From assembly GCA_913041085.1 (NCBI GenBank), contig CAJWHN010000002.1:3008-67007 (forward strand): 64,000 bases of DNA, in the 5' to 3' direction. The notes below the pieces were generated by a model. The model ran no database searches. It was not told the DNA's origin and saw only the letters and a program-made list of their open reading frames with translations. Source of the DNA: an uncultured Flavobacteriales bacterium. Lineage in GTDB: Bacteria; Bacteroidota; Bacteroidia; Flavobacteriales; UBA7312. Of the stretch, positions 1 through 64,000 are shown piece after piece (positions within the stretch are counted from its first letter, which is position 1; each line of letters opens with the position of its first letter). The translations under genes were made by a program, and so were the position numbers.

Positions 1-658
<658 letters not shown>

Positions 659-669
659 TTATACGCCAA

Positions 670-677
670 CAAATGTA
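670..677 (-). promoter_or_regulatory. Bacteroidota -7 promoter box TACATTTG (TAnnTTTG) upstream of gdhA
   Basis: Plus strand reads caaatgta, reverse complement TACATTTG. It lies 23 nt upstream of the gdhA ATG. Confidence 0.4.
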
Positions 678-774
678 TAATTTTTCGATATTCAAATGAT
701 TTTTTTTTGAAAATTTTAAGCCCCTCAAAAAAACACTTTTTTATCCAATTCATCGTGTAAATTATACACTAAAC

Positions 775-1080
775 TTAGTTTAGGATAACTTTCTGGATAC
801 GGTTGAATTGAAAGCTTTGAAATTTTAAGGAATAAACCCCACGGGCATATTTCTTAGTAGCAAGATTTATGGTGATGTCGTTATTAGAATTTAGATCTTT
901 ATTGCATATTAATTTGCCTGAAATATCGATCAATTGTAGCGTGGATTGACTGTTTGCACCTGTTAATTCAATATTCAATAGATCTTTTGCGGGTTGTGGG
1001 TAAACACTAAATTGAAAATTTTCATTAGTATTTATACCAACTGCAGTATCTGCATTTGCTGAAGTTTCAGGCAACTCAAC
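775..1080 (-). pseudogene. Orphan T9SS type-A C-terminal sorting domain with no signal peptide or passenger domain
   Basis: Translation ...NENFQFSVYPQPAKDLLNIELTGANSQSTLQLIDISGKLICNKDL...YARGVYSLKFQSFQFNRIQKVILN shows the Por_Secre_tail pattern (YPxP..., IxDxxGK, GxYxxK). The ORF-track start is a TTG with no ATG. The frame is the same as the upstream dprA fragment and is separated from it only by a TGA at 1081-1083. Confidence 0.6.
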
Positions 1081-1284
1081 TCATTGATTGGCTAAAACAT
1101 TACCAATAGTTGGTATTTTTTTGAGGTTGACGATTTTCTCTTTAAAGAAGGCTTCAGGACCACCGCAATAAGCTATTAATTTCTTGGCAGTATTAGGACC
1201 TACACCTTTAATAAGTGAAAGGGCTAATTGGAATATAAGCTCTTGTGAGATGGCATTAAATTTGTACTTTGCAAAACTAAACAA
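1081..1284 (-). pseudogene. dprA: Truncated dprA/smf fragment: first ~67 codons only (N-terminal HhH/SAM-like domain)
   Basis: ...ELIFQLALSLIKGVGPNTAKKLIAYCGGPEAFFKEKIVNLKKIPTIGNVLANQ* matches the DprA N-terminal pattern. The Rossmann-like DNA-binding core (~300 aa) is missing. The 5' codon is TTG. The 5' end lies only 8 nt from the divergent receptor ATG, and the receptor promoter sits inside the fragment. Confidence 0.6.
1257..1264 (+). promoter_or_regulatory. -7 box TAAATTTG upstream of the TonB-dependent receptor
   Basis: Exact TAnnTTTG match 28 nt upstream of the ATG at 1293. It lies inside the dprA relic. Confidence 0.4.
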
Positions 1285-1292
1285 TATAATTT

Positions 1293-3647
1293 ATGAAGCA
1301 TTTTTGGTCTTTGGCCTTGTTATTTACTGCATTTACATTTTTGAAATCTAAGGGACAGGAAATTAGTGGGCGTATTACGGATAAATTGACTAATGAAACA
1401 TTAATAGGCGTTAATATACTGCTCGATGGAAAGGGTATAGCATCGTCGGATTTTGACGGGAAGTTTAGCATTAGTACTACCAAAGGGAATCATGAGATGG
1501 TTTTTAAATTTATTGGCTACAAGCAAAAAAAAATAAATTTCACACTGTCAGCAGGAGAAAGTAAACAAATTGAAATAAAAATGAGCGAAGATGCTGAACT
1601 CATTGAAACGGTAGTTGTTTCGGCAGGAAAATTTGAACAACGTATTGAAGAAACCACCGTTTCTATTGAGGTAATTAAGCCAAATTTGATTTCTAATAAA
1701 AACACCACCAATATTCAAACTGCTATTGACCAAGTACCCGGTATAAATATCACCGATGGTCAAGCCAATATACGAGGTGGTAGTGGATGGAGTTATGGTG
1801 CTGGAACACGTGTACAGGTATTGGTTGATGATATGCCACTAATCTCAGGTGATGCTGGTCAGGCACAATGGAATTTGATATCTACTGAGAATATCAACCA
1901 AGTAGAAATTATTAAAGGAGCAACATCAGCTTTGTATGGCTCTTCGGCTTTAAATGGCGTTATCAATATTAGAACTGCTTACCCTAACGACAAACCAGAA
2001 ACTAAAATTAATTTTCATAACGGCAAATACGCTAACGCTAAGCGAAAAAGTTTGAACTGGTGGGGCTACAATAAAAGAAAAGTCTATGGCATGGATTTTT
2101 TACACAAACAAAAAATTGGCAATCTTGACCTTGTGTTAGGGGGTTTTTTCTTAGAAGATCAAGGGTATAGATATAAAGAGGTAACGTCTAGACAAAGAGT
2201 TAACTTCAACACCCGCTACAGGAATCCAAAAATAGAAGGTCTTTCCTATGGAATTAATGCTAATTTTTTGTTTAATGAAACCGCATCTGCGCTAATTTGG
2301 GAAAGTTATGAATCGGCATTTATCCCCCTAGATAGCTCTGTAACCAAGACTAGTGGAGATGTCTATAACATAGACCCATTCATAACTTATATAAACCCTA
2401 AAAGTGGAGACAAGCATAGATTAAGAACGCGTTACATGAAGGTAATAAATGATAATGAAACAAAAGATGACCCTGATGGACAAGACAATCAATCCACTAC
2501 ATATTATGCTGAATATCAATATCAAAAAAACCTTGAATCTCTTGGTATTAATTGGACTTCAGGTATAATGAATGAATATGTTGATGCTGTTGCTGACTTA
2601 TTTAATGGCACTAACTACAGACTTAATAATGCTGTGTTTACCCAATTGGATAAAAAATTAGGCAAAAGGATTAACCTATCTCTAGGTGCTAGATATGAGC
2701 AATTTATTCTGAAAACAAGTGAATTGTATGAAATAGCAGGCGACAGCATTAATTCATTCAAAGGGGCTAAACCTGTTTTTAGAGCAGGTATCAACTACCA
2801 ATTGGCAGAAGGCACTTTTTTGAGGTCGTCATGGGGGCAAGGCTATCGTTTTCCTAGTATTGCCGAACTATTTATAGAAACTGAGGTGACTAGCGGCATA
2901 TATGTTTATCAAAATCCTGAACTGAAGCCTGAGTCTGGCTGGAGTTCCGAACTTGCCATTAAACAAGGTTTTAAATTAGGTAATTGGGGTGGTTACCTAG
3001 ATATCGCCGGATTCATCATGGAATACGAAAATATGATGGAATTTAGCTTTGGTCAGTGGCAACCAACAACAGCCAATAGTTTAGGTATCGGCTTTAAGTC
3101 CATAAACATCGGAGACACTAGAATTTCTGGCATTGAATTTTCTTTAAGTGCTGGCGGTAAAGTAGGAAAAAATGAACTAACACTATTAGGAGGTTATACA
3201 TATATCGATGCGATTCCTCTAAATCCAGAAATCCCTTACGGAGAAGATATTAATGGCAACGAATTGAACTATTATAATACCAGCTCTTTGGATTCTAGCT
3301 CTCTATTTTTAAAATACAGACACAAGCACGTTGCCAAATTGGATATGGAATATAAAACGAAAAATTGGTCATTTGGAACGAGCTTTAGGTACAATAGCTT
3401 TATGCTAAATGTAGATAAAATATTCGTTGACCCATTCTTTGAAACTTTAGTACCCGGTATTCCTGAATCTAGAGAAAATCTAGCTGATGGTGATTTTATT
3501 GTAGATACTAGAATTATTTGTGAGTTAAACCAAACAACTTCACTATCTTTAATCATCAATAATTTATTCAATAGAGAATATCAGACTCGTCCAGCCAATA
3601 TGATGGCACCACGAACTGTATCACTCAAATTTGGTATTTCTATATGA
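1293..3647 (+). CDS. TonB-dependent outer-membrane receptor with N-terminal carboxypeptidase-regulatory-like domain
   Basis: 784 aa. Signal peptide MKHFWSLALLFTAFTFLKS. CarboxypepD_reg-like ISGRITDKLTNETLIGVNILLDG. Plug region VVVSAGKFEQRIEETTVSIEVI...IRGGSG. Long beta-barrel ending ...RTVSLKFGISI. Confidence 0.85.
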   Translation: MKHFWSLALLFTAFTFLKSKGQEISGRITDKLTNETLIGVNILLDGKGIASSDFDGKFSISTTKGNHEMVFKFIGYKQKKINFTLSAGESKQIEIKMSEDAELIETVVVSAGKFEQRIEETTVSIEVIKPNLISNKNTTNIQTAIDQVPGINITDGQANIRGGSGWSYGAGTRVQVLVDDMPLISGDAGQAQWNLISTENINQVEIIKGATSALYGSSALNGVINIRTAYPNDKPETKINFHNGKYANAKRKSLNWWGYNKRKVYGMDFLHKQKIGNLDLVLGGFFLEDQGYRYKEVTSRQRVNFNTRYRNPKIEGLSYGINANFLFNETASALIWESYESAFIPLDSSVTKTSGDVYNIDPFITYINPKSGDKHRLRTRYMKVINDNETKDDPDGQDNQSTTYYAEYQYQKNLESLGINWTSGIMNEYVDAVADLFNGTNYRLNNAVFTQLDKKLGKRINLSLGARYEQFILKTSELYEIAGDSINSFKGAKPVFRAGINYQLAEGTFLRSSWGQGYRFPSIAELFIETEVTSGIYVYQNPELKPESGWSSELAIKQGFKLGNWGGYLDIAGFIMEYENMMEFSFGQWQPTTANSLGIGFKSINIGDTRISGIEFSLSAGGKVGKNELTLLGGYTYIDAIPLNPEIPYGEDINGNELNYYNTSSLDSSSLFLKYRHKHVAKLDMEYKTKNWSFGTSFRYNSFMLNVDKIFVDPFFETLVPGIPESRENLADGDFIVDTRIICELNQTTSLSLIINNLFNREYQTRPANMMAPRTVSLKFGISI

Positions 3648-4363
3648 CAGTAATTGGCATTATACCTGCTCGCTACGATTCAAGTCGTTTTCCTGGAAAG
3701 CCCCTGAAAAACATTTTAGGTAAAAGTATGATACGCCGTGTGTATGAACAAGCTGAACAATCAGAATTAGAAAAGGTTATAGTTGCTACTGACGATCAAC
3801 GCATTGTAGATGAGGTCCTTTCCTTTAATGGAGAAGTTATGATGACCTCATCTGAGCATATAAGTGGTACCGATAGGTGTCTAGAAGTAGCCCAAAAGGT
3901 TGCTAATGTCAATGATATTATCATCAATATACAAGGTGACGAACCTTTTATAGAGCCCCAACAAATCAATCAGCTTATAGCAGCTTTTACCGACAAGGAA
4001 ATCGGTATAGTTACTTTATGCAAACGTATAGAAAAAGCAGACACACTAGTCGATAATAGTAAGCCAAAAGTCAAATTTGACGACAATAAAAAGGCTATTT
4101 CCTTTGATAGAGTGATGAATTCACCATTTGAAGACGGTGTTTTTTACAAACATATTGGCATCTATGCATACCGCTTCAATGTTTTAGAAAAAGTTTGTGC
4201 TCTAAAGCCTTCTTCTCTAGAAATTAAACATAAATTAGAACAATGGAGGTGGCTACAAAATGGATATGACATACTCGTTTTAGAAACACCCTTCGACTCC
4301 TATTCTGTAGATACTCCCGAAGATTTGAAAAAAATTATTGAAAGATTTGGGGACAGTAACTGA
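3644..4363 (+). CDS. kdsB: 3-deoxy-manno-octulosonate cytidylyltransferase (CMP-KDO synthetase)
   Basis: MTVIGIIPARYDSSRFPGKPL...IQGDEPFI motifs. ATGA overlap with the receptor stop at 3644-3647. Confidence 0.9.
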   Translation: MTVIGIIPARYDSSRFPGKPLKNILGKSMIRRVYEQAEQSELEKVIVATDDQRIVDEVLSFNGEVMMTSSEHISGTDRCLEVAQKVANVNDIIINIQGDEPFIEPQQINQLIAAFTDKEIGIVTLCKRIEKADTLVDNSKPKVKFDDNKKAISFDRVMNSPFEDGVFYKHIGIYAYRFNVLEKVCALKPSSLEIKHKLEQWRWLQNGYDILVLETPFDSYSVDTPEDLKKIIERFGDSN

Positions 4364-4384
4364 TTTTGATACTTTAGCAAAACA

Positions 4385-5365
4385 ATGAAAACAAAAATTA
4401 ACAAGCACATTTCATTCCTATTGTGTGAACACAATTGCGTAGTAATTCCAGACTTTGGAGGTTTTGTAGCGAACTATGAATCGGCACGAATAGACAGCCG
4501 TTCGCATTTTATGTACGCTCCTAAAAAGAGCATTGTTTTCAACAAAAGCTTACAAAATAACGACGGATTACTTGTCAATGAAATTGCATCTTGTGAAGGA
4601 TTGACTTTCAAACAAGCTAAAAAAGAATTGGACAAATATGTCCTAGACTTGAAAGAATCCTTAAAACTATATAAAAAGGTTTTCATCGAAGAAGTTGGTA
4701 CATTATTATACACTTCTGAAGGTAATATCTTATTTGTTCAGTCCAACTCACGCAATCATTTGCTAGACAGCTTTGGACTAAGTACAGTACAATATCCAGC
4801 TATTCAAAGAACTTCTGTACAAGAACAATTTGAAGAAAAAATAAAGCACATAGACAAGAAACACCTTACTAGTAATAAGAAGGTTTGGTTGAAAGCCGCT
4901 GCTGTTCTTCTACCATTATTTATGGTAAGTGCTCTAGGCATTAGCAATAAAGAGAAGATACAAACCACTTATGCCAACCTTTCACCTTTTTCTTCATCAA
5001 CTACAGAAATTGTAGAAACTAAGAAATCATATAGTCTAGATAAATTTGATATTGAAAGCCCAACCAATGATATTGAACAGGCAGTAATATCCTTTTATGA
5101 GGCCAAGGACAATATGGTCACTACACCTATTGACTTGGACAAACACTTCATCATTGCTGGTGCTTTTTCATCCGAGAAAAATGCCCAGAAAATGATAGCA
5201 AAACTAAAGGGTGCCAACTTTGGCAACTCTAAAATAGTTAACCAAAGCCGTTCAGGGCTTTACAGAGTATGTTACGATGGCTTCAGCAATTCTTCAGAAG
5301 CTTTGTCGGCACTACGAAAAATAAAAAAGACCAATCCTTCAGCTTGGCTTTTATCACTAAACTAA
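4385..5365 (+). CDS. HU-CCDC81-like / SPOR domain protein
   Basis: 326 aa. The N-terminus LLCEHNCVVIPDFGGFVANYESARID is HU-like. There is one central TM segment. The C-terminus FIIAGAFSSEKNAQKMIAKLK...YRVCYDGFSNSSEALSALRKIK is a SPOR peptidoglycan-binding pattern. Confidence 0.7.
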   Translation: MKTKINKHISFLLCEHNCVVIPDFGGFVANYESARIDSRSHFMYAPKKSIVFNKSLQNNDGLLVNEIASCEGLTFKQAKKELDKYVLDLKESLKLYKKVFIEEVGTLLYTSEGNILFVQSNSRNHLLDSFGLSTVQYPAIQRTSVQEQFEEKIKHIDKKHLTSNKKVWLKAAAVLLPLFMVSALGISNKEKIQTTYANLSPFSSSTTEIVETKKSYSLDKFDIESPTNDIEQAVISFYEAKDNMVTTPIDLDKHFIIAGAFSSEKNAQKMIAKLKGANFGNSKIVNQSRSGLYRVCYDGFSNSSEALSALRKIKKTNPSAWLLSLN

Positions 5366-5369
5366 AACA

Positions 5370-5879
5370 ATGTCTTCCAAAACACCTTTACAAAGTTTAG
5401 CCACTCTTACTGAGATGGTACTTCCTAACGACACCAACAATTTGGATAACCTTATGGGTGGTCGTCTTTTACATTGGATGGATATAGCTGCTGCCATATC
5501 TGCACACCGTCATTGTGGGCGAATTGTGGTTACAGCCTCTGTGAATAATGTATCTTTTGAAAAGCCTATCCCGAGAGCTAGTATTGTAACTCTTGAAGCT
5601 AAAGTTTCACGAGCTTTCAAATCCTCAATGGAAGTGTTTGTAGATGTATGGATGGAAAACCAAACAACTAAAGGACGTGTGAAGTGTAATGAGGCCATCT
5701 ACACCTTTGTAGCTGTTGACCAATTAGGCAATCCTATTTCTGTGCCATCTATCACAGCTGAGTCGGATTTGGAAAAAGACCGTTATGATGGGGCATTAAG
5801 AAGACGTCAATTGAGCTTAATCCTTTCTGGCAGACTAAAGCCAGAAGATGCTACTGAGCTGAAAGCCTTATTTACTTAA
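5370..5879 (+). CDS. Acyl-CoA thioesterase (hotdog fold)
   Basis: LPNDTNNLDNLMGGRLLHWMDIAAAISAHRH...VTASVNNVSFEKPI is typical of the YciA/acyl-CoA hydrolase family. Confidence 0.8.
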   Translation: MSSKTPLQSLATLTEMVLPNDTNNLDNLMGGRLLHWMDIAAAISAHRHCGRIVVTASVNNVSFEKPIPRASIVTLEAKVSRAFKSSMEVFVDVWMENQTTKGRVKCNEAIYTFVAVDQLGNPISVPSITAESDLEKDRYDGALRRRQLSLILSGRLKPEDATELKALFT

Positions 5880-6801
5880 TAGGACTTAAATCTATTTCTG
5901 TCATACATTTAAAATGTCCACGTGGGCATTTGGCATAGCCTATCTTAGAACAAGGACGACATCCTAAATCTTTATTTTCTACCATTACAGATGTAGGGTC
6001 AGGAAGGTAAGGCACCATACCAAAAGCTGGTGCTGTATTGCCCCAAACCGAATAGATTTTCTTTTTTAAAGCAGCCGATATGTGCATCATACCCGTATCG
6101 TGAGAGACCACAAAGTCAGCACCTTTAACTAAGAGAGCTGACTGAGTCAAAGAAAGTTTACCACAAGCATTTAGACCATGTGAGGTGGCTTTTATTATTT
6201 CTTCTCCCCTTTCGGCATCTTCTGGACCACCTACCAATACAAAAGGACGATTGAGCTGTTGACACAACTCAATAAGTTTATGAGTAGGCAAAATTTTGGT
6301 AGCATGCTGACCGCCAATTACTACAGCTACAAAAGATGTTTTCATTTGAAATTCCTGTGGTAAACTTTCTGTATCAGGAATAAAAAAGTCGAGGCCTTGC
6401 ATGTCGTTTTTTACGCCCAAATGCTCTACAGTCGCTACATTTCTATCTACCATATGAATAGAAGGCATGAGATTCCATTTAAAAGTCGTCAGCAAGAACT
6501 TTTTAATATTCAATTTGTCGACACTTTTAGAAGGCACTTTCAAAGCACGTTTGATTGCTAGGCTACGCATATTGTGGTGCAAATCCACAATTAGGTCAAA
6601 ATTCAGGGTTTTAAGTTTGTCCGTACCTTCTTCATAATGATGAATAACATCAATGTAAGGATTGTGAGATAGCCAAGAAGAAAAATTGCTTTTAGTTAAA
6701 AAATGAACCTCAGCACTGATTTGTTTTTTCAAGATTCTGACCACTGGCGAAGTCAGCACAATATCGCCAATAGAACTGAGTCGAATAACTAATATTTTCA
6801 T
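5872..6801 (-). CDS. Glycosyltransferase family 9 (LPS heptosyltransferase-like)
   Basis: MKILVIRLSSIGDIVLTSPVVRILK is the canonical GT9 N-terminus. I prefer the ATG at 6801 to the ORF-track GTG at 6813. Confidence 0.8.
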   Translation of the reverse strand: MKILVIRLSSIGDIVLTSPVVRILKKQISAEVHFLTKSNFSSWLSHNPYIDVIHHYEEGTDKLKTLNFDLIVDLHHNMRSLAIKRALKVPSKSVDKLNIKKFLLTTFKWNLMPSIHMVDRNVATVEHLGVKNDMQGLDFFIPDTESLPQEFQMKTSFVAVVIGGQHATKILPTHKLIELCQQLNRPFVLVGGPEDAERGEEIIKATSHGLNACGKLSLTQSALLVKGADFVVSHDTGMMHISAALKKKIYSVWGNTAPAFGMVPYLPDPTSVMVENKDLGCRPCSKIGYAKCPRGHFKCMTEIDLSPIK

Positions 6802-6837
6802 CGATTTTGACACCCTTCAAAGCTAAAGAAATTATCC

Positions 6838-6845
6838 TAATTTTG
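6838..6845 (+). promoter_or_regulatory. -7 box TAATTTTG, 5 nt before the tatD ATG
   Basis: Exact TAnnTTTG. The 5-nt gap to the ATG at 6851 predicts a leaderless transcript. Confidence 0.45.
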
Positions 6846-6850
6846 CCCCT

Positions 6851-7618
6851 ATGAATCTAATAGATACGCATACCCATTTGTTTTCTAGCCAATTTGATGA
6901 AGACAGACACCAAGTTGTTCAAAAAGCAATTGAAAAAGGCGTTGACAAAATGCTATTGCCCAATATCAATAGTGAAACGGTAGAAGCGATGAACCAACTG
7001 TGCCAAGATTTTCCACAGCATTGCTACCCTATGATGGGGCTTCACCCCTGCGATGTCAAAGACGATTATGAGCAAGAATTAGAAATTGTCAAATCTCATC
7101 TCGACAAAGGAGATTATGTAGCAGTGGGTGAAATTGGCATCGATTTGTATTGGGACAAAAGCACATTAGATATTCAAAAAAAGGCTTTCCGTCAGCAATT
7201 GATATGGGCTAAAGAATACGACTTGCCAGTAGCCATACATATTAGAGAAAGTTTCGATGCAATTTTCGAAGTGATAGAAGAAGTCAATGACCAAAATTTA
7301 AGAGGCGTTTTTCATTGTTTTACAGGTACTAAAGAGCAAGGACAAAAAGCCATAGACATGGGCTTTATGCTTGGAATAGGCGGAGTCGTTACCTTCAAAA
7401 ATAGTGGCTTAGACAAAACCTTAAAAGAGCTTCCACTAGAACAACTTTTATTAGAAACCGATAGCCCATACCTTGCCCCTACACCACACAGAGGACAGCG
7501 CAACGAAAGTTCCTACATTCCATTGATGGCACAAAAATTGGCAGAAATCTATGAGGTTAATATAGAGGAAGTAGCAAGAACAACTACACAAAATGCTAAA
7601 ACACTTTTTAAGTTATGA
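6851..7618 (+). CDS. tatD: TatD-family metal-dependent hydrolase/DNase
   Basis: MNLIDTHTHL...GEIGIDLYW...HCFTG...ETDSPYLAP motifs. Confidence 0.9.
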   Translation: MNLIDTHTHLFSSQFDEDRHQVVQKAIEKGVDKMLLPNINSETVEAMNQLCQDFPQHCYPMMGLHPCDVKDDYEQELEIVKSHLDKGDYVAVGEIGIDLYWDKSTLDIQKKAFRQQLIWAKEYDLPVAIHIRESFDAIFEVIEEVNDQNLRGVFHCFTGTKEQGQKAIDMGFMLGIGGVVTFKNSGLDKTLKELPLEQLLLETDSPYLAPTPHRGQRNESSYIPLMAQKLAEIYEVNIEEVARTTTQNAKTLFKL

Positions 7619-8619
7619 GACAATCCGATTCTGTTTTACTAATATATACAGGTGGTACAATAGGCATGTACAAGACCAATGAAGGTAGCTTAAGACCTTT
7701 CGATTTGGACACCCTTAGCACACAAATTCCTGAGCTTAACACCTTTGATATTGACATCAATGCCATAAGTATAGCACAGCCCATAGACTCCTCCAATATG
7801 TCCAAAGAAGTATGGATACAATTGGCAGAAATTATAGAAAAAGAGTACAACAACTTCAACGGTTTTGTTATTCTTCATGGCTCAGACACCATGGCCTATA
7901 CGGCATCAGCACTTAGCTTTATGCTAGAAAATTTAAATAAGCCCGTTATCCTTACTGGCGCACAATTGCCCATCGGAGTACGAAGAACCGATGCTAAAGA
8001 AAATATCATTACCTCTATAGAGATTGCTGCTCAAGGGAATATTCCAGAAGTATGTGTTTACTTTGAATACCGACTGATGCGAGGCAACCGATGTACCAAA
8101 GCCAATGCCGAACATTTTGAGGCCTTTAAAAGCCCCAACTTCATCTATTTGGCAGAAGCGGGTTTGGATATAAAATACAGCCCTATAAAATACGACCATA
8201 CCCATAAAGATTTGAAAGTACACACCAATTTATGCGAAGATGTTCTAATTCTAAAACTGTTTCCAAGCATGAAAAAAGAATACATCGCTAAAGTATTGGA
8301 CTTGCCCTATAAAGGTATCATTTTGGAAACCTTTGGTGCAGGTAACGCCACTACTGCCGATTGGTTTTTAAGGGCTATACAAACTGCCATAGATAATGGA
8401 AAATTGATATTAAATGTGAGTCAATGTTTGTCGGGTAGCGTGAGTCAAGGCTTGTATGAAACGAGCTCCAAACTAGATGAACTCGGTGTAATTGGTGGTA
8501 AAGATATGACCACCGAAGCAGCACTAGCTAAAATGATGTACTTATTAGGTACTGACTATTCACAAGATGAAATAAAACAACACCTTCAAATTTCTTTAAG
8601 AGGAGAGCTTAGCAATTAA
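7615..8619 (+). CDS. ansA: L-asparaginase, type I
   Basis: LLIYTGGTIGM...HGSDTMAYTASALSF motifs. ATGA overlap with the tatD stop. Confidence 0.85.
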   Translation: MRQSDSVLLIYTGGTIGMYKTNEGSLRPFDLDTLSTQIPELNTFDIDINAISIAQPIDSSNMSKEVWIQLAEIIEKEYNNFNGFVILHGSDTMAYTASALSFMLENLNKPVILTGAQLPIGVRRTDAKENIITSIEIAAQGNIPEVCVYFEYRLMRGNRCTKANAEHFEAFKSPNFIYLAEAGLDIKYSPIKYDHTHKDLKVHTNLCEDVLILKLFPSMKKEYIAKVLDLPYKGIILETFGAGNATTADWFLRAIQTAIDNGKLILNVSQCLSGSVSQGLYETSSKLDELGVIGGKDMTTEAALAKMMYLLGTDYSQDEIKQHLQISLRGELSN

Positions 8620-8648
8620 AATGCATTTCTTAGTTTTGTGACCCTTTT

Positions 8649-8733
8649 GGAAAGGTGGCCGAGTGGCTTAAGGCGCACGCTTGGAAAGCGTGTATACGGA
8701 AACGTATCGGGGGTTCGAATCCCTTCCTTTCCG
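8649..8733 (+). tRNA. tRNA-Ser, anticodon GGA (type II, long variable arm)
   Basis: Acceptor GGAAAGG pairs with CCTTTCC, discriminator G. D-arm GCCGAGTGGCTTAAGGC. Anticodon stem CACGC/GCGTG with loop TTGGAAA. Variable arm TATACGGAAACGTATC. T-loop GGTTCGAATCC. CCA is not encoded. Confidence 0.95.
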
Positions 8734-8746
8734 CAATAGACAAAAG

Positions 8747-8766
8747 CACCCGAAGGGTGTTTTTTC
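8747..8766 (+). terminator. Rho-independent terminator after tRNA-Ser
   Basis: CACCC-GAA-GGGTG hairpin followed by TTTTTT. Confidence 0.7.
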
Positions 8767-8896
8767 TGTTTAAAGACTTTAAATAGAGTGGTACGAGCAA
8801 GGATGCTCGCGCCAACAAAGGCTGATTGTTATTGCAACAATACAACTTACTTAAGATTTAATTTTCCAGCACATTTTTTTAAACTATTAATTTGTG

Positions 8897-8904
8897 TAAA
8901 TTTG
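8897..8904 (+). promoter_or_regulatory. -7 box TAAATTTG upstream of exbB
   Basis: Exact TAnnTTTG. It lies downstream of the ORF-track TTG start at 8892, which argues for the ATG at 8943 as the true start. Confidence 0.4.
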
Positions 8905-8942
8905 CGAGAACTTTAAAAAAACAATTTAAAACTAACATTGAA

Positions 8943-9758
8943 ATGAAAAATCTATTAGCTCTTTTTATGCTGACTATTTCCCTGACCTTTGGGCTAAGTC
9001 AAGCAACTTTTGCTACAGTACAAGATGAAATTGATACAACTACAGTCGTTGAAGAAACAGCAGCTGTTGAAGAAGAAGTGGTGGAAACAACTCCAGAAGC
9101 ACCAAGTGCTGCGGTAGAAGAAAGCCCTTCTTTTCACCAAGTCATCAAACAAAAATTTATTGAAGGTGGTCCATCGTTTATGGGTATCGTTCTATTGTGT
9201 CTTATCTTAGGATTAGCACTATGTATAGAAAGAATCATCTACCTAAACAAAGCTACTACTAATGCCGATGCTCTATTATCAGACATCGAAGGAGCTTTAT
9301 CTTCAGGCAATGTAGATGCTGCCAAAGAAGTATGTAGAAATACTGCTGGTCCTGTAGCAAGTATATTTTATCAAGGCTTAGACCGTTCTGGCGAAGGTAT
9401 TGATGTAGTAGAAAAGTCAGTAGTGGCTTACGGAAGTGTACAAATGGGCTTGTTAGAAAGAGGTCTTTCATGGATTTCATTATTTATCGCTCTAGCGCCA
9501 ATGCTTGGTTTCATGGGTACTGTAATTGGTATGATTGGAGCTTTTGACGCTATTGAGGCAGCAGGAGACATTTCTCCATCATTAGTTGCTGGAGGTATTA
9601 AAGTAGCTCTTTTAACTACTGTATTTGGTCTTATCGTAGCGATGATATTACAAATCTTTTACAACTATATAGTTGCAAAAATTGATAGCATCGTAAATAC
9701 TATGGAAGATGCTTCTATTTCGTTTGTAGACATTTTAGTAAAAAACAAAATTAAATAA
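8943..9758 (+). CDS. exbB: MotA/TolQ/ExbB proton-channel protein with signal peptide and acidic N-terminal extension
   Basis: MKNLLALFMLTISLTFGLSQA signal. An acidic T/E/V-rich stretch follows. The ExbB core is ...LALAPMLGFMGTVIGMIGAF...GGIKVALLTTVFGL. Confidence 0.85.
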   Translation: MKNLLALFMLTISLTFGLSQATFATVQDEIDTTTVVEETAAVEEEVVETTPEAPSAAVEESPSFHQVIKQKFIEGGPSFMGIVLLCLILGLALCIERIIYLNKATTNADALLSDIEGALSSGNVDAAKEVCRNTAGPVASIFYQGLDRSGEGIDVVEKSVVAYGSVQMGLLERGLSWISLFIALAPMLGFMGTVIGMIGAFDAIEAAGDISPSLVAGGIKVALLTTVFGLIVAMILQIFYNYIVAKIDSIVNTMEDASISFVDILVKNKIK

Positions 9759-9760
9759 GC

Positions 9761-10099
9761 ATGTCGGATTTTCTAATCAATGCCGGACTGATTCTAACCT
9801 ACATTATGATAGGTGTTGCTGCCCTAGCAGCCGTTATCTATCCTTTGATGTTCTTGGCTAAGAATCCTTCAAAAGGCAAAACAGCGTTGATGGGTGTTGG
9901 TGGATTGCTGCTTATAGCGGTTGTATCTTACATCATCGCATCAGGAGATTTAATGACTTTCCCTGGTTCTGAAAAGTTTGGAATGACAGAAGCCTCCACT
10001 AAAAGAGTAGGCATGGGTTTAATTACCTTCTACATACTTTCTATTGGTGCTATTCTAGCCGTTCTTTATGCTGAGTTAGGTAAACTATTTAAAAAGTAA
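9761..10099 (+). CDS. Small integral membrane protein (about 3 TM) of unknown function inside the exbB-exbD cluster
   Basis: 112 aa with three hydrophobic segments. It is tightly packed: 2 nt after exbB and 3 nt before exbD. Confidence 0.6.
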   Translation: MSDFLINAGLILTYIMIGVAALAAVIYPLMFLAKNPSKGKTALMGVGGLLLIAVVSYIIASGDLMTFPGSEKFGMTEASTKRVGMGLITFYILSIGAILAVLYAELGKLFKK

Positions 10100-10102
10100 A
10101 TT

Positions 10103-10648
10103 ATGGCAAGAAGAGCAAAAGGTGCATCGGAAATCAATGCAGGCTCTATGGCAGATATCGCCTTCTTACTGCTTATCTTCTTCCTAGTAACTACTACTAT
10201 GGACGTGGATACCGGTTTGGCGCGTAAACTACCTCCTATGCCTGAAGAAGATGTTATTCAAGATGATTCTCAAATAAAAGCCAAAAACATCTATGTGGTA
10301 CTGATAAACTCCAATAACCAATTATTGGTAGAAAACGAGTTTATGGATATCACACAACTTCGTGCAGGTGCTAAAGCTTTTATCAATAATAATGGTCGTA
10401 ATCCCGAGTCATCGGACAACCCACAAAAAGCTATTATTTCTCTACAAAACGATAGAGGTACATCTTACGAAACCTACATTCAAGTGCAAAACGAATTGGC
10501 GGCTGCTTATAGAGAGCTCAGAGACGCTAAGGCTATGCAACGTTTTGGTATGATGTATGCTGATTTGAACAAGACACAGCTGAAAGAGATAAGAAAGGAA
10601 TACCCTCAGAAAATCTCCGAAGCAGAACCCAAAAATATAGGAAACTAA
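10103..10648 (+). CDS. exbD: ExbD/TolR biopolymer transport protein
   Basis: N-terminus EINAGSMADIAFLLLIFFLVTTTM is the ExbD TM signature. Confidence 0.85.
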   Translation: MARRAKGASEINAGSMADIAFLLLIFFLVTTTMDVDTGLARKLPPMPEEDVIQDDSQIKAKNIYVVLINSNNQLLVENEFMDITQLRAGAKAFINNNGRNPESSDNPQKAIISLQNDRGTSYETYIQVQNELAAAYRELRDAKAMQRFGMMYADLNKTQLKEIRKEYPQKISEAEPKNIGN

Positions 10649-10650
10649 TT

Positions 10651-11118
10651 ATGTCTAAATTCAGAAAAGATTCGAAAAAGGATACGCCAGGAATATCGAC
10701 AGCATCGCTGCCCGATATCGTATTTATGCTGTTGTTTTTCTTTATGGTAACAACCGTTATGCGTGAGACCACCATTATGGTACAACAAAGTTTACCACAA
10801 GCGACAGAGATACAAAAGCTAGAAAAGAAATCTTTAGTAAGCTATATCTACATTGGAAGTCCAGTGGAGAGGATGCAAGGTACTTATGGTACTAAAGCCC
10901 GTATTCAGCTTAACGATGCCTTTGCTACTGTCGATGATATTCCACAGTACATTACTGCCGAGCGTACTGCTCGTGACGAAAAAGAAGTGCCGTTTATGAC
11001 CACTTCTATAAAGGCTGACCAAAATACCAAAATGGGTATTGTAACTGACGTTAAGCAAGAGCTTCGTAAAGCCAATGCACTCAAGATTAACTATTCTACA
11101 AGAAAGAAAGTTCAGTAA
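10651..11118 (+). CDS. exbD: ExbD/TolR biopolymer transport protein (second paralog)
   Basis: TASLPDIVFMLLFFFMVTTVM is the ExbD TM signature. Confidence 0.85.
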   Translation: MSKFRKDSKKDTPGISTASLPDIVFMLLFFFMVTTVMRETTIMVQQSLPQATEIQKLEKKSLVSYIYIGSPVERMQGTYGTKARIQLNDAFATVDDIPQYITAERTARDEKEVPFMTTSIKADQNTKMGIVTDVKQELRKANALKINYSTRKKVQ

Positions 11119-11140
11119 AAATTGTTTAAATTTTAAAGTT

Positions 11141-11170
11141 AAAGACCCGTAAAAACGGGTCTTTTTTTTT
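11141..11170. terminator. Bidirectional rho-independent terminator between convergent exbD and the CPBP protease
   Basis: AAAGACCCG-TAAAAA-CGGGTCTTTTTTTTT. A 6-bp GC-rich stem is flanked by an A-run and a T9 run. Confidence 0.75.
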
Positions 11171-12059
11171 AGGTCGATTGAGGTTTAGAAATCGTCTTGA
11201 GCAAATACAGCAACATGAGCAGTCCTAATAAAGCGATGACAAGCATGGATAGCTGACCATCTTCAGCCCCTAGATGCTCAACCTCTTTGGAGATGCTTTG
11301 TTGGTTAATGAAGTAACTCAAGATAACTGCTCCTGCATTATTGACAAAATGCGCCAAAATAGGCAACCATATTGAACCACTCCAATAAAACAAATAACCC
11401 AACAAGCCACCGATTAGAAAGCGAGGGATAAAACCTAAAAATTGTAAGTGCATAGCACTAAAAAGAAAAGCTGTTATCCAAATACTCAAGTGTATTTTGC
11501 CATTTCTAGAAAACAACTCTTTCTGTATGACTCCCCTAAATAATAACTCCTCGCCAAGTGCTGGAATAACACCAATAATTAGGATATTGAGCAATAACCC
11601 CGACCAATGATTAACCTTTAAAAAGGCCTCCGTTATCTGCATAGCCTGACTTTCTGCCGAACGCATCCAGTCTTCTAGGCCAGACAAAAAAGATGGTAAA
11701 TGCAAACCTTCATTCCATAAAGCTAAGGCATTAATTAAAGGGAAAGCAAAGCACATAATAGCTATGGTCAACAGAAATTGCTGACGACTCACTGCGTTAA
11801 AATTTAGTGACTTAGACGTCAGATAGGCAAATAAAAAAGGAGGTACAATAAATATTCCAATAGAGCTAAACGCTTGTAAAAACTTCAAGGATTGTATGGT
11901 AGCTTTATTCTCAAAATCACTTAGAGAAGGGGCATCAATGAGGCTAACGCCTATCATACCTAAAGCGTTGAAGACAATAAAGCTCACAAATAGCAGCATC
12001 AATAGGATAAAGACTTGCTTTATGGGTGCATAATCTTGATAAATGCCTTTAAGATTCAT
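11169..12059 (-). CDS. CPBP-family intramembrane glutamic endopeptidase (CAAX protease-like)
   Basis: Multi-TM protein with the motifs GEELLFRG and FSAMH...VNN. I chose the start at ATG 12059 (MNLKGIYQ...). The longer ORF-track form would overlap dusB and its promoter. Confidence 0.75.
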   Translation of the reverse strand: MNLKGIYQDYAPIKQVFILLMLLFVSFIVFNALGMIGVSLIDAPSLSDFENKATIQSLKFLQAFSSIGIFIVPPFLFAYLTSKSLNFNAVSRQQFLLTIAIMCFAFPLINALALWNEGLHLPSFLSGLEDWMRSAESQAMQITEAFLKVNHWSGLLLNILIIGVIPALGEELLFRGVIQKELFSRNGKIHLSIWITAFLFSAMHLQFLGFIPRFLIGGLLGYLFYWSGSIWLPILAHFVNNAGAVILSYFINQQSISKEVEHLGAEDGQLSMLVIALLGLLMLLYLLKTISKPQST

Positions 12060-12077
12060 ATCGAATAATAAATTAGT

Positions 12078-12085
12078 TAATTTTG
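12078..12085 (+). promoter_or_regulatory. -7 box TAATTTTG, 5 nt before the dusB ATG
   Basis: Exact TAnnTTTG. It supports the start at 12091. Confidence 0.45.
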
Positions 12086-12090
12086 CAAAA

Positions 12091-13086
12091 ATGAGTGTAA
12101 AGATAGGTAATATCGATTTAGGTGAGTTTCCATTGCTATTAGCACCTATGGAAGATGTCAGTGACCCGCCATTTCGTGCGTTATGCAAACGCCACGGAGC
12201 TGATGTTATGTACACGGAATTCATCTCTTCAGAAGGTCTAATACGTGATGCTGTAAAGAGTACTCAAAAATTAGATTTCTTCGATTACGAACGCCCACTA
12301 GCCATTCAAATTTTTGGACACGATATAGAGTCCATGAAGCAAACCACCAAAATATGTGAGAAGGTAAATCCTGACTTCATAGATATCAATTACGGTTGCC
12401 CAGTAAAAAAGGTGACCTGCAAAGGAGCTGGTTCGGGCATCCTCAAAGATATCCCTAAGATGGTATCCATGACCAAAGAGATTGTCAATTCCACTCATTT
12501 GCCAGTAACCGTAAAAACACGATTGGGCTGGGACGATAATAGCAAACACATCGTTGAAATTGCTGAACGACTGCAAGATGTTGGCATCAAAGCTATCGCT
12601 ATACACGGTCGTACACGCAAACAAATGTATAAGGGAGAAGCCGATTGGAGTCTTATTGCCGATGTCAAGAACAACCCACGCATGCACATTCCTGTATTTG
12701 GAAATGGCGATGTGGATAGCCCACAGACTGCTCAACTAAAACGTGATAAATACGGCGTTGATGGTATTATGATTGGTCGTGCTGCCATAGGTTACCCTTG
12801 GATATTCAATGAAATAAAACACTTTCTAAAAACAGGACAAGAACTGCCTAAGCCTACTATGAAAGAACGCATAGAGGTATGTAAAGAGCATTTGGAATTT
12901 TCCTTAAAATGGAAAGGTCCAATCTTAGGTGTTGTAGAAACAAGACGACACTACACCAATTATTTTAAACATATTCCAAATTTTAAAGAATACAGAATGC
13001 GATTAGTGACGGCACAACAGCCAGAAGAACTTTTTGAGATTCTTAGCGAAATAGAACGTACATTTGGAGAATATGAATTTGCTTAA
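12091..13086 (+). CDS. dusB: tRNA-dihydrouridine synthase
   Basis: LLLAPMEDVSDPPFRALC...INYGCPVKKV...HGRTRKQMY motifs. Confidence 0.9.
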   Translation: MSVKIGNIDLGEFPLLLAPMEDVSDPPFRALCKRHGADVMYTEFISSEGLIRDAVKSTQKLDFFDYERPLAIQIFGHDIESMKQTTKICEKVNPDFIDINYGCPVKKVTCKGAGSGILKDIPKMVSMTKEIVNSTHLPVTVKTRLGWDDNSKHIVEIAERLQDVGIKAIAIHGRTRKQMYKGEADWSLIADVKNNPRMHIPVFGNGDVDSPQTAQLKRDKYGVDGIMIGRAAIGYPWIFNEIKHFLKTGQELPKPTMKERIEVCKEHLEFSLKWKGPILGVVETRRHYTNYFKHIPNFKEYRMRLVTAQQPEELFEILSEIERTFGEYEFA

Positions 13087-13603
13087 ACCACAATCCATTT
13101 TTATTGTTATGGTAGGAGTTACCTTATTTTTCTCCTCATGCAAAGAAGAAGAAGGCTGTACAGATTTACTAGCACTAAATTATGACTTAAATGCCGCAAA
13201 GGATAATGGTTCTTGTAAGTATTTGAGTGAAAATTTTATAGGGGTATATTCCATTAATGATAGTATTACTGGCGGCATGATACCTGGTGAATGGGAAGGC
13301 CAACGAAACTACACGATAGAGATTGTTCAAAATGAAGATAACCCCAGTCAAATTATAATCAGAAATTGGGCAAAAGTTCACACTTATACTGACAACCCCA
13401 CAGCAGACTATACACAAGTTTCCGCTCAAGTCGATGGAGACAGTTTGTTTGTCGAATTTCAAGAAATTATTAATACCGACGGCTATAAAGCTCACAATAG
13501 CAGTGGTAAAATAATAGGTGATTCCATTTTTTACGATTTTGAATACGAAAACTTTTTTGGGGAAGTATTTTGGGGAACAGCTAATGGCATTAAAATAGAA
13601 TGA
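13073..13603 (+). CDS. Lipoprotein of unknown function
   Basis: Signal peptide plus lipobox MNLLKPQSIFIVMVGVTLFFSSC. Cys-bracketed mini-motif GCTDLLALNYDLNAAKDNGSCKY. The ATG at 13073 is preferred to the ORF-track TTG at 13064. Confidence 0.6.
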   Translation: MNLLKPQSIFIVMVGVTLFFSSCKEEEGCTDLLALNYDLNAAKDNGSCKYLSENFIGVYSINDSITGGMIPGEWEGQRNYTIEIVQNEDNPSQIIIRNWAKVHTYTDNPTADYTQVSAQVDGDSLFVEFQEIINTDGYKAHNSSGKIIGDSIFYDFEYENFFGEVFWGTANGIKIE

Positions 13604-14319
13604 AAGAAACACGCATCAATAAATATTTAAGTGAAGTAGGCTATTGTTCTAGACGAGCTGCCGATAAACTTATAGAACAAGGGCGAGTGACCATCAATGG
13701 TGAAGTGCCACTTATGGGAACTAAAATATTAGAGGGAGATAAAGTGTGTGTTGATGGTAAGGCGGTAAGCAAGTCGGAAGAAGAAGCAGTCTATATTGCC
13801 CTAAATAAACCTACGGGCATTGTTTGCACTACTGATACTAGAGTAGAAAAAGATAACATCATAGACTTCCTCAACTATCCCAAACGTATTTTTCCTATTG
13901 GCAGATTGGACAAAGCAAGTGAAGGGCTTATACTTTTAACTAATGATGGAGATATCGTAAACAAAATACTAAGAGCCAGAAACAACCACGAAAAGGAATA
14001 CATTGTGCATGTCAATAAAAAAATTGATGCTGACTTTGTGAGCAAGATGAGTCAAGGTATTCCAATTTTGGACACCGTTACTCGCCCTTGTAAAGTCAAA
14101 AAAATAGGAGATTATCGTTTTAAAATTATTCTGACTCAAGGATTGAACCGACAAATTCGCCGAATGTGTGAATACTTAGGTTATCATGTAGTCAGACTCA
14201 AGCGTATTCGTATAATGAATATTCACCTCGATTTGAAAGTGGGTGAGCATCGTGATTTGAGCAAATCTGAACTGAAAGAGTTAAATCGTCTTATTGAACC
14301 TTCTTCAAAGACGGTTTAG
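13600..14319 (+). CDS. rluF: rRNA pseudouridine synthase, RsuA/RluF family
   Basis: S4 domain RINKYLSEVGYCSRRAADKLI. Catalytic motif GRLDKASEGLILLTNDG. Confidence 0.85.
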   Translation: MKETRINKYLSEVGYCSRRAADKLIEQGRVTINGEVPLMGTKILEGDKVCVDGKAVSKSEEEAVYIALNKPTGIVCTTDTRVEKDNIIDFLNYPKRIFPIGRLDKASEGLILLTNDGDIVNKILRARNNHEKEYIVHVNKKIDADFVSKMSQGIPILDTVTRPCKVKKIGDYRFKIILTQGLNRQIRRMCEYLGYHVVRLKRIRIMNIHLDLKVGEHRDLSKSELKELNRLIEPSSKTV

Positions 14320-15518
14320 AAATAGCGTTTGACCAACTGCCTAGCTGGGATTAGACTAGCTATACAGCCAATTCCAAAGACTGTTATAAGCACTAATAAT
14401 ATGTCTAAATATTCTATAACAACAGGATAACTATCGACTACAAAAGAGCCATTTCCCATTTTTATTAGTCCGAACTGAATTTGTAGCCAAGCGATGAAAA
14501 TACCCAAAATTAAACCTGCAATTGCACCAACAGCAGTCGTTAAAAGCCCCTCAAAGAAAAAGATACGCTTAACCAGTTGAGGCGATGCACCAAGGTGAAA
14601 TAGCAGTTTTATATCGTTCTTTTTTTCTATCATTAGCATTGTTAAAGCCCCGATAATATTAAAGGTCGCTATGATGAGAATAAAGCTCAAAATGATAAAT
14701 ACCGCTAATTTTTCAGAGTTTAATATCTTATATAAAAAAGCATGTTGCTGGTATTTACTCTTAACGCTAAACGACTCGCCTAATATATCTTGTAAATCGG
14801 TCTGTATCGTGGATATATCGGCATCAGCACAACGTATTTCTAAAAAGGAAGAAGACAAGCTATCTCTATTTAGCACTTCTCTAACAAAAGCAATATTGGT
14901 TAATACGTATTCAGCATCAAAATCGGATTGTATAGCAAAAACGCCTACTGGCAAAATACTTTTTTGAATGAAGGAGTTTTCTGGTCTTAACAAGTTCTTT
15001 TTTTCTCTGTCTGGTATATACACTTGCAATTGGTCAAATATATTTCCAATGTTCATAGAAAGGTAGTAGGCCACCCCTTGACCCACCACTGCCGTATGTT
15101 TAGCTGAATAAATGTCTAAATAATCGCCTGCAATGAGCATACTATCCACAGCATTAATGGCTTTGAAATTAGCATCAACACCTTTAAGAGTAGCGATGTA
15201 TTCTTTGTCTTGGTAGCGCAACAAGACCTTTTCTTCCAACACTTCAGAATATAAGATAGCATTATCATCGAGATAACTTTTAGCCTCTTGAAAGTCCGAC
15301 ACTTTTCCATCGAGAAGACTTACTTTTATCGGTGGATCAAAAGAATTGTATAGCGACAAAATAAGTTGTTCAAAACCGTTGAATACCGATAGCACAAGAA
15401 TCAAAGCGGCAGTACCAATGCCTACGCCAATCATAGAAGCTAAGCTCACATAATGAACGACATTTTTGGACTTTTTAGAGAACAAATAACGCTTAGCGAT
15501 ATAAAAGGCGACTTTCAA
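14316..15518 (-). CDS. FtsX-like ABC transporter permease (LolC/E-like)
   Basis: FYIAKRYLFSKKSKN...SLASMIGVGIGTAALILVLSVFNGF is the LolE-like N-terminus. The C-terminus has the FtsX 3-TM bundle. The start codon is apparently TTG. Confidence 0.8.
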   Translation of the reverse strand: MKVAFYIAKRYLFSKKSKNVVHYVSLASMIGVGIGTAALILVLSVFNGFEQLILSLYNSFDPPIKVSLLDGKVSDFQEAKSYLDDNAILYSEVLEEKVLLRYQDKEYIATLKGVDANFKAINAVDSMLIAGDYLDIYSAKHTAVVGQGVAYYLSMNIGNIFDQLQVYIPDREKKNLLRPENSFIQKSILPVGVFAIQSDFDAEYVLTNIAFVREVLNRDSLSSSFLEIRCADADISTIQTDLQDILGESFSVKSKYQQHAFLYKILNSEKLAVFIILSFILIIATFNIIGALTMLMIEKKNDIKLLFHLGASPQLVKRIFFFEGLLTTAVGAIAGLILGIFIAWLQIQFGLIKMGNGSFVVDSYPVVIEYLDILLVLITVFGIGCIASLIPARQLVKRYF

Positions 15519-15520
15519 TC

Positions 15521-15856
15521 TTACTTTAATAAATCTTCTATTTGTTGGGAGTAATCGACAGAATCGTCAAGGAAAAACTTCAGTTCGGGTACTTTGCGCA
15601 TTTGATTGCGTATGCGTTCCCCTAATTTTTTGCGAATAGCATAAGATTGCTGATTCATTTTAGCCAATAAAGCCTCTTTGTCTTCTGTGCCAAAAACACT
15701 GATGTATACTCTAGCGATTGATAAATCAGGCGAAATTCTAACCACCGTAACGGACACTAAAGAAGTGCCGATTAAGTCTCGTCCTTTGAGTTGCAATATT
15801 TCTGACAAATCCTTCAACAACTGCCTAGAAACTTTCTTCTGTCTTGTACTTTCCAT
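15521..15856 (-). CDS. rbfA: Ribosome-binding factor A
   Basis: 111 aa; ...VTVVRISPDLSIARVYISV... is the RbfA KH-like pattern. Confidence 0.9.
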   Translation of the reverse strand: MESTRQKKVSRQLLKDLSEILQLKGRDLIGTSLVSVTVVRISPDLSIARVYISVFGTEDKEALLAKMNQQSYAIRKKLGERIRNQMRKVPELKFFLDDSVDYSQQIEDLLK

Positions 15857-15900
15857 AGAACAAAGATAAATTTTTAGAACCTTAAAAAGAGCAATTTAAA

Positions 15901-15908
15901 TACATTTG
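15901..15908 (+). promoter_or_regulatory. -7 box TACATTTG, 4 nt before the ABC transporter ATG
   Basis: Exact TAnnTTTG with a 4-nt gap to the ATG at 15913. Confidence 0.45.
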
Positions 15909-15912
15909 CACT

Positions 15913-17730
15913 ATGAAGGATTTTTTAAGGGTGTTACGATTTGCTAAACCTTACTGGATATATGCTGTATTCAATATTGTGTTTAATATCCTTACGGTAC
16001 TCTTTTCCTTGGTTTCAATAACGATGATTATTCCTTTCTTAGGTCTATTATTTGGCACTCAAGAAAAGGTTTACCAAGCACCGCCTTTAACCTTTAGCAC
16101 AACATCTATTACAGAAAATTTCTACTTTCAAATTACACAAATCATAGAGACACGAGGACAAATTGACGCCTTACTTTTTATATGTGGTCTGGTACTAGTT
16201 ATGTTTTTATTTAGAAATCTGTTCCGATACTTAGCCTTATTTTTCCTTACGCCCATACGCAATGGTGTGGTGAGAGATATGAGAAATGCTTTGCATAAAA
16301 AGGTACTCCATTTGCCCCTTGGCTATTATACCGAAAAGAGAAAAGGCGACATCATTGCACGTATGACTACAGACCTCGTGGAGATAGAATGGTCCATTAT
16401 GAGTTCTTTAGAAATGATTTTCAAAGATCCGCTTAATATCATCATCTTCTTAGCTAGTTTAGTTTTTATTAGTCCTGAGCTAACCGTCTTTGTTATTGTC
16501 TTATTTCCTATTGCTGGATTTCTCATTGCTCGTATTGGCAAAAGTCTTAAAAAATCATCTGAGGAAGGGCAAAGTAAGATGGGAGAAATATTGTCAAATA
16601 TTGAAGAAAACATTGGTGGATTACGCATAATAAAAGCCTTCAGAGCTGAACATATCATACAATCCCAATTTGAAAAAAATAGCGATGACTATCGTAAAAC
16701 TATGACTAAGCTTTTACGCAAAAAAGATTTGTCATCTCCTATGAGTGAATTTTTGAGTACAATAGTACTTGTTTGCGTAATGTGGTTTGGTGGTCAGTTG
16801 GTTTTGGGTAGCGAAAATAGTCTATCACCCGAGGCATTTATTGGCTACATCGCTATATTTTCTCAAATCATACCACCTGCCAAATCCTTTACTACGGCCT
16901 TTTACTATCTGCAAAAAGGAAGTGCTTCATCTCAAAGGGTAATGGATATTTTAGAAACGGAAAACAGCATTAAAGACCCTAAGGTTGCTAAAGGTAAAGG
17001 CTTTAGTCAGCAGTTGAGTTTTAATAATGTTAGCTTTCAGTACGACACTCAAGCTGTTTTGAAGAACATCTGTTTCGACATAAAGGTAGGGCAAACCATC
17101 GCTTTAGTGGGAGAATCTGGAAGTGGTAAATCTACTATTGCCGATTTATTGGCTCGTTTTTACGATATTGAAAAGGGAGAAATTACTATTGATGGTATCA
17201 ATATTAAAGACTTTAAGCTTGCTGACTTGAGAGGACTGATGGGGATTGTTTCTCAAGACTCTATACTGTTCAATGACAGTGTATTTAATAACATCACTTT
17301 AGGCCATGAAGACGCCAATATGGACGATGTTATTGCCGCAGCCAAAGCCGCTAATGCTCACGATTTTGTGATGGAGATGGCTGAAGGCTATGACAGTAAT
17401 GTTGGCGAGGGAGGTAGTAAATTGTCTGGCGGACAAAAGCAACGTCTAAGTATTGCCAGAGCTATTTATAAAAACCCTCCAATACTCATACTAGATGAGG
17501 CCACCTCATCACTAGACACCCAGTCTGAAAAATTGGTACAAGAAGCCTTGGGGCAACTCATGAAAAACAGAACCTCTTTAGTCATTGCCCACCGACTTTC
17601 TACCATTCAAAATGCCGATAATATATTGGTAATGAAAGAAGGGGAAATTGTTGAGCAAGGAAGCAACCAAGAGCTTATCCAAAAAGAAGGGCTTTACAAG
17701 CGTTTGCAAGACTATCAAAACTTATCTTAA
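15913..17730 (+). CDS. ABC transporter permease/ATPase fusion (MsbA-like exporter)
   Basis: Six-TM N-terminal domain. Walker A GESGSGKST, signature LSGGQKQR, Walker B ILILDEATS. Confidence 0.85.
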   Translation: MKDFLRVLRFAKPYWIYAVFNIVFNILTVLFSLVSITMIIPFLGLLFGTQEKVYQAPPLTFSTTSITENFYFQITQIIETRGQIDALLFICGLVLVMFLFRNLFRYLALFFLTPIRNGVVRDMRNALHKKVLHLPLGYYTEKRKGDIIARMTTDLVEIEWSIMSSLEMIFKDPLNIIIFLASLVFISPELTVFVIVLFPIAGFLIARIGKSLKKSSEEGQSKMGEILSNIEENIGGLRIIKAFRAEHIIQSQFEKNSDDYRKTMTKLLRKKDLSSPMSEFLSTIVLVCVMWFGGQLVLGSENSLSPEAFIGYIAIFSQIIPPAKSFTTAFYYLQKGSASSQRVMDILETENSIKDPKVAKGKGFSQQLSFNNVSFQYDTQAVLKNICFDIKVGQTIALVGESGSGKSTIADLLARFYDIEKGEITIDGINIKDFKLADLRGLMGIVSQDSILFNDSVFNNITLGHEDANMDDVIAAAKAANAHDFVMEMAEGYDSNVGEGGSKLSGGQKQRLSIARAIYKNPPILILDEATSSLDTQSEKLVQEALGQLMKNRTSLVIAHRLSTIQNADNILVMKEGEIVEQGSNQELIQKEGLYKRLQDYQNLS

Positions 17731-17748
17731 TTTTTTATCTTTTCTTAT

Positions 17749-17756
17749 TATCTTTG
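17749..17756 (+). promoter_or_regulatory. -7 box TATCTTTG upstream of the T9SS substrate gene
   Basis: Exact TAnnTTTG 23 nt upstream of the ATG at 17780. It argues against the longer ORF-track start at 17648. Confidence 0.4.
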
Positions 17757-17779
17757 AAGCTATTAACTATTTAAGAGAA

Positions 17780-20008
17780 ATGATACGATTATTTTTTATC
17801 CTTTGCCTAAGTGTTAGCATGGCTTTTGCTGACAGTGGCGACACGACTACAGTTCAAGTACATGATAATGTCGATATGACTTGGTATGGCCATTATAAAA
17901 AATGGGGTGAATTCCCAACAGAGGGTTCGTTCCGAAAAGTGTTGATGCACTTCGATATGGGTTGTGCCTCAACAGGATGTAGCGGTTGGGATTATGACGT
18001 ACATATCCTTCTTAGAAACAGAACTAATAAACTAGACTCTAACCTTGTTTTAGCCCCTAGCTATAGCTTAGATGGTTCTAGTCCAGACACTATACAATTC
18101 AGCTACAGCCCCACTTATGTAAGTGCTTGGGACAGCATAAGTGGAGATACAGTTATCGCCAATGATACGCTAGTATTGGTATGGTATCAAGATGCCAATG
18201 ACCCTTTTTTAGCGACTGACACTCAATACGTCTATGCTGCCAACTACTACAACATGACTTATGATAGTGCTGGAGCAGTTATTGATTCCGTTTGGGTAGC
18301 TGCGGATACCACTTTGTATTTGAGCAATACCGACACCTACAACGTCTATGAAATTATAGAAGATTTTGAACTCGGTAGGGCCATTACTCCTTATGGCACC
18401 TATATGAACCCCGCCAATGGCAGTTATGGCACCAATGGATACGATGAAAATTGGAAACACCGTTTCACCTACGATGTGACAGACTTCCAACACCTACTCA
18501 AAGATTCTGTTGAAATTGATGCTTTTTATTCGGGTTGGAGCAGTGGTTTTAGTGTCACTCTCAACTTTGAATTCATAGAGGGAACACCCCCAAGAATGCC
18601 ACTAAGTCTGAGCAACGTATATAAAAATGGAGCTGCAGGCTATGGCTATACTAACTCAGCCAATTTTGAAAGCCAACAAATGCCTGAAGTTAAAGTCGCT
18701 ACATCTGAATATGCCTCTAGCTTTAAACTGCAATTCGTGCCATCAGGTCACGGACAAGCAGGTGAATTTACACCTAATGTCAGTTATACTGCTAAAGTAA
18801 ACGGTTCGGTAGTAGGTGGAGAAACCATCTGGAAAGACGATTGTGGTTTCAATGCCATTTGGCCACAAGGGGGTACTTGGATTTTTGACCGTGCCAATTG
18901 GTGTCCAGGGGAAGCAGTACCCATCTACAACCACGAGATAACACCTTATGTCACTGCTGGTGATACCGCTCTAGTGGATATTAACTTTAGCAGCTACAAC
19001 CCTAATGGAGATGCTTCATACTCGTGTGCTGTTCATTTCTTCCAATACAAAGAACCCAACTTCGAATTAGATGCTGAAGTCATAGATATTATTAGCCCTT
19101 CCTTAAAGGACCAATACTCTAGGCTAAATCCCATATGTGCTAATCCTGTCATAAAAATTAGGAATTCTGGTACTCAAGAATTAACCGCATTGACTATTGA
19201 ATATGGTGTTAAGGGGGGGACTATGCAAACACAACAATGGACGGGCAACCTCAAATTCATGCAAGAAGAAGAAGTTACACTTGGCGAAATGATTAACGAT
19301 GGCAACCAAAATACCTTTGAGGTAACAGTATCTAATCCTAATGGAACTACAGATATGCACAGCGATAACGACTTCATGTCATCAGATTTTGAGGACGTTC
19401 CTGTTTACAAAAATCAATTTTTGGTGCGTTTGAAGACGAATAACTATGGCAGTCAAAATTCATGGAAAATAGAAAATAGCCAAGGTGAAATTGTGTCCTC
19501 CAACGGCAACTTTGCTAGTAATACACTAAACACCGATACTGTAATTTTAGGCAATGGCTGTTTCACTTTTACTCTTGAAGATACGGGCGGTGATGGCTTA
19601 GACTTTTGGTATTGGGACAATGTGGGTCAGCCAGATGGAACAGGCTACATCAACTTCATGTATTACGATACCATTTCAATTTTTAAAACCTTCCACAAAG
19701 ATTTTGGCTCTCGAATTGTGCACTCTTTTAGAGTACAAAACGCCACTTCTATAGATGAGCAATCTTTGGATAAATTTGAAGTGTACCCTACACAAACAAA
19801 TGGGCTAGTGCATATAAAATCGACAGCAAATATTGAGGAGAAAAACTTGCAACTGTTCGATGTTAAAGGTCAATTACTACTACAAAAACAATGGTTTGAG
19901 ACAGAAACAGATATTGATTTAAGCAACTTTACCGAAGGTATTTACTTCATCAAATTCAAGACTGACAACTCTTTGCAATCGGAAAAAATTATATTTAACA
20001 ATTATTAA
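17780..20008 (+). CDS. Secreted T9SS substrate with PNGase F-like jelly-roll regions and a type-A C-terminal sorting domain
   Basis: Signal peptide MIRLFFILCLSVSMAFA. HFDMGCASTGCSGWDYDVHILL and DRANWCPGEAVP resemble PNGase F-related proteins. The C-terminus FEVYPTQTNGLVHIKS...LQLFDVKGQLL...GIYFIKFKTDNSLQSEKIIFNNY is a Por_Secre_tail. Confidence 0.55.
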   Translation: MIRLFFILCLSVSMAFADSGDTTTVQVHDNVDMTWYGHYKKWGEFPTEGSFRKVLMHFDMGCASTGCSGWDYDVHILLRNRTNKLDSNLVLAPSYSLDGSSPDTIQFSYSPTYVSAWDSISGDTVIANDTLVLVWYQDANDPFLATDTQYVYAANYYNMTYDSAGAVIDSVWVAADTTLYLSNTDTYNVYEIIEDFELGRAITPYGTYMNPANGSYGTNGYDENWKHRFTYDVTDFQHLLKDSVEIDAFYSGWSSGFSVTLNFEFIEGTPPRMPLSLSNVYKNGAAGYGYTNSANFESQQMPEVKVATSEYASSFKLQFVPSGHGQAGEFTPNVSYTAKVNGSVVGGETIWKDDCGFNAIWPQGGTWIFDRANWCPGEAVPIYNHEITPYVTAGDTALVDINFSSYNPNGDASYSCAVHFFQYKEPNFELDAEVIDIISPSLKDQYSRLNPICANPVIKIRNSGTQELTALTIEYGVKGGTMQTQQWTGNLKFMQEEEVTLGEMINDGNQNTFEVTVSNPNGTTDMHSDNDFMSSDFEDVPVYKNQFLVRLKTNNYGSQNSWKIENSQGEIVSSNGNFASNTLNTDTVILGNGCFTFTLEDTGGDGLDFWYWDNVGQPDGTGYINFMYYDTISIFKTFHKDFGSRIVHSFRVQNATSIDEQSLDKFEVYPTQTNGLVHIKSTANIEEKNLQLFDVKGQLLLQKQWFETETDIDLSNFTEGIYFIKFKTDNSLQSEKIIFNNY

Positions 20009-20030
20009 ATTTTTCATTTGTCTTTTTTGA

Positions 20031-20038
20031 TATTTTTG
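20031..20038 (+). promoter_or_regulatory. -7 box TATTTTTG, 5 nt before the ispG ATG
   Basis: Exact TAnnTTTG with a 5-nt gap to the ATG at 20044. Confidence 0.45.
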
Positions 20039-20043
20039 TTTCG

Positions 20044-21981
20044 ATGAGTAAACCTTCCTATTGCACTAGTTTAATAGAATATTCCCGTTTTCGTACCAGA
20101 GAAGTTATGGTGGGTAAAGTAGGTGTTGGTGGAGATAACCCCATACGTGTACAATCCATGACTACTACAGATACGATGGATACACAAGCCACTGTAGAAC
20201 AAAGTATCCGTATGATAGAGGCGGGTTGTGAAATTGTACGTATCACCGCACCGAGCAAGAAAGATGCCAAAAACCTACAAAACATTAAAGACGAATTGAG
20301 GGCAAGAGGTTACGATACTCCCTTGGTTGCCGATATACACTTCACGCCCAATGCTGCCGAAATAGCTGCACGTATAGTAGAAAAAGTAAGGGTAAACCCG
20401 GGCAACTATGCCGATAAGAAAAAGTTTGAAGAAATAGAATATACCGACGATACCTACCAACATGAATTGGAACGTATCAAAGAACGCTTTGTGCCCTTAG
20501 TACGTATCTGCAAAGAAGAAGGTACTGCCATGCGAATAGGCACCAATCACGGTTCGCTGTCGGATAGAATACTCAGCCGTTATGGCGACACCCCTCTTGG
20601 TATGGTAGAATCTGCCCTAGAGTTTTTACGTATTTGTAGACAAGAAGATTTTCACAACATCATCTTGTCTATGAAAGCAAGTAACACCCAAGTGATGGTT
20701 CAAGCCTATCGTTTGCTCATTCAGAAGATGAAAGAAGACGGTATGAATTACCCTTTGCATTTGGGCGTAACAGAAGCTGGAGAAGGCGAAGACGGACGTA
20801 TAAAATCTGCCGTAGGTATAGGCACACTCTTAGAAGATGGTATAGGCGATACCGTTAGGGTATCCCTCACTGAAGAACCCGAATACGAAATCCCCGTAGC
20901 TCGTGATTTGGTGGACCGTTACCAAGATAGAATAAAGCATCAAGCTATTGCTGAGGTAGAGCAAAACCCCATTGATAGCTACAACTTCCAAAGAAGAAAA
21001 AGTAGCACCGTACTTAATATTGGCGACAAGCAAGTTCCTATTGTGATGGCAGACTTTTCTTTGAAGAAAAACATCACACCAGCCAATTTCTTTGCTTTGG
21101 GTTATCGTTATTCGGTGCCCACAGACAAGTGGAATATTGGAGATATGGCATGCGACTACGTCTTTTTGGGAAGTGCAGAAATTGACTTTGACATACCAGG
21201 GACTTTAGGCGTCATTTACCATCACGACACTTGGCTCAAGCATAAAGATAAAGAAAGAGTCTATCCCTTTCTGACCAGTAAGAACTACCTTGAAGGCGGT
21301 GTCTTTTCTGAACAGATGAATGTGGTTTACGCCTGTTTGGAAGATCTCAATACAGAGCTAATGAGCCGACTCAAAGCAGACCCAACTGCCGTATTACTCA
21401 TTGATACTTGGAATGCCCACGGTATGGCAGAGCAAAGGCGTTTGTTTATGGAATTGATGAATGCCGATTGTCAAGTGCCCGTCATTATTGGTCGTGCTTA
21501 CGGAGGACTTTCTGAAGAAAAATTACAACTGCAAAGTGCCACCGATATGGGGGCTTTATTGTTAGACGGTCTAGGCGATGGTATTTTTATTGCTGCCGAA
21601 AATTGCGGTAGCGACCAGAATATCAACCAAACCGCTTTTGGCATACTACAAGCCACACGAACACGTATCTCAAAAACAGAATACATCTCTTGCCCTTCCT
21701 GTGGACGTACCCTATTCGACCTACAAGAAACAACAGCCAAGATTAGAGCTAAGACCAACCACCTCAAAGGGGTGAAAATTGGTATTATGGGCTGTATTGT
21801 TAACGGACCGGGAGAGATGGCAGATGCCGACTACGGCTATGTAGGCACAGGCGTAGGAAAAATAACACTCTACAAAGAAAAAGAAGTGGTACAACGCAAC
21901 ATTCCTGAAGAACAAGCCGTAGATGCCCTCATAGACCTCATTAAATCTTATGGCGATTGGATAGAAGCAAAAAGTGATTAA
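20044..21981 (+). CDS. ispG: 4-hydroxy-3-methylbut-2-en-1-yl diphosphate synthase (long form with insert domain)
   Basis: VGGDNPIRVQSMTTTDT...LVADIHF. The C-terminal Fe-S cysteines are in ISCPSCGRT and GCIVNGPGE. Confidence 0.9.
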   Translation: MSKPSYCTSLIEYSRFRTREVMVGKVGVGGDNPIRVQSMTTTDTMDTQATVEQSIRMIEAGCEIVRITAPSKKDAKNLQNIKDELRARGYDTPLVADIHFTPNAAEIAARIVEKVRVNPGNYADKKKFEEIEYTDDTYQHELERIKERFVPLVRICKEEGTAMRIGTNHGSLSDRILSRYGDTPLGMVESALEFLRICRQEDFHNIILSMKASNTQVMVQAYRLLIQKMKEDGMNYPLHLGVTEAGEGEDGRIKSAVGIGTLLEDGIGDTVRVSLTEEPEYEIPVARDLVDRYQDRIKHQAIAEVEQNPIDSYNFQRRKSSTVLNIGDKQVPIVMADFSLKKNITPANFFALGYRYSVPTDKWNIGDMACDYVFLGSAEIDFDIPGTLGVIYHHDTWLKHKDKERVYPFLTSKNYLEGGVFSEQMNVVYACLEDLNTELMSRLKADPTAVLLIDTWNAHGMAEQRRLFMELMNADCQVPVIIGRAYGGLSEEKLQLQSATDMGALLLDGLGDGIFIAAENCGSDQNINQTAFGILQATRTRISKTEYISCPSCGRTLFDLQETTAKIRAKTNHLKGVKIGIMGCIVNGPGEMADADYGYVGTGVGKITLYKEKEVVQRNIPEEQAVDALIDLIKSYGDWIEAKSD

Positions 21982-22046
21982 AATTTTATAAAATTTATTT
22001 CACAACTTAAAGCTCAATGAACTATTTACACTTTTATCCATATTGA

Positions 22047-22328
22047 CCACATAGTTCTTTCAACACTGAAGGCGTAAACGACAGCGAACATACCTCCTCC
22101 TTATACCCCAATCCCACAGTAGGCTGGGTACAACTGCAACACCCTACCGCCACCCAAATTGTTCTGCACGACCTTATGGGCAAAGAACAGCACAGACAAG
22201 CTGTCCTTCCTCAACACAACAACAGCCTAAATTTGGTACACTTGCCAAGAGGCATATTCCTTCTGAGCTATTGGCATCAAGGACAACAACTGCAACATGA
22301 GAAATTATTGAAGAAGAGTAAAAGGTAG
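22047..22328 (+). pseudogene. GC-rich orphan T9SS type-A C-terminal sorting domain relic (94 open codons, no usable start)
   Basis: Absent from the ORF track. My translation reads PHSSFNTEGVNDSEHTSSLYPNPTVGWVQLQHPTATQIVLHDLMGKEQHRQAVLPQHNNSLNLVHLPRGIFLLSYWHQGQQLQHEKLLKKSKR*. It shows the YPNP, IxLxDxxGK, LPxGxxLL and KxxKK landmarks. A TGA lies immediately upstream in frame. Confidence 0.6.
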
Positions 22329-22342
22329 TTTCAGAGAAGTGT

Positions 22343-23239
22343 TTAGCCCCACAAAGGTGTAGGATAAACGCCCTTCTCAATTTGTTCGGCAATAGCCGCC
22401 ACCGCCATAGGCTTATCTTCTTTGTAAGTCACCCCAAACCAAGTGTCGGTAGTAGGAATAACCTTAACCACCATAGTCCCATCATTAATTTTATCGGTAA
22501 TAATATTCGGAATGTAGTACTCTGCCTTAGGGTCTTGAGCATTGACCTTCATAAAGGCATGAAATCCTTGTTCTATCTCAGCAAAAATAGAAGGGTGAAA
22601 ACCCCAATAATTCATAGATACACTGGCTTTAGGGTTAAGCTCTACGCCACCATCTTCGCCAACATTATATTCTACTTTACCGTCCACTTTGGCAATCTTG
22701 GTACGCTCAATGACTTCTATAAGGTGACCACTTTCATTGACTTCGCAAACTCCCCTATTCACTGTGCCGTGCTCCGATAGGGTATTGTCCAAAACATAGC
22801 CCAACATAGACATGACAGAAGGCGAACAGTCGTTTTGCAAAAAGTCCACCATTATCTTAAAGGAATTGTTACCGTAATAATCATCGGCATTTATCACCGC
22901 AAAAGGCTCATTGATAAATTCTTGAGCCACCAAAACAGCGTGAGAAGTGCCCCACGGTTTTTGTCTTTCTACCAAATCTACCCCCTCTAACTCTACTTGC
23001 ACAGGCTGATAGGCGTAGGCTATGTCTATCCTATCCTCAAACTTAGAAAAACGAGAGCGAAAAGCTTCATCAAACTCTTGGCGAATGACAAAAACTATCT
23101 TGCCAAAACCCGATTGAATAGCATCATAAATAGAGTATTCTATAATGGGTTCTTCATTGGGTCCTATACCATCGATTTGTTTGAGTCCACCGTAACGGCT
23201 ACCCATTCCTGCTGCTAAAATTAAAAGTGTTGGTTTCAT
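22343..23239 (-). CDS. Sugar-phosphate nucleotidyltransferase-family protein (substrate unknown)
   Basis: MKPTLLILAAGMGSRYGGLKQIDGIGP matches the G-x-G-t-R NTP-transferase N-terminal motif. Confidence 0.65.
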   Translation of the reverse strand: MKPTLLILAAGMGSRYGGLKQIDGIGPNEEPIIEYSIYDAIQSGFGKIVFVIRQEFDEAFRSRFSKFEDRIDIAYAYQPVQVELEGVDLVERQKPWGTSHAVLVAQEFINEPFAVINADDYYGNNSFKIMVDFLQNDCSPSVMSMLGYVLDNTLSEHGTVNRGVCEVNESGHLIEVIERTKIAKVDGKVEYNVGEDGGVELNPKASVSMNYWGFHPSIFAEIEQGFHAFMKVNAQDPKAEYYIPNIITDKINDGTMVVKVIPTTDTWFGVTYKEDKPMAVAAIAEQIEKGVYPTPLWG

Positions 23240-23246
23240 TGATATA

Positions 23247-23254
23247 CAAAGGTA
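23247..23254 (-). promoter_or_regulatory. -7 box TACCTTTG, 7 nt before the nucleotidyltransferase ATG
   Basis: Plus strand caaaggta, reverse complement TACCTTTG. Confidence 0.4.
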
Positions 23255-23301
23255 AATTTCGCCACAAAAGTAGGTAAATACATCGGTTAATGAGTGAATA
23301 T

Positions 23302-25185
23302 TTAGTTAAATTCTACTAAAACTGACACAATTTCTATCCGTCTTTCTCGAGCCGCTTTTATGCTATACACCGAGTTTCTTCTATCCTTAGGATTGTCACT
23401 CACACCTATGCTAACTTGGGTTTCTCCTAAAGGGAGTTCGCTAATCTGAAAGTGCCCGTTTTGAAGGTAAGCTAAGAGTGCCCCATCATTGTATTGCATA
23501 AGGAAGTTTTCTACACTAGAAATACGGCGTTTTGCCAATAGGTTGTTGTAGTCAGATGCCGTCAAGGGTGAGGTATAGCCTTTGAGCTTTATCTCGACTT
23601 TAGCCTCCAAAGACAATGCCCTTTCTAACTGCTCGGCAAATTGTAGCAATTGCTTATGACCTTCATATACGGTTTGTTCGAAGAAATCACGCATCTGACG
23701 TTCAGTAGTATTTCTAGCTCTACCTGACATTACCGAAGAAAAACGCTTGACGTATTCCTCTTTTTGTGCCATAAAAGAATTGTAGGCATCGCTATAAGTT
23801 AGAGTGGTGACACTATCCCTCGTCTTGGGGTTAGGCTCGTCGTTATGAAAATACAAACTCAAAGGTAAGTTCAATTGCATGGCGGTGGCTAAGCTATCTA
23901 CCTCAACACAAACACACTCCACCGTTTTTACAAAACTGTAAATATCGTTGCAACAGCTTTCTTGGCTAATGGTCTGCGAGCCTAGCCTATTGGAAGATAA
24001 AAAGCCCAGATGAAAACTGTCTATCAAAGCAACATAATACAAATCGTTGGCACTACTATTGAGGGGTTGTCCTACATTTTGTACTAAACCCCATTGCTCA
24101 TTCCATACCGATTTGAAAATATCAAAGCCTCCTATACCGGGGTGAAAGTCTGAACTGAAATACAAGACCTTTTCTACCGAATGATAAAAAGGAGTCACTT
24201 CTTTGCCCGTCGTATTGATGCCGTTTCCTAGATTTTGAGCTTGTCCTGTCATAGGCACAAACCAAATGTCTAAATTGCCAAATCCGCCCACTCTATTAGA
24301 AGCTATAAACAAGCCTTCTACCCCATTCCACAAAGCCCATTGCGGATGGGTGTTGTTACTGTAAGGCACATTAAAGCGTTGGTCCATAAGTTGAGGTACA
24401 GACCACAAGCCATTGCGGTACTGACTGCTATAAATCTGACAGACCATCTCGCCTTTATGATTTTTGCACTTGGTAAAATAGGCCTCCTGACCCAAAGGAC
24501 TGAAGGTAATGTTGGCCATGTGGTAGCTTTTGTCATTGAATAACTTGTACAAATCGGCAACAGCCCCATCTCTAGAACGCATCAATTGAGAACGGTGACC
24601 GATATATAACTCCTCAGCCAAACCGTCATCAGCTACCATAGAAGAAAAATATAAACTGGTATCGCCCAAAGGAAAAGGCGCAAAATCGGAATAGCTGGAG
24701 TTAATGTGCTCGCCCATAACTTGGACTTGAACATCTTCACGCTCTTTCATAGTCAATGCCATCTGAGCCCCTTTCCATTCCATCATAGCCTTTCTATACC
24801 AATAATCAGAAGGGCGTAAACTTTCATCTAAAAATTGTTTTAAATAGCTGGAGGCTTCCTCGTACTGAGCAAGGTTTTTGTGCAAAATGCCTAACCACAA
24901 TAAGGTGTTGGGATAAAGGGATACTTGCTTACTTTCAAGGACTTTTTCATAAGCCATAATCCCTTTACTATACTGATTGGTTTGTCGGTAACTTTCCGCC
25001 AAAGAATACCAATCGCTAAAAGATGTACTGTCCTTTTGGAAAGAGAGTTCGTAGAAATAAACGGCTGAAAAGTAATCTTGTGTGTTGTAATAAAAATCAG
25101 CTTCGGCATCAATTTCTCCTTTTTTCTGAGCGAAAGAAAAGCTAGTCAAGAAGACTAAAAGGTATGTTAGGATATATTTATTCAT
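23302..25185 (-). CDS. TPR / PD40(WD40-like) / OmpA-like C-terminal domain protein; third gene of the T9SS type-B module
   Basis: I chose the start MNKYILTYLLVFLTSFSFAQ at 25185, which makes an ATGA overlap with the PorP stop. TPR-like N-terminus (YYNTQDYFSAVYFYE...). Central TolB-like repeats (...LYFSS..., ...AYFTK...). The C-terminus ...KGYTSPLTASDYNNLLAKRRISSVENFL... is OmpA-like. Confidence 0.7.
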   Translation of the reverse strand: MNKYILTYLLVFLTSFSFAQKKGEIDAEADFYYNTQDYFSAVYFYELSFQKDSTSFSDWYSLAESYRQTNQYSKGIMAYEKVLESKQVSLYPNTLLWLGILHKNLAQYEEASSYLKQFLDESLRPSDYWYRKAMMEWKGAQMALTMKEREDVQVQVMGEHINSSYSDFAPFPLGDTSLYFSSMVADDGLAEELYIGHRSQLMRSRDGAVADLYKLFNDKSYHMANITFSPLGQEAYFTKCKNHKGEMVCQIYSSQYRNGLWSVPQLMDQRFNVPYSNNTHPQWALWNGVEGLFIASNRVGGFGNLDIWFVPMTGQAQNLGNGINTTGKEVTPFYHSVEKVLYFSSDFHPGIGGFDIFKSVWNEQWGLVQNVGQPLNSSANDLYYVALIDSFHLGFLSSNRLGSQTISQESCCNDIYSFVKTVECVCVEVDSLATAMQLNLPLSLYFHNDEPNPKTRDSVTTLTYSDAYNSFMAQKEEYVKRFSSVMSGRARNTTERQMRDFFEQTVYEGHKQLLQFAEQLERALSLEAKVEIKLKGYTSPLTASDYNNLLAKRRISSVENFLMQYNDGALLAYLQNGHFQISELPLGETQVSIGVSDNPKDRRNSVYSIKAARERRIEIVSVLVEFN

Positions 25186-26108
25186 AAGAAGGCAGGACAG
25201 GTTTTGTACTTGGGCTTGGATAATACTTTGGACTGTATAATGTGAGCAAATGACAATTCCCAAGCACCCAAATAATTACTAGCTGGGACTAAGTCGGAGG
25301 TGTTCCAATCGTAGCTAAATGCCACCTGCGATTGCTCAAACTGTATGCCAATTAAAGACGTCAAGGCATCTCCAAAACGGTAATAACTAGCTAGCTCAAG
25401 GACTATGTATTTGTAGTAGTATTCGCTGATATCAAAACTAATCTGTGAGCCTAGCATAAACTCCCTTTGGTTTTGTTGGCTGGTATAATGAATAGATGGG
25501 CTAAGCTGCCATTTTTCATTCAAATAGTAATCTAAACTGCTGGAAAATTGATGACGAACAGCTAACTTATCTTCCGATGATATAAAGGAACGGTTTGGAC
25601 TATTGATGTGAAACAAAGCATAAGCGACCTTCCATTCACTAGAAACAAAACTGAAAGTTCTATTGATGCCCATTCCTATGTCCATGTAATTCTTAGTTTC
25701 TGTACTGATGGATTCGCCATCATCGATAAATATCAAATCGGAGTAGTCAATACGACGTTGTGCAAAGCCCAACTGAACCCCCAATTGCCAATCTTGTAAA
25801 GAACGAGAAAGGGAAAGGTTAAATTGTGTAAGTGACAAGCGAGAACTCCCCGATTGGTCACGAAGAAACTGAAGCCCTAAACCCCAATTTTCTATGGGCA
25901 TATCCAAGCCCACCGAAGTTGTACTGAATGGAATACTTACACTCGCCCATTGCTCACGCTGATGGGCTGTAATACGATAGTCTCCATCGAAGTCAGCTGT
26001 CAAAGCGGGATTGCTAAACAAAGGGTTATTGTACCATTGGCTAAAATGTACATCTTGAGCCATTAAGGTTGTGCCTATACAAAGAAATATGAGTACTAAT
26101 TTCTTCAT
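25182..26108 (-). CDS. PorP/SprF-family T9SS outer-membrane beta-barrel protein
   Basis: MKKLVLIFLCIGTTLMAQDVHFSQWYNNPLFSNPALTA is the PorP/SprF signature N-terminus. Its ATG overlaps the stop of the upstream cargo gene (ATGA at 26105-26108). Confidence 0.85.
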   Translation of the reverse strand: MKKLVLIFLCIGTTLMAQDVHFSQWYNNPLFSNPALTADFDGDYRITAHQREQWASVSIPFSTTSVGLDMPIENWGLGLQFLRDQSGSSRLSLTQFNLSLSRSLQDWQLGVQLGFAQRRIDYSDLIFIDDGESISTETKNYMDIGMGINRTFSFVSSEWKVAYALFHINSPNRSFISSEDKLAVRHQFSSSLDYYLNEKWQLSPSIHYTSQQNQREFMLGSQISFDISEYYYKYIVLELASYYRFGDALTSLIGIQFEQSQVAFSYDWNTSDLVPASNYLGAWELSFAHIIQSKVLSKPKYKTCPAFL

Positions 26109-29100
26109 CGTATCAAGCTAATATTACCTTTTTTGAAAAAGGACTTTTGCCCTCCTATACAGCCAATATTGAGGTGGTAATCGAAGACAGAAGAAGGCTG
26201 TAACTCCCCTTTAAAATAACCGTCCCAAGGCTCTTTTTTGTCTTGGGTGTAAAAGACTTTCTGTCCCCATCGGTTGAATATATTGAGCTCAAAATCTTGA
26301 ACGATATTCAATTCATCTTTGATTCGGAATTTTTCATTCAACAAATCGCCATTTGGAGTAAAAGCATTGGGAATAAGGATATTGTCTTCGCTACAACATG
26401 CTTCGCCCAAAGCAACATCTATTCTTCCTGTTTCACTGCACCCAAATTGCCTAACTTCCATATAGTATGTGCCAACAGTAGATACTACTAAAGTATCTTG
26501 CTCCAAAACTGAAGAACTTTCCAAAGCTGTTGTCCATATAATTTGTGCTGAATCGCTGGTTTCTACCCTCAAGACAATGGGCAAACCGCATATTTCTGAG
26601 TTTGCAGAATAATCGAAAGGCACTTTCCTAACTGCCACATACTGACTGAGTGTATCGAAGCAATTATCGGACTGACCTATGAAATAATAAAACATAGAAT
26701 CTGTAGGCCAGGCATAAGTGCTAGATTCTGAAGGATTAGCTATAGCAACATTGGGCGACCATTGATAGGTAAAACCGTCCATTTCAGTTCCTTGTAAAAG
26801 TACACTATCGCCTTCACAGATAAATAAGCTATCCAATTCTTGGTATTTATTGTCGTCTATGGTAATATTCTTGATGATACTATCCACCAAATTGCAGGAG
26901 GTAGGGTCGTTAGTAACGAGTAAGACTTCATAGTTTCCTACCGCCGAAAAGGTATGAATGGGTGTCATTTCGGTAGAAGTTGTGCCATCTCCAAAATCCC
27001 AATAGTAGTAGTTGTTTTCTCCTAAACTCAGATTTTCAAAAACTACTGTCCAATCGCAAGTCAATTCTGGAGCATTGAAATTAGCAACAGTCAAAGGGAA
27101 GTCTGGATCAAACTTAAAGACTGCATTATTACAACTCGCCCCATTGGTATTGGATACGGCATTGTCAGTAGTAGGAAAATCAGAAAAACCCCCACAACCC
27201 GCACAAACGGACTGATAAACGATGCCTTTTTTATCAAAACGACTGGTTCCACCATCCACGTGTTCAGCAGCTTGATCCCCTCCAAAAAAGGAAGCGAAAG
27301 ACAAGGTGTTAGCATCGTCCTCAAAAATAATAAGGTAGAAATCACTACCGTCTGTTTCGTCTTGAAAAGCATCAAAAGTAGTCACCAAATCGGAAGTGCT
27401 ACCGCCAGGTCCTAAATGTATGGAATCGTTGGTAGTGCCTCCCCAACCCGAGCAATAAATCCTATTACAAGCATCGACCAAAAAAGCCGTAGGAGAAATG
27501 TCTATTCCACCACTTCCTGAACCAAAAACAGTAGAAAAATCTAAGGTGTTAAGTTCTGAATTTAGCTTACTTACAAACTGACCGCTATTAGGCTGAGAAA
27601 ATACCGCATTAAATATCAAAGTGTTGTCAGGAGCTAAACTTTGTCCAAACAAATACACTTGATCCAACTTATCCAATTCTATAAAATAGGACTGGTCGTA
27701 TTGGTCAGAACCGTAATAGGTAGAGCTCAAAAGTGTCTGGCCATCTTTAGAAAAATGAGATACAAAAGCATCTACTGAACCTCCTAAATAATCTGATGCA
27801 TAAGCCCCATTGGTAGTCGCTAAATTATCAGACGATGTGCCTCCACAAGCGTACAAATCGTTATTGGAATCAAAGGCTAATGAGTACAAAGCATCGTCAC
27901 TACTGCCACCAAAATATGAACTCCATTGAATGGCACTCAAATCCAAATCTAGTTTTACTATTATACCATCTTGACCTCCATTGATAGCGGGTTGAATTAA
28001 ACTATTGACAATAGGAAAGTCTGAAGAAAAAGTTGATGAAGCGATGTAACAATTTCCATCAGTATCAATGTCTATTTCGCCTCGCATCTGGTCAGCATAG
28101 TTGTAACGTAAAGTAGCCGAGCTATTAAATCCATCGTTGTCTGTCCCCCCTAAAAAGGTCGAGGACAATAAGTCTGTCCCTTCTGCATTCAGACGACTGA
28201 TAAAAATATCACAACCGTTGGTGTAGTTGAGGCCTACCCCATTGACAGCAAGAGCCTGTCCGCCATTGAATGTATTGTCAAAAGCCCCTTCGCTAGTAGG
28301 GAAGTCTGCTGAACCTGTTGTACCCATAACAAATAATTCTTCGTCATAAACAATAAGACTATGAGGCACCTCATCGCCAGAACCTCCTAAATAGGTAGAA
28401 TAAACCATAAATGTACCCGTAGTATCGTACTTACTCAACACCACATCATTACCCACAACACCACCGTTATAGGCTGTTTGGTATGCCCCAACAGTAATGG
28501 GATAACCTATGTTATATGCTGTCCCTCCAGCATATAAAAAGCCGTAGTCGTCATAGGTGGCAGTATATCCAAAGTTACTTGCTACTGAACCCGAGTATGA
28601 AGAAAATATCATTTCAGGGTCAATTATCAATTCCTTATTACGGTCATAACCCTTAGGGAATTCAAACGATAAGCGTTGTTTTTTCCATACAAAACGACAA
28701 GCTACCTCAACTTTTTCGCCATTATGCCACTGATAAGCATAGGGGCGTTCTTCTCTAATTTCATTTAAAACAGTACGTAATACCAATCGGCCATCTTCAA
28801 TGCCTTTATCTTTGACTCCTTCAAGACGTAGTTTAATATCTGAAGGGTCAGCATTTGGCTGAACTATCCAATCGTATTTAAGACCTCCAGCATATTCATA
28901 AATGCTATAATCTATGCCGTCATACAAATTATTATAATTGACTTTTTTATAAGTTCTGACTTCGGATACTAAGGGCTTAACATTGAAAAAATTAACCACC
29001 CCTTCTCTTTCTTCTTCAAAGCTGATTTTGGGAGTATTGGCTCTAACAAAGTGCCATTTGAAAGCATGAGCTTGAATGCTATCGACCATGGTGTCGTAAT

Positions 29101-29296
29101 CGTGTGAATGGCTAAAATAAGTAGCGTCAATGAAATTAAAAGTAAGAGCTTTTTCTTCTAGGAACATGGCCCCATTAGCTAAATTCACTTTGGCTTTGAC
29201 AGCTTTATTCAATTGCCCTTTGTTTGGGGTAAAAAATACTTGTGCCGATAAGTTGCACCAGCACAATACCATCAATAATCTAAGCAAAGCTCTCAT
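26105..29296 (-). CDS. Large T9SS cargo: SBBP-like beta-propeller repeats, PKD domain and type-B (gliding-motility-associated) C-terminal domain
   Basis: 1063 aa with a signal peptide. Repeats YSTYLGGSGDE, SSTFLGGTDND, WSSYFGGSSDD, SSTYYGSDQYD. PKD domain YWDFGDGTTSTEMTPIHTF. The C-terminus IPNAFTPNGDLLNEKF...FNRWGQKVF...WDG is the CHU_C / type-B CTD. Confidence 0.8.
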   Translation of the reverse strand: MRALLRLLMVLCWCNLSAQVFFTPNKGQLNKAVKAKVNLANGAMFLEEKALTFNFIDATYFSHSHDYDTMVDSIQAHAFKWHFVRANTPKISFEEEREGVVNFFNVKPLVSEVRTYKKVNYNNLYDGIDYSIYEYAGGLKYDWIVQPNADPSDIKLRLEGVKDKGIEDGRLVLRTVLNEIREERPYAYQWHNGEKVEVACRFVWKKQRLSFEFPKGYDRNKELIIDPEMIFSSYSGSVASNFGYTATYDDYGFLYAGGTAYNIGYPITVGAYQTAYNGGVVGNDVVLSKYDTTGTFMVYSTYLGGSGDEVPHSLIVYDEELFVMGTTGSADFPTSEGAFDNTFNGGQALAVNGVGLNYTNGCDIFISRLNAEGTDLLSSTFLGGTDNDGFNSSATLRYNYADQMRGEIDIDTDGNCYIASSTFSSDFPIVNSLIQPAINGGQDGIIVKLDLDLSAIQWSSYFGGSSDDALYSLAFDSNNDLYACGGTSSDNLATTNGAYASDYLGGSVDAFVSHFSKDGQTLLSSTYYGSDQYDQSYFIELDKLDQVYLFGQSLAPDNTLIFNAVFSQPNSGQFVSKLNSELNTLDFSTVFGSGSGGIDISPTAFLVDACNRIYCSGWGGTTNDSIHLGPGGSTSDLVTTFDAFQDETDGSDFYLIIFEDDANTLSFASFFGGDQAAEHVDGGTSRFDKKGIVYQSVCAGCGGFSDFPTTDNAVSNTNGASCNNAVFKFDPDFPLTVANFNAPELTCDWTVVFENLSLGENNYYYWDFGDGTTSTEMTPIHTFSAVGNYEVLLVTNDPTSCNLVDSIIKNITIDDNKYQELDSLFICEGDSVLLQGTEMDGFTYQWSPNVAIANPSESSTYAWPTDSMFYYFIGQSDNCFDTLSQYVAVRKVPFDYSANSEICGLPIVLRVETSDSAQIIWTTALESSSVLEQDTLVVSTVGTYYMEVRQFGCSETGRIDVALGEACCSEDNILIPNAFTPNGDLLNEKFRIKDELNIVQDFELNIFNRWGQKVFYTQDKKEPWDGYFKGELQPSSVFDYHLNIGCIGGQKSFFKKGNISLIR

Positions 29297-29300
29297 AGGG

Positions 29301-29308
29301 TAAAGATA
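29301..29308 (-). promoter_or_regulatory. Near-consensus -7 box TATCTTTA, 4 nt before the T9SS cargo ATG
   Basis: Plus strand taaagata. One mismatch to TAnnTTTG (final G to A). Confidence 0.3.
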
Positions 29309-29322
29309 CTGATTTCAGTAGA

Positions 29323-30552
29323 CTAAAAATTGCTGGCTATAGATTGAATAACATTCATCATGCTGTCTTTTAGAATGGTGTAGGCTTCTAAGTTTTCTTT
29401 TTTAACTGGCTTAGATGGGGGTAACTTCTGTTTGTAAGGGTCTACCTGACGACCATTTTTCCAAAAACGATAACATACATGAGGCCCTGTTGCTAAGCCT
29501 GTACTTCCCACATATCCAATGACTTCTCCTTGCTTGACATAAACTCCAGGGCGTATTCCTGATTTTATTTTGGACATGTGTAAATATTGAGTGCTGTAAG
29601 TACTGTTGTGTCTTACCTTAACGTAATTACCATTGTTACGTTTGTACCTCGCCTCTGTAACGGTACCATTGGCAGTCGATAAAATAGGTGTGCCTGTCGG
29701 TGCAGCATAATCAGTACCCAAATGGGCTTTTATACGACCTGTTACGGGGTGCTTTCTTCGCTTACTAAAACTAGAACTGATACGAGAGTAATTTAATGGT
29801 GCTCTTAAAAAAGCCTTTCTTAAAGCAGCACCTTCATCATCGAAATAATCGCCATAGTTTTCTTCTTCTTCAAAGTAAAAGGCATAAAAATCTTCATTGG
29901 CATGATTGAATAATGCAGCATATACACGCCCTATGCCTATGAATTCTCCTTCAACGTATTTTTCTTCATAAACTACCTTGAAATAATCGCCTTTTTGTAT
30001 TCTAAAAAAGTCTATGGTCCAAGCGTAAATGGAGGATAATTCCATGACTAAAGTAGGACTCATTTTGTTTTCAACTAGTGAATTCCATAAGGAAGATTCT
30101 ATCTGACCACTAGCCTCACGAGTTTTTACCTCAACTTCTTTTTGACCTAAAAATACATCTATGGTATCTCTTATGTCAAAAACGACATAATCTATACTAG
30201 ACATTTCATAAATGAAATATTGGGCTTTCTCAATACTGTCGTTAGAACACAGAACCGTAAACTTCTTACCCGCTTTAGCTTTTCTGAAATCAAAAATTCC
30301 TTTAGAGGCTCTTACTATTTGGTCTATTCTACCGTGGTCTATATGATTGAGATAAAGTACTGCTCCTAAAGTTTGTCCACTTTCTAATTCTCCCCTATGT
30401 ACCTTATAGTCTTCAGTACATATATCATAAAGTACTACACAGGGGTCTGCAAGACTTACTTTATCTTGAGAATTGCAACTTGGAAAGGTAAATGAAATGG
30501 AGATTGCCAACAACAAAAAGCCTACTACATTACCCCATTTATTTTTTTTCAT
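29323..30552 (-). CDS. M23-family metallopeptidase
   Basis: HLGTDYAAPTGTPI...GYVGSTGLATGPHVCYR motifs, with an N-terminal signal/lipobox FTFPSC. Confidence 0.85.
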   Translation of the reverse strand: MKKNKWGNVVGFLLLAISISFTFPSCNSQDKVSLADPCVVLYDICTEDYKVHRGELESGQTLGAVLYLNHIDHGRIDQIVRASKGIFDFRKAKAGKKFTVLCSNDSIEKAQYFIYEMSSIDYVVFDIRDTIDVFLGQKEVEVKTREASGQIESSLWNSLVENKMSPTLVMELSSIYAWTIDFFRIQKGDYFKVVYEEKYVEGEFIGIGRVYAALFNHANEDFYAFYFEEEENYGDYFDDEGAALRKAFLRAPLNYSRISSSFSKRRKHPVTGRIKAHLGTDYAAPTGTPILSTANGTVTEARYKRNNGNYVKVRHNSTYSTQYLHMSKIKSGIRPGVYVKQGEVIGYVGSTGLATGPHVCYRFWKNGRQVDPYKQKLPPSKPVKKENLEAYTILKDSMMNVIQSIASNF

Positions 30553-30561
30553 TCTATACTA

Positions 30562-31557
30562 TCAACTTTCGTTAAGGGCATTTACCACCCACTGTCTGCC
30601 CCAATTTTCCATTTCCTCTTTTGTCCATAATTCTGGGAAAAAGATTCGTTTTTGAAAACGAGGGGGCAAATATTTTTGCCAATTTGTACCGCCTGTTGCA
30701 TCAGCATCACCGTCTTTTGATGACAAATAGCGAACTGCTGATTTGTAATGCACCAATGGCCAATTCACATTGACGTTCAAATCTAATAAACGTAATTGAT
30801 GTATCAAGTCTTTGTCTTGCTGGTCTTCAACACTTAATTGTTGATATTTTGCCAGTAAGTTTTTATCTGAAAAATCATGAGCTCTGTCGATAAATTGCGC
30901 CATATATTTCTTTTCGAAATTTTCGAGCATCAACGTTTTTTTGCCCGTTTTCATATCTATAGCACCGTCTTTCCAATATAAGTGCTGAGCCATATCATCA
31001 ATACTAGAGCCTATCAAACCTTCTCTTTCGTCTTTGTGTGTGAGATTAATAAGGTGTGTACAAGAAATTTCTATCAATCTGTATTGTGCAGACTGAAAAC
31101 CACTAGAGGGCAATAAAGACATTCTGAACTTTAAAAACTGCTCTTTTTCCATGCCATTGACCATGATACCAAAGGAAGACGTTAGCACTTCAAAATAACT
31201 GTTGATTCGTTTTAGGCGTTCTGTAAATAACTCAACCGATAGAGAATCATTCCAACCCATATCTTGACCTTCTTCTGACATTAACTTGCCGTTGTGAGCT
31301 ATTTGATCCAACTCAAGCATAGCCAACTTGAAGTATAACTCTGTAATTTGATGGTAAATGATAAAGATCTGTTCGTCTGGAAAATCAGTTTTGGGGTGTT
31401 GAAGACTCAACAAAGTATCCACATAAGTATAATCCCAATAATGCAAGGGATTAGCATACAGCAAACCATCTAAATAAGCTGGTAAATCTTGACCTATAGA
31501 AGCGTACTTACTGTCTAACTTCTCTATCTTGTCTTTAATCTCTTTAGTCCATTCCAT
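30562..31557 (-). CDS. kynA: Tryptophan 2,3-dioxygenase-family protein
   Basis: ...YWDYTYVDTLLSLQHP...DEQIFIIYHQITELYFKL... is the TDO helical-core pattern. Confidence 0.7.
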   Translation of the reverse strand: MEWTKEIKDKIEKLDSKYASIGQDLPAYLDGLLYANPLHYWDYTYVDTLLSLQHPKTDFPDEQIFIIYHQITELYFKLAMLELDQIAHNGKLMSEEGQDMGWNDSLSVELFTERLKRINSYFEVLTSSFGIMVNGMEKEQFLKFRMSLLPSSGFQSAQYRLIEISCTHLINLTHKDEREGLIGSSIDDMAQHLYWKDGAIDMKTGKKTLMLENFEKKYMAQFIDRAHDFSDKNLLAKYQQLSVEDQQDKDLIHQLRLLDLNVNVNWPLVHYKSAVRYLSSKDGDADATGGTNWQKYLPPRFQKRIFFPELWTKEEMENWGRQWVVNALNES

Positions 31558-31615
31558 AGTAGTAATTTTTTTGGGACAAATTGAACATTAATATTTGTTT
31601 AAGATATGTTTAAAA

Positions 31616-34387
31616 TCATAATACGATATTAACGATTTTCTTCGGAACTATGATAATACGCTTGGGGTTTTTGCCTTCCATATATTGTTTGGTCTTCTCA
31701 AAAGCCATGACTTCTTTTTCTATGTCTTCCTTGCTCAAATCAGCAGAAAGCTCAAGAGTAAAACGCATTTTACCATTAAAAGAAATAGGATAAGTGAAGG
31801 CGTCTTCTTTTAAATGCTGTTCGTCAAATTTAGGCCAATTGGCAAGAGTGACCGATTCCGTATGCCCTAATTTTTCCCATAGTTCTTCAGCAAAGTGTGG
31901 AGCGTAGGGTGCTATCAACACAATTAAATCTTTGAGGATATATCGTTTGTTACATTTCAAATCATTCAACTCATTGACCGCTATCATCAAATTACTAACT
32001 ACCGTATTGAACGCCTTTCTATCGATGTCTTCGGTTACCTTTTTAATGGCTTTATGCAAAGACTTCAATTCTGCTTTTGTTGGCTCGTCATCAGAAAGAT
32101 GGATTTGATTATTTTCATCGTGTGCTAAACGCCAAAACTTTCTTAAAAAATTATGTACCCCATTGATACCTTTTGTATCCCAAGGCTTGAACTGCTCTAA
32201 AGGGCCCAAAAACATTTCATACATTCTTAAAGTGTCAGCACCAAATTTCTCCACCAAATCATCGGGCGTCTGAACATTGTACTTGGACTTTGACATTTTT
32301 TCTACCTCAAAACCACAGATGTATTTGCCTTCATCATTGAGAATGAATTCAGCCTCTTTGTATTCTTCTCGCCATTTTTTGAAAGCTTCAATATCTAAAA
32401 CGTCCTTATCCACAAGCTCAATATCAACATGCATGCGACTGGTTTTGTAGTCTTTTCTCTTATCCAAACTGATGAAAGTATTGCTGTCTTTAATTCGATA
32501 TACAAAATTGGAACGCCCTAAAATCATTCCTTGATTAATCATTTTTTTGAAGGGCTCATCAAAAGCAATAAAGCCTCTATCGTACAAAAACTTAGTCCAA
32601 AACCTAGAGTATAATAAGTGTCCAACAGCATGTTCTGCGCCACCAATGTATAAATCCACTTGCCCCCAATAATCGGCTTTTTCCTTAGACACAAACTCTG
32701 TATCGTTTTGAGGGTCCATATACCTTAAAAAATACCACGAAGAACCTGCCCAACCTGGCATAGTATTATGCTCCATTCTATCGCCTTGAAAAACATTCCA
32801 ATCTTCTTTTTTAGCTCTAGCTAAAGGTGGTTCACCTTCTTCTGTTGGTAGGTATTTATCGACCTCTGGCAATTCTACGCAACTTTCATCATTTGTCAAT
32901 CTAGGGATATCATTTTCATAGTACACTGGAAATGGCTCTCCCCAGTACCTTTGACGACTGAATATAGCATCTCTTAATCTGTAGTTTGTTTTGCCCTTAC
33001 CTATCTCTTTTTTCTCGATGGCTAATATGGCTTGTTGTATGGCTTCTTGGGCAGTAAGACCTGAAAGGAAATCCGAATTATCAATGATAGCCGCTTTATC
33101 TTCATTAGCACCTTCACTAATATCCGTATCTTTAAAGATGTTCTTAATCTCAATACCAAACTTATTAGCAAAATTCCAATCCCTTTGGTCGCCACAAGGA
33201 ACTGCCATAACAGCCCCTGTACCATAAGATGCTAAAACATAATCTCCAATCCAAATTGGTATTTTTTCATTGGTAAAAGGGTGAATTGCATAAGCTCCCG
33301 TAAAGGCTCCCGTTACACTCTTCACATCGGACTGTCTGTCTCTTTCGGACTTCAAGGCTGCTTGTTGGCAATAGCTTTCTACCTCCTCTTTTTGTGAGGC
33401 AGTAGTGATGGAATTTACAAGTTCATGCTCGGGTGCTAATACCATAAAAGTAACGCCATATATGGTGTCTAGTCTAGTAGTAAATACTTCTATTTGCTCG
33501 CTACTATTTTCTACAGAAAAACGAAGCGATGCCCCTTCAGATTTGCCTATCCAGTTGCGCTGAATTTCTTTGATGGAATCGTTCCATTCTACTTGTTCTA
33601 AGCCTTCAAGTAAGCGTTCGGCATAGGCTGTAATTCGCATAGACCATTGCTTCATGAGTTTTTGTTCAACAGGGAAATTGCCTCGTTCTGAACGACCGTC
33701 TTTGACCTCATCGTTAGCCAAAACAGTTCCTAAACCCTCACACCAATTCACCCATGTTTCGGATAAAAACGTCAGTCTGTATTTTAATAAAATGGCTTGT
33801 TGCTCGGCTTCACTCAATGCCTTCCATTCTTCAGCAGTAAATAGTGGCGTGTCTTCATCGCATGGAGATTGCACTAAAGCGTTTCCATTACGTTCTAATT
33901 CTTCTACCAATTCTGAGATGGGCAAAGCCTTATTATCTATGTTACAATAATAGGAGTTAAAAAGTTGCTTAAAAATCCACTGTGTCCACTTATAATAATT
34001 GGGTTCTGAAGTGCGAAGTTCTCTACTCCAATCGAAAGAGAAGCCTATTTTGTCTAATTGTTCTCTGTAACGATTGATATTATTTTCTGTTGTAATAGCA
34101 GGGTGTTGTCCTGTCTGTATAGCATACTGTTCTGCTGGTAAACCAAAAGAATCGTACCCCATTGGATGCAAAACATTAAACCCCTTATGACGTTTGTAAC
34201 GGGCATATATATCTGATGCTATGTAGCCTAATGGATGGCCAACATGCAGACCTGCCCCCGAAGGATATGGAAACATATCTAATACATAAAACTTGGGCTT
34301 GGAAGTATCTTCCTCAACTTTATAGGTTTGCCATTCCCTCCATCGGTCTTGCCATTTTTGCTCAATGCGATTAAAATCGTATTCCAT
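31616..34387 (-). CDS. leuS: Leucine--tRNA ligase
   Basis: FPYPSGAGLHVGHPLGY (HIGH motif), KMSKSK motif, 923 aa. Confidence 0.95.
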   Translation of the reverse strand: MEYDFNRIEQKWQDRWREWQTYKVEEDTSKPKFYVLDMFPYPSGAGLHVGHPLGYIASDIYARYKRHKGFNVLHPMGYDSFGLPAEQYAIQTGQHPAITTENNINRYREQLDKIGFSFDWSRELRTSEPNYYKWTQWIFKQLFNSYYCNIDNKALPISELVEELERNGNALVQSPCDEDTPLFTAEEWKALSEAEQQAILLKYRLTFLSETWVNWCEGLGTVLANDEVKDGRSERGNFPVEQKLMKQWSMRITAYAERLLEGLEQVEWNDSIKEIQRNWIGKSEGASLRFSVENSSEQIEVFTTRLDTIYGVTFMVLAPEHELVNSITTASQKEEVESYCQQAALKSERDRQSDVKSVTGAFTGAYAIHPFTNEKIPIWIGDYVLASYGTGAVMAVPCGDQRDWNFANKFGIEIKNIFKDTDISEGANEDKAAIIDNSDFLSGLTAQEAIQQAILAIEKKEIGKGKTNYRLRDAIFSRQRYWGEPFPVYYENDIPRLTNDESCVELPEVDKYLPTEEGEPPLARAKKEDWNVFQGDRMEHNTMPGWAGSSWYFLRYMDPQNDTEFVSKEKADYWGQVDLYIGGAEHAVGHLLYSRFWTKFLYDRGFIAFDEPFKKMINQGMILGRSNFVYRIKDSNTFISLDKRKDYKTSRMHVDIELVDKDVLDIEAFKKWREEYKEAEFILNDEGKYICGFEVEKMSKSKYNVQTPDDLVEKFGADTLRMYEMFLGPLEQFKPWDTKGINGVHNFLRKFWRLAHDENNQIHLSDDEPTKAELKSLHKAIKKVTEDIDRKAFNTVVSNLMIAVNELNDLKCNKRYILKDLIVLIAPYAPHFAEELWEKLGHTESVTLANWPKFDEQHLKEDAFTYPISFNGKMRFTLELSADLSKEDIEKEVMAFEKTKQYMEGKNPKRIIIVPKKIVNIVL

Positions 34388-34405
34388 TCTAAATTATTTT
34401 GAAAG

Positions 34406-34413
34406 CAAAGTTA
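34406..34413 (-). promoter_or_regulatory. -7 box TAACTTTG upstream of leuS
   Basis: Plus strand caaagtta, 18 nt from the ATG at 34387. Confidence 0.4.
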
Positions 34414-34461
34414 ATCAATCGTCACAACTAAGCACTAAAAATTATTACCTTAGCAAACGTA

Positions 34462-35340
34462 ATGAAACAAGCGCAAGAAAGACATATAAAGCGTAAGCTT
34501 AGAACCTCTTCTTTATCTACTATGCTAAGTATCTCTTTGGTTTTGCTGATGTTAGGCAGTATGGGCTTCATTTTTCTTAACACGCATCGTTTAACGAATT
34601 ATATCAAAGAAAACGTAGGCTTCACATTAATTCTTCAAGAAAACATTAAAAAGGTAGACCGCCTTCAACTTCAAAAAAGTTTAGATGCTTCGCCACAGAT
34701 TAAAAGCACCGAATTTGTTAGCAAAGAAGATGCTGCTAGAATTTTAGCAAGCGATTTAGGAGAAGATTTCATTAGCTTTTTGGGCTTTAACCCATTATCT
34801 GCATCTATTGATGTCTACATGAATGCCGAATATGCCGATGAAAGCCGTATAGATGCTATCGAAAAAGATTTGCAAAAAAACCCCATTATCAAAGAAATAA
34901 TCATTCAAAAGGATCTGATAGCCGCCATCAATACCAATGTTAGAAAACTAAGTGTAATTTTAGTTTCCTTTTGCGCTTTGCTATTAATTGTTGCTATCGC
35001 TTTAATCAATAATACCATTCGACTGACGGTTTACTCACAGCGTTTTACCATACAATCTATGAAATTAGTAGGCGCTACCAACGCTTTTATAAGAAAGCCG
35101 TTTTTAAGAAATGGTATCCTACAAGGTGTTTTTTCTGCTTTAATAGGGATCGTATTTTTAATTATTGCCTTGTTTAGCCTACACAAAGAAATGCCAGAAC
35201 TATTATTACTTGAAGATATACCAACCATTGGAATAATCTTTGTTGCTATTCTTATTTTTGGCGTATTGATAAGTACTATTGTAACCAACTTTTCCGTTGG
35301 TAAATACCTTAAAATGAACGAAAACGATTTATATCATTAA
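34462..35340 (+). CDS. ftsX: Cell-division ABC permease-like protein FtsX
   Basis: 292 aa. N-terminal TM, periplasmic domain and C-terminal FtsX 3-TM bundle. Confidence 0.8.
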   Translation: MKQAQERHIKRKLRTSSLSTMLSISLVLLMLGSMGFIFLNTHRLTNYIKENVGFTLILQENIKKVDRLQLQKSLDASPQIKSTEFVSKEDAARILASDLGEDFISFLGFNPLSASIDVYMNAEYADESRIDAIEKDLQKNPIIKEIIIQKDLIAAINTNVRKLSVILVSFCALLLIVAIALINNTIRLTVYSQRFTIQSMKLVGATNAFIRKPFLRNGILQGVFSALIGIVFLIIALFSLHKEMPELLLLEDIPTIGIIFVAILIFGVLISTIVTNFSVGKYLKMNENDLYH

Positions 35341-35344
35341 AACT

Positions 35345-35566
35345 ATGGAATTTAATTTTGGAAAAAGAAACTATCAGCTTATGATTTTAGGTGTTATGCT
35401 TATTATCACAGGCTATATATTGATGACTGGAGGAAAGTCTGAAGATCCTAATGTTTTTAGCGATGCCATCTTCAGCTTTAGAAGAATGACACTTTCTGTA
35501 ATCTTCCTTATCACAGGACTAGTAATCGAGGTCTTCGCTATATTACATAAGGCTAAAGATGAGTAG
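35345..35566 (+). CDS. DUF3098-like small membrane protein
   Basis: 73 aa, two TM. FGKRNYQLMILGVMLIITGYILMTGG pattern. Sits in the ftsX-(small)-uppP-truB arrangement. Confidence 0.65.
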   Translation: MEFNFGKRNYQLMILGVMLIITGYILMTGGKSEDPNVFSDAIFSFRRMTLSVIFLITGLVIEVFAILHKAKDE

Positions 35567-36362
35567 TATTTTTGCGGCTATCCTGCTAGGGATTATTCAA
35601 GGACTTACCGAATTTTTACCTGTTAGTAGCAGTGGTCATTTAGAAATAACAACCTTTATTTTAGAGCATTTTGGTAGTGAGGGCTTGCCCGAAGAAAATA
35701 TTTTAATGACGGTAGTGCTACATGCAGCTACAGCTTTAAGTACTCTCTTTATTTTTAGAGATGAAGTCGCTCAAATTTTCAGAGGATTACTACAGTTTAA
35801 ATGGAATGAAGAGTTTCAATTTTCATTAAAGATTATTATTTCTATGGTTCCTGCAGCAGTAGTTGGAGTGCTTTTTGATGAGCAAATAGATGCTCTCTTT
35901 GGTGGTAGAATCTTATTGGTTGGCAGTATGCTAATCGTTACTGGTTTACTCCTTTTTATTGCTGATAAAGCTAAGAATACAACTCAATCTGTCAGCTTTG
36001 GACAATCCTTAATTATCGGTATAGCTCAGGCTATTGCTATTCTTCCAGGTATTTCAAGGTCAGGAGCTACTATTTCTACTTCTGTTATTCTTGGTATTGA
36101 TAGAGAAAAGGCAGCACGATTTTCTTTTTTAATGGTTGTTCCTCTCATCTTTGGCAAGATGGGAAAAGACATTTTAAGCGGTGAGATGGCATCCGAAAGT
36201 GCTGCTCTAATTCCCCTACTAGCTGGATTCGTGGCTGCCTTTATTACAGGCCTAATCGCTTGTAAATGGATGATATCACTAGTCAAAAAAAGTCAGCTTA
36301 AGTATTTTTCTTACTACTGTTTTACCATAGGAATTTTGACTATTATTTTCACTGTACTTTAG
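35559..36362 (+). CDS. uppP: Undecaprenyl-diphosphate phosphatase
   Basis: GLTEFLPVSSSGHL...PGISRSGATI motifs. Confidence 0.9.
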   Translation: MSSIFAAILLGIIQGLTEFLPVSSSGHLEITTFILEHFGSEGLPEENILMTVVLHAATALSTLFIFRDEVAQIFRGLLQFKWNEEFQFSLKIIISMVPAAVVGVLFDEQIDALFGGRILLVGSMLIVTGLLLFIADKAKNTTQSVSFGQSLIIGIAQAIAILPGISRSGATISTSVILGIDREKAARFSFLMVVPLIFGKMGKDILSGEMASESAALIPLLAGFVAAFITGLIACKWMISLVKKSQLKYFSYYCFTIGILTIIFTVL

Positions 36363-37070
36363 ATGATTGATTACATAGAGGGGCACACTTTACTTATCAA
36401 TAAACCGTTGCGATGGACTTCTTTTGATGTAGTAAAAAAAATACGCAATACTCTCCGCACAGCTCTAAATATTAAAAAGATAAAAGTAGGTCATGCCGGC
36501 ACACTAGACCCTTTAGCCGATGGACTTCTCATAGTTTGTACCGGTAAATTCACCAAACGTATTAATGAATTTCAAGCTCAAGAGAAAGAATATACAGCCG
36601 AATTTACATTGGGTGCAACGACTCCCTCTTTTGATTTGGAAACAGAAGTCAATGAAACCTTCGATTACAATCATATTACCGAAGATATGCTCAAAACAAC
36701 TGCTGAATCATTGACAGGTAATATCTTGCAAACACCACCTATTTATTCAGCAATCAAACAGGATGGCAAACGCCTTTACGAACATGCCAGAAAAGGAGAA
36801 GATGTAAAAATAAAAGAGAAAATGGTTCATGTTTCAAAATTTGAAATAATAAAAGTAGAGATGCCAAAAGCCCATGTTAGAATTGTATGTAGCAAAGGGA
36901 CTTATATCCGTTCGTTAGCACAAACGTTTGGAAAAAACCTCAATAGCGGCGCACACTTGAGCCAACTAACAAGAATACGAATTGGAAAGTTTGAACTGAG
37001 TCAAGCAATTGACATTCAAGAGTTTATAGACTCTTTTTCTCTCACAAATAATCCAGCAACTGAACATTAA
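36363..37070 (+). CDS. truB: tRNA pseudouridine(55) synthase
   Basis: KVGHAGTLDPLADGLL catalytic Asp motif. Confidence 0.9.
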   Translation: MIDYIEGHTLLINKPLRWTSFDVVKKIRNTLRTALNIKKIKVGHAGTLDPLADGLLIVCTGKFTKRINEFQAQEKEYTAEFTLGATTPSFDLETEVNETFDYNHITEDMLKTTAESLTGNILQTPPIYSAIKQDGKRLYEHARKGEDVKIKEKMVHVSKFEIIKVEMPKAHVRIVCSKGTYIRSLAQTFGKNLNSGAHLSQLTRIRIGKFELSQAIDIQEFIDSFSLTNNPATEH

Positions 37071-37075
37071 TTTAG

Positions 37076-37083
37076 TATATTTG
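37076..37083 (+). promoter_or_regulatory. -7 box TATATTTG upstream of queA
   Basis: Exact TAnnTTTG 31 nt upstream of the ATG at 37115. Confidence 0.4.
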
Positions 37084-37114
37084 CGCACTTTTTTACTAAG
37101 AATACAAGAACATC

Positions 37115-38173
37115 ATGATAAAAAGAAAGCTCTCACAATTTAATTTTGAATTACCAGAAGAACTTTTAGCAGAAAGACCTGCTTACAACCGAGACGAATC
37201 TCGACTAATGGTAGTCAATAGAAAAACAGGTGAAATCGAACATAGACAATTTAAAGATTTGGTGGACTATTTCGGTGAAGGTGATGTTATGATATTCAAC
37301 GACACCAAAGTTTTTCCTGCTAGGATGTATGGCAACAAAGAAAAGACTGGTGCTAGAATAGAAGTCTTTTTATTAAGAGAATTAAATAAAGAAAATTTAT
37401 TGTGGGACGTTTTGGTAGACCCAGCACGTAAAATAAGAATTGGTAATAAGTTATACTTTGGAGAAGACGACAGTTTAGTGGCAGAAGTTATTGACAACAC
37501 CACTTCTCGAGGTAGAACCTTGCGTTTTCTTTACGATGGTAGTTATGAAGAGTTTAGAGAAAAACTTACTGAGCTAGGCGAAACACCATTACCAAAATAC
37601 ATCAAAAGAGAGCCAGACGCTGAAGATGAAGAACGCTATCAAACCATCTATGCTAAAACGGAAGGTGCTGTAGCTGCACCAACAGCAGGATTGCACTTCA
37701 GTCGTGAGCTCATGAAGCGATTAGAAATCAAAGGACTTGAGTTTGCTAACCTCACCCTACACATTGGACTAGGTACTTTTAGACCAGTAGAGGTAGAGGA
37801 TTTAAGTAAACACAAAATGGACTCTGAAGAAGTTATCATTAGCGAGGAAACGACAAATACCATTAATACAGGTATCAAAGAAAAAAGAAGAGTTTGTGCC
37901 ATTGGAACAACCTCTATGAGAGCTATTGAAACATCAGTAACTACTCAAGGGCTAATGACTCCTTTTACAGGCTGGACTAATAAATTCATTTATCCTCCTT
38001 ACGATTTCAATATTGCCAATTGCATGATTACCAACTTTCACACTCCAAAATCTACCTTATTGATGATGGTTAGTGCTTTTGGTGGTCACGATTTAATAAT
38101 GAACGCATACGAAGAAGCCATTAAAGAAAAATACAACTTCTTTACTTATGGTGATGCCATGCTGATATTATAA
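37115..38173 (+). CDS. queA: S-adenosylmethionine:tRNA ribosyltransferase-isomerase
   Basis: [18 protein letters not shown]...AAPTAGLHF...GTTSMRAIE motifs. Confidence 0.95.
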
Positions 38174-38175
38174 CA

Positions 38176-38850
38176 GTGAAACAATATATTATCATAGTTG
38201 CTGGGGGTAGCGGAAGCCGAATGGGTTCTACTATCCCTAAGCAGTTTTTAGACCTCAACTCTAAGCCCATTTTGATGCATACCATTGAAAAAATGCACCA
38301 AAGTTTAGACCATTCTGAAATCATATTAGCACTACCCAAATCTGAGTTCGACACTTGGAAAAAACTTTGTCAAGAACACCAATTTAAAGTAAATCATCAA
38401 GTTGTTGAAGGTGGCAACACACGCTTTGAATCGGTTAGTAATGCTTTGAAAAAAGTTAATGAACAATCTGTCATTGCCGTACACGACGGCGTTCGTCCCT
38501 TAGTTAAAAATAGCGTGGTGAATGAATGTATGCAGAGAGCACAAGAGAAAGGAACTGCAATTCCAGTCATAGCTATTGAGGAAAGCTTAAGGCAAAAAAC
38601 CGATAGTGGAAGTGTTGTTGTTAATAGAGACGAATACCTTATTGTTCAAACACCTCAATGTTTTAGCAGTGAGGTCTTGCTAAAAGCCTACCAACAAGAC
38701 TATTCGCCTACATTTACTGATGACGCTTCAGTAGTAGAAGCTATGGGAATAGAGATACAACTTATTCAAGGCAATAAAGAAAACATCAAAATCACAACAC
38801 CAGAAGACTTAAAGAAAGCTCAGGTTTATATCAATTTAATGTCAGAATAA
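38176..38850 (+). CDS. ispD: 2-C-methyl-D-erythritol 4-phosphate cytidylyltransferase
   Basis: IIIVAGGSGSRMG...HDGVRPL motifs. GTG start. Confidence 0.9.
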   Translation: MKQYIIIVAGGSGSRMGSTIPKQFLDLNSKPILMHTIEKMHQSLDHSEIILALPKSEFDTWKKLCQEHQFKVNHQVVEGGNTRFESVSNALKKVNEQSVIAVHDGVRPLVKNSVVNECMQRAQEKGTAIPVIAIEESLRQKTDSGSVVVNRDEYLIVQTPQCFSSEVLLKAYQQDYSPTFTDDASVVEAMGIEIQLIQGNKENIKITTPEDLKKAQVYINLMSE

Positions 38851-39975
38851 CATTTTAACTTGGCTATCTGATGATAACTTACCATCTACTATATGATTGA
38901 TGTAATTGATGCCAGGCATTTTACCTTTTTGAAAAGTCCCTAAAGCATCAAGTCCAAGGTATTCAGCACCGTTTTTGCATGCCCATTCCATCAATAGTTC
39001 CAAAGAAACATGAGCTTGTATCGTTTTCATTTCTTCCAAAATAGATAGGGTATCGTTAGACGCTAAACTATCTGTTCCAATCGTCATTTTAGCTTTAGCA
39101 TCTACAAACTGTTGGTAGTTAGGCAATTGATTTTCTATATATAAATTGGCTTTGGGGCAGGTACACCAATAAAGCTTATCGAAATTAGATATGGCTTCTG
39201 ACATATCTTCTTCTTTGGTAAAGGTATTATGCACTAATAAAATAGGAGATTCTGGTAATAAAGGAAGGGTGCTTTGAAGTGCAGTCTTACCAGTGTACTT
39301 GAAAAAGTCTTTGGCAATAAGTTGTGACAACAATTGACCACTACCCTTCAAAAACATAGTGTCTTCCTCAGGCGTTTCTTGACTGTGTATACTGATAATT
39401 TCTCCCTTATTGTGATGTCTAATCTTTTCGAAAAGTGGTAAAGAAACGGAATAGTTGGCGTGAGGTGTCAAAGAGTTGGGTGTGCTACATTCTTGGCTTA
39501 GTTTCAGCCCTCGTTCAAATACTTCTTCAGCTTTATGGGGGTTAGATGCAAATAATTCGATGAAGGTATAATAGTAAATGGCACTATTAGCTTTTGTAGA
39601 AAAAGAATCTGCTGTATTACTAATGTCTGCTACAGCCACAATGCCATTATTATACATCTGTCTGTCTGCTAACTTTAAGGCATCGTCTTTTCGTCGCTGA
39701 CTAGCCTTTCTAATTTGACCTATAGAGTTAATAAAATGAGGTAATCCTGATTTTGGGGCTAACTCTCCCTGCAAGTGTGACAACTCTAAATGACAATGGG
39801 TATTGATAAATCCGGGACAAAGAGCACCTTTAAAATATTCTAAATTAGCATTATCTATCTGCTGTTTATCATCTAGTAAATCTACAATTCTTCCCTCATC
39901 GTCAACGACCAAAACACCATCGTAAATGGGACTAGAAAAAGCCGTAAAAATGATATCTGATGTTAAGTAGCGCAT
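38842..39975 (-). CDS. Amidohydrolase-family protein (chlorohydrolase/deaminase-like; substrate unknown)
   Basis: PGFINTHCHLELS metal-binding HxH motif, ...GTDSLASN... C-terminal Asp motif. Confidence 0.7.
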   Translation of the reverse strand: MRYLTSDIIFTAFSSPIYDGVLVVDDEGRIVDLLDDKQQIDNANLEYFKGALCPGFINTHCHLELSHLQGELAPKSGLPHFINSIGQIRKASQRRKDDALKLADRQMYNNGIVAVADISNTADSFSTKANSAIYYYTFIELFASNPHKAEEVFERGLKLSQECSTPNSLTPHANYSVSLPLFEKIRHHNKGEIISIHSQETPEEDTMFLKGSGQLLSQLIAKDFFKYTGKTALQSTLPLLPESPILLVHNTFTKEEDMSEAISNFDKLYWCTCPKANLYIENQLPNYQQFVDAKAKMTIGTDSLASNDTLSILEEMKTIQAHVSLELLMEWACKNGAEYLGLDALGTFQKGKMPGINYINHIVDGKLSSDSQVKMLF

Positions 39976-40011
39976 AGAGCGTACAAAGATAGTATCTTTG
40001 TACGCTCTATG
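39973..40011. promoter_or_regulatory. Perfect 39-bp palindrome (19-bp arms, 1-nt centre) ending in the two divergent start codons; contains back-to-back TATCTTTG -7 boxes
   Basis: CATAGAGCGTACAAAGATA-g-TATCTTTGTACGCTCTATG. I checked the reverse complement by hand and only the centre base differs. The -7 boxes are at 39984-39991 (minus) and 39993-40000 (plus), each 8 nt from its ATG. Confidence 0.85.
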
Positions 40012-41058
40012 TCTTTAGATAAAAAAAATATTCGCACACTTACCTTAGAAGAACTTATGGACTTTTTCAAAGAGAATGATATGCCCACTTTTCGGGCCAA
40101 ACAAGTATACGAATGGCTATGGAAAAAGTCGGTATCCTCCTTTGAAGAGATGCGTAATGTTTCCAAAGAAACCATTCAATTGTTAGATGAGCACTTTGTT
40201 ATTCTACACGCCAAAATTACAGAATCACAAAAAAGTGCTGACCGCACCATAAAATCTGCTTTTGGCCTTTACGACAATAATAATGTTGAAGGGGTTTTAA
40301 TCCCTACCAAAAGTAGAATGACAGCTTGTATATCTTCTCAAGTAGGCTGTAGTCTAACATGTAAATTTTGTGCTACTGGCAAATTAGATAGACTGAGGAA
40401 TTTACATGCTGATGAGATTTACGACCAAATATTTATGCTAAACGAACAAGCCCTAAGCAATTACAATCAAAAGCTGAGCAATATTGTTTATATGGGTATG
40501 GGCGAACCCCTATTAAACTATAGAAATGTTCTAGAGTCTATTGATAAAATCACCTCAACAGACGGACTTGGCATGTCGCCCAAACGTATTACGGTATCTA
40601 CTGCTGGTATCGCAAAGCTGATAAAAAAGCTAGGCGACGACGAAGTCAAATTTAATCTGGCACTTTCCCTACACGCTGCAAATGACAAGAAGCGTGACTA
40701 TATCATGCCTATAAACGAACAGAACTCCTTAGAAGCATTAAAAGAAGCCATTGTCTATTTTTATGAAAAAACACAAACAAGAATAACCTACGAATACATC
40801 ATTTTCAAGGACTTCAATGATGAAATTAGCGATGCCCAAGAGCTGGCTAGCTTTGCAAAAATTACGCCTTGTAAAATCAATATTATTGAATATAACCCTA
40901 TTGACGATGGCGAATTTCAACAAGCTAAAAGAGAAAAAGTATATGCTTTTGTTAGTTATCTAGAAAGTAAAAACCTAATTGTAAATGTTAGGAGAAGTCG
41001 AGGTAAAGACATAGACGCCGCTTGCGGACAACTTGCCAATAAACTCGTAAAATCCTAG
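40009..41058 (+). CDS. rlmN: 23S rRNA (adenine2503-C2)/tRNA methyltransferase, radical SAM
   Basis: FRAKQVYEWLW N-terminus and radical-SAM motif CSLTCKFCATG. Confidence 0.95.
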   Translation: MSLDKKNIRTLTLEELMDFFKENDMPTFRAKQVYEWLWKKSVSSFEEMRNVSKETIQLLDEHFVILHAKITESQKSADRTIKSAFGLYDNNNVEGVLIPTKSRMTACISSQVGCSLTCKFCATGKLDRLRNLHADEIYDQIFMLNEQALSNYNQKLSNIVYMGMGEPLLNYRNVLESIDKITSTDGLGMSPKRITVSTAGIAKLIKKLGDDEVKFNLALSLHAANDKKRDYIMPINEQNSLEALKEAIVYFYEKTQTRITYEYIIFKDFNDEISDAQELASFAKITPCKINIIEYNPIDDGEFQQAKREKVYAFVSYLESKNLIVNVRRSRGKDIDAACGQLANKLVKS

Positions 41059-41066
41059 TATCTTTG
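41059..41066 (+). promoter_or_regulatory. -7 box TATCTTTG upstream of ispB
   Basis: Exact TAnnTTTG immediately after the rlmN stop, 21 nt before the ATG at 41088. Confidence 0.4.
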
Positions 41067-41087
41067 TAATTCTTCTAAATACTGTAG

Positions 41088-42062
41088 ATGAACACCATAA
41101 AAGAGATTAAAAAACCCATTCAACAAGAGATGCTCTTGTTTGAAAAGAAGTTTAAAGACTCCTTAAATAGCAAGGTTCCTCTTTTAGATAAAATATTACA
41201 CTATATCGTAAAACGTAAGGGTAAACAAATGCGTCCTATGTTTGTTTTTCTTAGTGGCAAACTTTTTGGTGAAATCAACGAAAGCAGTTTCAGAGCGGCC
41301 TCACTAATTGAACTTTTACACACAGCCACATTGGTACACGACGACGTTATTGATGATGCCAATATGCGAAGAGGGTTTTTCTCTATTAATGCCCTTTGGA
41401 AAAATAAAATTGCAGTACTTGTTGGAGATTACCTCTTGTCTAAAGGCTTACTAATGTCTTTAGAAAATGAAGAATACGATTTACTACAAATTGTTTCTAA
41501 AGCAGTCAAAGAAATGAGTGAAGGAGAGCTTTTACAAATAGAAAAAGCCCGTAAACTTGACATCAAAGAAGACGTATATTTTGAAATTATCAGACAAAAA
41601 ACAGCAACACTTATTGCGGCTTGCTGTGCTTGTGGTGCTATCACTGCCAAACAAGATAAAGAAACCGTCGAGCGTATGCGAAAATTTGGTGAGCTTATAG
41701 GTATCGCTTTTCAAATGAAAGATGATCTGTTTGACTACTACAATGAAGATGTTATTGGCAAACCTACAGGTATTGACATCAAAGAACAAAAGATGACTTT
41801 ACCTCTTATTTATACCTTAAGAAATTGCGATAGAAAACAAAAGAAGTTCATTATTCAAACTGTAAAAAATCACAACACCAATAGTGAGCGTGTTTCTAAG
41901 GTTTTAGAAATAGTTAAAAAAAGTGGTGGGATAAACTATACGATTGAGAAAATGAAAACCTACCAAGAAGAAGCCTTGCGTTTGTTGAAAACTTTTGATG
42001 ACAATGAAAGCCGAAAGTCTTTAGAACTTTTAGTAAATTTCGTCATCGAAAGAAAGAAATGA
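41088..42062 (+). CDS. ispB: Polyprenyl diphosphate synthase (octaprenyl-type)
   Basis: LVHDDVIDD (first DDxxD) and FQMKDDLFD (second DDxxD). Confidence 0.85.
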   Translation: MNTIKEIKKPIQQEMLLFEKKFKDSLNSKVPLLDKILHYIVKRKGKQMRPMFVFLSGKLFGEINESSFRAASLIELLHTATLVHDDVIDDANMRRGFFSINALWKNKIAVLVGDYLLSKGLLMSLENEEYDLLQIVSKAVKEMSEGELLQIEKARKLDIKEDVYFEIIRQKTATLIAACCACGAITAKQDKETVERMRKFGELIGIAFQMKDDLFDYYNEDVIGKPTGIDIKEQKMTLPLIYTLRNCDRKQKKFIIQTVKNHNTNSERVSKVLEIVKKSGGINYTIEKMKTYQEEALRLLKTFDDNESRKSLELLVNFVIERKK

Positions 42063-43975
42063 TTCCAAAGGAAACCATAGATACCATTTTTGAAACAGCC
42101 CGAATAGAAGAGGTTGTTGGAGACTTTGTTACTCTTAAAAAAAGAGGTGCAAATATGCTCGGTAATTGCCCCTTTCATGATGAAAAAACACCTTCTTTTA
42201 CCGTTTCACCTACTAAAAATATTTACAAGTGTTTCGGTTGTGGTAAAGGAGGGCATGCCGTGAATTTCGTTATGGAAATTGATCAGCTATCCTATCCCGA
42301 GGCTCTCAAATATATCGCCAAAAAGTACAATATTGAAGTTCCAGAAGAGGAGCAAACTCCTGAGCAGATAGAAAAATCTAACCTAAGAGAAAGTTTATTT
42401 ATAGTCAATTCATTCGCCAATGATTACTTTCAGAATAACTTACACAAAACCGTAGAAGGTAAAGCTATAGGCTTAAGTTACTTTAAAGAAAGAGGTCTTT
42501 CGGAAGAAATGATAAATAAATTCCAGTTGGGCTACAATCCTGACAGCTGGGACGCTTTTACAAAATCTGCTCTAGAAGCATCTTATAAAAAAGAGTTTTT
42601 AGAAAAGACAGGGCTTAGTATTTTCAAAGAAGACAAGGCTTTTGATAGGTTTAAAGGACGAATTATTTTCCCTATTCATAGCATTTCAGGAAGAATACTC
42701 GGCTTTGGTGGACGAGCCTTAAAAAAAGAGGAAAAGGCAAAATACCTCAACTCTCCAGAAAGTGAGATTTATCATAAAGGACAAGTCTTGTATGGTATGT
42801 ACTTCTCCAAGTCTGCCATTGTAAAAAATGACAATTGCTTAATCGTTGAAGGCTATACAGATGTTATATCCATGCATCAATCGGGCATTAATAATGTAGT
42901 GGCATCATCTGGTACCGCTCTTGGCTCAGAACAAATAAAACTGATTGGTCGATATACCAAAAACATTACCCTTCTGTTCGACTCCGATAATGCAGGAATT
43001 AATGCTGCTACAAAAGCTATTGACCTAATACATGTCGAAAGTATGACCGTCAAAGTAGCACTTTTACCAGAAGGCGAAGACCCCGACAGCTATTCCAAAA
43101 AATTCGGAGGAGAAGGGTTGACTCAATTTATAAACGAAAATGCTCAAGACTTTGTAGAGTTTAAAATTAACTTACTGGACGAAAAAAGTAAAAACGACCC
43201 CATCAAAAAAGTAAATCTCATTAGTGAAATTATGCAATCGATTGCTAAAATTCCTGATGGTATTACACGGGAGGTTTACATTGACAAATGCAGTAAGCTA
43301 TTAGAAATTGGAAAACAAGAATTAGATAATAAAGTACATGAGCTAATTCATATAGGTAAAGCTGCTAAAAAAGTACAAAGAGAAGTTGTCAAAAAAGTAG
43401 AGGATACTTCTGCCCTAACAAAAAGTCCTACTAAGTCAGAATTTCAAGAAAAAGATGTTATTCGCTTTATGTTACAATATGGCGATTATCAGATAAAGCC
43501 TTACGACGAACAGGAAAAAAATATTGAAGAAGATAAAATATACATCACACAATATATCCTAATTGAGTTTAAAGACGAAAACCTTTTTTCAAACCCCAAT
43601 TACGCATTAATCTATAAAATATACGAAGAAGCTATAAGTCAAGGTACGCTGTTAACAGAAGAGTATTTTACTCAACACAAAGACCCCGTTATTTCTCAAG
43701 TTGCGGTTGATATCATTAGCAATCAACATTCCATAAGTGAGAAATGGAAAAAACACGGCATTTATACAGAAACTGAAGAAATGCAATTAAAAAAGGCGGT
43801 TGACACAGCTATTTACTCTCTTAAAATTGCCAAAATATCAGAACTCATAGAGACTAAAAACATAGAGTTATCTAAGGGAGACAATGACGATATAAACCTA
43901 CTTGTTGAAATCAACAATATGTTGAAAATAAAACGAGAAATTTCTGAAAAACTAGGTAGGATTGTCTTAAAGTAA
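42059..43975 (+). CDS. dnaG: DNA primase
   Basis: Zinc ribbon CPFHDEKTPSF...CFGCG. TOPRIM motif VEGYTDV...DSDNAG. Confidence 0.95.
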   Translation: MIPKETIDTIFETARIEEVVGDFVTLKKRGANMLGNCPFHDEKTPSFTVSPTKNIYKCFGCGKGGHAVNFVMEIDQLSYPEALKYIAKKYNIEVPEEEQTPEQIEKSNLRESLFIVNSFANDYFQNNLHKTVEGKAIGLSYFKERGLSEEMINKFQLGYNPDSWDAFTKSALEASYKKEFLEKTGLSIFKEDKAFDRFKGRIIFPIHSISGRILGFGGRALKKEEKAKYLNSPESEIYHKGQVLYGMYFSKSAIVKNDNCLIVEGYTDVISMHQSGINNVVASSGTALGSEQIKLIGRYTKNITLLFDSDNAGINAATKAIDLIHVESMTVKVALLPEGEDPDSYSKKFGGEGLTQFINENAQDFVEFKINLLDEKSKNDPIKKVNLISEIMQSIAKIPDGITREVYIDKCSKLLEIGKQELDNKVHELIHIGKAAKKVQREVVKKVEDTSALTKSPTKSEFQEKDVIRFMLQYGDYQIKPYDEQEKNIEEDKIYITQYILIEFKDENLFSNPNYALIYKIYEEAISQGTLLTEEYFTQHKDPVISQVAVDIISNQHSISEKWKKHGIYTETEEMQLKKAVDTAIYSLKIAKISELIETKNIELSKGDNDDINLLVEINNMLKIKREISEKLGRIVLK

Positions 43976-45670
43976 AGTGTTGTTCCTTATATCTTTAATT
44001 CTCAATTGTAGCTTAGAAGTACCATTCCACTCATTTAAATCCAAAACAAAACATACATCAAAAGCTTGCTTGTCCTTTATAGTATAAAAATAGTCAGACA
44101 TGCCAAAGCCTATACCGTCCAATGTCTTAGAATTATGGTTATCAGTAATGGCCAATTTGAGGTGATTTTTATCTTGACCTATTAAACGTCCTGAACCATT
44201 ATCAATGACTCCTTTTGTCATAAAAACAGGTCTGCTATTTGAAGGTCCAAAAGGAGCCATTTGTTCAATAATTCGATGCGTTTTCATAGTAATATCTTCC
44301 ATAGGTATTTCAAGGTCAATATTAATCTTTGGAATTTGCATCTCAGCAGTAATGGTAGTGCTTACCACTTCTTCAAAACGCTGAATAAAAGCAGGAAGGT
44401 TTTCTTTTTTTAAGGTTAATCCTGCGGCATATTTATGACCTCCAAACTGCTCTAATAATTCGGAACAAGCATGAATAGCGTTATAAACATCAAAACCACT
44501 TACCGAACGAGCTGAACCCGTTAATTTACCATTACTTTCAGTTAAAACAATCGTGGGTCTGTAATGTGTTTCTATAAGTCTTGACGCTACTATACCAACC
44601 ACACCCTTATGCCATTTTTCACTACAAACAACTGTTGAATTAGCATCTGGCACTATCATAGCTAAAGCCTCTTGTGTAATGCTTTTGTCTAGTTCTTTTC
44701 TAGTAAAGTTATGGTTGTCAATATAATCTGCTTTTTCTTTAGCTATAGAAAAGTCCTGTTGTACAAGTAATTCAACAGCCTTATTACCATGCTCTATTCT
44801 ACCCGCCGCATTGATTCTTGGAGCTAAGCCAAATACAACATCGGAAATGTTAAAGGTGTCTTTTCTATTGGCAACATCCATTAGAGCTTTTAATCCAATT
44901 CTTGGACTAGCATTAAGTTGTTGTAATCCATAAAAAGATAGCACTCGGTTTTCATCAATCATAGGAACAATATCAGCAGCTATACTAACCACTACTAAGT
45001 CTAAAAGTGGTACTAAATCTTCAAAGGGTAAATTGTATTGTTGATGATAAGCTTGTGCTAATTTAAATCCTACGCCACACCCACAAAGCTCTTTAAAAGG
45101 ATAATCGCAATCGCTTCTTTTAGGGTCTAAAACAGCTACAGCTAATGGTAAAGTATCTCCCGGTCTGTGATGGTCACAAATGATAAAATCAACGTCTATA
45201 TTTTTGGCGTAAGCCACTTTTTCAACTGCTTTAATTCCACAATCTAAGCACACAATTAATGAGAAATCATTACTTTTAGCATAGTCTATACCCTTATAAG
45301 AAACACCATAACCTTCATCATATCTATCAGGAATGTAATACTCTACATACTGACATTTTTCCTTTAAAAAAAGATACATCAATGAAACGGCAGTAGTTCC
45401 ATCTACGTCATAGTCGCCATAGACAAGAATCTTTTCATTACTGCTAATAGCCCTATGCAGACGCTCCACAGCTTTATCCATATCCTTCATCAAAAAAGGA
45501 TTGTAAAGGTCTGATAATTGTGGTCTAAAAAAATGTTTGGCATCCTCAAAAGTTTCTATCCCTCTTTGAGCAAGTAGAGTCGCAACAAGTTCTGAAACTC
45601 CTAGACTTTCTTGTAAAGCATATACAATATCCTTATCAGGCAAAGCTTTTAAAGTCCATAAATTTTCCAT
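43967..45670 (-). CDS. recJ: Single-stranded-DNA-specific exonuclease RecJ
   Basis: DHH motifs VYGDYDVDGTT, DCG, ICDHHRP, and DHHA1 GGHKYAAG. Confidence 0.95.
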   Translation of the reverse strand: MENLWTLKALPDKDIVYALQESLGVSELVATLLAQRGIETFEDAKHFFRPQLSDLYNPFLMKDMDKAVERLHRAISSNEKILVYGDYDVDGTTAVSLMYLFLKEKCQYVEYYIPDRYDEGYGVSYKGIDYAKSNDFSLIVCLDCGIKAVEKVAYAKNIDVDFIICDHHRPGDTLPLAVAVLDPKRSDCDYPFKELCGCGVGFKLAQAYHQQYNLPFEDLVPLLDLVVVSIAADIVPMIDENRVLSFYGLQQLNASPRIGLKALMDVANRKDTFNISDVVFGLAPRINAAGRIEHGNKAVELLVQQDFSIAKEKADYIDNHNFTRKELDKSITQEALAMIVPDANSTVVCSEKWHKGVVGIVASRLIETHYRPTIVLTESNGKLTGSARSVSGFDVYNAIHACSELLEQFGGHKYAAGLTLKKENLPAFIQRFEEVVSTTITAEMQIPKINIDLEIPMEDITMKTHRIIEQMAPFGPSNSRPVFMTKGVIDNGSGRLIGQDKNHLKLAITDNHNSKTLDGIGFGMSDYFYTIKDKQAFDVCFVLDLNEWNGTSKLQLRIKDIRNNTLL

Positions 45671-45671
45671 G

Positions 45672-46730
45672 TCACTTATTTAAAATATGAGTTTGAGTAA
45701 GGACAGAATGTTTGTGAATAAGCTCAAATAATTCGCCAACCATTTGAGGGTCTAAATTGGTATCATGCCCCCAATCTTTTCTAGATTTTAGTATTTCGAA
45801 CCAACGCTCTATCTGTAAGATGGTGACTGCATTTTCTTTTTTATAGCGACCTATATCTCTGACTATTTCGGTTCTTTGGCCTACAATATCGACTAACTTT
45901 TTATCAATAGCATCAATTTCTGTACGAAGATTGTTGAGTAATGTTCTGAACTCAGTATTGGCATTGGTGGAAGTTCTCAAAATTAGATTATCCAATAAAA
46001 CGCCTAATTCTTTGGGCGTAATTTGTTGTTGTGCATCGCTTAATGCAAAGCTTGGATTGTAGTGAGTTTCAATCATGAGTCCGTCCATATTCAAGTCCAT
46101 AGCTGTCTGCGAAACTTCGCTTAACATTTGTGGTGCTCCAGAAATATGGCTAGGGTCACAAATAATTGGGAGTTCAGGTACTAAACGCTTGAGTTTAATG
46201 GGGATTTCCCATTTTGGCTCATTCCTAAATGCTGATTTTTCTAAAGTGAAAAAGCCACGATGGATAGCCGATAATTGACTTACACCAACTTGATTTAGTC
46301 GCTCTATAGCACCCATCCATAAGCTCAACTCTGGATGTAACGGGTTTTTAATCATTACCTTTACATCAACTCCTCTTAAAGCCTCTGCTATTTCTTGAAC
46401 ATAAAAGGGGTTTACTGTGGTCCTTGCTCCGAGCCACAATACGTCTATATCCGCTTTTAAACATGCTTCCACATGCTGAGCATGTGCAACTTCTGTGGCT
46501 ACTTTCAATGGCGTTTCTTGCTTAACCACCTTTAACCATTCTAAAGCCTTTTGTCCTACGCCTTCGAATGAGTTAGGACGTGTACGGGGCTTCCACACAC
46601 CCGCCCTAAATATAGTTGCTTTATCTTCTAAGCCTTTTGCAGTAGCTAGTAGCTGCTCTTGACTTTCTGCACTACAAGGCCCAGCAATAATAAGTGGTTT
46701 AGTAAACTCTTGTTTTTTTATCTCTATCAT
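45672..46730 (-). CDS. Bifunctional 3-deoxy-7-phosphoheptulonate synthase / chorismate mutase
   Basis: N-terminal type-Ibeta DAHP synthase (IIAGPCSAES...CDPSH). C-terminal CM type II helix (LRTEIDAIDKKLVDIVGQRTEI). Confidence 0.85.
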   Translation of the reverse strand: MIEIKKQEFTKPLIIAGPCSAESQEQLLATAKGLEDKATIFRAGVWKPRTRPNSFEGVGQKALEWLKVVKQETPLKVATEVAHAQHVEACLKADIDVLWLGARTTVNPFYVQEIAEALRGVDVKVMIKNPLHPELSLWMGAIERLNQVGVSQLSAIHRGFFTLEKSAFRNEPKWEIPIKLKRLVPELPIICDPSHISGAPQMLSEVSQTAMDLNMDGLMIETHYNPSFALSDAQQQITPKELGVLLDNLILRTSTNANTEFRTLLNNLRTEIDAIDKKLVDIVGQRTEIVRDIGRYKKENAVTILQIERWFEILKSRKDWGHDTNLDPQMVGELFELIHKHSVLTQTHILNK

Positions 46731-47399
46731 TTATTTCCCCTCTAATACTATCACAAATTCTCCTTTAGGTTCTTTGGTTTCAAAGTGAGCTAATACTACC
46801 GCAACACTTCCCCTAATTGTTTCTTCAAATTTCTTGCTAATTTCTCTAGAAACAGAAACATTTCTATCCTCTCCCATATATTCAACAAATTGCGCTAATG
46901 TTTTTTTAACCCTATATGGAGACTCATAAAATACCATCGTTTTGGTTTCTTCTGCCAAAATTTTTAAGCGAGTCTGTCTTCCTTTTTTCTGAGGTAAAAA
47001 GCCCTCAAAAACAAACTTTTCACAAGGTAGACCAGAATTAACAAGTGCAGGAACAAAAGCTGTAGCTCCAGGCAAACAATCTACCTTAATATCGTTTTTT
47101 ACACATTCCCTAACCAATAAAAAGCCAGGGTCAGAAATAGCTGGAGTTCCAGCGTCTGTAATTAATGCAATAGTTTTCCCATCTGACAAAAACTCAATCC
47201 ATTTCTCTACCGTTTTATGCTCATTATACATATGATGTGAACGCATAGGAGTAGATATTTGATAGTATGCCATTAATTTAGCACTAGTGCGTGTGTCTTC
47301 AGCTAAGATTAGGTCTACTTCTTCTAGTATACGAACTGCTCTGAAAGTAAAATCTTCTAGATTTCCAATAGGTGTGGGAACTACAAACAATTTTGCCAT
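46731..47399 (-). CDS. rsmI: 16S rRNA (cytidine1402-2'-O)-methyltransferase
   Basis: LFVVPTPIGNLEDFTFRAVRILEEVDLILAEDTR. Confidence 0.9.
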   Translation of the reverse strand: MAKLFVVPTPIGNLEDFTFRAVRILEEVDLILAEDTRTSAKLMAYYQISTPMRSHHMYNEHKTVEKWIEFLSDGKTIALITDAGTPAISDPGFLLVRECVKNDIKVDCLPGATAFVPALVNSGLPCEKFVFEGFLPQKKGRQTRLKILAEETKTMVFYESPYRVKKTLAQFVEYMGEDRNVSVSREISKKFEETIRGSVAVVLAHFETKEPKGEFVIVLEGK

Positions 47400-47408
47400 T
47401 ACACAAAT

Positions 47409-48284
47409 TTAAAAGAAAATAGGGTAAAACTTAGTTTCAGGAGTGATTAAGATGGCTGGTGTAGGGATTTTTATATAATTCAACCAATGTTTAACACGCT
47501 TTGCCGTCGGTGTATCCCAACGTTTGAGCACACGCTTTAAATCATAGTCTAATGCAATGTAAATTTCGTTGTTGCCTCCAACTTTTGTGTTTTTTGAATT
47601 GAGATACTGTTTGTCATCTAATCCAAAACCAATAGAAAGTCCAACGTCTATGTTCCTATCCTTTAGCGGATAAACAGTTAACCAATAGGTTTGATTAACA
47701 TAATCATCTTGATAGGCGTGTGGATGTGGTGGTGCCCAAGGTTTTTGTTGCTCGCCAAGCTCCCAATACCGATTACTTCTTTTATAATAACTCATTTTGA
47801 AGTCGATATATTTCATAGGCTTCCAGTACATTTCTGCAACAGGGACTAATGCCCCAATAGATCCTGTTCCAAAATCCCAAATGCTAAAGCCCCAATAAGG
47901 AGCATAAGCATCTTTCATCTCTATCGCCAACTGTATAAAAGAACCCATAGCTGCTCCGTACCAATACGATTTCTTTTCATTCATACCTACCCATTTCAAA
48001 TTAGAATGAAAAAGGTCTGCAACAAGTACGCCACCAAAAAAGTGACCGCCTTTATCAATGTTTCTAGCGTATCTAAGATCTGAACCATCGTCAAAATGAA
48101 AGGATCTAGACTGATCGCTCCACCAAGAATTTTGAACATAAATGTAAGAGCCTACTAGCACAGATGCCCCACTTGCTAAAACAATACCTAATCTATAAGG
48201 ATTAATTTTAGTAGTATCAGCTTGTGAATAAGCACTAAAACTGGTGCTAAAAAAGAAAAGAATGATAAGAAAATAATTTCTCAT
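47409..48284 (-). CDS. Secreted protein of unknown function (DUF2279-like)
   Basis: Signal peptide MRNYFLIILFFFSTSFSAYSQ and a DKGGHFFGG motif. The family assignment is from memory only. Confidence 0.4.
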   Translation of the reverse strand: MRNYFLIILFFFSTSFSAYSQADTTKINPYRLGIVLASGASVLVGSYIYVQNSWWSDQSRSFHFDDGSDLRYARNIDKGGHFFGGVLVADLFHSNLKWVGMNEKKSYWYGAAMGSFIQLAIEMKDAYAPYWGFSIWDFGTGSIGALVPVAEMYWKPMKYIDFKMSYYKRSNRYWELGEQQKPWAPPHPHAYQDDYVNQTYWLTVYPLKDRNIDVGLSIGFGLDDKQYLNSKNTKVGGNNEIYIALDYDLKRVLKRWDTPTAKRVKHWLNYIKIPTPAILITPETKFYPIFF

Positions 48285-48307
48285 AGTATTAGATGTAAAT
48301 CAATGCT

Positions 48308-48315
48308 TACATTTG
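48308..48315 (+). promoter_or_regulatory. -7 box TACATTTG upstream of tdk
   Basis: Exact TAnnTTTG. It lies inside the ORF-track extension, so the true start is the ATG at 48333. Confidence 0.4.
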
Positions 48316-48332
48316 TTTACAAAGTTAATCGA

Positions 48333-48890
48333 ATGTTTTTAGAAAAGAATAAAATTAGAAAAGGAAGTATTGAAGTCATTTGTGGTTCTATGTTCTCGGG
48401 CAAAACAGAAGAATTAATTAGAAGACTTGGGCGAGCTAAAATAGCTAAGCAAAGTGTAATTATCTGCAAACCATCTATAGAAGACAGATACGATAAGGAT
48501 AAAGTAGTGTCTCATAATATGAGGGCAATAGATTGTGTAGCTGTTGGGGATGCAACTGATATTATCGAATTATGCCAGGATAAAGAAGTGGTAGGGATTG
48601 ATGAAGCACAATTTTTCAATAATAATCTAGTTGAAGTATGTAACCAATTAGCCAATCAAGGAGTTCGTATTATTATTGCTGCTTTAGATATGGATTATGA
48701 AGGCAATCCCTTTGAACCTATCCCTCAATTGATGTCTATTGCAGAAGATGTAACTAAAGTTCGTGCTATTTGTATACAGTGTGGTGATTTGGCTAATTAT
48801 TCATACAGAATAGTAGATAAAGACGAACAAATATTATTGGGAGAAAACAACGAATACGAAGCTCGTTGCAGAAATTGTTTTAGTAAATAA
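48333..48890 (+). CDS. tdk: Thymidine kinase
   Basis: P-loop GSMFSGKTEEL, IDEAQFF, and zinc ribbon CIQCG...RCRNC. Confidence 0.9.
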   Translation: MFLEKNKIRKGSIEVICGSMFSGKTEELIRRLGRAKIAKQSVIICKPSIEDRYDKDKVVSHNMRAIDCVAVGDATDIIELCQDKEVVGIDEAQFFNNNLVEVCNQLANQGVRIIIAALDMDYEGNPFEPIPQLMSIAEDVTKVRAICIQCGDLANYSYRIVDKDEQILLGENNEYEARCRNCFSK

Positions 48891-49972
48891 TGACCAATAC
48901 CCACGAAACCATACTACATGTCAACCTCAATACTCTTGAGTCTAACTTTAACTTTCTTAAAAGTAAACTTCCTAATGGTGTAAAAACTATTGCAGTAGTT
49001 AAAGCTTTTGCTTATGGTTTGGGTGATATAGAAATTTCAAAACACCTAGAAAAATTGGGCGTTCACGCTTTTTGGGTAGCAGACTTTGAGGAAGGTGTTC
49101 AATTACGAAAAGAAGGAATCACTAGGCCAATAATCGTAGCCAACCCTGGATATAAAAGTGTAGAAACAATTATTCAATTTCAATTAGAGCCTGTAATATT
49201 TAATCATAGACTACTTGAGTTATATGCCAATTTTAAAGAAAAGGTTTCTATTCATTTGAAGTTTAATACAGGTATGAATAGGTATGGTTTTGAAACAACT
49301 GACGTACAAGAAATCCTTCCTATACTTAAAAACAATCCTCAACTCAAAATAGAGAGTGTATGTTCACATTTGTCATCTTCTAATGACTCAAATAAAGATG
49401 ATTTTAGCGAAGGACAAATTCAGCAATTTAATGAGGTGTGTAAAAATCTAGAAGCCTCTCTTGGAATACATATTCCATCTCATATAATGAATAGTAATGG
49501 AGCTATGCGTTTTAGTGCTGACTCTAACGAATGGATTAGGTTAGGGATTGCTTTATATGGAGGATTAGAACATCCTAATTTGAAACAAATTTTCAGCTTA
49601 AAAAGTGTAATCAGTCAAATAAGATTTATCAAAAAAGGTCAGAGTGTAGGTTATCAAAACTCATTTGTAGCGTATAAAGATATGCACGTTGCAGTTATAC
49701 CAGTTGGATATGCTGACGGACTCAATAGAAAATTAGGAAACCAAAATGGGCAAGTCTTCATCAAGGATACTGCATGTCGTATAATTGGTGATATAAGTAT
49801 GGATAGCTTTGTAGCTGACATCTCCGAAGTCTATACTCAAGAAGGGCAAGAGGTTACTATTTTTAGTCCTAAATACAGTGTTTCTAAATTAGCACACGAT
49901 TTGGACACCATTCCCTACGAAATAATGGCAACTCTCAACCGTAGGATAAAACGTATTTACTCGAAAGAGTAA
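48890..49972 (+). CDS. alr: Alanine racemase
   Basis: AVVKAFAYG PLP-lysine motif and a C-terminal YEIMATL pattern. Confidence 0.9.
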   Translation: MTNTHETILHVNLNTLESNFNFLKSKLPNGVKTIAVVKAFAYGLGDIEISKHLEKLGVHAFWVADFEEGVQLRKEGITRPIIVANPGYKSVETIIQFQLEPVIFNHRLLELYANFKEKVSIHLKFNTGMNRYGFETTDVQEILPILKNNPQLKIESVCSHLSSSNDSNKDDFSEGQIQQFNEVCKNLEASLGIHIPSHIMNSNGAMRFSADSNEWIRLGIALYGGLEHPNLKQIFSLKSVISQIRFIKKGQSVGYQNSFVAYKDMHVAVIPVGYADGLNRKLGNQNGQVFIKDTACRIIGDISMDSFVADISEVYTQEGQEVTIFSPKYSVSKLAHDLDTIPYEIMATLNRRIKRIYSKE

Positions 49973-51135
49973 GTCGAAAAAATGAAAGACAGATAACAAT
50001 ACAAAACTGCTGTATTGTGATTTTGCAAATAGGTGTCTGTCAACATTATTACCAAAAAAACAGCAGGAAATATCATCCGAAAATACCCTTGATTTAGTGA
50101 CTTATATGCCTTTAGCTGAAAAAAGAATATGGATAAAAAAACCAATACCCCCACCAATCCAAGTTCAAACCAAATGAAAAGGTAATTATTATGAGGGGTT
50201 TTATGAACCCCAGCAAGAATTTTAGTTGCGTGTTCGCTAATTGAAGAAAACTCTTTTACAAAGCTACCGGTACCATAACCTAATACTGGTTTTTCTTTTA
50301 TTTTTTCAAACGAATACTCATAAAGATAATAGCGGGTATTTAAACTATTGACCTTATTTTTTTCTAATTGTGTAAGTTGTATTTGAATGCTATCTATTCT
50401 TTGCCTGAAATGAGGAGATATAGAATAAGCCATTATATTAATTCCTATTACGGCTAAAACAGATAGAAAAATAAGGCTTTTCTTATGCCAAAAAGCAAGT
50501 ATAGAAAAGGATAAGAAAATAAATATAAAAGCAAGCTGTCCACTTCTACCGTTTTCAGTATAGAGACTCAGTAAAAATAAGATGGAAATAAAAATTAGTA
50601 CTATTCTTAACTTTTTATTGGAAGAGCTATTGAACAAAAGAAAAAAGGTGACAAGCAATGAAAAAGCTAGAAATACATTATGATCTGTATAAGTCATAAA
50701 GGCCGGATTTTGCCAATTTGTAGCAAATATAGAGGAGTATTTAAAGAGGTGTTTTATCCATTCTAGGTTTATCAAATTGGCAATGAGTGCAGAAAGTGTT
50801 GTCGCTGAAAGAAAGGCAACTAAAGAATATTTTACCACTTTTTGACTAAAGCTAAGAGTATATAAAATAGGTAAAAGTAAGAGTAATGCACTTTTTTGAA
50901 ATAGCCATTCAGCCCCTTGGTGATTAGTACCCCACAGCATACCCACTACATAAAGAAAAAGCAAAGCCAATAAGGAAAGTATCCAAGAACTAGATTTAAT
51001 CTTATTCCACTTTGATTTAAACTGACCTTCAAATAACCATAAAATAGCTAGAGAAAAAACGGCTACGTCAGTTACAAAAATTGATATAGGGGCAAAAAAT
51101 GCTAAGGTAATTAATGCTATTCCTTTAGGTTTCAT
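49957..51135 (-). CDS. O-antigen ligase (Wzy_C)-family polytopic membrane protein
   Basis: 392 aa, about 10 TM, with ...TENGRSGQLAF... and an HNNYL loop typical of the O-antigen ligase family. Confidence 0.65.
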   Translation of the reverse strand: MKPKGIALITLAFFAPISIFVTDVAVFSLAILWLFEGQFKSKWNKIKSSSWILSLLALLFLYVVGMLWGTNHQGAEWLFQKSALLLLLPILYTLSFSQKVVKYSLVAFLSATTLSALIANLINLEWIKHLFKYSSIFATNWQNPAFMTYTDHNVFLAFSLLVTFFLLFNSSSNKKLRIVLIFISILFLLSLYTENGRSGQLAFIFIFLSFSILAFWHKKSLIFLSVLAVIGINIMAYSISPHFRQRIDSIQIQLTQLEKNKVNSLNTRYYLYEYSFEKIKEKPVLGYGTGSFVKEFSSISEHATKILAGVHKTPHNNYLFIWFELGLVGVLVFLSIFFFQLKAYKSLNQGYFRMIFPAVFLVIMLTDTYLQNHNTAVLYCYLSFIFSTYSFE

Positions 51136-52796
51136 TACTGAATGCTATCACCACGAAGGATAGCGTCATAAAGCTCCATATTGTCCAAAACGTCAATGGC
51201 TTTTGCTATTTCTTCGTCATGCTTTATAGTAGTTTCTATTTTTCCTTTTTGATAGAAATATCGTGTTACAATTTCCATTTCTAAAAGCTCACTTATCTCG
51301 GATTTGAATCGTTCAATATCGTTATTTTTACTTTCTTCCATTTTTGAGCTTAACACTTCCAATTGTTCTTGCAATTCGGAAAGGTATTTTTCCCCCTCAG
51401 CGTCTTTTTCAAGATTTTTAATCGCCTTTTCGGTTTTAGTTTCGTACTCATATTCCTTGTCGTTGAGGTATTGCTTGAATTGACTATAAACATCATCGCT
51501 AATAACAAAAGATTTTGCATCATCAATAGATTCATTATTTCTTCTATACTGATTAGCAAAATTGAAAATATGACGTTTAGATACTAAACTTCTCAAAATG
51601 TTACTGAATTTCTCTGGTTCAATTGTAATGTCTGGAGTAATTCCTCCACCATCAAAAACAGAACGCTCATTAACTAAAGTCTTGAATTCTGTTCTCAAAC
51701 TATCAGGCACTTTACCTACGCTTCCATCTTCATCTCTATTGGAGTAGTCAAGTGCTTGGATACATCTTCCACTAGGAATATAATATTTTGCGGTAGTTAC
51801 CTTTAACTGGGCATTGTAGCTCAATTTTCTAGTTTGCTGAACCAAACCCTTACCAAAACTGCGTTGCCCTATTACAACACCTCTATCAAAATCTTGTAAA
51901 GCTCCTGAAACTATTTCAGATGCTGAAGCTGAACTTCTATTTATCAGTACTACTAAAGGAATTTCTGTATCAATAGCCTCGTTTCTTGCTTTATAGCTTT
52001 TATCCCAATCTTTAATTTTTCCTTTGGTAAAAACAATTTCTTTACCTCTATCAATAAAAATATTAGCCATACTAATAGCCTCATTTAGAAGCCCTCCTGG
52101 GTTGCCTCTCAAATCTAAAACCAAACCTTTTAAATCATTATTGGTATTCATATCTTTATAAGCATCAATCACTTCTTTTGAGATTTTACGAGTAAAAGAA
52201 CGGGTTTTGATATAGCCAATGCTGTCAGAAATTAACCCATAATACGGCACCGAATTGAGTTTGATTTCTTCTCTTATTATTTCTACCTCAAAAGGTTTAG
52301 CAAGACCTTCTCTTTCTATCAATACTTTAACGGCTGTATTAGGTTCACCTTTTAGCACTTTACTGACATCTTCAGTTGACTTACGTTTAGCAGATTCCCC
52401 AGCAATTTCAACAAACTTATCACCAGCAATAAGTCCAGCTTTATCAGCAGGAAAGCCTTCATAAGGCTCACTGACATATACCCAGTCACCATTTTTAGTA
52501 ATAACAGCTCCTATACCTCCATACTGTCCTGTTGTCATAAATTCAAAATCTTCCTTTTCAGATTCTGGAATGTATGTAGTATAAGGGTCAAGGGATTCCA
52601 ACATAGCATCTATGCCTGTTTTCATCAGCTCACCAGCGTCAGTTTCATCAACATAATAAATGTTTAACTCTTTGTATAGAGAACTAAAAATGTCTAGGTT
52701 TTTAGAAATTTCAAAGAAGTTATCTACAAAGCCAAGAGATAAAATACTGGCTAATGATAAGCCAATGATAAGCGTGTATTTTTTAATTTTTTTCAT
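51135..52796 (-). CDS. ctpA: S41-family C-terminal processing peptidase
   Basis: PDZ region followed by LDLRGNPGGLL and NRSSASASEIVSGALQD catalytic motifs. Confidence 0.85.
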   Translation of the reverse strand: MKKIKKYTLIIGLSLASILSLGFVDNFFEISKNLDIFSSLYKELNIYYVDETDAGELMKTGIDAMLESLDPYTTYIPESEKEDFEFMTTGQYGGIGAVITKNGDWVYVSEPYEGFPADKAGLIAGDKFVEIAGESAKRKSTEDVSKVLKGEPNTAVKVLIEREGLAKPFEVEIIREEIKLNSVPYYGLISDSIGYIKTRSFTRKISKEVIDAYKDMNTNNDLKGLVLDLRGNPGGLLNEAISMANIFIDRGKEIVFTKGKIKDWDKSYKARNEAIDTEIPLVVLINRSSASASEIVSGALQDFDRGVVIGQRSFGKGLVQQTRKLSYNAQLKVTTAKYYIPSGRCIQALDYSNRDEDGSVGKVPDSLRTEFKTLVNERSVFDGGGITPDITIEPEKFSNILRSLVSKRHIFNFANQYRRNNESIDDAKSFVISDDVYSQFKQYLNDKEYEYETKTEKAIKNLEKDAEGEKYLSELQEQLEVLSSKMEESKNNDIERFKSEISELLEMEIVTRYFYQKGKIETTIKHDEEIAKAIDVLDNMELYDAILRGDSIQ

Positions 52797-52811
52797 TGTT
52801 TTTATTGAGTA

Positions 52812-53033
52812 TTAAGGGACTGGGTCATGACCATGGCCACCCCAAGGATGACAGCTTGATAGTCGCTTAATGGTTAACCACAAACCTTTATAAGGTCCGT
52901 GTTTTTTAATTGCTTGAAGTCCATATTCTGAACAACTAGGAGTGTATCTACATCGTGGCGAAAACAAAGGTGAAATTGCTCCTTTGTAAAAAAAAAATAT
53001 AGCTTGTAGCAACACTGAAATTAATCGTCTCAT
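52812..53033 (-). CDS. yidD: Membrane protein insertion efficiency factor
   Basis: [27 protein letters not shown] and C-terminal [12 protein letters not shown]. Confidence 0.9.
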
Positions 53034-53407
53034 ACTTCATCTGCTAAACGATGTAAAGTTACACTTATTTTATCTTCAATTTCAGTAAATGATAAAATGC
53101 TTGGTAAAGTATAAACTAACATTAAATTGATGGATTTATTTTCTTGCAATAATTTTTCTACAAGAAGGGACTTTTGTTTTCTATAGGCTTCTCTTACCAA
53201 ACGTTTTATATGATTGCGTTGACTAGCCTTGGACAGTCTTTTTTTGGGAACACTTATTGCTACTTTGACGGTTGATTGTAAAGTGTCATCTTCTTGCCAG
53301 ATGGCTTTAAAAGGAAATTCGTATAACCTTTCCCCCTCTGTAAAAAGAGTTTCAATTCTACGAGAACTGCAGAGCCTATCTTCTTTTGAAAAATGCTGTG
53401 AGGCCAT
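53030..53407 (-). CDS. rnpA: Ribonuclease P protein component
   Basis: 125 aa, basic, with ...[25 protein letters not shown]... (RNR motif). ATGA overlap with yidD. Confidence 0.85.
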
Positions 53408-53427
53408 AATAAGAAATAGGAAATAAA

Positions 53428-54183
53428 CTAACGCTTATTAACCTGCTTGATATATTGTTCAAGCGCCATTGTCATAGAAGGATTTTCTGGACTTGGTGCT
53501 TTTATATTGAGTTTTAGACCCGCATCTGCAACTGCTTTAGACGTAGTTGGCCCAAAGGCTGCAATACGTGTGTCATTTTGCTTGAATTTAGGGTAATTCT
53601 GATAGAGCGACTTAATCCCTGAAGGCGAATAGAACACCAAGATATCGTAAAAAACATTTTCCAAATCTGAGAGGTCGCTGCATACAGTTTTATACATAAC
53701 AGCCTTGGTAAAGTCAAACCCACTTTTAGCCAAAAATTCGGGAATACTATCTTTCAAAATATCAGAACAAGGTAATAAAAACTTACTGTCTTTATTCTTT
53801 TTCAATACAGGCAATAAATCTTCAATTTTTTGTCTTCCGATAAATACTTTACGCTTTCTGTAAGTAATGTATTTTTGTAGGTAATAGGCAATTGCTTCTG
53901 AAACACAAAAATACTTCATTTCTTCAGGCACGGTAATACGAGTGGCTTCACACATTCTAAAGAAATGATCCATCGAGTTTTTACTCGTAAAAATTACCGC
54001 ATTATGACTTAGAATACTTATCTTCTGCTGACGGAATTCTTTAGCTGTTAATCCCTCAACATGAATAAAAGGTCTAAAGTCAATCTTCACATTACATTTC
54101 TTTGCTAAGCTGAAATAGGGTGACTTGTTAGATTCGGGTTTGGGCTGAGAAACCAAAATGGTCTTAACTTTATTCTCTTTCAA
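53428..54183 (-). CDS. hemD: Uroporphyrinogen-III synthase-family protein
   Basis: KVKTILVSQPKPE...SPYFSL... is the Bacteroidota HemD-like pattern. The start codon is apparently TTG. Confidence 0.7.
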   Translation of the reverse strand: MKENKVKTILVSQPKPESNKSPYFSLAKKCNVKIDFRPFIHVEGLTAKEFRQQKISILSHNAVIFTSKNSMDHFFRMCEATRITVPEEMKYFCVSEAIAYYLQKYITYRKRKVFIGRQKIEDLLPVLKKNKDSKFLLPCSDILKDSIPEFLAKSGFDFTKAVMYKTVCSDLSDLENVFYDILVFYSPSGIKSLYQNYPKFKQNDTRIAAFGPTTSKAVADAGLKLNIKAPSPENPSMTMALEQYIKQVNKR

Positions 54184-54224
54184 AAGACTGTTTGTTTAGT
54201 GTTCCACATTAGACCAAAAACAAC

Positions 54225-54854
54225 TTAATAAAGGTGTTTTATTATAATTATAATTGGCAAAATTTCGAATATGCAAAGATATATAATTATATGAGCTTTA
54301 GGAAGTGAACTGTTAAAAAAACTTAAATATAGCATTCTTAGCCATTTGTAAAACAAAGTCAATAGCAAAAAAATAGTGATGAATCTAAATACAAAATCCG
54401 TTTGTATAGAACCATAAAACAAAACTAAAGAGAGAGGAAAAAGTACCACTCCTACGACTTTTTCATATAAAAAGGATTGAAAAATAACCTCTTCAAACAA
54501 ATAATTTTTTTCAAAAATATACCCTAAACAAAGTAAGCATAGGTATTTAGTAATTAAAAATAAACCAACCCAAAAAATAAGTTTTGCAAAATAACTTATG
54601 GATGGATTATGAAAGGAAAGAAACAAAGCAAATGATAAAATAAAAACAGGTAATAGATATAGTTTGTGTTTTGAGTTTGTTTCTTCTCTGAGGTATTGGT
54701 TAGAAAATTTTTGACTATATGATGACTTTAGAATAAGTGTAAATAGATTCGAAAAATTAAACTTTAAAATTGCAATGTAGGCTAGAATAACAAGAAAAGA
54801 TAAAAACACCCAATGGGTGGACGATATGGGATTTAAGTGTGCTATTAAATCCAT
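54225..54854 (-). CDS. DUF4271-like polytopic membrane protein
   Basis: 209 aa with 5-6 TM segments. It sits immediately upstream of hemD. Confidence 0.55.
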   Translation of the reverse strand: MDLIAHLNPISSTHWVFLSFLVILAYIAILKFNFSNLFTLILKSSYSQKFSNQYLREETNSKHKLYLLPVFILSFALFLSFHNPSISYFAKLIFWVGLFLITKYLCLLCLGYIFEKNYLFEEVIFQSFLYEKVVGVVLFPLSLVLFYGSIQTDFVFRFITIFLLLTLFYKWLRMLYLSFFNSSLPKAHIIIYLCIFEILPIIIIIKHLY

Positions 54855-55202
54855 TTACTCTAAATATCCATCGTTTATCCAATCGATTAACTTTTGCTTA
54901 TCGGCATCAGACAAATTGCCAGAGGGTGGCATTCGATAAAATTCATCATCTGAGTTAAGCCTATCTATCATTGTATTTGTACCATCAAGATAGTTTTTAA
55001 TAGATTCATAGTTTGTCAAATCTACAATGTATGCATTTTGATTAGGAGAATGACAGCCTAAACAAGACGACTCCAAAATAGTCTTCACACTTGAGTATGT
55101 TTCTACTTGAGGAGTAGGGTCAATTGGTTCAGGTATTTCTTCCTTTTTACATGAAGTAAATAGGATTGCTAATAGAAGGGCAGAAAAAAGAATTAACCTC
55201 AT
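54855..55202 (-). CDS. Small lipoprotein with a c-type haem-binding motif
   Basis: Lipobox LFTSC and CxxCH motif SSCLGCHSP. The later YRMPP could supply a distal Met ligand. Its stop directly abuts the DUF4271 start (54854/54855). Confidence 0.6.
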   Translation of the reverse strand: MRLILFSALLLAILFTSCKKEEIPEPIDPTPQVETYSSVKTILESSCLGCHSPNQNAYIVDLTNYESIKNYLDGTNTMIDRLNSDDEFYRMPPSGNLSDADKQKLIDWINDGYLE

Positions 55203-55249
55203 TAAAATTGATTTTCACGCAATTTAGCTATTTATCATAAATTATTCAA

Positions 55250-55257
55250 TAATTTTG
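55250..55257 (+). promoter_or_regulatory. -7 box TAATTTTG upstream of the acyl-CoA dehydrogenase
   Basis: Exact TAnnTTTG 22 nt upstream of the ATG at 55280. Confidence 0.4.
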
Positions 55258-55279
55258 TACCCACTTAATTCATATTATT

Positions 55280-56458
55280 ATGTCAACAGATTTATTTCAA
55301 GCACCTGATTACTTTCAATTAGATGAGCTGCTAAATGACGAACACAAATTAGTTCGTGAAGCTGCTAGAGATTGGGTAAAGAGAGAAGTTTCGCCTATTA
55401 TTGAGGATAGCTGTCAGAAAGCGGAGTTTCCAAAACATCTTATTAGTGGTTTAGCTGATATTGGTGCCTTTGGGCCTTACATTCCAGCTGAATATGGTGG
55501 TGCTGGCTTAGACCAAATTTCTTATGGTCTAATAATGCAAGAATTGGAAAGAGGTGATAGTGGAATTCGCTCGACTGCCTCTGTTCAGTCATCTTTAGTG
55601 ATGTATCCTATTTTCAAGTATGGCAACGAAGAACAACGTCAGCGTTTTCTTCCTAAGCTAGCTAGTGGCGAAATGGTGGGTTGTTTTGGTCTTACTGAAC
55701 CTGATTTTGGGTCAAATCCAGCAGGAATGGTAACCAACTTTAAAGATATGGAAGACCATTACCTTCTTAATGGTGCCAAATTATGGATTTCTAATTCTCC
55801 CTTTGCTGACATCGCAATTGTCTGGGCAAAAAACGAACAAGGACGTATTAAAGGCTTGATTGTTGAAAGAGGTATGGAAGGTTTTACCACGCCAGAAACA
55901 CATAATAAATGGAGTTTAAGAGCTTCTGCAACAGGGGAATTGGTATTTGATAATGTGAAAGTACCTAAAGAAAATTTATTACCTAATAAAGATGGTCTTG
56001 GTGCACCGCTAGGTTGTTTGGATTCAGCACGTTATGGAATTGCATGGGGAACTATTGGTGCCGCTATGGATTGTTATGATACTGCTTTAAGGTATTCTAA
56101 GCAACGTATACAATTTGGCAAACCTATTGCAGGATTTCAATTACAACAGAAAAAATTAGCTGAAATGATTACTGAAATCACTAAAGCACAATTTATCACT
56201 TGGCGATTGGGTGTTCTTAGAAATGAAGGTAAAGCAACTACTGCACAAATTTCTATGTGTAAAAGAAACAATGTAGATATGGCATTGACTATAGCTAGAG
56301 ATGCTAGACAAATGCTAGGTGGTATGGGAATTACTGGTGAATACCCTATTATGCGTCATATGATGAATTTAGAATCGGTAGTGACTTATGAAGGAACACA
56401 CGATATTCATCTCTTAATCACGGGATTAGATATTACTGGAGAGAATGCTTTTAAGTAA
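55280..56458 (+). CDS. Acyl-CoA dehydrogenase (glutaryl-CoA dehydrogenase-like)
   Basis: 392 aa with FGLTEPDFGSNP...WISNSP...YEGTHDIH motifs. Confidence 0.85.
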   Translation: MSTDLFQAPDYFQLDELLNDEHKLVREAARDWVKREVSPIIEDSCQKAEFPKHLISGLADIGAFGPYIPAEYGGAGLDQISYGLIMQELERGDSGIRSTASVQSSLVMYPIFKYGNEEQRQRFLPKLASGEMVGCFGLTEPDFGSNPAGMVTNFKDMEDHYLLNGAKLWISNSPFADIAIVWAKNEQGRIKGLIVERGMEGFTTPETHNKWSLRASATGELVFDNVKVPKENLLPNKDGLGAPLGCLDSARYGIAWGTIGAAMDCYDTALRYSKQRIQFGKPIAGFQLQQKKLAEMITEITKAQFITWRLGVLRNEGKATTAQISMCKRNNVDMALTIARDARQMLGGMGITGEYPIMRHMMNLESVVTYEGTHDIHLLITGLDITGENAFK

Positions 56459-56479
56459 TTAAACGCTACATATATTCAT

Positions 56480-56511
56480 AAAAAAAGCTCGCTATTTGCG
56501 AGCTTTTTTTT
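56480..56511. terminator. Bidirectional rho-independent terminator between the convergent acyl-CoA dehydrogenase and nrdA
   Basis: AAAAAAAGCTCGC-TATTT-GCGAGCTTTTTTTT. A 7-bp stem is flanked by A7 and T8 runs. Confidence 0.8.
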
Positions 56512-56528
56512 AGTTAGCTTGGATTCTT

Positions 56529-58913
56529 TTATGAACCACAGGCAATACAATCATCAGGGTTTTCTATAGAACATGCTATAGCTTCCTCTGCTGTGTATTC
56601 TTCTTTGCCAGCAACAACTGGCTCTAGCTGAGACTTGGCTTGTTTTTGTACCGTAAACTGAATAGCTTGTGTAGCTGCTTTAGTTCTTAGGTAATACATA
56701 CCAGTCTTTAGACCTTTCTCCCAAGCATAGAAATGCATAGATGTGATTTTACCCATATTAGGTTGATCAATAAAGAGGTTCAAGGACTGAGATTGATCAA
56801 TAAAGTGACCTCTATCTGCCGACATATCAATGATATCTTTCATCTTAATTTCCCAAACAGTCTTGTAAATAGCTTTGATATTTTCAGGAATAGAATCAAT
56901 AGCTTGGATAGAACCATTAGCCTTTATGATTTCATTTTTCATTTCATCGTTCCACAACCCTAACTTTACTAGGTCAAGAAGCAGGTGCTTATTAACAACT
57001 ACAAACTCACCTGATAGTACACGACGTGTGTATATGTTTGAGGTATATGGCTCAAAGCATTCGTTGTTACCTAATATTTGAGAAGTTGAAGCCGTAGGCA
57101 TTGGCGCAAGTAGTAAACTATTACGTACACCGTGCTCTTTAATTTGTGTTCTGAGTTCACCCCATGCCCAACGACCACTTAGGTCATCATCTTTCTTGCC
57201 CCAAAGGTTGTGCTGGAATAAACCTTGAGAAATTGGCGAACCTTCATACGTTTGATAAGCCCCTTCTTCTTTGGCTGTTTCCATAGATGATGTTAGGGCA
57301 GCAAAGTAAATCGTCTCAAAAATTTCTTCGTTCAAGGCTTTAGCTTCGGCTGAGTCAAACGGTAAACGTAGCTTGATAAATGTATCGGCTAATCCTTGCA
57401 CACCTAAACCAACTGGTCTATGACGCATGTTAGAGTTTTTAGCTTCAGCAACAGGATAATAATTTCTATCAATTACCTTATTCAGATTTTTAGTAATTAC
57501 ACGTGTTATGTTGTATAATTTCTCGTGATCAAAAGTATTAGTCTCCTCGTTGATGTACATCGGCAAAGCAATAGATGCTAAATTACATACAGCCACTTCA
57601 TCTGGTGCTGTATACTCAATAATTTCAGTACATAAATTAGAAGAACGAATCGTACCTAAGTTTTTCTGATTAGATTTTTCGTTACAAGCGTCTTTGTACA
57701 ACATGTATGGTGTACCCGTTTCTACTTGAGATTCTATAACTTTTTCCCATAACTCACGAGCACGAATGGTCTTTCTTCCTTTACTTGCTTTCTCGTATTT
57801 TTTGTAGAGTTTTTCAAAATCTTTGCCATAACTATCGGCTAGACCTGGACACTCGTTTGGACACATTAAAGTCCATTCTGCATCTTCTTTGACACGTTGC
57901 ATAAACAAGTCTGGTGTCCATAGAGCAAAGAATAAATCTCTGGCTCTCATTTCTTCTTTACCATGGTTTTTTCTTAGGTCTAAGAACTCGAATACATCGG
58001 CGTGCCACGGCTCAAGATAAATAGCAAAAGAACCTTTTCTTTTACCACCGCCTTGGTCAACGTAACGTGCTGTATCATTGAATACTCTTAGCATGGGTAC
58101 AATACCGTTAGAAGTACCGTTTGTGCCTCTAATATACGAGCCTGTAGCTCTTACATTGTGAATGCTTAACCCTATACCACCAGCAGATTGTGATATCTTA
58201 GCACACTGCTTAAGGGTGTCATAAATACCATCGATACTATCATCTTTCATTGTCAATAAGAAACAAGAAGACATTTGTGGTTTTGGAGTACCAGCATTGA
58301 ATAATGTAGGCGTAGCATGAGTGAAGTATTTTTGTGACATCAGCTCATAAGTTTCAATAGCCGATTGAATATCTTCTTTGTGGATACCTATAGCTACACG
58401 CATTAGCATATGTTGTGGACGTTCTGCTATCTTGCCATTAAGACGAAGAAGATATGAACGTTCTAAAGTTTTGAAACCAAAATAGTCGTATCCGAAATCT
58501 CTGTCATAAATGATGGTAGAGTCTAAAAGTTCAGCATTTTTCTTTATGATTTTGATAACGTCGTCTGCAATAAGAGGAGCTTTTTTACCGGTCTTTGGAT
58601 TTACGAAATCGTACAAATCCTTCATTGTTTCTGAAAACGATTTTTTGGTATCCTTGTGAAGGTTTGATACTGAAATCCTAGATGCTAATAGTGCATAATC
58701 TGGGTGACGGGTAGTCATAGATGCCGATACTTCTGCCGCTAAATTATCCAGCTCTGATGTAGTAACACCTTCATAAATACCTTCAATAACTTTCATTGCT
58801 ACTGCGGTAGGGTCCACCAAATCGCTAAAGCCATAACATAACTTCTGAATACGGGCTGTAATTTTATCAAACTTTACAGCCTCTTTTCGCCCATCTCTTT
58901 TTAATACAAACAT
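56529..58913 (-). CDS. nrdA: Ribonucleoside-diphosphate reductase, alpha subunit (class Ia)
   Basis: 794 aa. N-terminal ATP-cone [16 protein letters not shown], active site SNLCTEI, C-terminal Cys pair CIACGS. Confidence 0.95.
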
Positions 58914-58944
58914 AAATTTACTGTTTTACTAGTTAAGTAATATT

Positions 58945-59928
58945 TTAAAAATCATCATCAAATGAGAAGGTGTCTTTGGAGTCATTACTATCGCTTAAAA
59001 CACCTGCTTTTTGATAATCTCCCACTCTTTTTTCAAAGAAATTTGTCTTCCCTTCTAAAGAAATCATTTCCATGAAGTCAAATGGGTTTTCTGAGTTGTA
59101 TACTTTTTCACAACCTAACTCGACAAGTAGGCGATCTGTTACAAACTCTAAATATTTGGTCATTAAATCTGAGTTCATACCGATAAGTTTAACCGGTAAA
59201 GATTCAATGATAAATTCTCTTTCTATATTCAAGGCATCAACGATAATTTCTTTGATGCGTTCTTTTGGCACCTTGTTGATAAGGTGATTGTTGTGTAGGT
59301 GACATGCAAAGTCACAGTGCAAACCTTCGTCTCTACTAATTAGTTCATTAGAAAACGTCAGTCCAGGCATTAAGCCTCTTTTCTTCAGCCAGAAAATGGA
59401 ACAGAAAGAACCTGAGAAGAAGATCCCCTCTACTGCAGCAAAGGCAACTAGTCGCTCAGCAAATGAATCACTTTCAATCCATTTTATAGCCCACTCTGCT
59501 TTCTTTTTAATGGCGTCAAAATGTTCTATAGCAGTAAACAATTTGTTTCTTTCTTGCTTATCCTTGATGTAGGTGTCGATAAGTAATGAGTAGGTTTCTG
59601 AATGGATATTCTCCATCATAATTTGGAAGCCGTAGAAAAATTTAGCTTCAGTGTACTGTACTTCATTAACAAAGTTCTCAGCTAAGTTTTCATTGACAAT
59701 ACCATCACTAGCTGCAAAAAAGGCTAAAATGTGCTTAATGAAATAACGCTCGTCGTCATTAAGCTTAGAGTCCCAGTCTACTAAATCTTGATGTAAATCA
59801 ATTTCTTCAGCCGTCCAAAAACTAGCTTCTTGCTTTTTATACCATTGCCAAATATCGTCATGTTCTATAGGAAATAAAACGTAGCGATTAGCGTTTTCTT
59901 GCAAGATGGATTCTGTAGCGTTTGCCAT
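58945..59928 (-). CDS. nrdB: Ribonucleoside-diphosphate reductase, beta subunit
   Basis: Diiron ligand helices ...MENIHSETY..., ...EGIFFSGSF..., ...ISRDEGLH..., and an acidic C-terminal tail FSFDDDF. Confidence 0.95.
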
Positions 59929-60156
59929 TAGTGTTCAAAATTTAGTGAAAGAAATTCCTAGAGAAGATTATATCTTCCCCGCCTTTCTGGTTAACTTTAT
60001 AAATTGTTGGGATTTACTCCAAAACTGCTATTCCAATTGTAATATTGAGTTGCTCGAACGACAATTATATTGAATTAGCTGACAACAAATGTTTCAAAAA
60101 AAAAAATGGAAAGCAATTCAATTTTATTCACAATAATTTCAAGTTTTTAACACTAC

Positions 60157-60184
60157 TTCAAATTTTTGGATTCAAAATTTTTGG
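60157..60184. repeat. Tandem direct repeat TTCAAATTTTTGGA / TTCAAAATTTTTGG in the nrdB upstream region
   Basis: Two adjacent 14-nt units that are related by a 1-nt shift (unit 1 has AAA then TTTTTGG plus a trailing A; unit 2 has AAAA then TTTTTGG). Read directly from the sequence. Confidence 0.7.
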
Positions 60185-60294
60185 TCTTACTCAAGGGATT
60201 TATTTTTTTTTATTTTCTCAACTTTTTTTTCAAAAAAAAATGAACGTCAATTCACAATTTTAATTTTTAAAAGTTGATAATTGTTAATAATAAT

Positions 60295-60867
60295 TTAATC
60301 CTTTTTTAACAAACGAGCCGCCTCGGACAATTGTTCAAACCACTCTACACCATAACTTCTAACAAGTGGTTCTTTCAAAAAACGGTAGACTGGGACTTGT
60401 AATTTTTGTCCACATTCACAGGCGGGTTGACATATGTCAATGGACTCATAATTAACGGCCTCAAAATCTCTGTACTTCTTCGTTCTTATCGGATAGAGGT
60501 GACAAGAGATGGGTTTTTTGAATTCTATTTTACCGTCATTATACGCTTGTTCGATGCTACATTTAGCTGTTCCGTCTTGGTCAAAAGAAACAAAGGCACA
60601 CTCTTTATTATTGACTAAAGCAGTCGTATTATCCCCATCAGCATCTACCACATACATTCCTTGTTGCTCTATAGCTGTTATGCCCTCTTGACGCATATAA
60701 GGTTTTACCTCATTAAAAATTTTAGAAAGAACATCAAGCTCATCGTCAGTTAGTGGAGCGCCACCATCGCCATCAACACAACAAGCTCCTTTACATGCTG
60801 ACAGATCACAAACAAATTGCTTTTCAAAAACATCAAAAGAAACAATTTTATCCTCCACCTGAACCAT
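60295..60867 (-). CDS. DUF3109-family Cys-rich protein
   Basis: MVQVEDKIVSFDVFEKQFVCDLSACKGACCVDGDGGAPL matches the DUF3109 N-terminal Cys cluster. Confidence 0.7.
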   Translation of the reverse strand: MVQVEDKIVSFDVFEKQFVCDLSACKGACCVDGDGGAPLTDDELDVLSKIFNEVKPYMRQEGITAIEQQGMYVVDADGDNTTALVNNKECAFVSFDQDGTAKCSIEQAYNDGKIEFKKPISCHLYPIRTKKYRDFEAVNYESIDICQPACECGQKLQVPVYRFLKEPLVRSYGVEWFEQLSEAARLLKKD

Positions 60868-60871
60868 ATAA

Positions 60872-60879
60872 CAAAGATA
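60872..60879 (-). promoter_or_regulatory. -7 box TATCTTTG, 4 nt before the DUF3109 ATG
   Basis: Plus strand caaagata, with a 4-nt gap to the ATG at 60867. Confidence 0.45.
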
Positions 60880-60913
60880 ACGAAACGGCGTGTAATAATG
60901 TAAGTAATATGTT

Positions 60914-60921
60914 TATTTTTG
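60914..60921 (+). promoter_or_regulatory. -7 box TATTTTTG, 4 nt before the glyQS ATG
   Basis: Exact TAnnTTTG with a 4-nt gap to the ATG at 60926. Confidence 0.45.
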
Positions 60922-60925
60922 CGAC

Positions 60926-62452
60926 ATGGCAAATTATGAAGAAGTATTTAGGAAAGTAGTCGCTCATGCTAAAGAGTATGGTTTTATTTTTCAGTCCAGT
61001 GAACTTTATGACGGTTTAGGTGCGGTATACGATTATGGTCCAAATGGCGTAGAGCTAAAAAATAATATTCGCGACTACTGGTGGAAATCGATGGTCAATA
61101 TGAACGACAATATAGTAGGCTTAGACTCTGCTATTTTTATGCACCCCGCCACTTGGAAAGCTTCTGGTCATGTCGATGCCTTTAACGACCCTTTGATTGA
61201 TAACAAAGATTCTAAAAAGAGATATCGTGCCGATGTACTGATAGAGGAGCATGTGGCTAGAATAGAAAGTAAGATTGAAAAAGAAGTCAAAAAAGCCGCC
61301 AAGCGTTTTGGCGATAGTTTTGATGAAGAACAATTCGTTTCTACAAATCCTAGGGTAGTTGGCTACAAAGAAAAATGCACCTCAATAATGCAACGTTTTG
61401 CTCAAGCCATGAACGATAATGACTTAGTTGACGTCAAAGCACTTATTGAAGAATTAGGCATTGTATGCCCTTTTTCAGGCACAAAAAATTGGACCGACGT
61501 ACGTCAATTTAACCTGATGTTTAAAACACAAATGGGTTCTACTGCCGATGGGGCAACAGATTTATACCTCAGGCCAGAAACCGCTCAAGGTATATTTGTC
61601 AACTTCCTTAATGTACAGAAAACAGCCCGTATGAAATTGCCTTTTGGTATTGCTCAAACTGGTAAAGCCTTCAGAAATGAAATAGTAGCTCGACAGTTTA
61701 TCTTCCGTATGCGAGAGTTTGAACAAATGGAAATGCAATTTTTTGTACGACCGGGTCAAGAAATGAAATGGTACGAACATTGGAAAGAAAGCCGCATGCA
61801 GTGGCACCTCAGCTTAGGTATTGACAAGGAACAGTTTCGTTTTCACGACCACGACAATTTAGCCCACTATGCTAATGCCGCTTGCGATATTGAGTTTAAG
61901 TTTCCATTTGGATTTAAGGAGTTGGAGGGTATTCACTCGAGAACAGATTTTGATTTGAAAAGTCATCAAGAACATTCTGGAAGAAAAGTGCAATACTTTG
62001 ACCCTGAAATTAATGAAAGTTATGTGCCTTATGTGGTAGAAACGTCTATTGGACTAGACCGTATGTTTTTAACTATATTAAGTAATTCCTATCAAGAAGA
62101 AGAAGTCAATGGTGAAAATAGATTAGTGCTGAGTATTCCGCCGATGTTATCGCCAGTAAAAGCCGCTATATTGCCACTGACTAAAAAAGACGGCTTACCA
62201 GAAAAGGCCAAAGAAATTTTGAAGTCCTTGCAATACGATTTCAATTGTCAATACGAAGAAAAGGACTCCATAGGAAAGCGATACAGACGCCAAGATGCAA
62301 TTGGGACACCATATTGTATTACGGTAGATCACCAAAGTTTAGAAAACCATACGGTTACCCTTCGTGATAGAGATACTATGCAACAAGAACGTATTGCTAT
62401 AGAGCAATTGCACAGACTTATTTCAAAGAAAGTGGGCTTGAATCGCGATTAA
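60926..62452 (+). CDS. glyQS: Glycine--tRNA ligase (alpha2 homodimeric type)
   Basis: 508 aa with FIFQSSELYDGLGAVYDYGPNGVELKNNI...YLRPETAQG...FRNEI...GLDR motifs. Confidence 0.95.
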   Translation: MANYEEVFRKVVAHAKEYGFIFQSSELYDGLGAVYDYGPNGVELKNNIRDYWWKSMVNMNDNIVGLDSAIFMHPATWKASGHVDAFNDPLIDNKDSKKRYRADVLIEEHVARIESKIEKEVKKAAKRFGDSFDEEQFVSTNPRVVGYKEKCTSIMQRFAQAMNDNDLVDVKALIEELGIVCPFSGTKNWTDVRQFNLMFKTQMGSTADGATDLYLRPETAQGIFVNFLNVQKTARMKLPFGIAQTGKAFRNEIVARQFIFRMREFEQMEMQFFVRPGQEMKWYEHWKESRMQWHLSLGIDKEQFRFHDHDNLAHYANAACDIEFKFPFGFKELEGIHSRTDFDLKSHQEHSGRKVQYFDPEINESYVPYVVETSIGLDRMFLTILSNSYQEEEVNGENRLVLSIPPMLSPVKAAILPLTKKDGLPEKAKEILKSLQYDFNCQYEEKDSIGKRYRRQDAIGTPYCITVDHQSLENHTVTLRDRDTMQQERIAIEQLHRLISKKVGLNRD

Positions 62453-62470
62453 ATTAGCTAAGAGAGACGA

Positions 62471-63034
62471 CTACTTGCCGTTAAAATCACTCATTGTTCG
62501 GGCCAAGCCAATAGTGCCAAAAGCGAGGATCATCTTTGTGGCGTGTTGAATGCGTTCTGACAAGTCCTTTTCTTCGTCTGTTATCCACTCCGATAAGACG
62601 TATTGAGCCTGTTGCCCTTTCAAAAACTGATCGCCTACTCCAAAGCGTAAACGGGCATATTTAGTATGTCCTAAGTAATAGTTGATGTCTTTTAAACCGT
62701 TGTGTCCACCATCTGAGCCTTTGCCTCTAAGTCGCATGACACCAAAGGGCAAAGCAATATCATCGGTCACCACAAGAATATTGTCGACTTTAACTTTTAG
62801 ATGTTGCATCCAATAGTTTAAGGCTTTGCCACTCAAATTCATAAAAGTGGTAGGTTTAATAAGGTGATAGGTTCTGGACTTATGTTTTATAGAAGTGTAG
62901 TAAGCATGTTTTTCCTCTTTAAAAGAAGTATTGGACGACTCGGCTAGAGCGTCCAATACTTTAAATCCTATATTGTGTCTTGTATTTTCGTACTTGACAC
63001 CAGGGTTTCCTAGTCCAACAATGAGGTATTTCAT
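62471..63034 (-). CDS. pth: Peptidyl-tRNA hydrolase
   Basis: MKYLIVGLGNPGVKYENTRHNIGF...GGHNGLKDI. Confidence 0.95.
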   Translation of the reverse strand: MKYLIVGLGNPGVKYENTRHNIGFKVLDALAESSNTSFKEEKHAYYTSIKHKSRTYHLIKPTTFMNLSGKALNYWMQHLKVKVDNILVVTDDIALPFGVMRLRGKGSDGGHNGLKDINYYLGHTKYARLRFGVGDQFLKGQQAQYVLSEWITDEEKDLSERIQHATKMILAFGTIGLARTMSDFNGK

Positions 63035-63053
63035 TACTTAAATATAGGAAATA

Positions 63054-63689
63054 TTATTCGGCAGCAGGTTCTGCTGGAGCTGCTGGAGCATCTTCTCCTT
63101 CTGCAGCACCTTCTTCAGTACCTTCTTCTTCCTCCTCATCTTCAATAGCACCACGAGCTGTTTTCACACCAACAATTACAGATTTATCACCTGCTAGGAA
63201 GGTATATCTTTCGTCTCTAATATCTCCGATGTAAAGGAATTTTCCGATTTGCAATTCTTCTATATTGATGTCGATAGCATCTGGCAAGTTAGCAGGTATA
63301 GCGCGAGTTCTAATCGCTCTTTTTCTTACTAATAGATTGCCACCATTACGAACACCAATAGGTGTGCCAATAAAGTTAACAGGAATATTAACGGTTACTT
63401 CTTTGTCGTCAAATACTTGTAAGAAGTCAATATGAATGATTCTATCTGTTAAAGGGTGAAATTGAATATCTTGAAGAATCGCTTGAAAGCTTTCTCCGTC
63501 TATATCAATGTTCAACAAATATACGTCTGGAGTATTGACAAGCTTGTTTAGGTCATTCTCTGTAGCAGAGAAGTACACTTGCTTTTCTCCCCCGTAAAGT
63601 ACGCATGGTACTTTACCCTGATTTCTTAGTGCTCTGTTAGCTATTTTGTTAGTTTCTCTAACGCTAGCACCTAATGCAAATGTTTTCAT
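63054..63689 (-). CDS. rplY: 50S ribosomal protein L25 / general stress protein Ctc form
   Basis: ...RNQGKVPCVLYGG...IQFHPLTDRIIHIDF..., with an acidic Ala/Glu-rich C-terminal tail. Confidence 0.9.
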   Translation of the reverse strand: MKTFALGASVRETNKIANRALRNQGKVPCVLYGGEKQVYFSATENDLNKLVNTPDVYLLNIDIDGESFQAILQDIQFHPLTDRIIHIDFLQVFDDKEVTVNIPVNFIGTPIGVRNGGNLLVRKRAIRTRAIPANLPDAIDINIEELQIGKFLYIGDIRDERYTFLAGDKSVIVGVKTARGAIEDEEEEEGTEEGAAEGEDAPAAPAEPAAE

Positions 63690-63716
63690 TTAAAATAAAA
63701 AATAATGGGTTAATAA

Positions 63717-64000
63717 TTAACTTATAAAGTTTGAACTTATAGATTGTTTAGTATACACTCTATTAATAGTATCGGCAAACAAATTACCAATCTCTATTAC
63801 TTTAACTTTATCACTTTTATGTTCTTTTCTCAAGGTATCCGTTACAATTAGTTCAGATAGTTGAGAGTTATTAATTCTTTCATAAGCACTTCCTGAGAGG
63901 ATGCCATGGGTACAACAAGCTCTTACGCTATTGGCGCCATTTTCCATCATAAGGTCTGCCGCTCTAGTTAGCGTTCCTGCTGTATCTACCATATCATCTA
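63717..64000 (-). CDS. prs: Ribose-phosphate pyrophosphokinase, C-terminal part (gene continues past window end)
   Basis: ...MVDTAGTLTRAADLMMENGANSVRACCTHGILSG... is the PRPP-binding loop. The frame stays open to the window edge upstream of the ORF-track Met. Confidence 0.9.
   Translation of the reverse strand, partial: DDMVDTAGTLTRAADLMMENGANSVRACCTHGILSGSAYERINNSQLSELIVTDTLRKEHKSDKVKVIEIGNLFADTINRVYTKQSISSNFIS

Follow-up and report, generated by a model that had tools for sequence, protein, structure and literature searches.

The gene pair described here lies within the window, by which we mean the whole 64-kb stretch of DNA that was analysed, and its two members are transcribed away from each other. 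On the forward strand lies rlmN, whose product matches TIGR00048 at 377 bits (cut-off 290), while the reverse strand carries a gene for an Amidohydro_1 protein that shows weak similarity to the aminofutalosine deaminase family, with a score under the curated cut-off. The intergenic space between amidohydrolase and rlmN measures 33 nt and, together with both start codons, forms a perfect palindrome. The features discussed in the following are listed here, with the evidence for each in parentheses.

38842..39975, minus strand: Amidohydro_1 family gene, 377 aa (profile match)
39973..39975, minus strand: amidohydrolase start codon, CAT on the plus strand, outer end of the left arm (gene annotation)
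39973..40011, no strand: perfect palindrome, 19-nt arms and one centre base (sequence; single-stranded DNA hairpin fold)
39976..39983, minus strand: ancestral 8-nt spacer TACGCTCT, from amidohydrolase box to ATG (similar 7-8 nt spacer in outgroups)
39984..39991, minus strand: putative amidohydrolase -7 box TATCTTTG, part of the ancient 17-bp core (TAnnTTTG/TAHHTTTG match; invariant in 12 lineages)
39992..39992, no strand: centre base, G on the plus strand of the window, equal to C in the amidohydrolase sense (sole toggling position, G<->C only)
39993..40000, plus strand: putative rlmN -7 box TATCTTTG, part of the ancient 17-bp core (invariant in all lineages)
40001..40008, plus strand: 8-nt spacer TACGCTCT between rlmN box and ATG, derived state, inverted copy of the one at 39976..39983 (outgroups: CGCC, CATG or TGCC, 4 nt)
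40009..40011, plus strand: rlmN start codon, outer end of the right arm, proposed template-switch return point through ATG/CAT microhomology (outgroups start at the same codon)
40009..41058, plus strand: rlmN, dual-specificity RNA methyltransferase, 349 aa (TIGR00048)

The palindrome reads CATAGAGCGTACAAAGATA-g-TATCTTTGTACGCTCTATG, i.e., 39 bp made of two 19-nt arms that are 100% complementary and separated by 1 nt, and the pairing stops directly beyond its ends, where g at 39972 faces t at 40012. The first-pass annotation had reported this palindrome with its centre at 39992, the end of symmetry just outside both start codons, and the lack of comparable symmetry at the other divergent gene pairs of the window, and the sequence agrees on all these points. 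It is the longest short-loop palindrome of the window, the second-longest being a terminator-like hairpin with 13-nt arms, and the longest arm found in 30 dinucleotide shuffles was 8-11 nt, against the 19 nt observed. Folded as a single-stranded DNA hairpin, it reaches a computed -19.2 kcal/mol with z = -9. It had also been suggested to ask whether the arm is single-copy or belongs to a dispersed, REP-like element; within the 64-kb window the arm proved single-copy, its match with 3 mismatches at 22694-22712 falling within a coding region, and a search of the window for further copies of the arm or of the 17-bp core (up to 3 mismatches) returned chance-level matches inside coding regions only. 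Elsewhere, the identical 39-mer, or a version of it with 1-3 substitutions, occupies the orthologous site in 48 other loci from varied projects and assemblers, which rules out an assembly artefact, and some 50 independent assemblies, all from related marine Flavobacteriales that are uncultured, contain the palindrome. The 39-bp palindrome is real and far beyond chance.

Judging from its sequence, the palindrome most likely holds two abutting promoter boxes. Both arms present TATCTTTG, then 8 nt, then their own ATG, which confirms the earlier claim of a -7 box at this distance from each start codon. The -7 consensus of these bacteria is T-12 A-11 ... T-8 T-7 T-6 G-5, with the start site 4-5 nt past the box (PMC6847099), and the Bacteroidota consensus and box-to-start spacing are also supported by PMC9723704. 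The element TAnnTTTG (refined consensus TAHHTTTG, PMC6847099) is matched on both strands, at 39993-40000 (+) and 39984-39991 (-), and TATCTTTG is the commonest -7 variant in the window. As for the -33 TTTG/TTG element, no TTG occurs about 19-21 bp upstream of either box, where the expected positions are the first codons of the opposite gene. This absence carries little weight, because the -33 motif is weak in Flavobacterium anyway and hardly evident in F. johnsoniae (PMC6847099).

Eight other genes of the window have TAnnTTTG at exactly 4-5 nt upstream of their start codon, against about 0.09 expected, and at least 10 of its roughly 55 genes have a box-to-ATG geometry of the leaderless or near-leaderless kind. 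Given the 4-5 nt distance from box to start site, a box lying 4-8 nt ahead of its ATG implies leaders of 0-4 nt. At the palindrome, each -7 box would start transcription 4-5 nt downstream and so produce rlmN and amidohydrolase mRNAs with leaders of 3-4 nt; the same rule predicts the amidohydrolase start at about 39979/39978 (-) and the rlmN start at about 40005/40006 (+). The two polymerase binding sites would overlap almost fully, so that the two directions would be mutually exclusive at any moment. Of the three options offered by the first-pass annotation, a mirror-symmetric bidirectional core promoter with near-leaderless mRNAs is the one favoured, both by the invariance of the boxes across 12 lineages and by the common leaderless geometry of the eight other genes; the start sites are those that we infer from the spacing rule.

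The comparison with other genomes covered 12 lineages, with amidohydrolase identities from 100% down to 53%, whose orthologues were retrieved by protein anchor and are thus unbiased with respect to the palindrome. It separates two layers. The old layer is the 17-bp core, CAAAGATA-N-TATCTTTG, which consists of two -7 boxes of the Bacteroidota sigma-A type, placed back to back; this core, with both boxes at the orthologous position, and the divergent gene pair itself are invariant in 12/12 lineages, down to 53% protein identity. The outer arms, of 11 nt each, are symmetric only within a clade of at least 77% identity. In the six outgroup lineages (L022-L028 and L059-L062) the rlmN spacer is 4 nt, which is the leaderless geometry of the eight other window genes, the amidohydrolase spacer is 7-8 nt, and the symmetry is confined to the core, with inverted-repeat arms of 8-9 bp versus 19 bp in the clade. 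On this comparison, the perfect 39-bp symmetry is shown to be the derived state of one clade, and only the 17-bp core is ancient. The proposal that orthologous intergenic regions should be palindromic is therefore borne out within that clade, whereas the outgroups are symmetric in the core only. Likewise, the earlier remark that a promoter would need less symmetry than this was right, but the excess would be explained by its origin, and not by an extra function, since the outer 11 nt are symmetric in a single clade.

Regarding this origin, the full symmetry looks like the product of one DNA-copying slip. In amidohydrolase orientation, the 4-nt spacer GGCG was replaced by AGAGCGTA, the reverse complement of TACGCTCT, with a match of 8/8 positions plus the centre base; read directly, the derived AGAGCGTA-CAAAGATA-C is the exact reverse complement of the ancestral G-TATCTTTG-TACGCTCT. 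The centre base reconstructed at the clade root is C, and all outgroups have G. The derived sequence, flipped centre base included, is obtained by a single template switch between the strands that returns at ATG/CAT. Such a switch would have occurred once during replication, primed on the 8-bp core arms and coming back at the ATG/CAT microhomology, and would have swapped the ancestral 4-nt spacer of rlmN for an inverted copy of the 8-nt amidohydrolase spacer, flipping the centre base in the same event. Template switching is known to homogenise or expand the arms of inverted repeats and to invert their spacers (PMC8604942; PMC13100816; PMC5941160; PMC7202029). A templated source was also sought for a 3-nt change in lineage L002, and no nearby donor sequence was found.

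After the origin of the symmetry, purifying selection on each promoter and leader would have kept both arms. Within the clade, the 38 non-centre positions together account for 5 Fitch steps, or 0.13 per site, versus 2.25 per site at 79 four-fold sites on the same tree, i.e., they change about 17 times more slowly. Frequent homogenisation of the arms (concerted evolution) was rejected as the cause of this conservation: no symmetric double substitutions were seen, and homogenisation cannot be frequent because asymmetric arm substitutions persist in well-sampled lineages, with 10-12 assemblies each. Given that asymmetric arms persist, centre changes in such lineages would need short switches.

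At the centre, we count six Fitch steps (five G<->C and one insertion), which exceeds each of the 79 four-fold sites and is an upper bound because recombination occurs in the clade (P0011, L014), the minimum being about three changes plus one insertion. None of the 79 four-fold sites is a C/G-only site, and G<->C makes up about 4.5% of the differences between close pairs. The G<->C changes at the centre (3-6 events, with the 1-nt spacer making inversion indistinguishable from transversion) all fall in the clade with 19-bp arms; outside the clade crown there are no centre changes across 1.51 substitutions per site of tree, the crown itself comprising 0.79. Lineages L017 and L018 differ at 5/3858 positions, and the centre is one of the five. 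This pattern fits inverted-repeat spacer inversion, in that 19-bp arms would render the 1-nt spacer prone to repeated inversion, visible as G<->C toggling. The presence of G at the centre across very divergent outgroups hints at some functional constraint, which lies outside the reach of the inversion model.

The state of the centre does not vary within any of three sets of 10 independent assemblies, which were built with different assemblers; it is thus inherited and no product of assembly noise. It is also set by the reads, because a k-mer (k >= 21) that spans one full arm, the centre and a single flanking base occurs only once. An assembler artefact at this base was rejected on the 10/10 agreement per set, and each of the two states recurs among independent assemblies (L018 and L019 versus L017); fast phase variation was rejected as well, the 10/10 assemblies being concordant per lineage. 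As for recombination, the P0011 lineage is a well-supported recombinant with its breakpoint 130-160 nt inside rlmN, and the L014 contig is a mosaic whose parent switch lies within a 68-bp invariant block containing the palindrome. A recombination hot spot at the palindrome is unsupported, as the a/b/a/b pattern of L014 resembles an assembly chimera and the P0011 breakpoint falls in rlmN.

The reading that we favour, with somewhat better than even confidence, is that of a compact bidirectional near-leaderless promoter that was made symmetric by templated mutation, whose arms were then kept by selection and whose centre is prone to inversion. Its account of the symmetry competes with ordinary insertion and substitutions in the rlmN spacer, the centre then being a G/C-only site that changes by plain transversions or through recombination shuffling. 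We give this competitor a low probability. A 1-nt inversion does look the same as a transversion, there is documented recombination in the clade, and the centre G conserved in outgroups suggests selection on that base; against this stand the 8/8 spacer match with the flipped centre (about 4^-8 by chance), the position of G<->C as the rarest substitution class here, and a number of centre steps higher than at any four-fold site, with the changes confined to the long-arm clade. Moreover, the centre would occupy position -13 of a promoter, where nine other promoters of the window carry T (6), A (2) or C (1); there is accordingly no need for G or C at -13, and T or A is preferred.

As to function, the first-pass annotation had listed two further options, neither of which gained support. 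One was an operator, in which the palindrome or its 17-bp core would be bound by a dimeric transcription factor co-regulating rlmN and amidohydrolase. Perfect dyad symmetry is what such a site would display, and every core position is invariant, including the 'nn' of both boxes and the centre in outgroups, which exceeds the strict need of a -7 box; yet a conserved 'nn' needs no special explanation when TATCTTTG is the prevailing variant in the window, and the 17-bp core, tested as an operator, is inseparable from the -7 boxes. The outer half-sites are unconserved beyond one clade, the 64 kb hold no second copy of core or arm bar the chance-level coding-region matches, and a regulator gene is adjacent in none of the examined loci. 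Typical operator half-sites are also much shorter than 19 bp, and we consider an operator unlikely. Rather less probable in our view is a cruciform that would be extruded under the negative supercoiling of divergent transcription and bury both -7 boxes, thus acting as a coupled negative-feedback switch. The perfect 19-bp arms, the AT-rich centre, the 1-nt spacer and the hairpin energy of the single strand (-19.2 kcal/mol) would all allow it, the arms were strongly conserved after their origin, and the toggling centre suggests that they pair in vivo, at least in replication; but many lineages carry 1-3 mismatches between their arms and persist, so perfect pairing is dispensable, 8-bp arms suffice in outgroups, and the role of each arm as promoter and leader accounts for its conservation. 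The remaining option placed the hairpin in RNA, where it would occlude the start codons in read-through transcripts, or serve in termination or insulation, and to it may be added a dispersed REP-like or mobile palindromic element. These we judge highly improbable. Co-transcription of both arms would give a stable stem, but the predicted starts lie inside the arms, so that neither mRNA would have both of them, and there is no co-directional upstream gene reading into the palindrome. The stem has no T-run, and scans for intrinsic terminators and for sigma-70 promoters do not flag it; instead of a GC-rich hairpin with a U-run at a gene 3' end, it sits between two 5' ends. A known RNA family was rejected because the Rfam search gave nothing near threshold, and a dispersed or mobile element because, besides being single-copy in the window, the palindrome has no match in viral contigs and always occupies the same orthologous site.

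The preferred promoter reading can be extended in a speculative direction, which we regard as a long shot: the expansion of the inverted repeat would have had functional effects, because the neighbour's leader, placed on rlmN, would give a formerly strictly leaderless mRNA the 3-4 nt 5' end of the amidohydrolase mRNA, and the new 39-bp palindrome would extrude as a cruciform under the negative supercoiling that divergent transcription produces. Both effects together would provide the clade with a new, coupled and self-limiting control of methyltransferase and amidohydrolase, and the flip-flop of the centre would be the footprint of arm pairing in vivo.

Among known systems, the closest are the prokaryotic bidirectional promoters described by Warman, Grainger et al. 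(bioRxiv 10.1101/2020.01.31.928960; NAR 2026, PMC12825309), which likewise have pseudo-symmetric core DNA that polymerase can use either way, and yield two divergent mRNAs from closely spaced starts, with one binding event excluding the other, as is predicted here. In E. coli, the symmetry of these promoters lies within the -10 hexamer, the -10 elements overlap and the starts are typically 18 bp apart (7-25 bp) (bioRxiv 10.1101/2020.01.31.928960; PMC12825309). In contrast, the -7 element TAnnTTTG is not self-symmetric, and the two boxes abut across a single nucleotide without overlapping; the predicted starts are about 26-28 bp apart, just beyond the 7-25 bp range, and both mRNAs are predicted to be near-leaderless. 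The locus would thus work like a member of this class but be built differently. No description of bidirectional promoters in Bacteroides was found in the literature searched.

The proposed origin also has precedents in inverted repeats produced by template switches. In yeast genes (PMC8604942), yeast promoters (including GRE2, PMC13100816), proteobacterial inverted repeats (PMC5941160) and the quasipalindrome hotspots of E. coli (PMC7202029), a short ancestral repeat likewise becomes a long perfect one by a multi-nucleotide change that matches the opposite arm in reverse complement; spacer inversion is part of these cases too, and it can coincide with arm conversion. Unlike them, the present case concerns a bacterial bidirectional promoter, in which the neighbour's initial transcribed region would have been copied up to the start codon, with a gain of 4 nt; its spacer is a single base, so that inversion is visible only as G<->C, and its mechanism is drawn from comparative data alone. 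With the leaderless or near-leaderless mRNAs of Bacteroidota, the locus would share a -7 box 4-5 nt from the start site. Such mRNAs have been described as rare in the species studied: leaderless mRNAs make up 5.5% in F. psychrophilum, mRNAs whose leader is shorter than 10 nt make up 3.7% in B. thetaiotaomicron, and in F. johnsoniae 87% have a leader longer than 10 nt. In this window, the geometry is found in at least 10 of about 55 genes.

The palindrome is most likely a tidy natural example of known mechanisms and not a new kind of element. If the favoured reading is true, a phylum that lacks a self-symmetric promoter element would still build a minimal bidirectional promoter, by abutting two -7 boxes in the 33 nt available to two genes. 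The locus would also provide a polarised natural bacterial case in which a replication template switch rewrote a promoter and its leader, with the ancestral and the derived states both extant. The centre base, G or C, would then be a simple readout of hairpin-mediated template switching in wild populations, one that could be scored in metagenomic reads. Finally, together with the many genes that have a box at 4 nt, the locus would suggest that streamlined marine Flavobacteriales use leaderless initiation far more often than do the Bacteroidota so far studied in culture.

The 39-bp palindrome at 39973-40011 reads CATAGAGCGTACAAAGATA-g-TATCTTTGTACGCTCTATG, i.e., two arms of 19 nt that are 100% complementary and have one base between them, and its two ends are the start codons of divergent genes:

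38842-39975, minus strand, amidohydrolase (Amidohydro_1), with its start codon as CAT at 39973-39975
start ATG at 40009-40011, plus strand, rlmN (TIGR00048, 377 bits against a cut-off of 290)

The symmetry stops there, as the flanking bases, g at 39972 and t at 40012, are not complementary, and the description in the first-pass annotation was confirmed in every detail (coordinates, arms, start codons, and unpaired flanks). The palindrome is a genuine feature that chance does not account for: no other short-loop palindrome of the window comes near it in length, the runner-up having arms of 13 nt (56480-56510), and the longest arm in 30 dinucleotide-preserving shuffles was 8-11 nt, compared with 19 nt. 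The arm has one copy within the window; a match with three mismatches at 22694-22712, inside the coding region 22343-23239 on the minus strand, was judged to be chance. The runner-up is a perfect 13-bp hairpin, AAAAAAAGCTCGC-tattt-GCGAGCTTTTTTT, with an A-run and a T-run on its flanks. It separates two convergent genes, 55280-56458 (plus strand) and 56529-58913 (minus strand), and has the look of a bidirectional intrinsic terminator.

The amidohydrolase is closest to the aminofutalosine deaminase family (102 bits, under the cut-off of 320), and some of its homologues of ∼46% identity carry the JGI name aminodeoxyfutalosine deaminase. It lies between ispD (38176-38850, plus strand), whose 3' end shares 9 nt with it, and a polyprenyl diphosphate synthase gene (41088-42062, plus strand); a quinone-related role is possible.

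Orthologous loci were retrieved from MAGs labelled as uncultured marine Flavobacteriales and from many marine metagenomes, using the amidohydrolase protein as the anchor, so that retrieval was blind to the palindrome itself. A homologue search yielded relatives grading from 95% down to 45% identity, and the contigs of chosen ones were then fetched, giving 49 complete loci of the close clade (amidohydrolase at least 77% identical, DNA identity 74-100%) and 11 loci of six more distant lineages (75, 62, 61, 59, 55, and 53% amidohydrolase identity), freshwater genomes among them. All these loci share the gene order truB, queA, ispD, amidohydrolase, divergent rlmN, and polyprenyl synthase; the 75%-identity lineage has an additional 307-aa gene without a Pfam match between amidohydrolase and ispD (L022:3131-4054). 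In six loci (L029, L030, L033-L035, and L056) rlmN is called as 354 or 359 aa, starting 5 or 10 codons upstream, through the palindrome, and these are probably mis-calls, given the conserved box-to-ATG geometry. One contig, Ga0209503_10000770 (L005:1-4), stops inside the palindrome, one base short of the amidohydrolase ATG, which suggests that assemblies sometimes break there.

Aligning the orthologous intergenic regions, as the first-pass annotation had proposed, separated two layers. Throughout the close clade the intergenic length is 33 nt and the 39-mer is nearly invariant, being perfect in 10 of 16 haplotypes and carrying 1-3 substitutions, all asymmetric, in the others. The six distant lineages have the divergent gene pair and an identical inner 17 bp, CAAAGATA-G-TATCTTTG, but no symmetry outside this core. 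Their rlmN spacer, from box to ATG, is only 4 nt long (CGCC, CATG, or TGCC on the rlmN sense strand), and their amidohydrolase spacer is 7-8 nt long (TACGCTCA, TACACTCT, CACGCTCT, TACCGAT, TACCGAA, or TACCTAT). By these comparisons, and the trees that go with them, the 17-bp core is ancient and the 39-bp symmetry is a derived character of one clade.

The derivation can be followed base for base. Read in the amidohydrolase orientation, the ancestral arrangement is CAT-GGCG-CAAAGATA-G-TATCTTTG-TACGCTCT-ATG and the derived one is CAT-AGAGCGTA-CAAAGATA-C-TATCTTTG-TACGCTCT-ATG, in which the altered stretch, AGAGCGTA-CAAAGATA-C, is the exact reverse complement of G-TATCTTTG-TACGCTCT. Exactly this sequence results from one template switch between the strands: the nascent strand would quit its template once the 8-bp core arm had been copied, copy the opposite strand across the centre and the spacer, and return at the ATG/CAT microhomology. 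Such a switch would explain both the additional 4 nt and the inverted centre base, and the symmetry would end at the two start codons because these are the sole complementary anchor, with protein-coding sequence beyond. By parsimony the centre at the clade root is C, while it is G in all six outgroups, in agreement with a single event that combined arm expansion and spacer inversion. Arm homogenisation or expansion, spacer inversion, and the two combined are documented (PMC8604942), and such template-switch events are on record for promoters (PMC13100816) and have been proposed to explain perfect inverted repeats of proteobacteria (PMC5941160); for this locus, we infer the mechanism from the comparative data. 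The first-pass annotation had held the symmetry to be far more than a promoter needs: the excess is real, but it is most simply explained by history, as the outcome of a single templated mutation within a compact bidirectional promoter, rather than by an added function.

Since then the arms appear to have been held in place. On a tree of the 16 close-clade haplotypes, the 38 non-centre positions took 5 parsimony steps in total (0.13 per site), as against 2.25 steps per site at 79 four-fold-degenerate sites of the adjacent gene, so the arms are strongly constrained. The asymmetric substitutions persist: a T-to-C change at arm position 10 is shared by five haplotypes in over 20 assemblies, the others being a G-to-A change at position 32 and a 3-nt change in L002. 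No symmetric double change was seen among these haplotypes; both observations contradict frequent conversion between the arms and argue that each arm is kept by selection on its own promoter and leader. One lineage has three adjacent substitutions, GCG to ATT, in the rlmN-side arm (L002:2966-2968), for which a search within the locus turned up no templating donor.

The centre base behaves differently, with six parsimony steps (five between G and C and one insertion), whereas the 79 four-fold sites reach at most 5 and include none restricted to C and G; G-C exchanges make up only ∼4.5% of the differences between close pairs. L017 and L018 show five differences in 3858 positions, one of them at the centre, and an independent assembly, L019, agrees with L018. 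The insertion, in a single assembly (L009, ∼740-781), gives CAAAGATA-CG-TATCTTTG, an even-length palindrome core. In three groups of ten independent assemblies, each group encoding one protein, the centre never varies inside a group; it is therefore heritable, and assembler noise and rapid phase variation are ruled out. At the corresponding position, -13, the window's other promoters carry T, A, or C, and a G or C there is therefore no requirement. Outside the clade crown there were no centre changes over 1.51 substitutions per site, about twice the tree inside it (0.79), and the strict G of the outgroups hints at a constraint on the centre that this model would not account for. Spacer inversion in inverted repeats is reported to recur, to be reversible, and to occur only where the arms exceed 9 bp (PMC8604942), and the pattern would be the one it predicts, although a 1-nt inversion looks the same as a transversion. 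Because there is recombination in the clade, six changes are an upper bound, the minimum being about three plus the insertion. Taken together, the history after symmetrising is most simply one of purifying selection on both copies, with occasional flips of the centre.

The recombination is seen in the P0011 lineage (L039-L048, ten independent assemblies), whose rlmN is mostly window-like (98.4%) and which, past a breakpoint 130-160 nt inside rlmN (∼L039:1010-1039), is L004-like (98%), amidohydrolase included; homologous recombination thus occurs between lineages 90-95% identical. Another locus, L014:954-4801, is a mosaic in which rlmN and queA are ∼98% window-like, while amidohydrolase and ispD (2030-3722) equal L015 across 386 consecutive informative sites. 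Its left switch point is in a 68-bp invariant block that contains the palindrome. The alternation of parents (a/b/a/b) suggests that the assembly joined co-occurring populations into a chimera; the alternative is a real recombinant.

Each half of the core reads as a promoter element, as TATCTTTG matches the Bacteroidota sigma-A -7 element, T-12 A-11 n n T-8 T-7 T-6 G-5, from which transcription begins 4-5 nt downstream (PMC6847099; PMC9723704). Eight other genes of the window have their start codon exactly 4-5 nt downstream of a TAnnTTTG box, against ∼0.09 expected from the box frequency:

5872-6813, minus strand, gene with such a box
6851 (start), plus strand, gene with such a box
15521-15856, minus strand, gene with such a box
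15913 (start), plus strand, gene with such a box
20044 (start), plus strand, gene with such a box
46731-47399, minus strand, gene with such a box
60295-60867, minus strand, gene with such a box
60926 (start), plus strand, gene with such a box

Three divergent pairs have this leaderless geometry on both sides, and promoters that would put the transcript start at or beside the AUG therefore appear routine in this organism. Leaderless mRNAs are reported as rare in cultured Bacteroidota (4-6%), and the window's share, as read from the geometry, would be far above this. The ancestral 4-nt rlmN spacer has the same geometry, in independent support of the annotated rlmN start codon. For the two window genes, the 8-nt spacers would give leaders of 3-4 nt, with predicted starts at ∼40005/40006 (plus strand) and ∼39979/39978 (minus strand).

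Among the readings proposed in the first-pass annotation, a mirror-symmetric bidirectional core promoter is thus the best supported by the sequence data. Since the boxes are 1 nt apart, the footprints of two polymerases would overlap almost entirely, following the logic of E. coli bidirectional promoters, where one binding orientation shuts out the other. The build differs, however, as the -10 elements overlap in E. coli while the boxes here abut, TAnnTTTG is not self-symmetric, and the predicted starts are ∼26-28 bp apart instead of 18 bp. Back-to-back boxes also occur at other divergent pairs of the window, but at least 12 nt apart.

An operator for a dimeric regulator, also put forward initially, would suit the 17-bp core, which is conserved at every position; it is nevertheless improbable, as TATCTTTG is simply the favoured -7 variant of this genome, the outer half-sites are restricted to one clade, the 64-kb window holds no second site, and no locus examined has an adjacent regulator gene. 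Even less probable, if attractive, is a supercoiling-driven cruciform burying both boxes: the palindrome folds as single-stranded DNA at -19.2 kcal/mol, but lineages with mismatched arms thrive. The RNA form of the hairpin, occluding the start codons in a read-through transcript, is unlikely, given that neither predicted transcript contains both arms, nothing reads co-directionally into the palindrome, no U-run follows the stem, and Rfam gives no match. A REP-like or mobile element is contradicted by the single copy within the window and the constant orthologous position across loci; the arm was also absent from viral contigs.

The ingredients of the predicted bidirectional promoter are each of a known kind, and their combination is new: abutting Bacteroidota -7 boxes serving two genes predicted to be near-leaderless, together with a polarised inverted-repeat expansion that would have copied the leader of one gene onto its neighbour and a 1-nt flip-flop at the centre.
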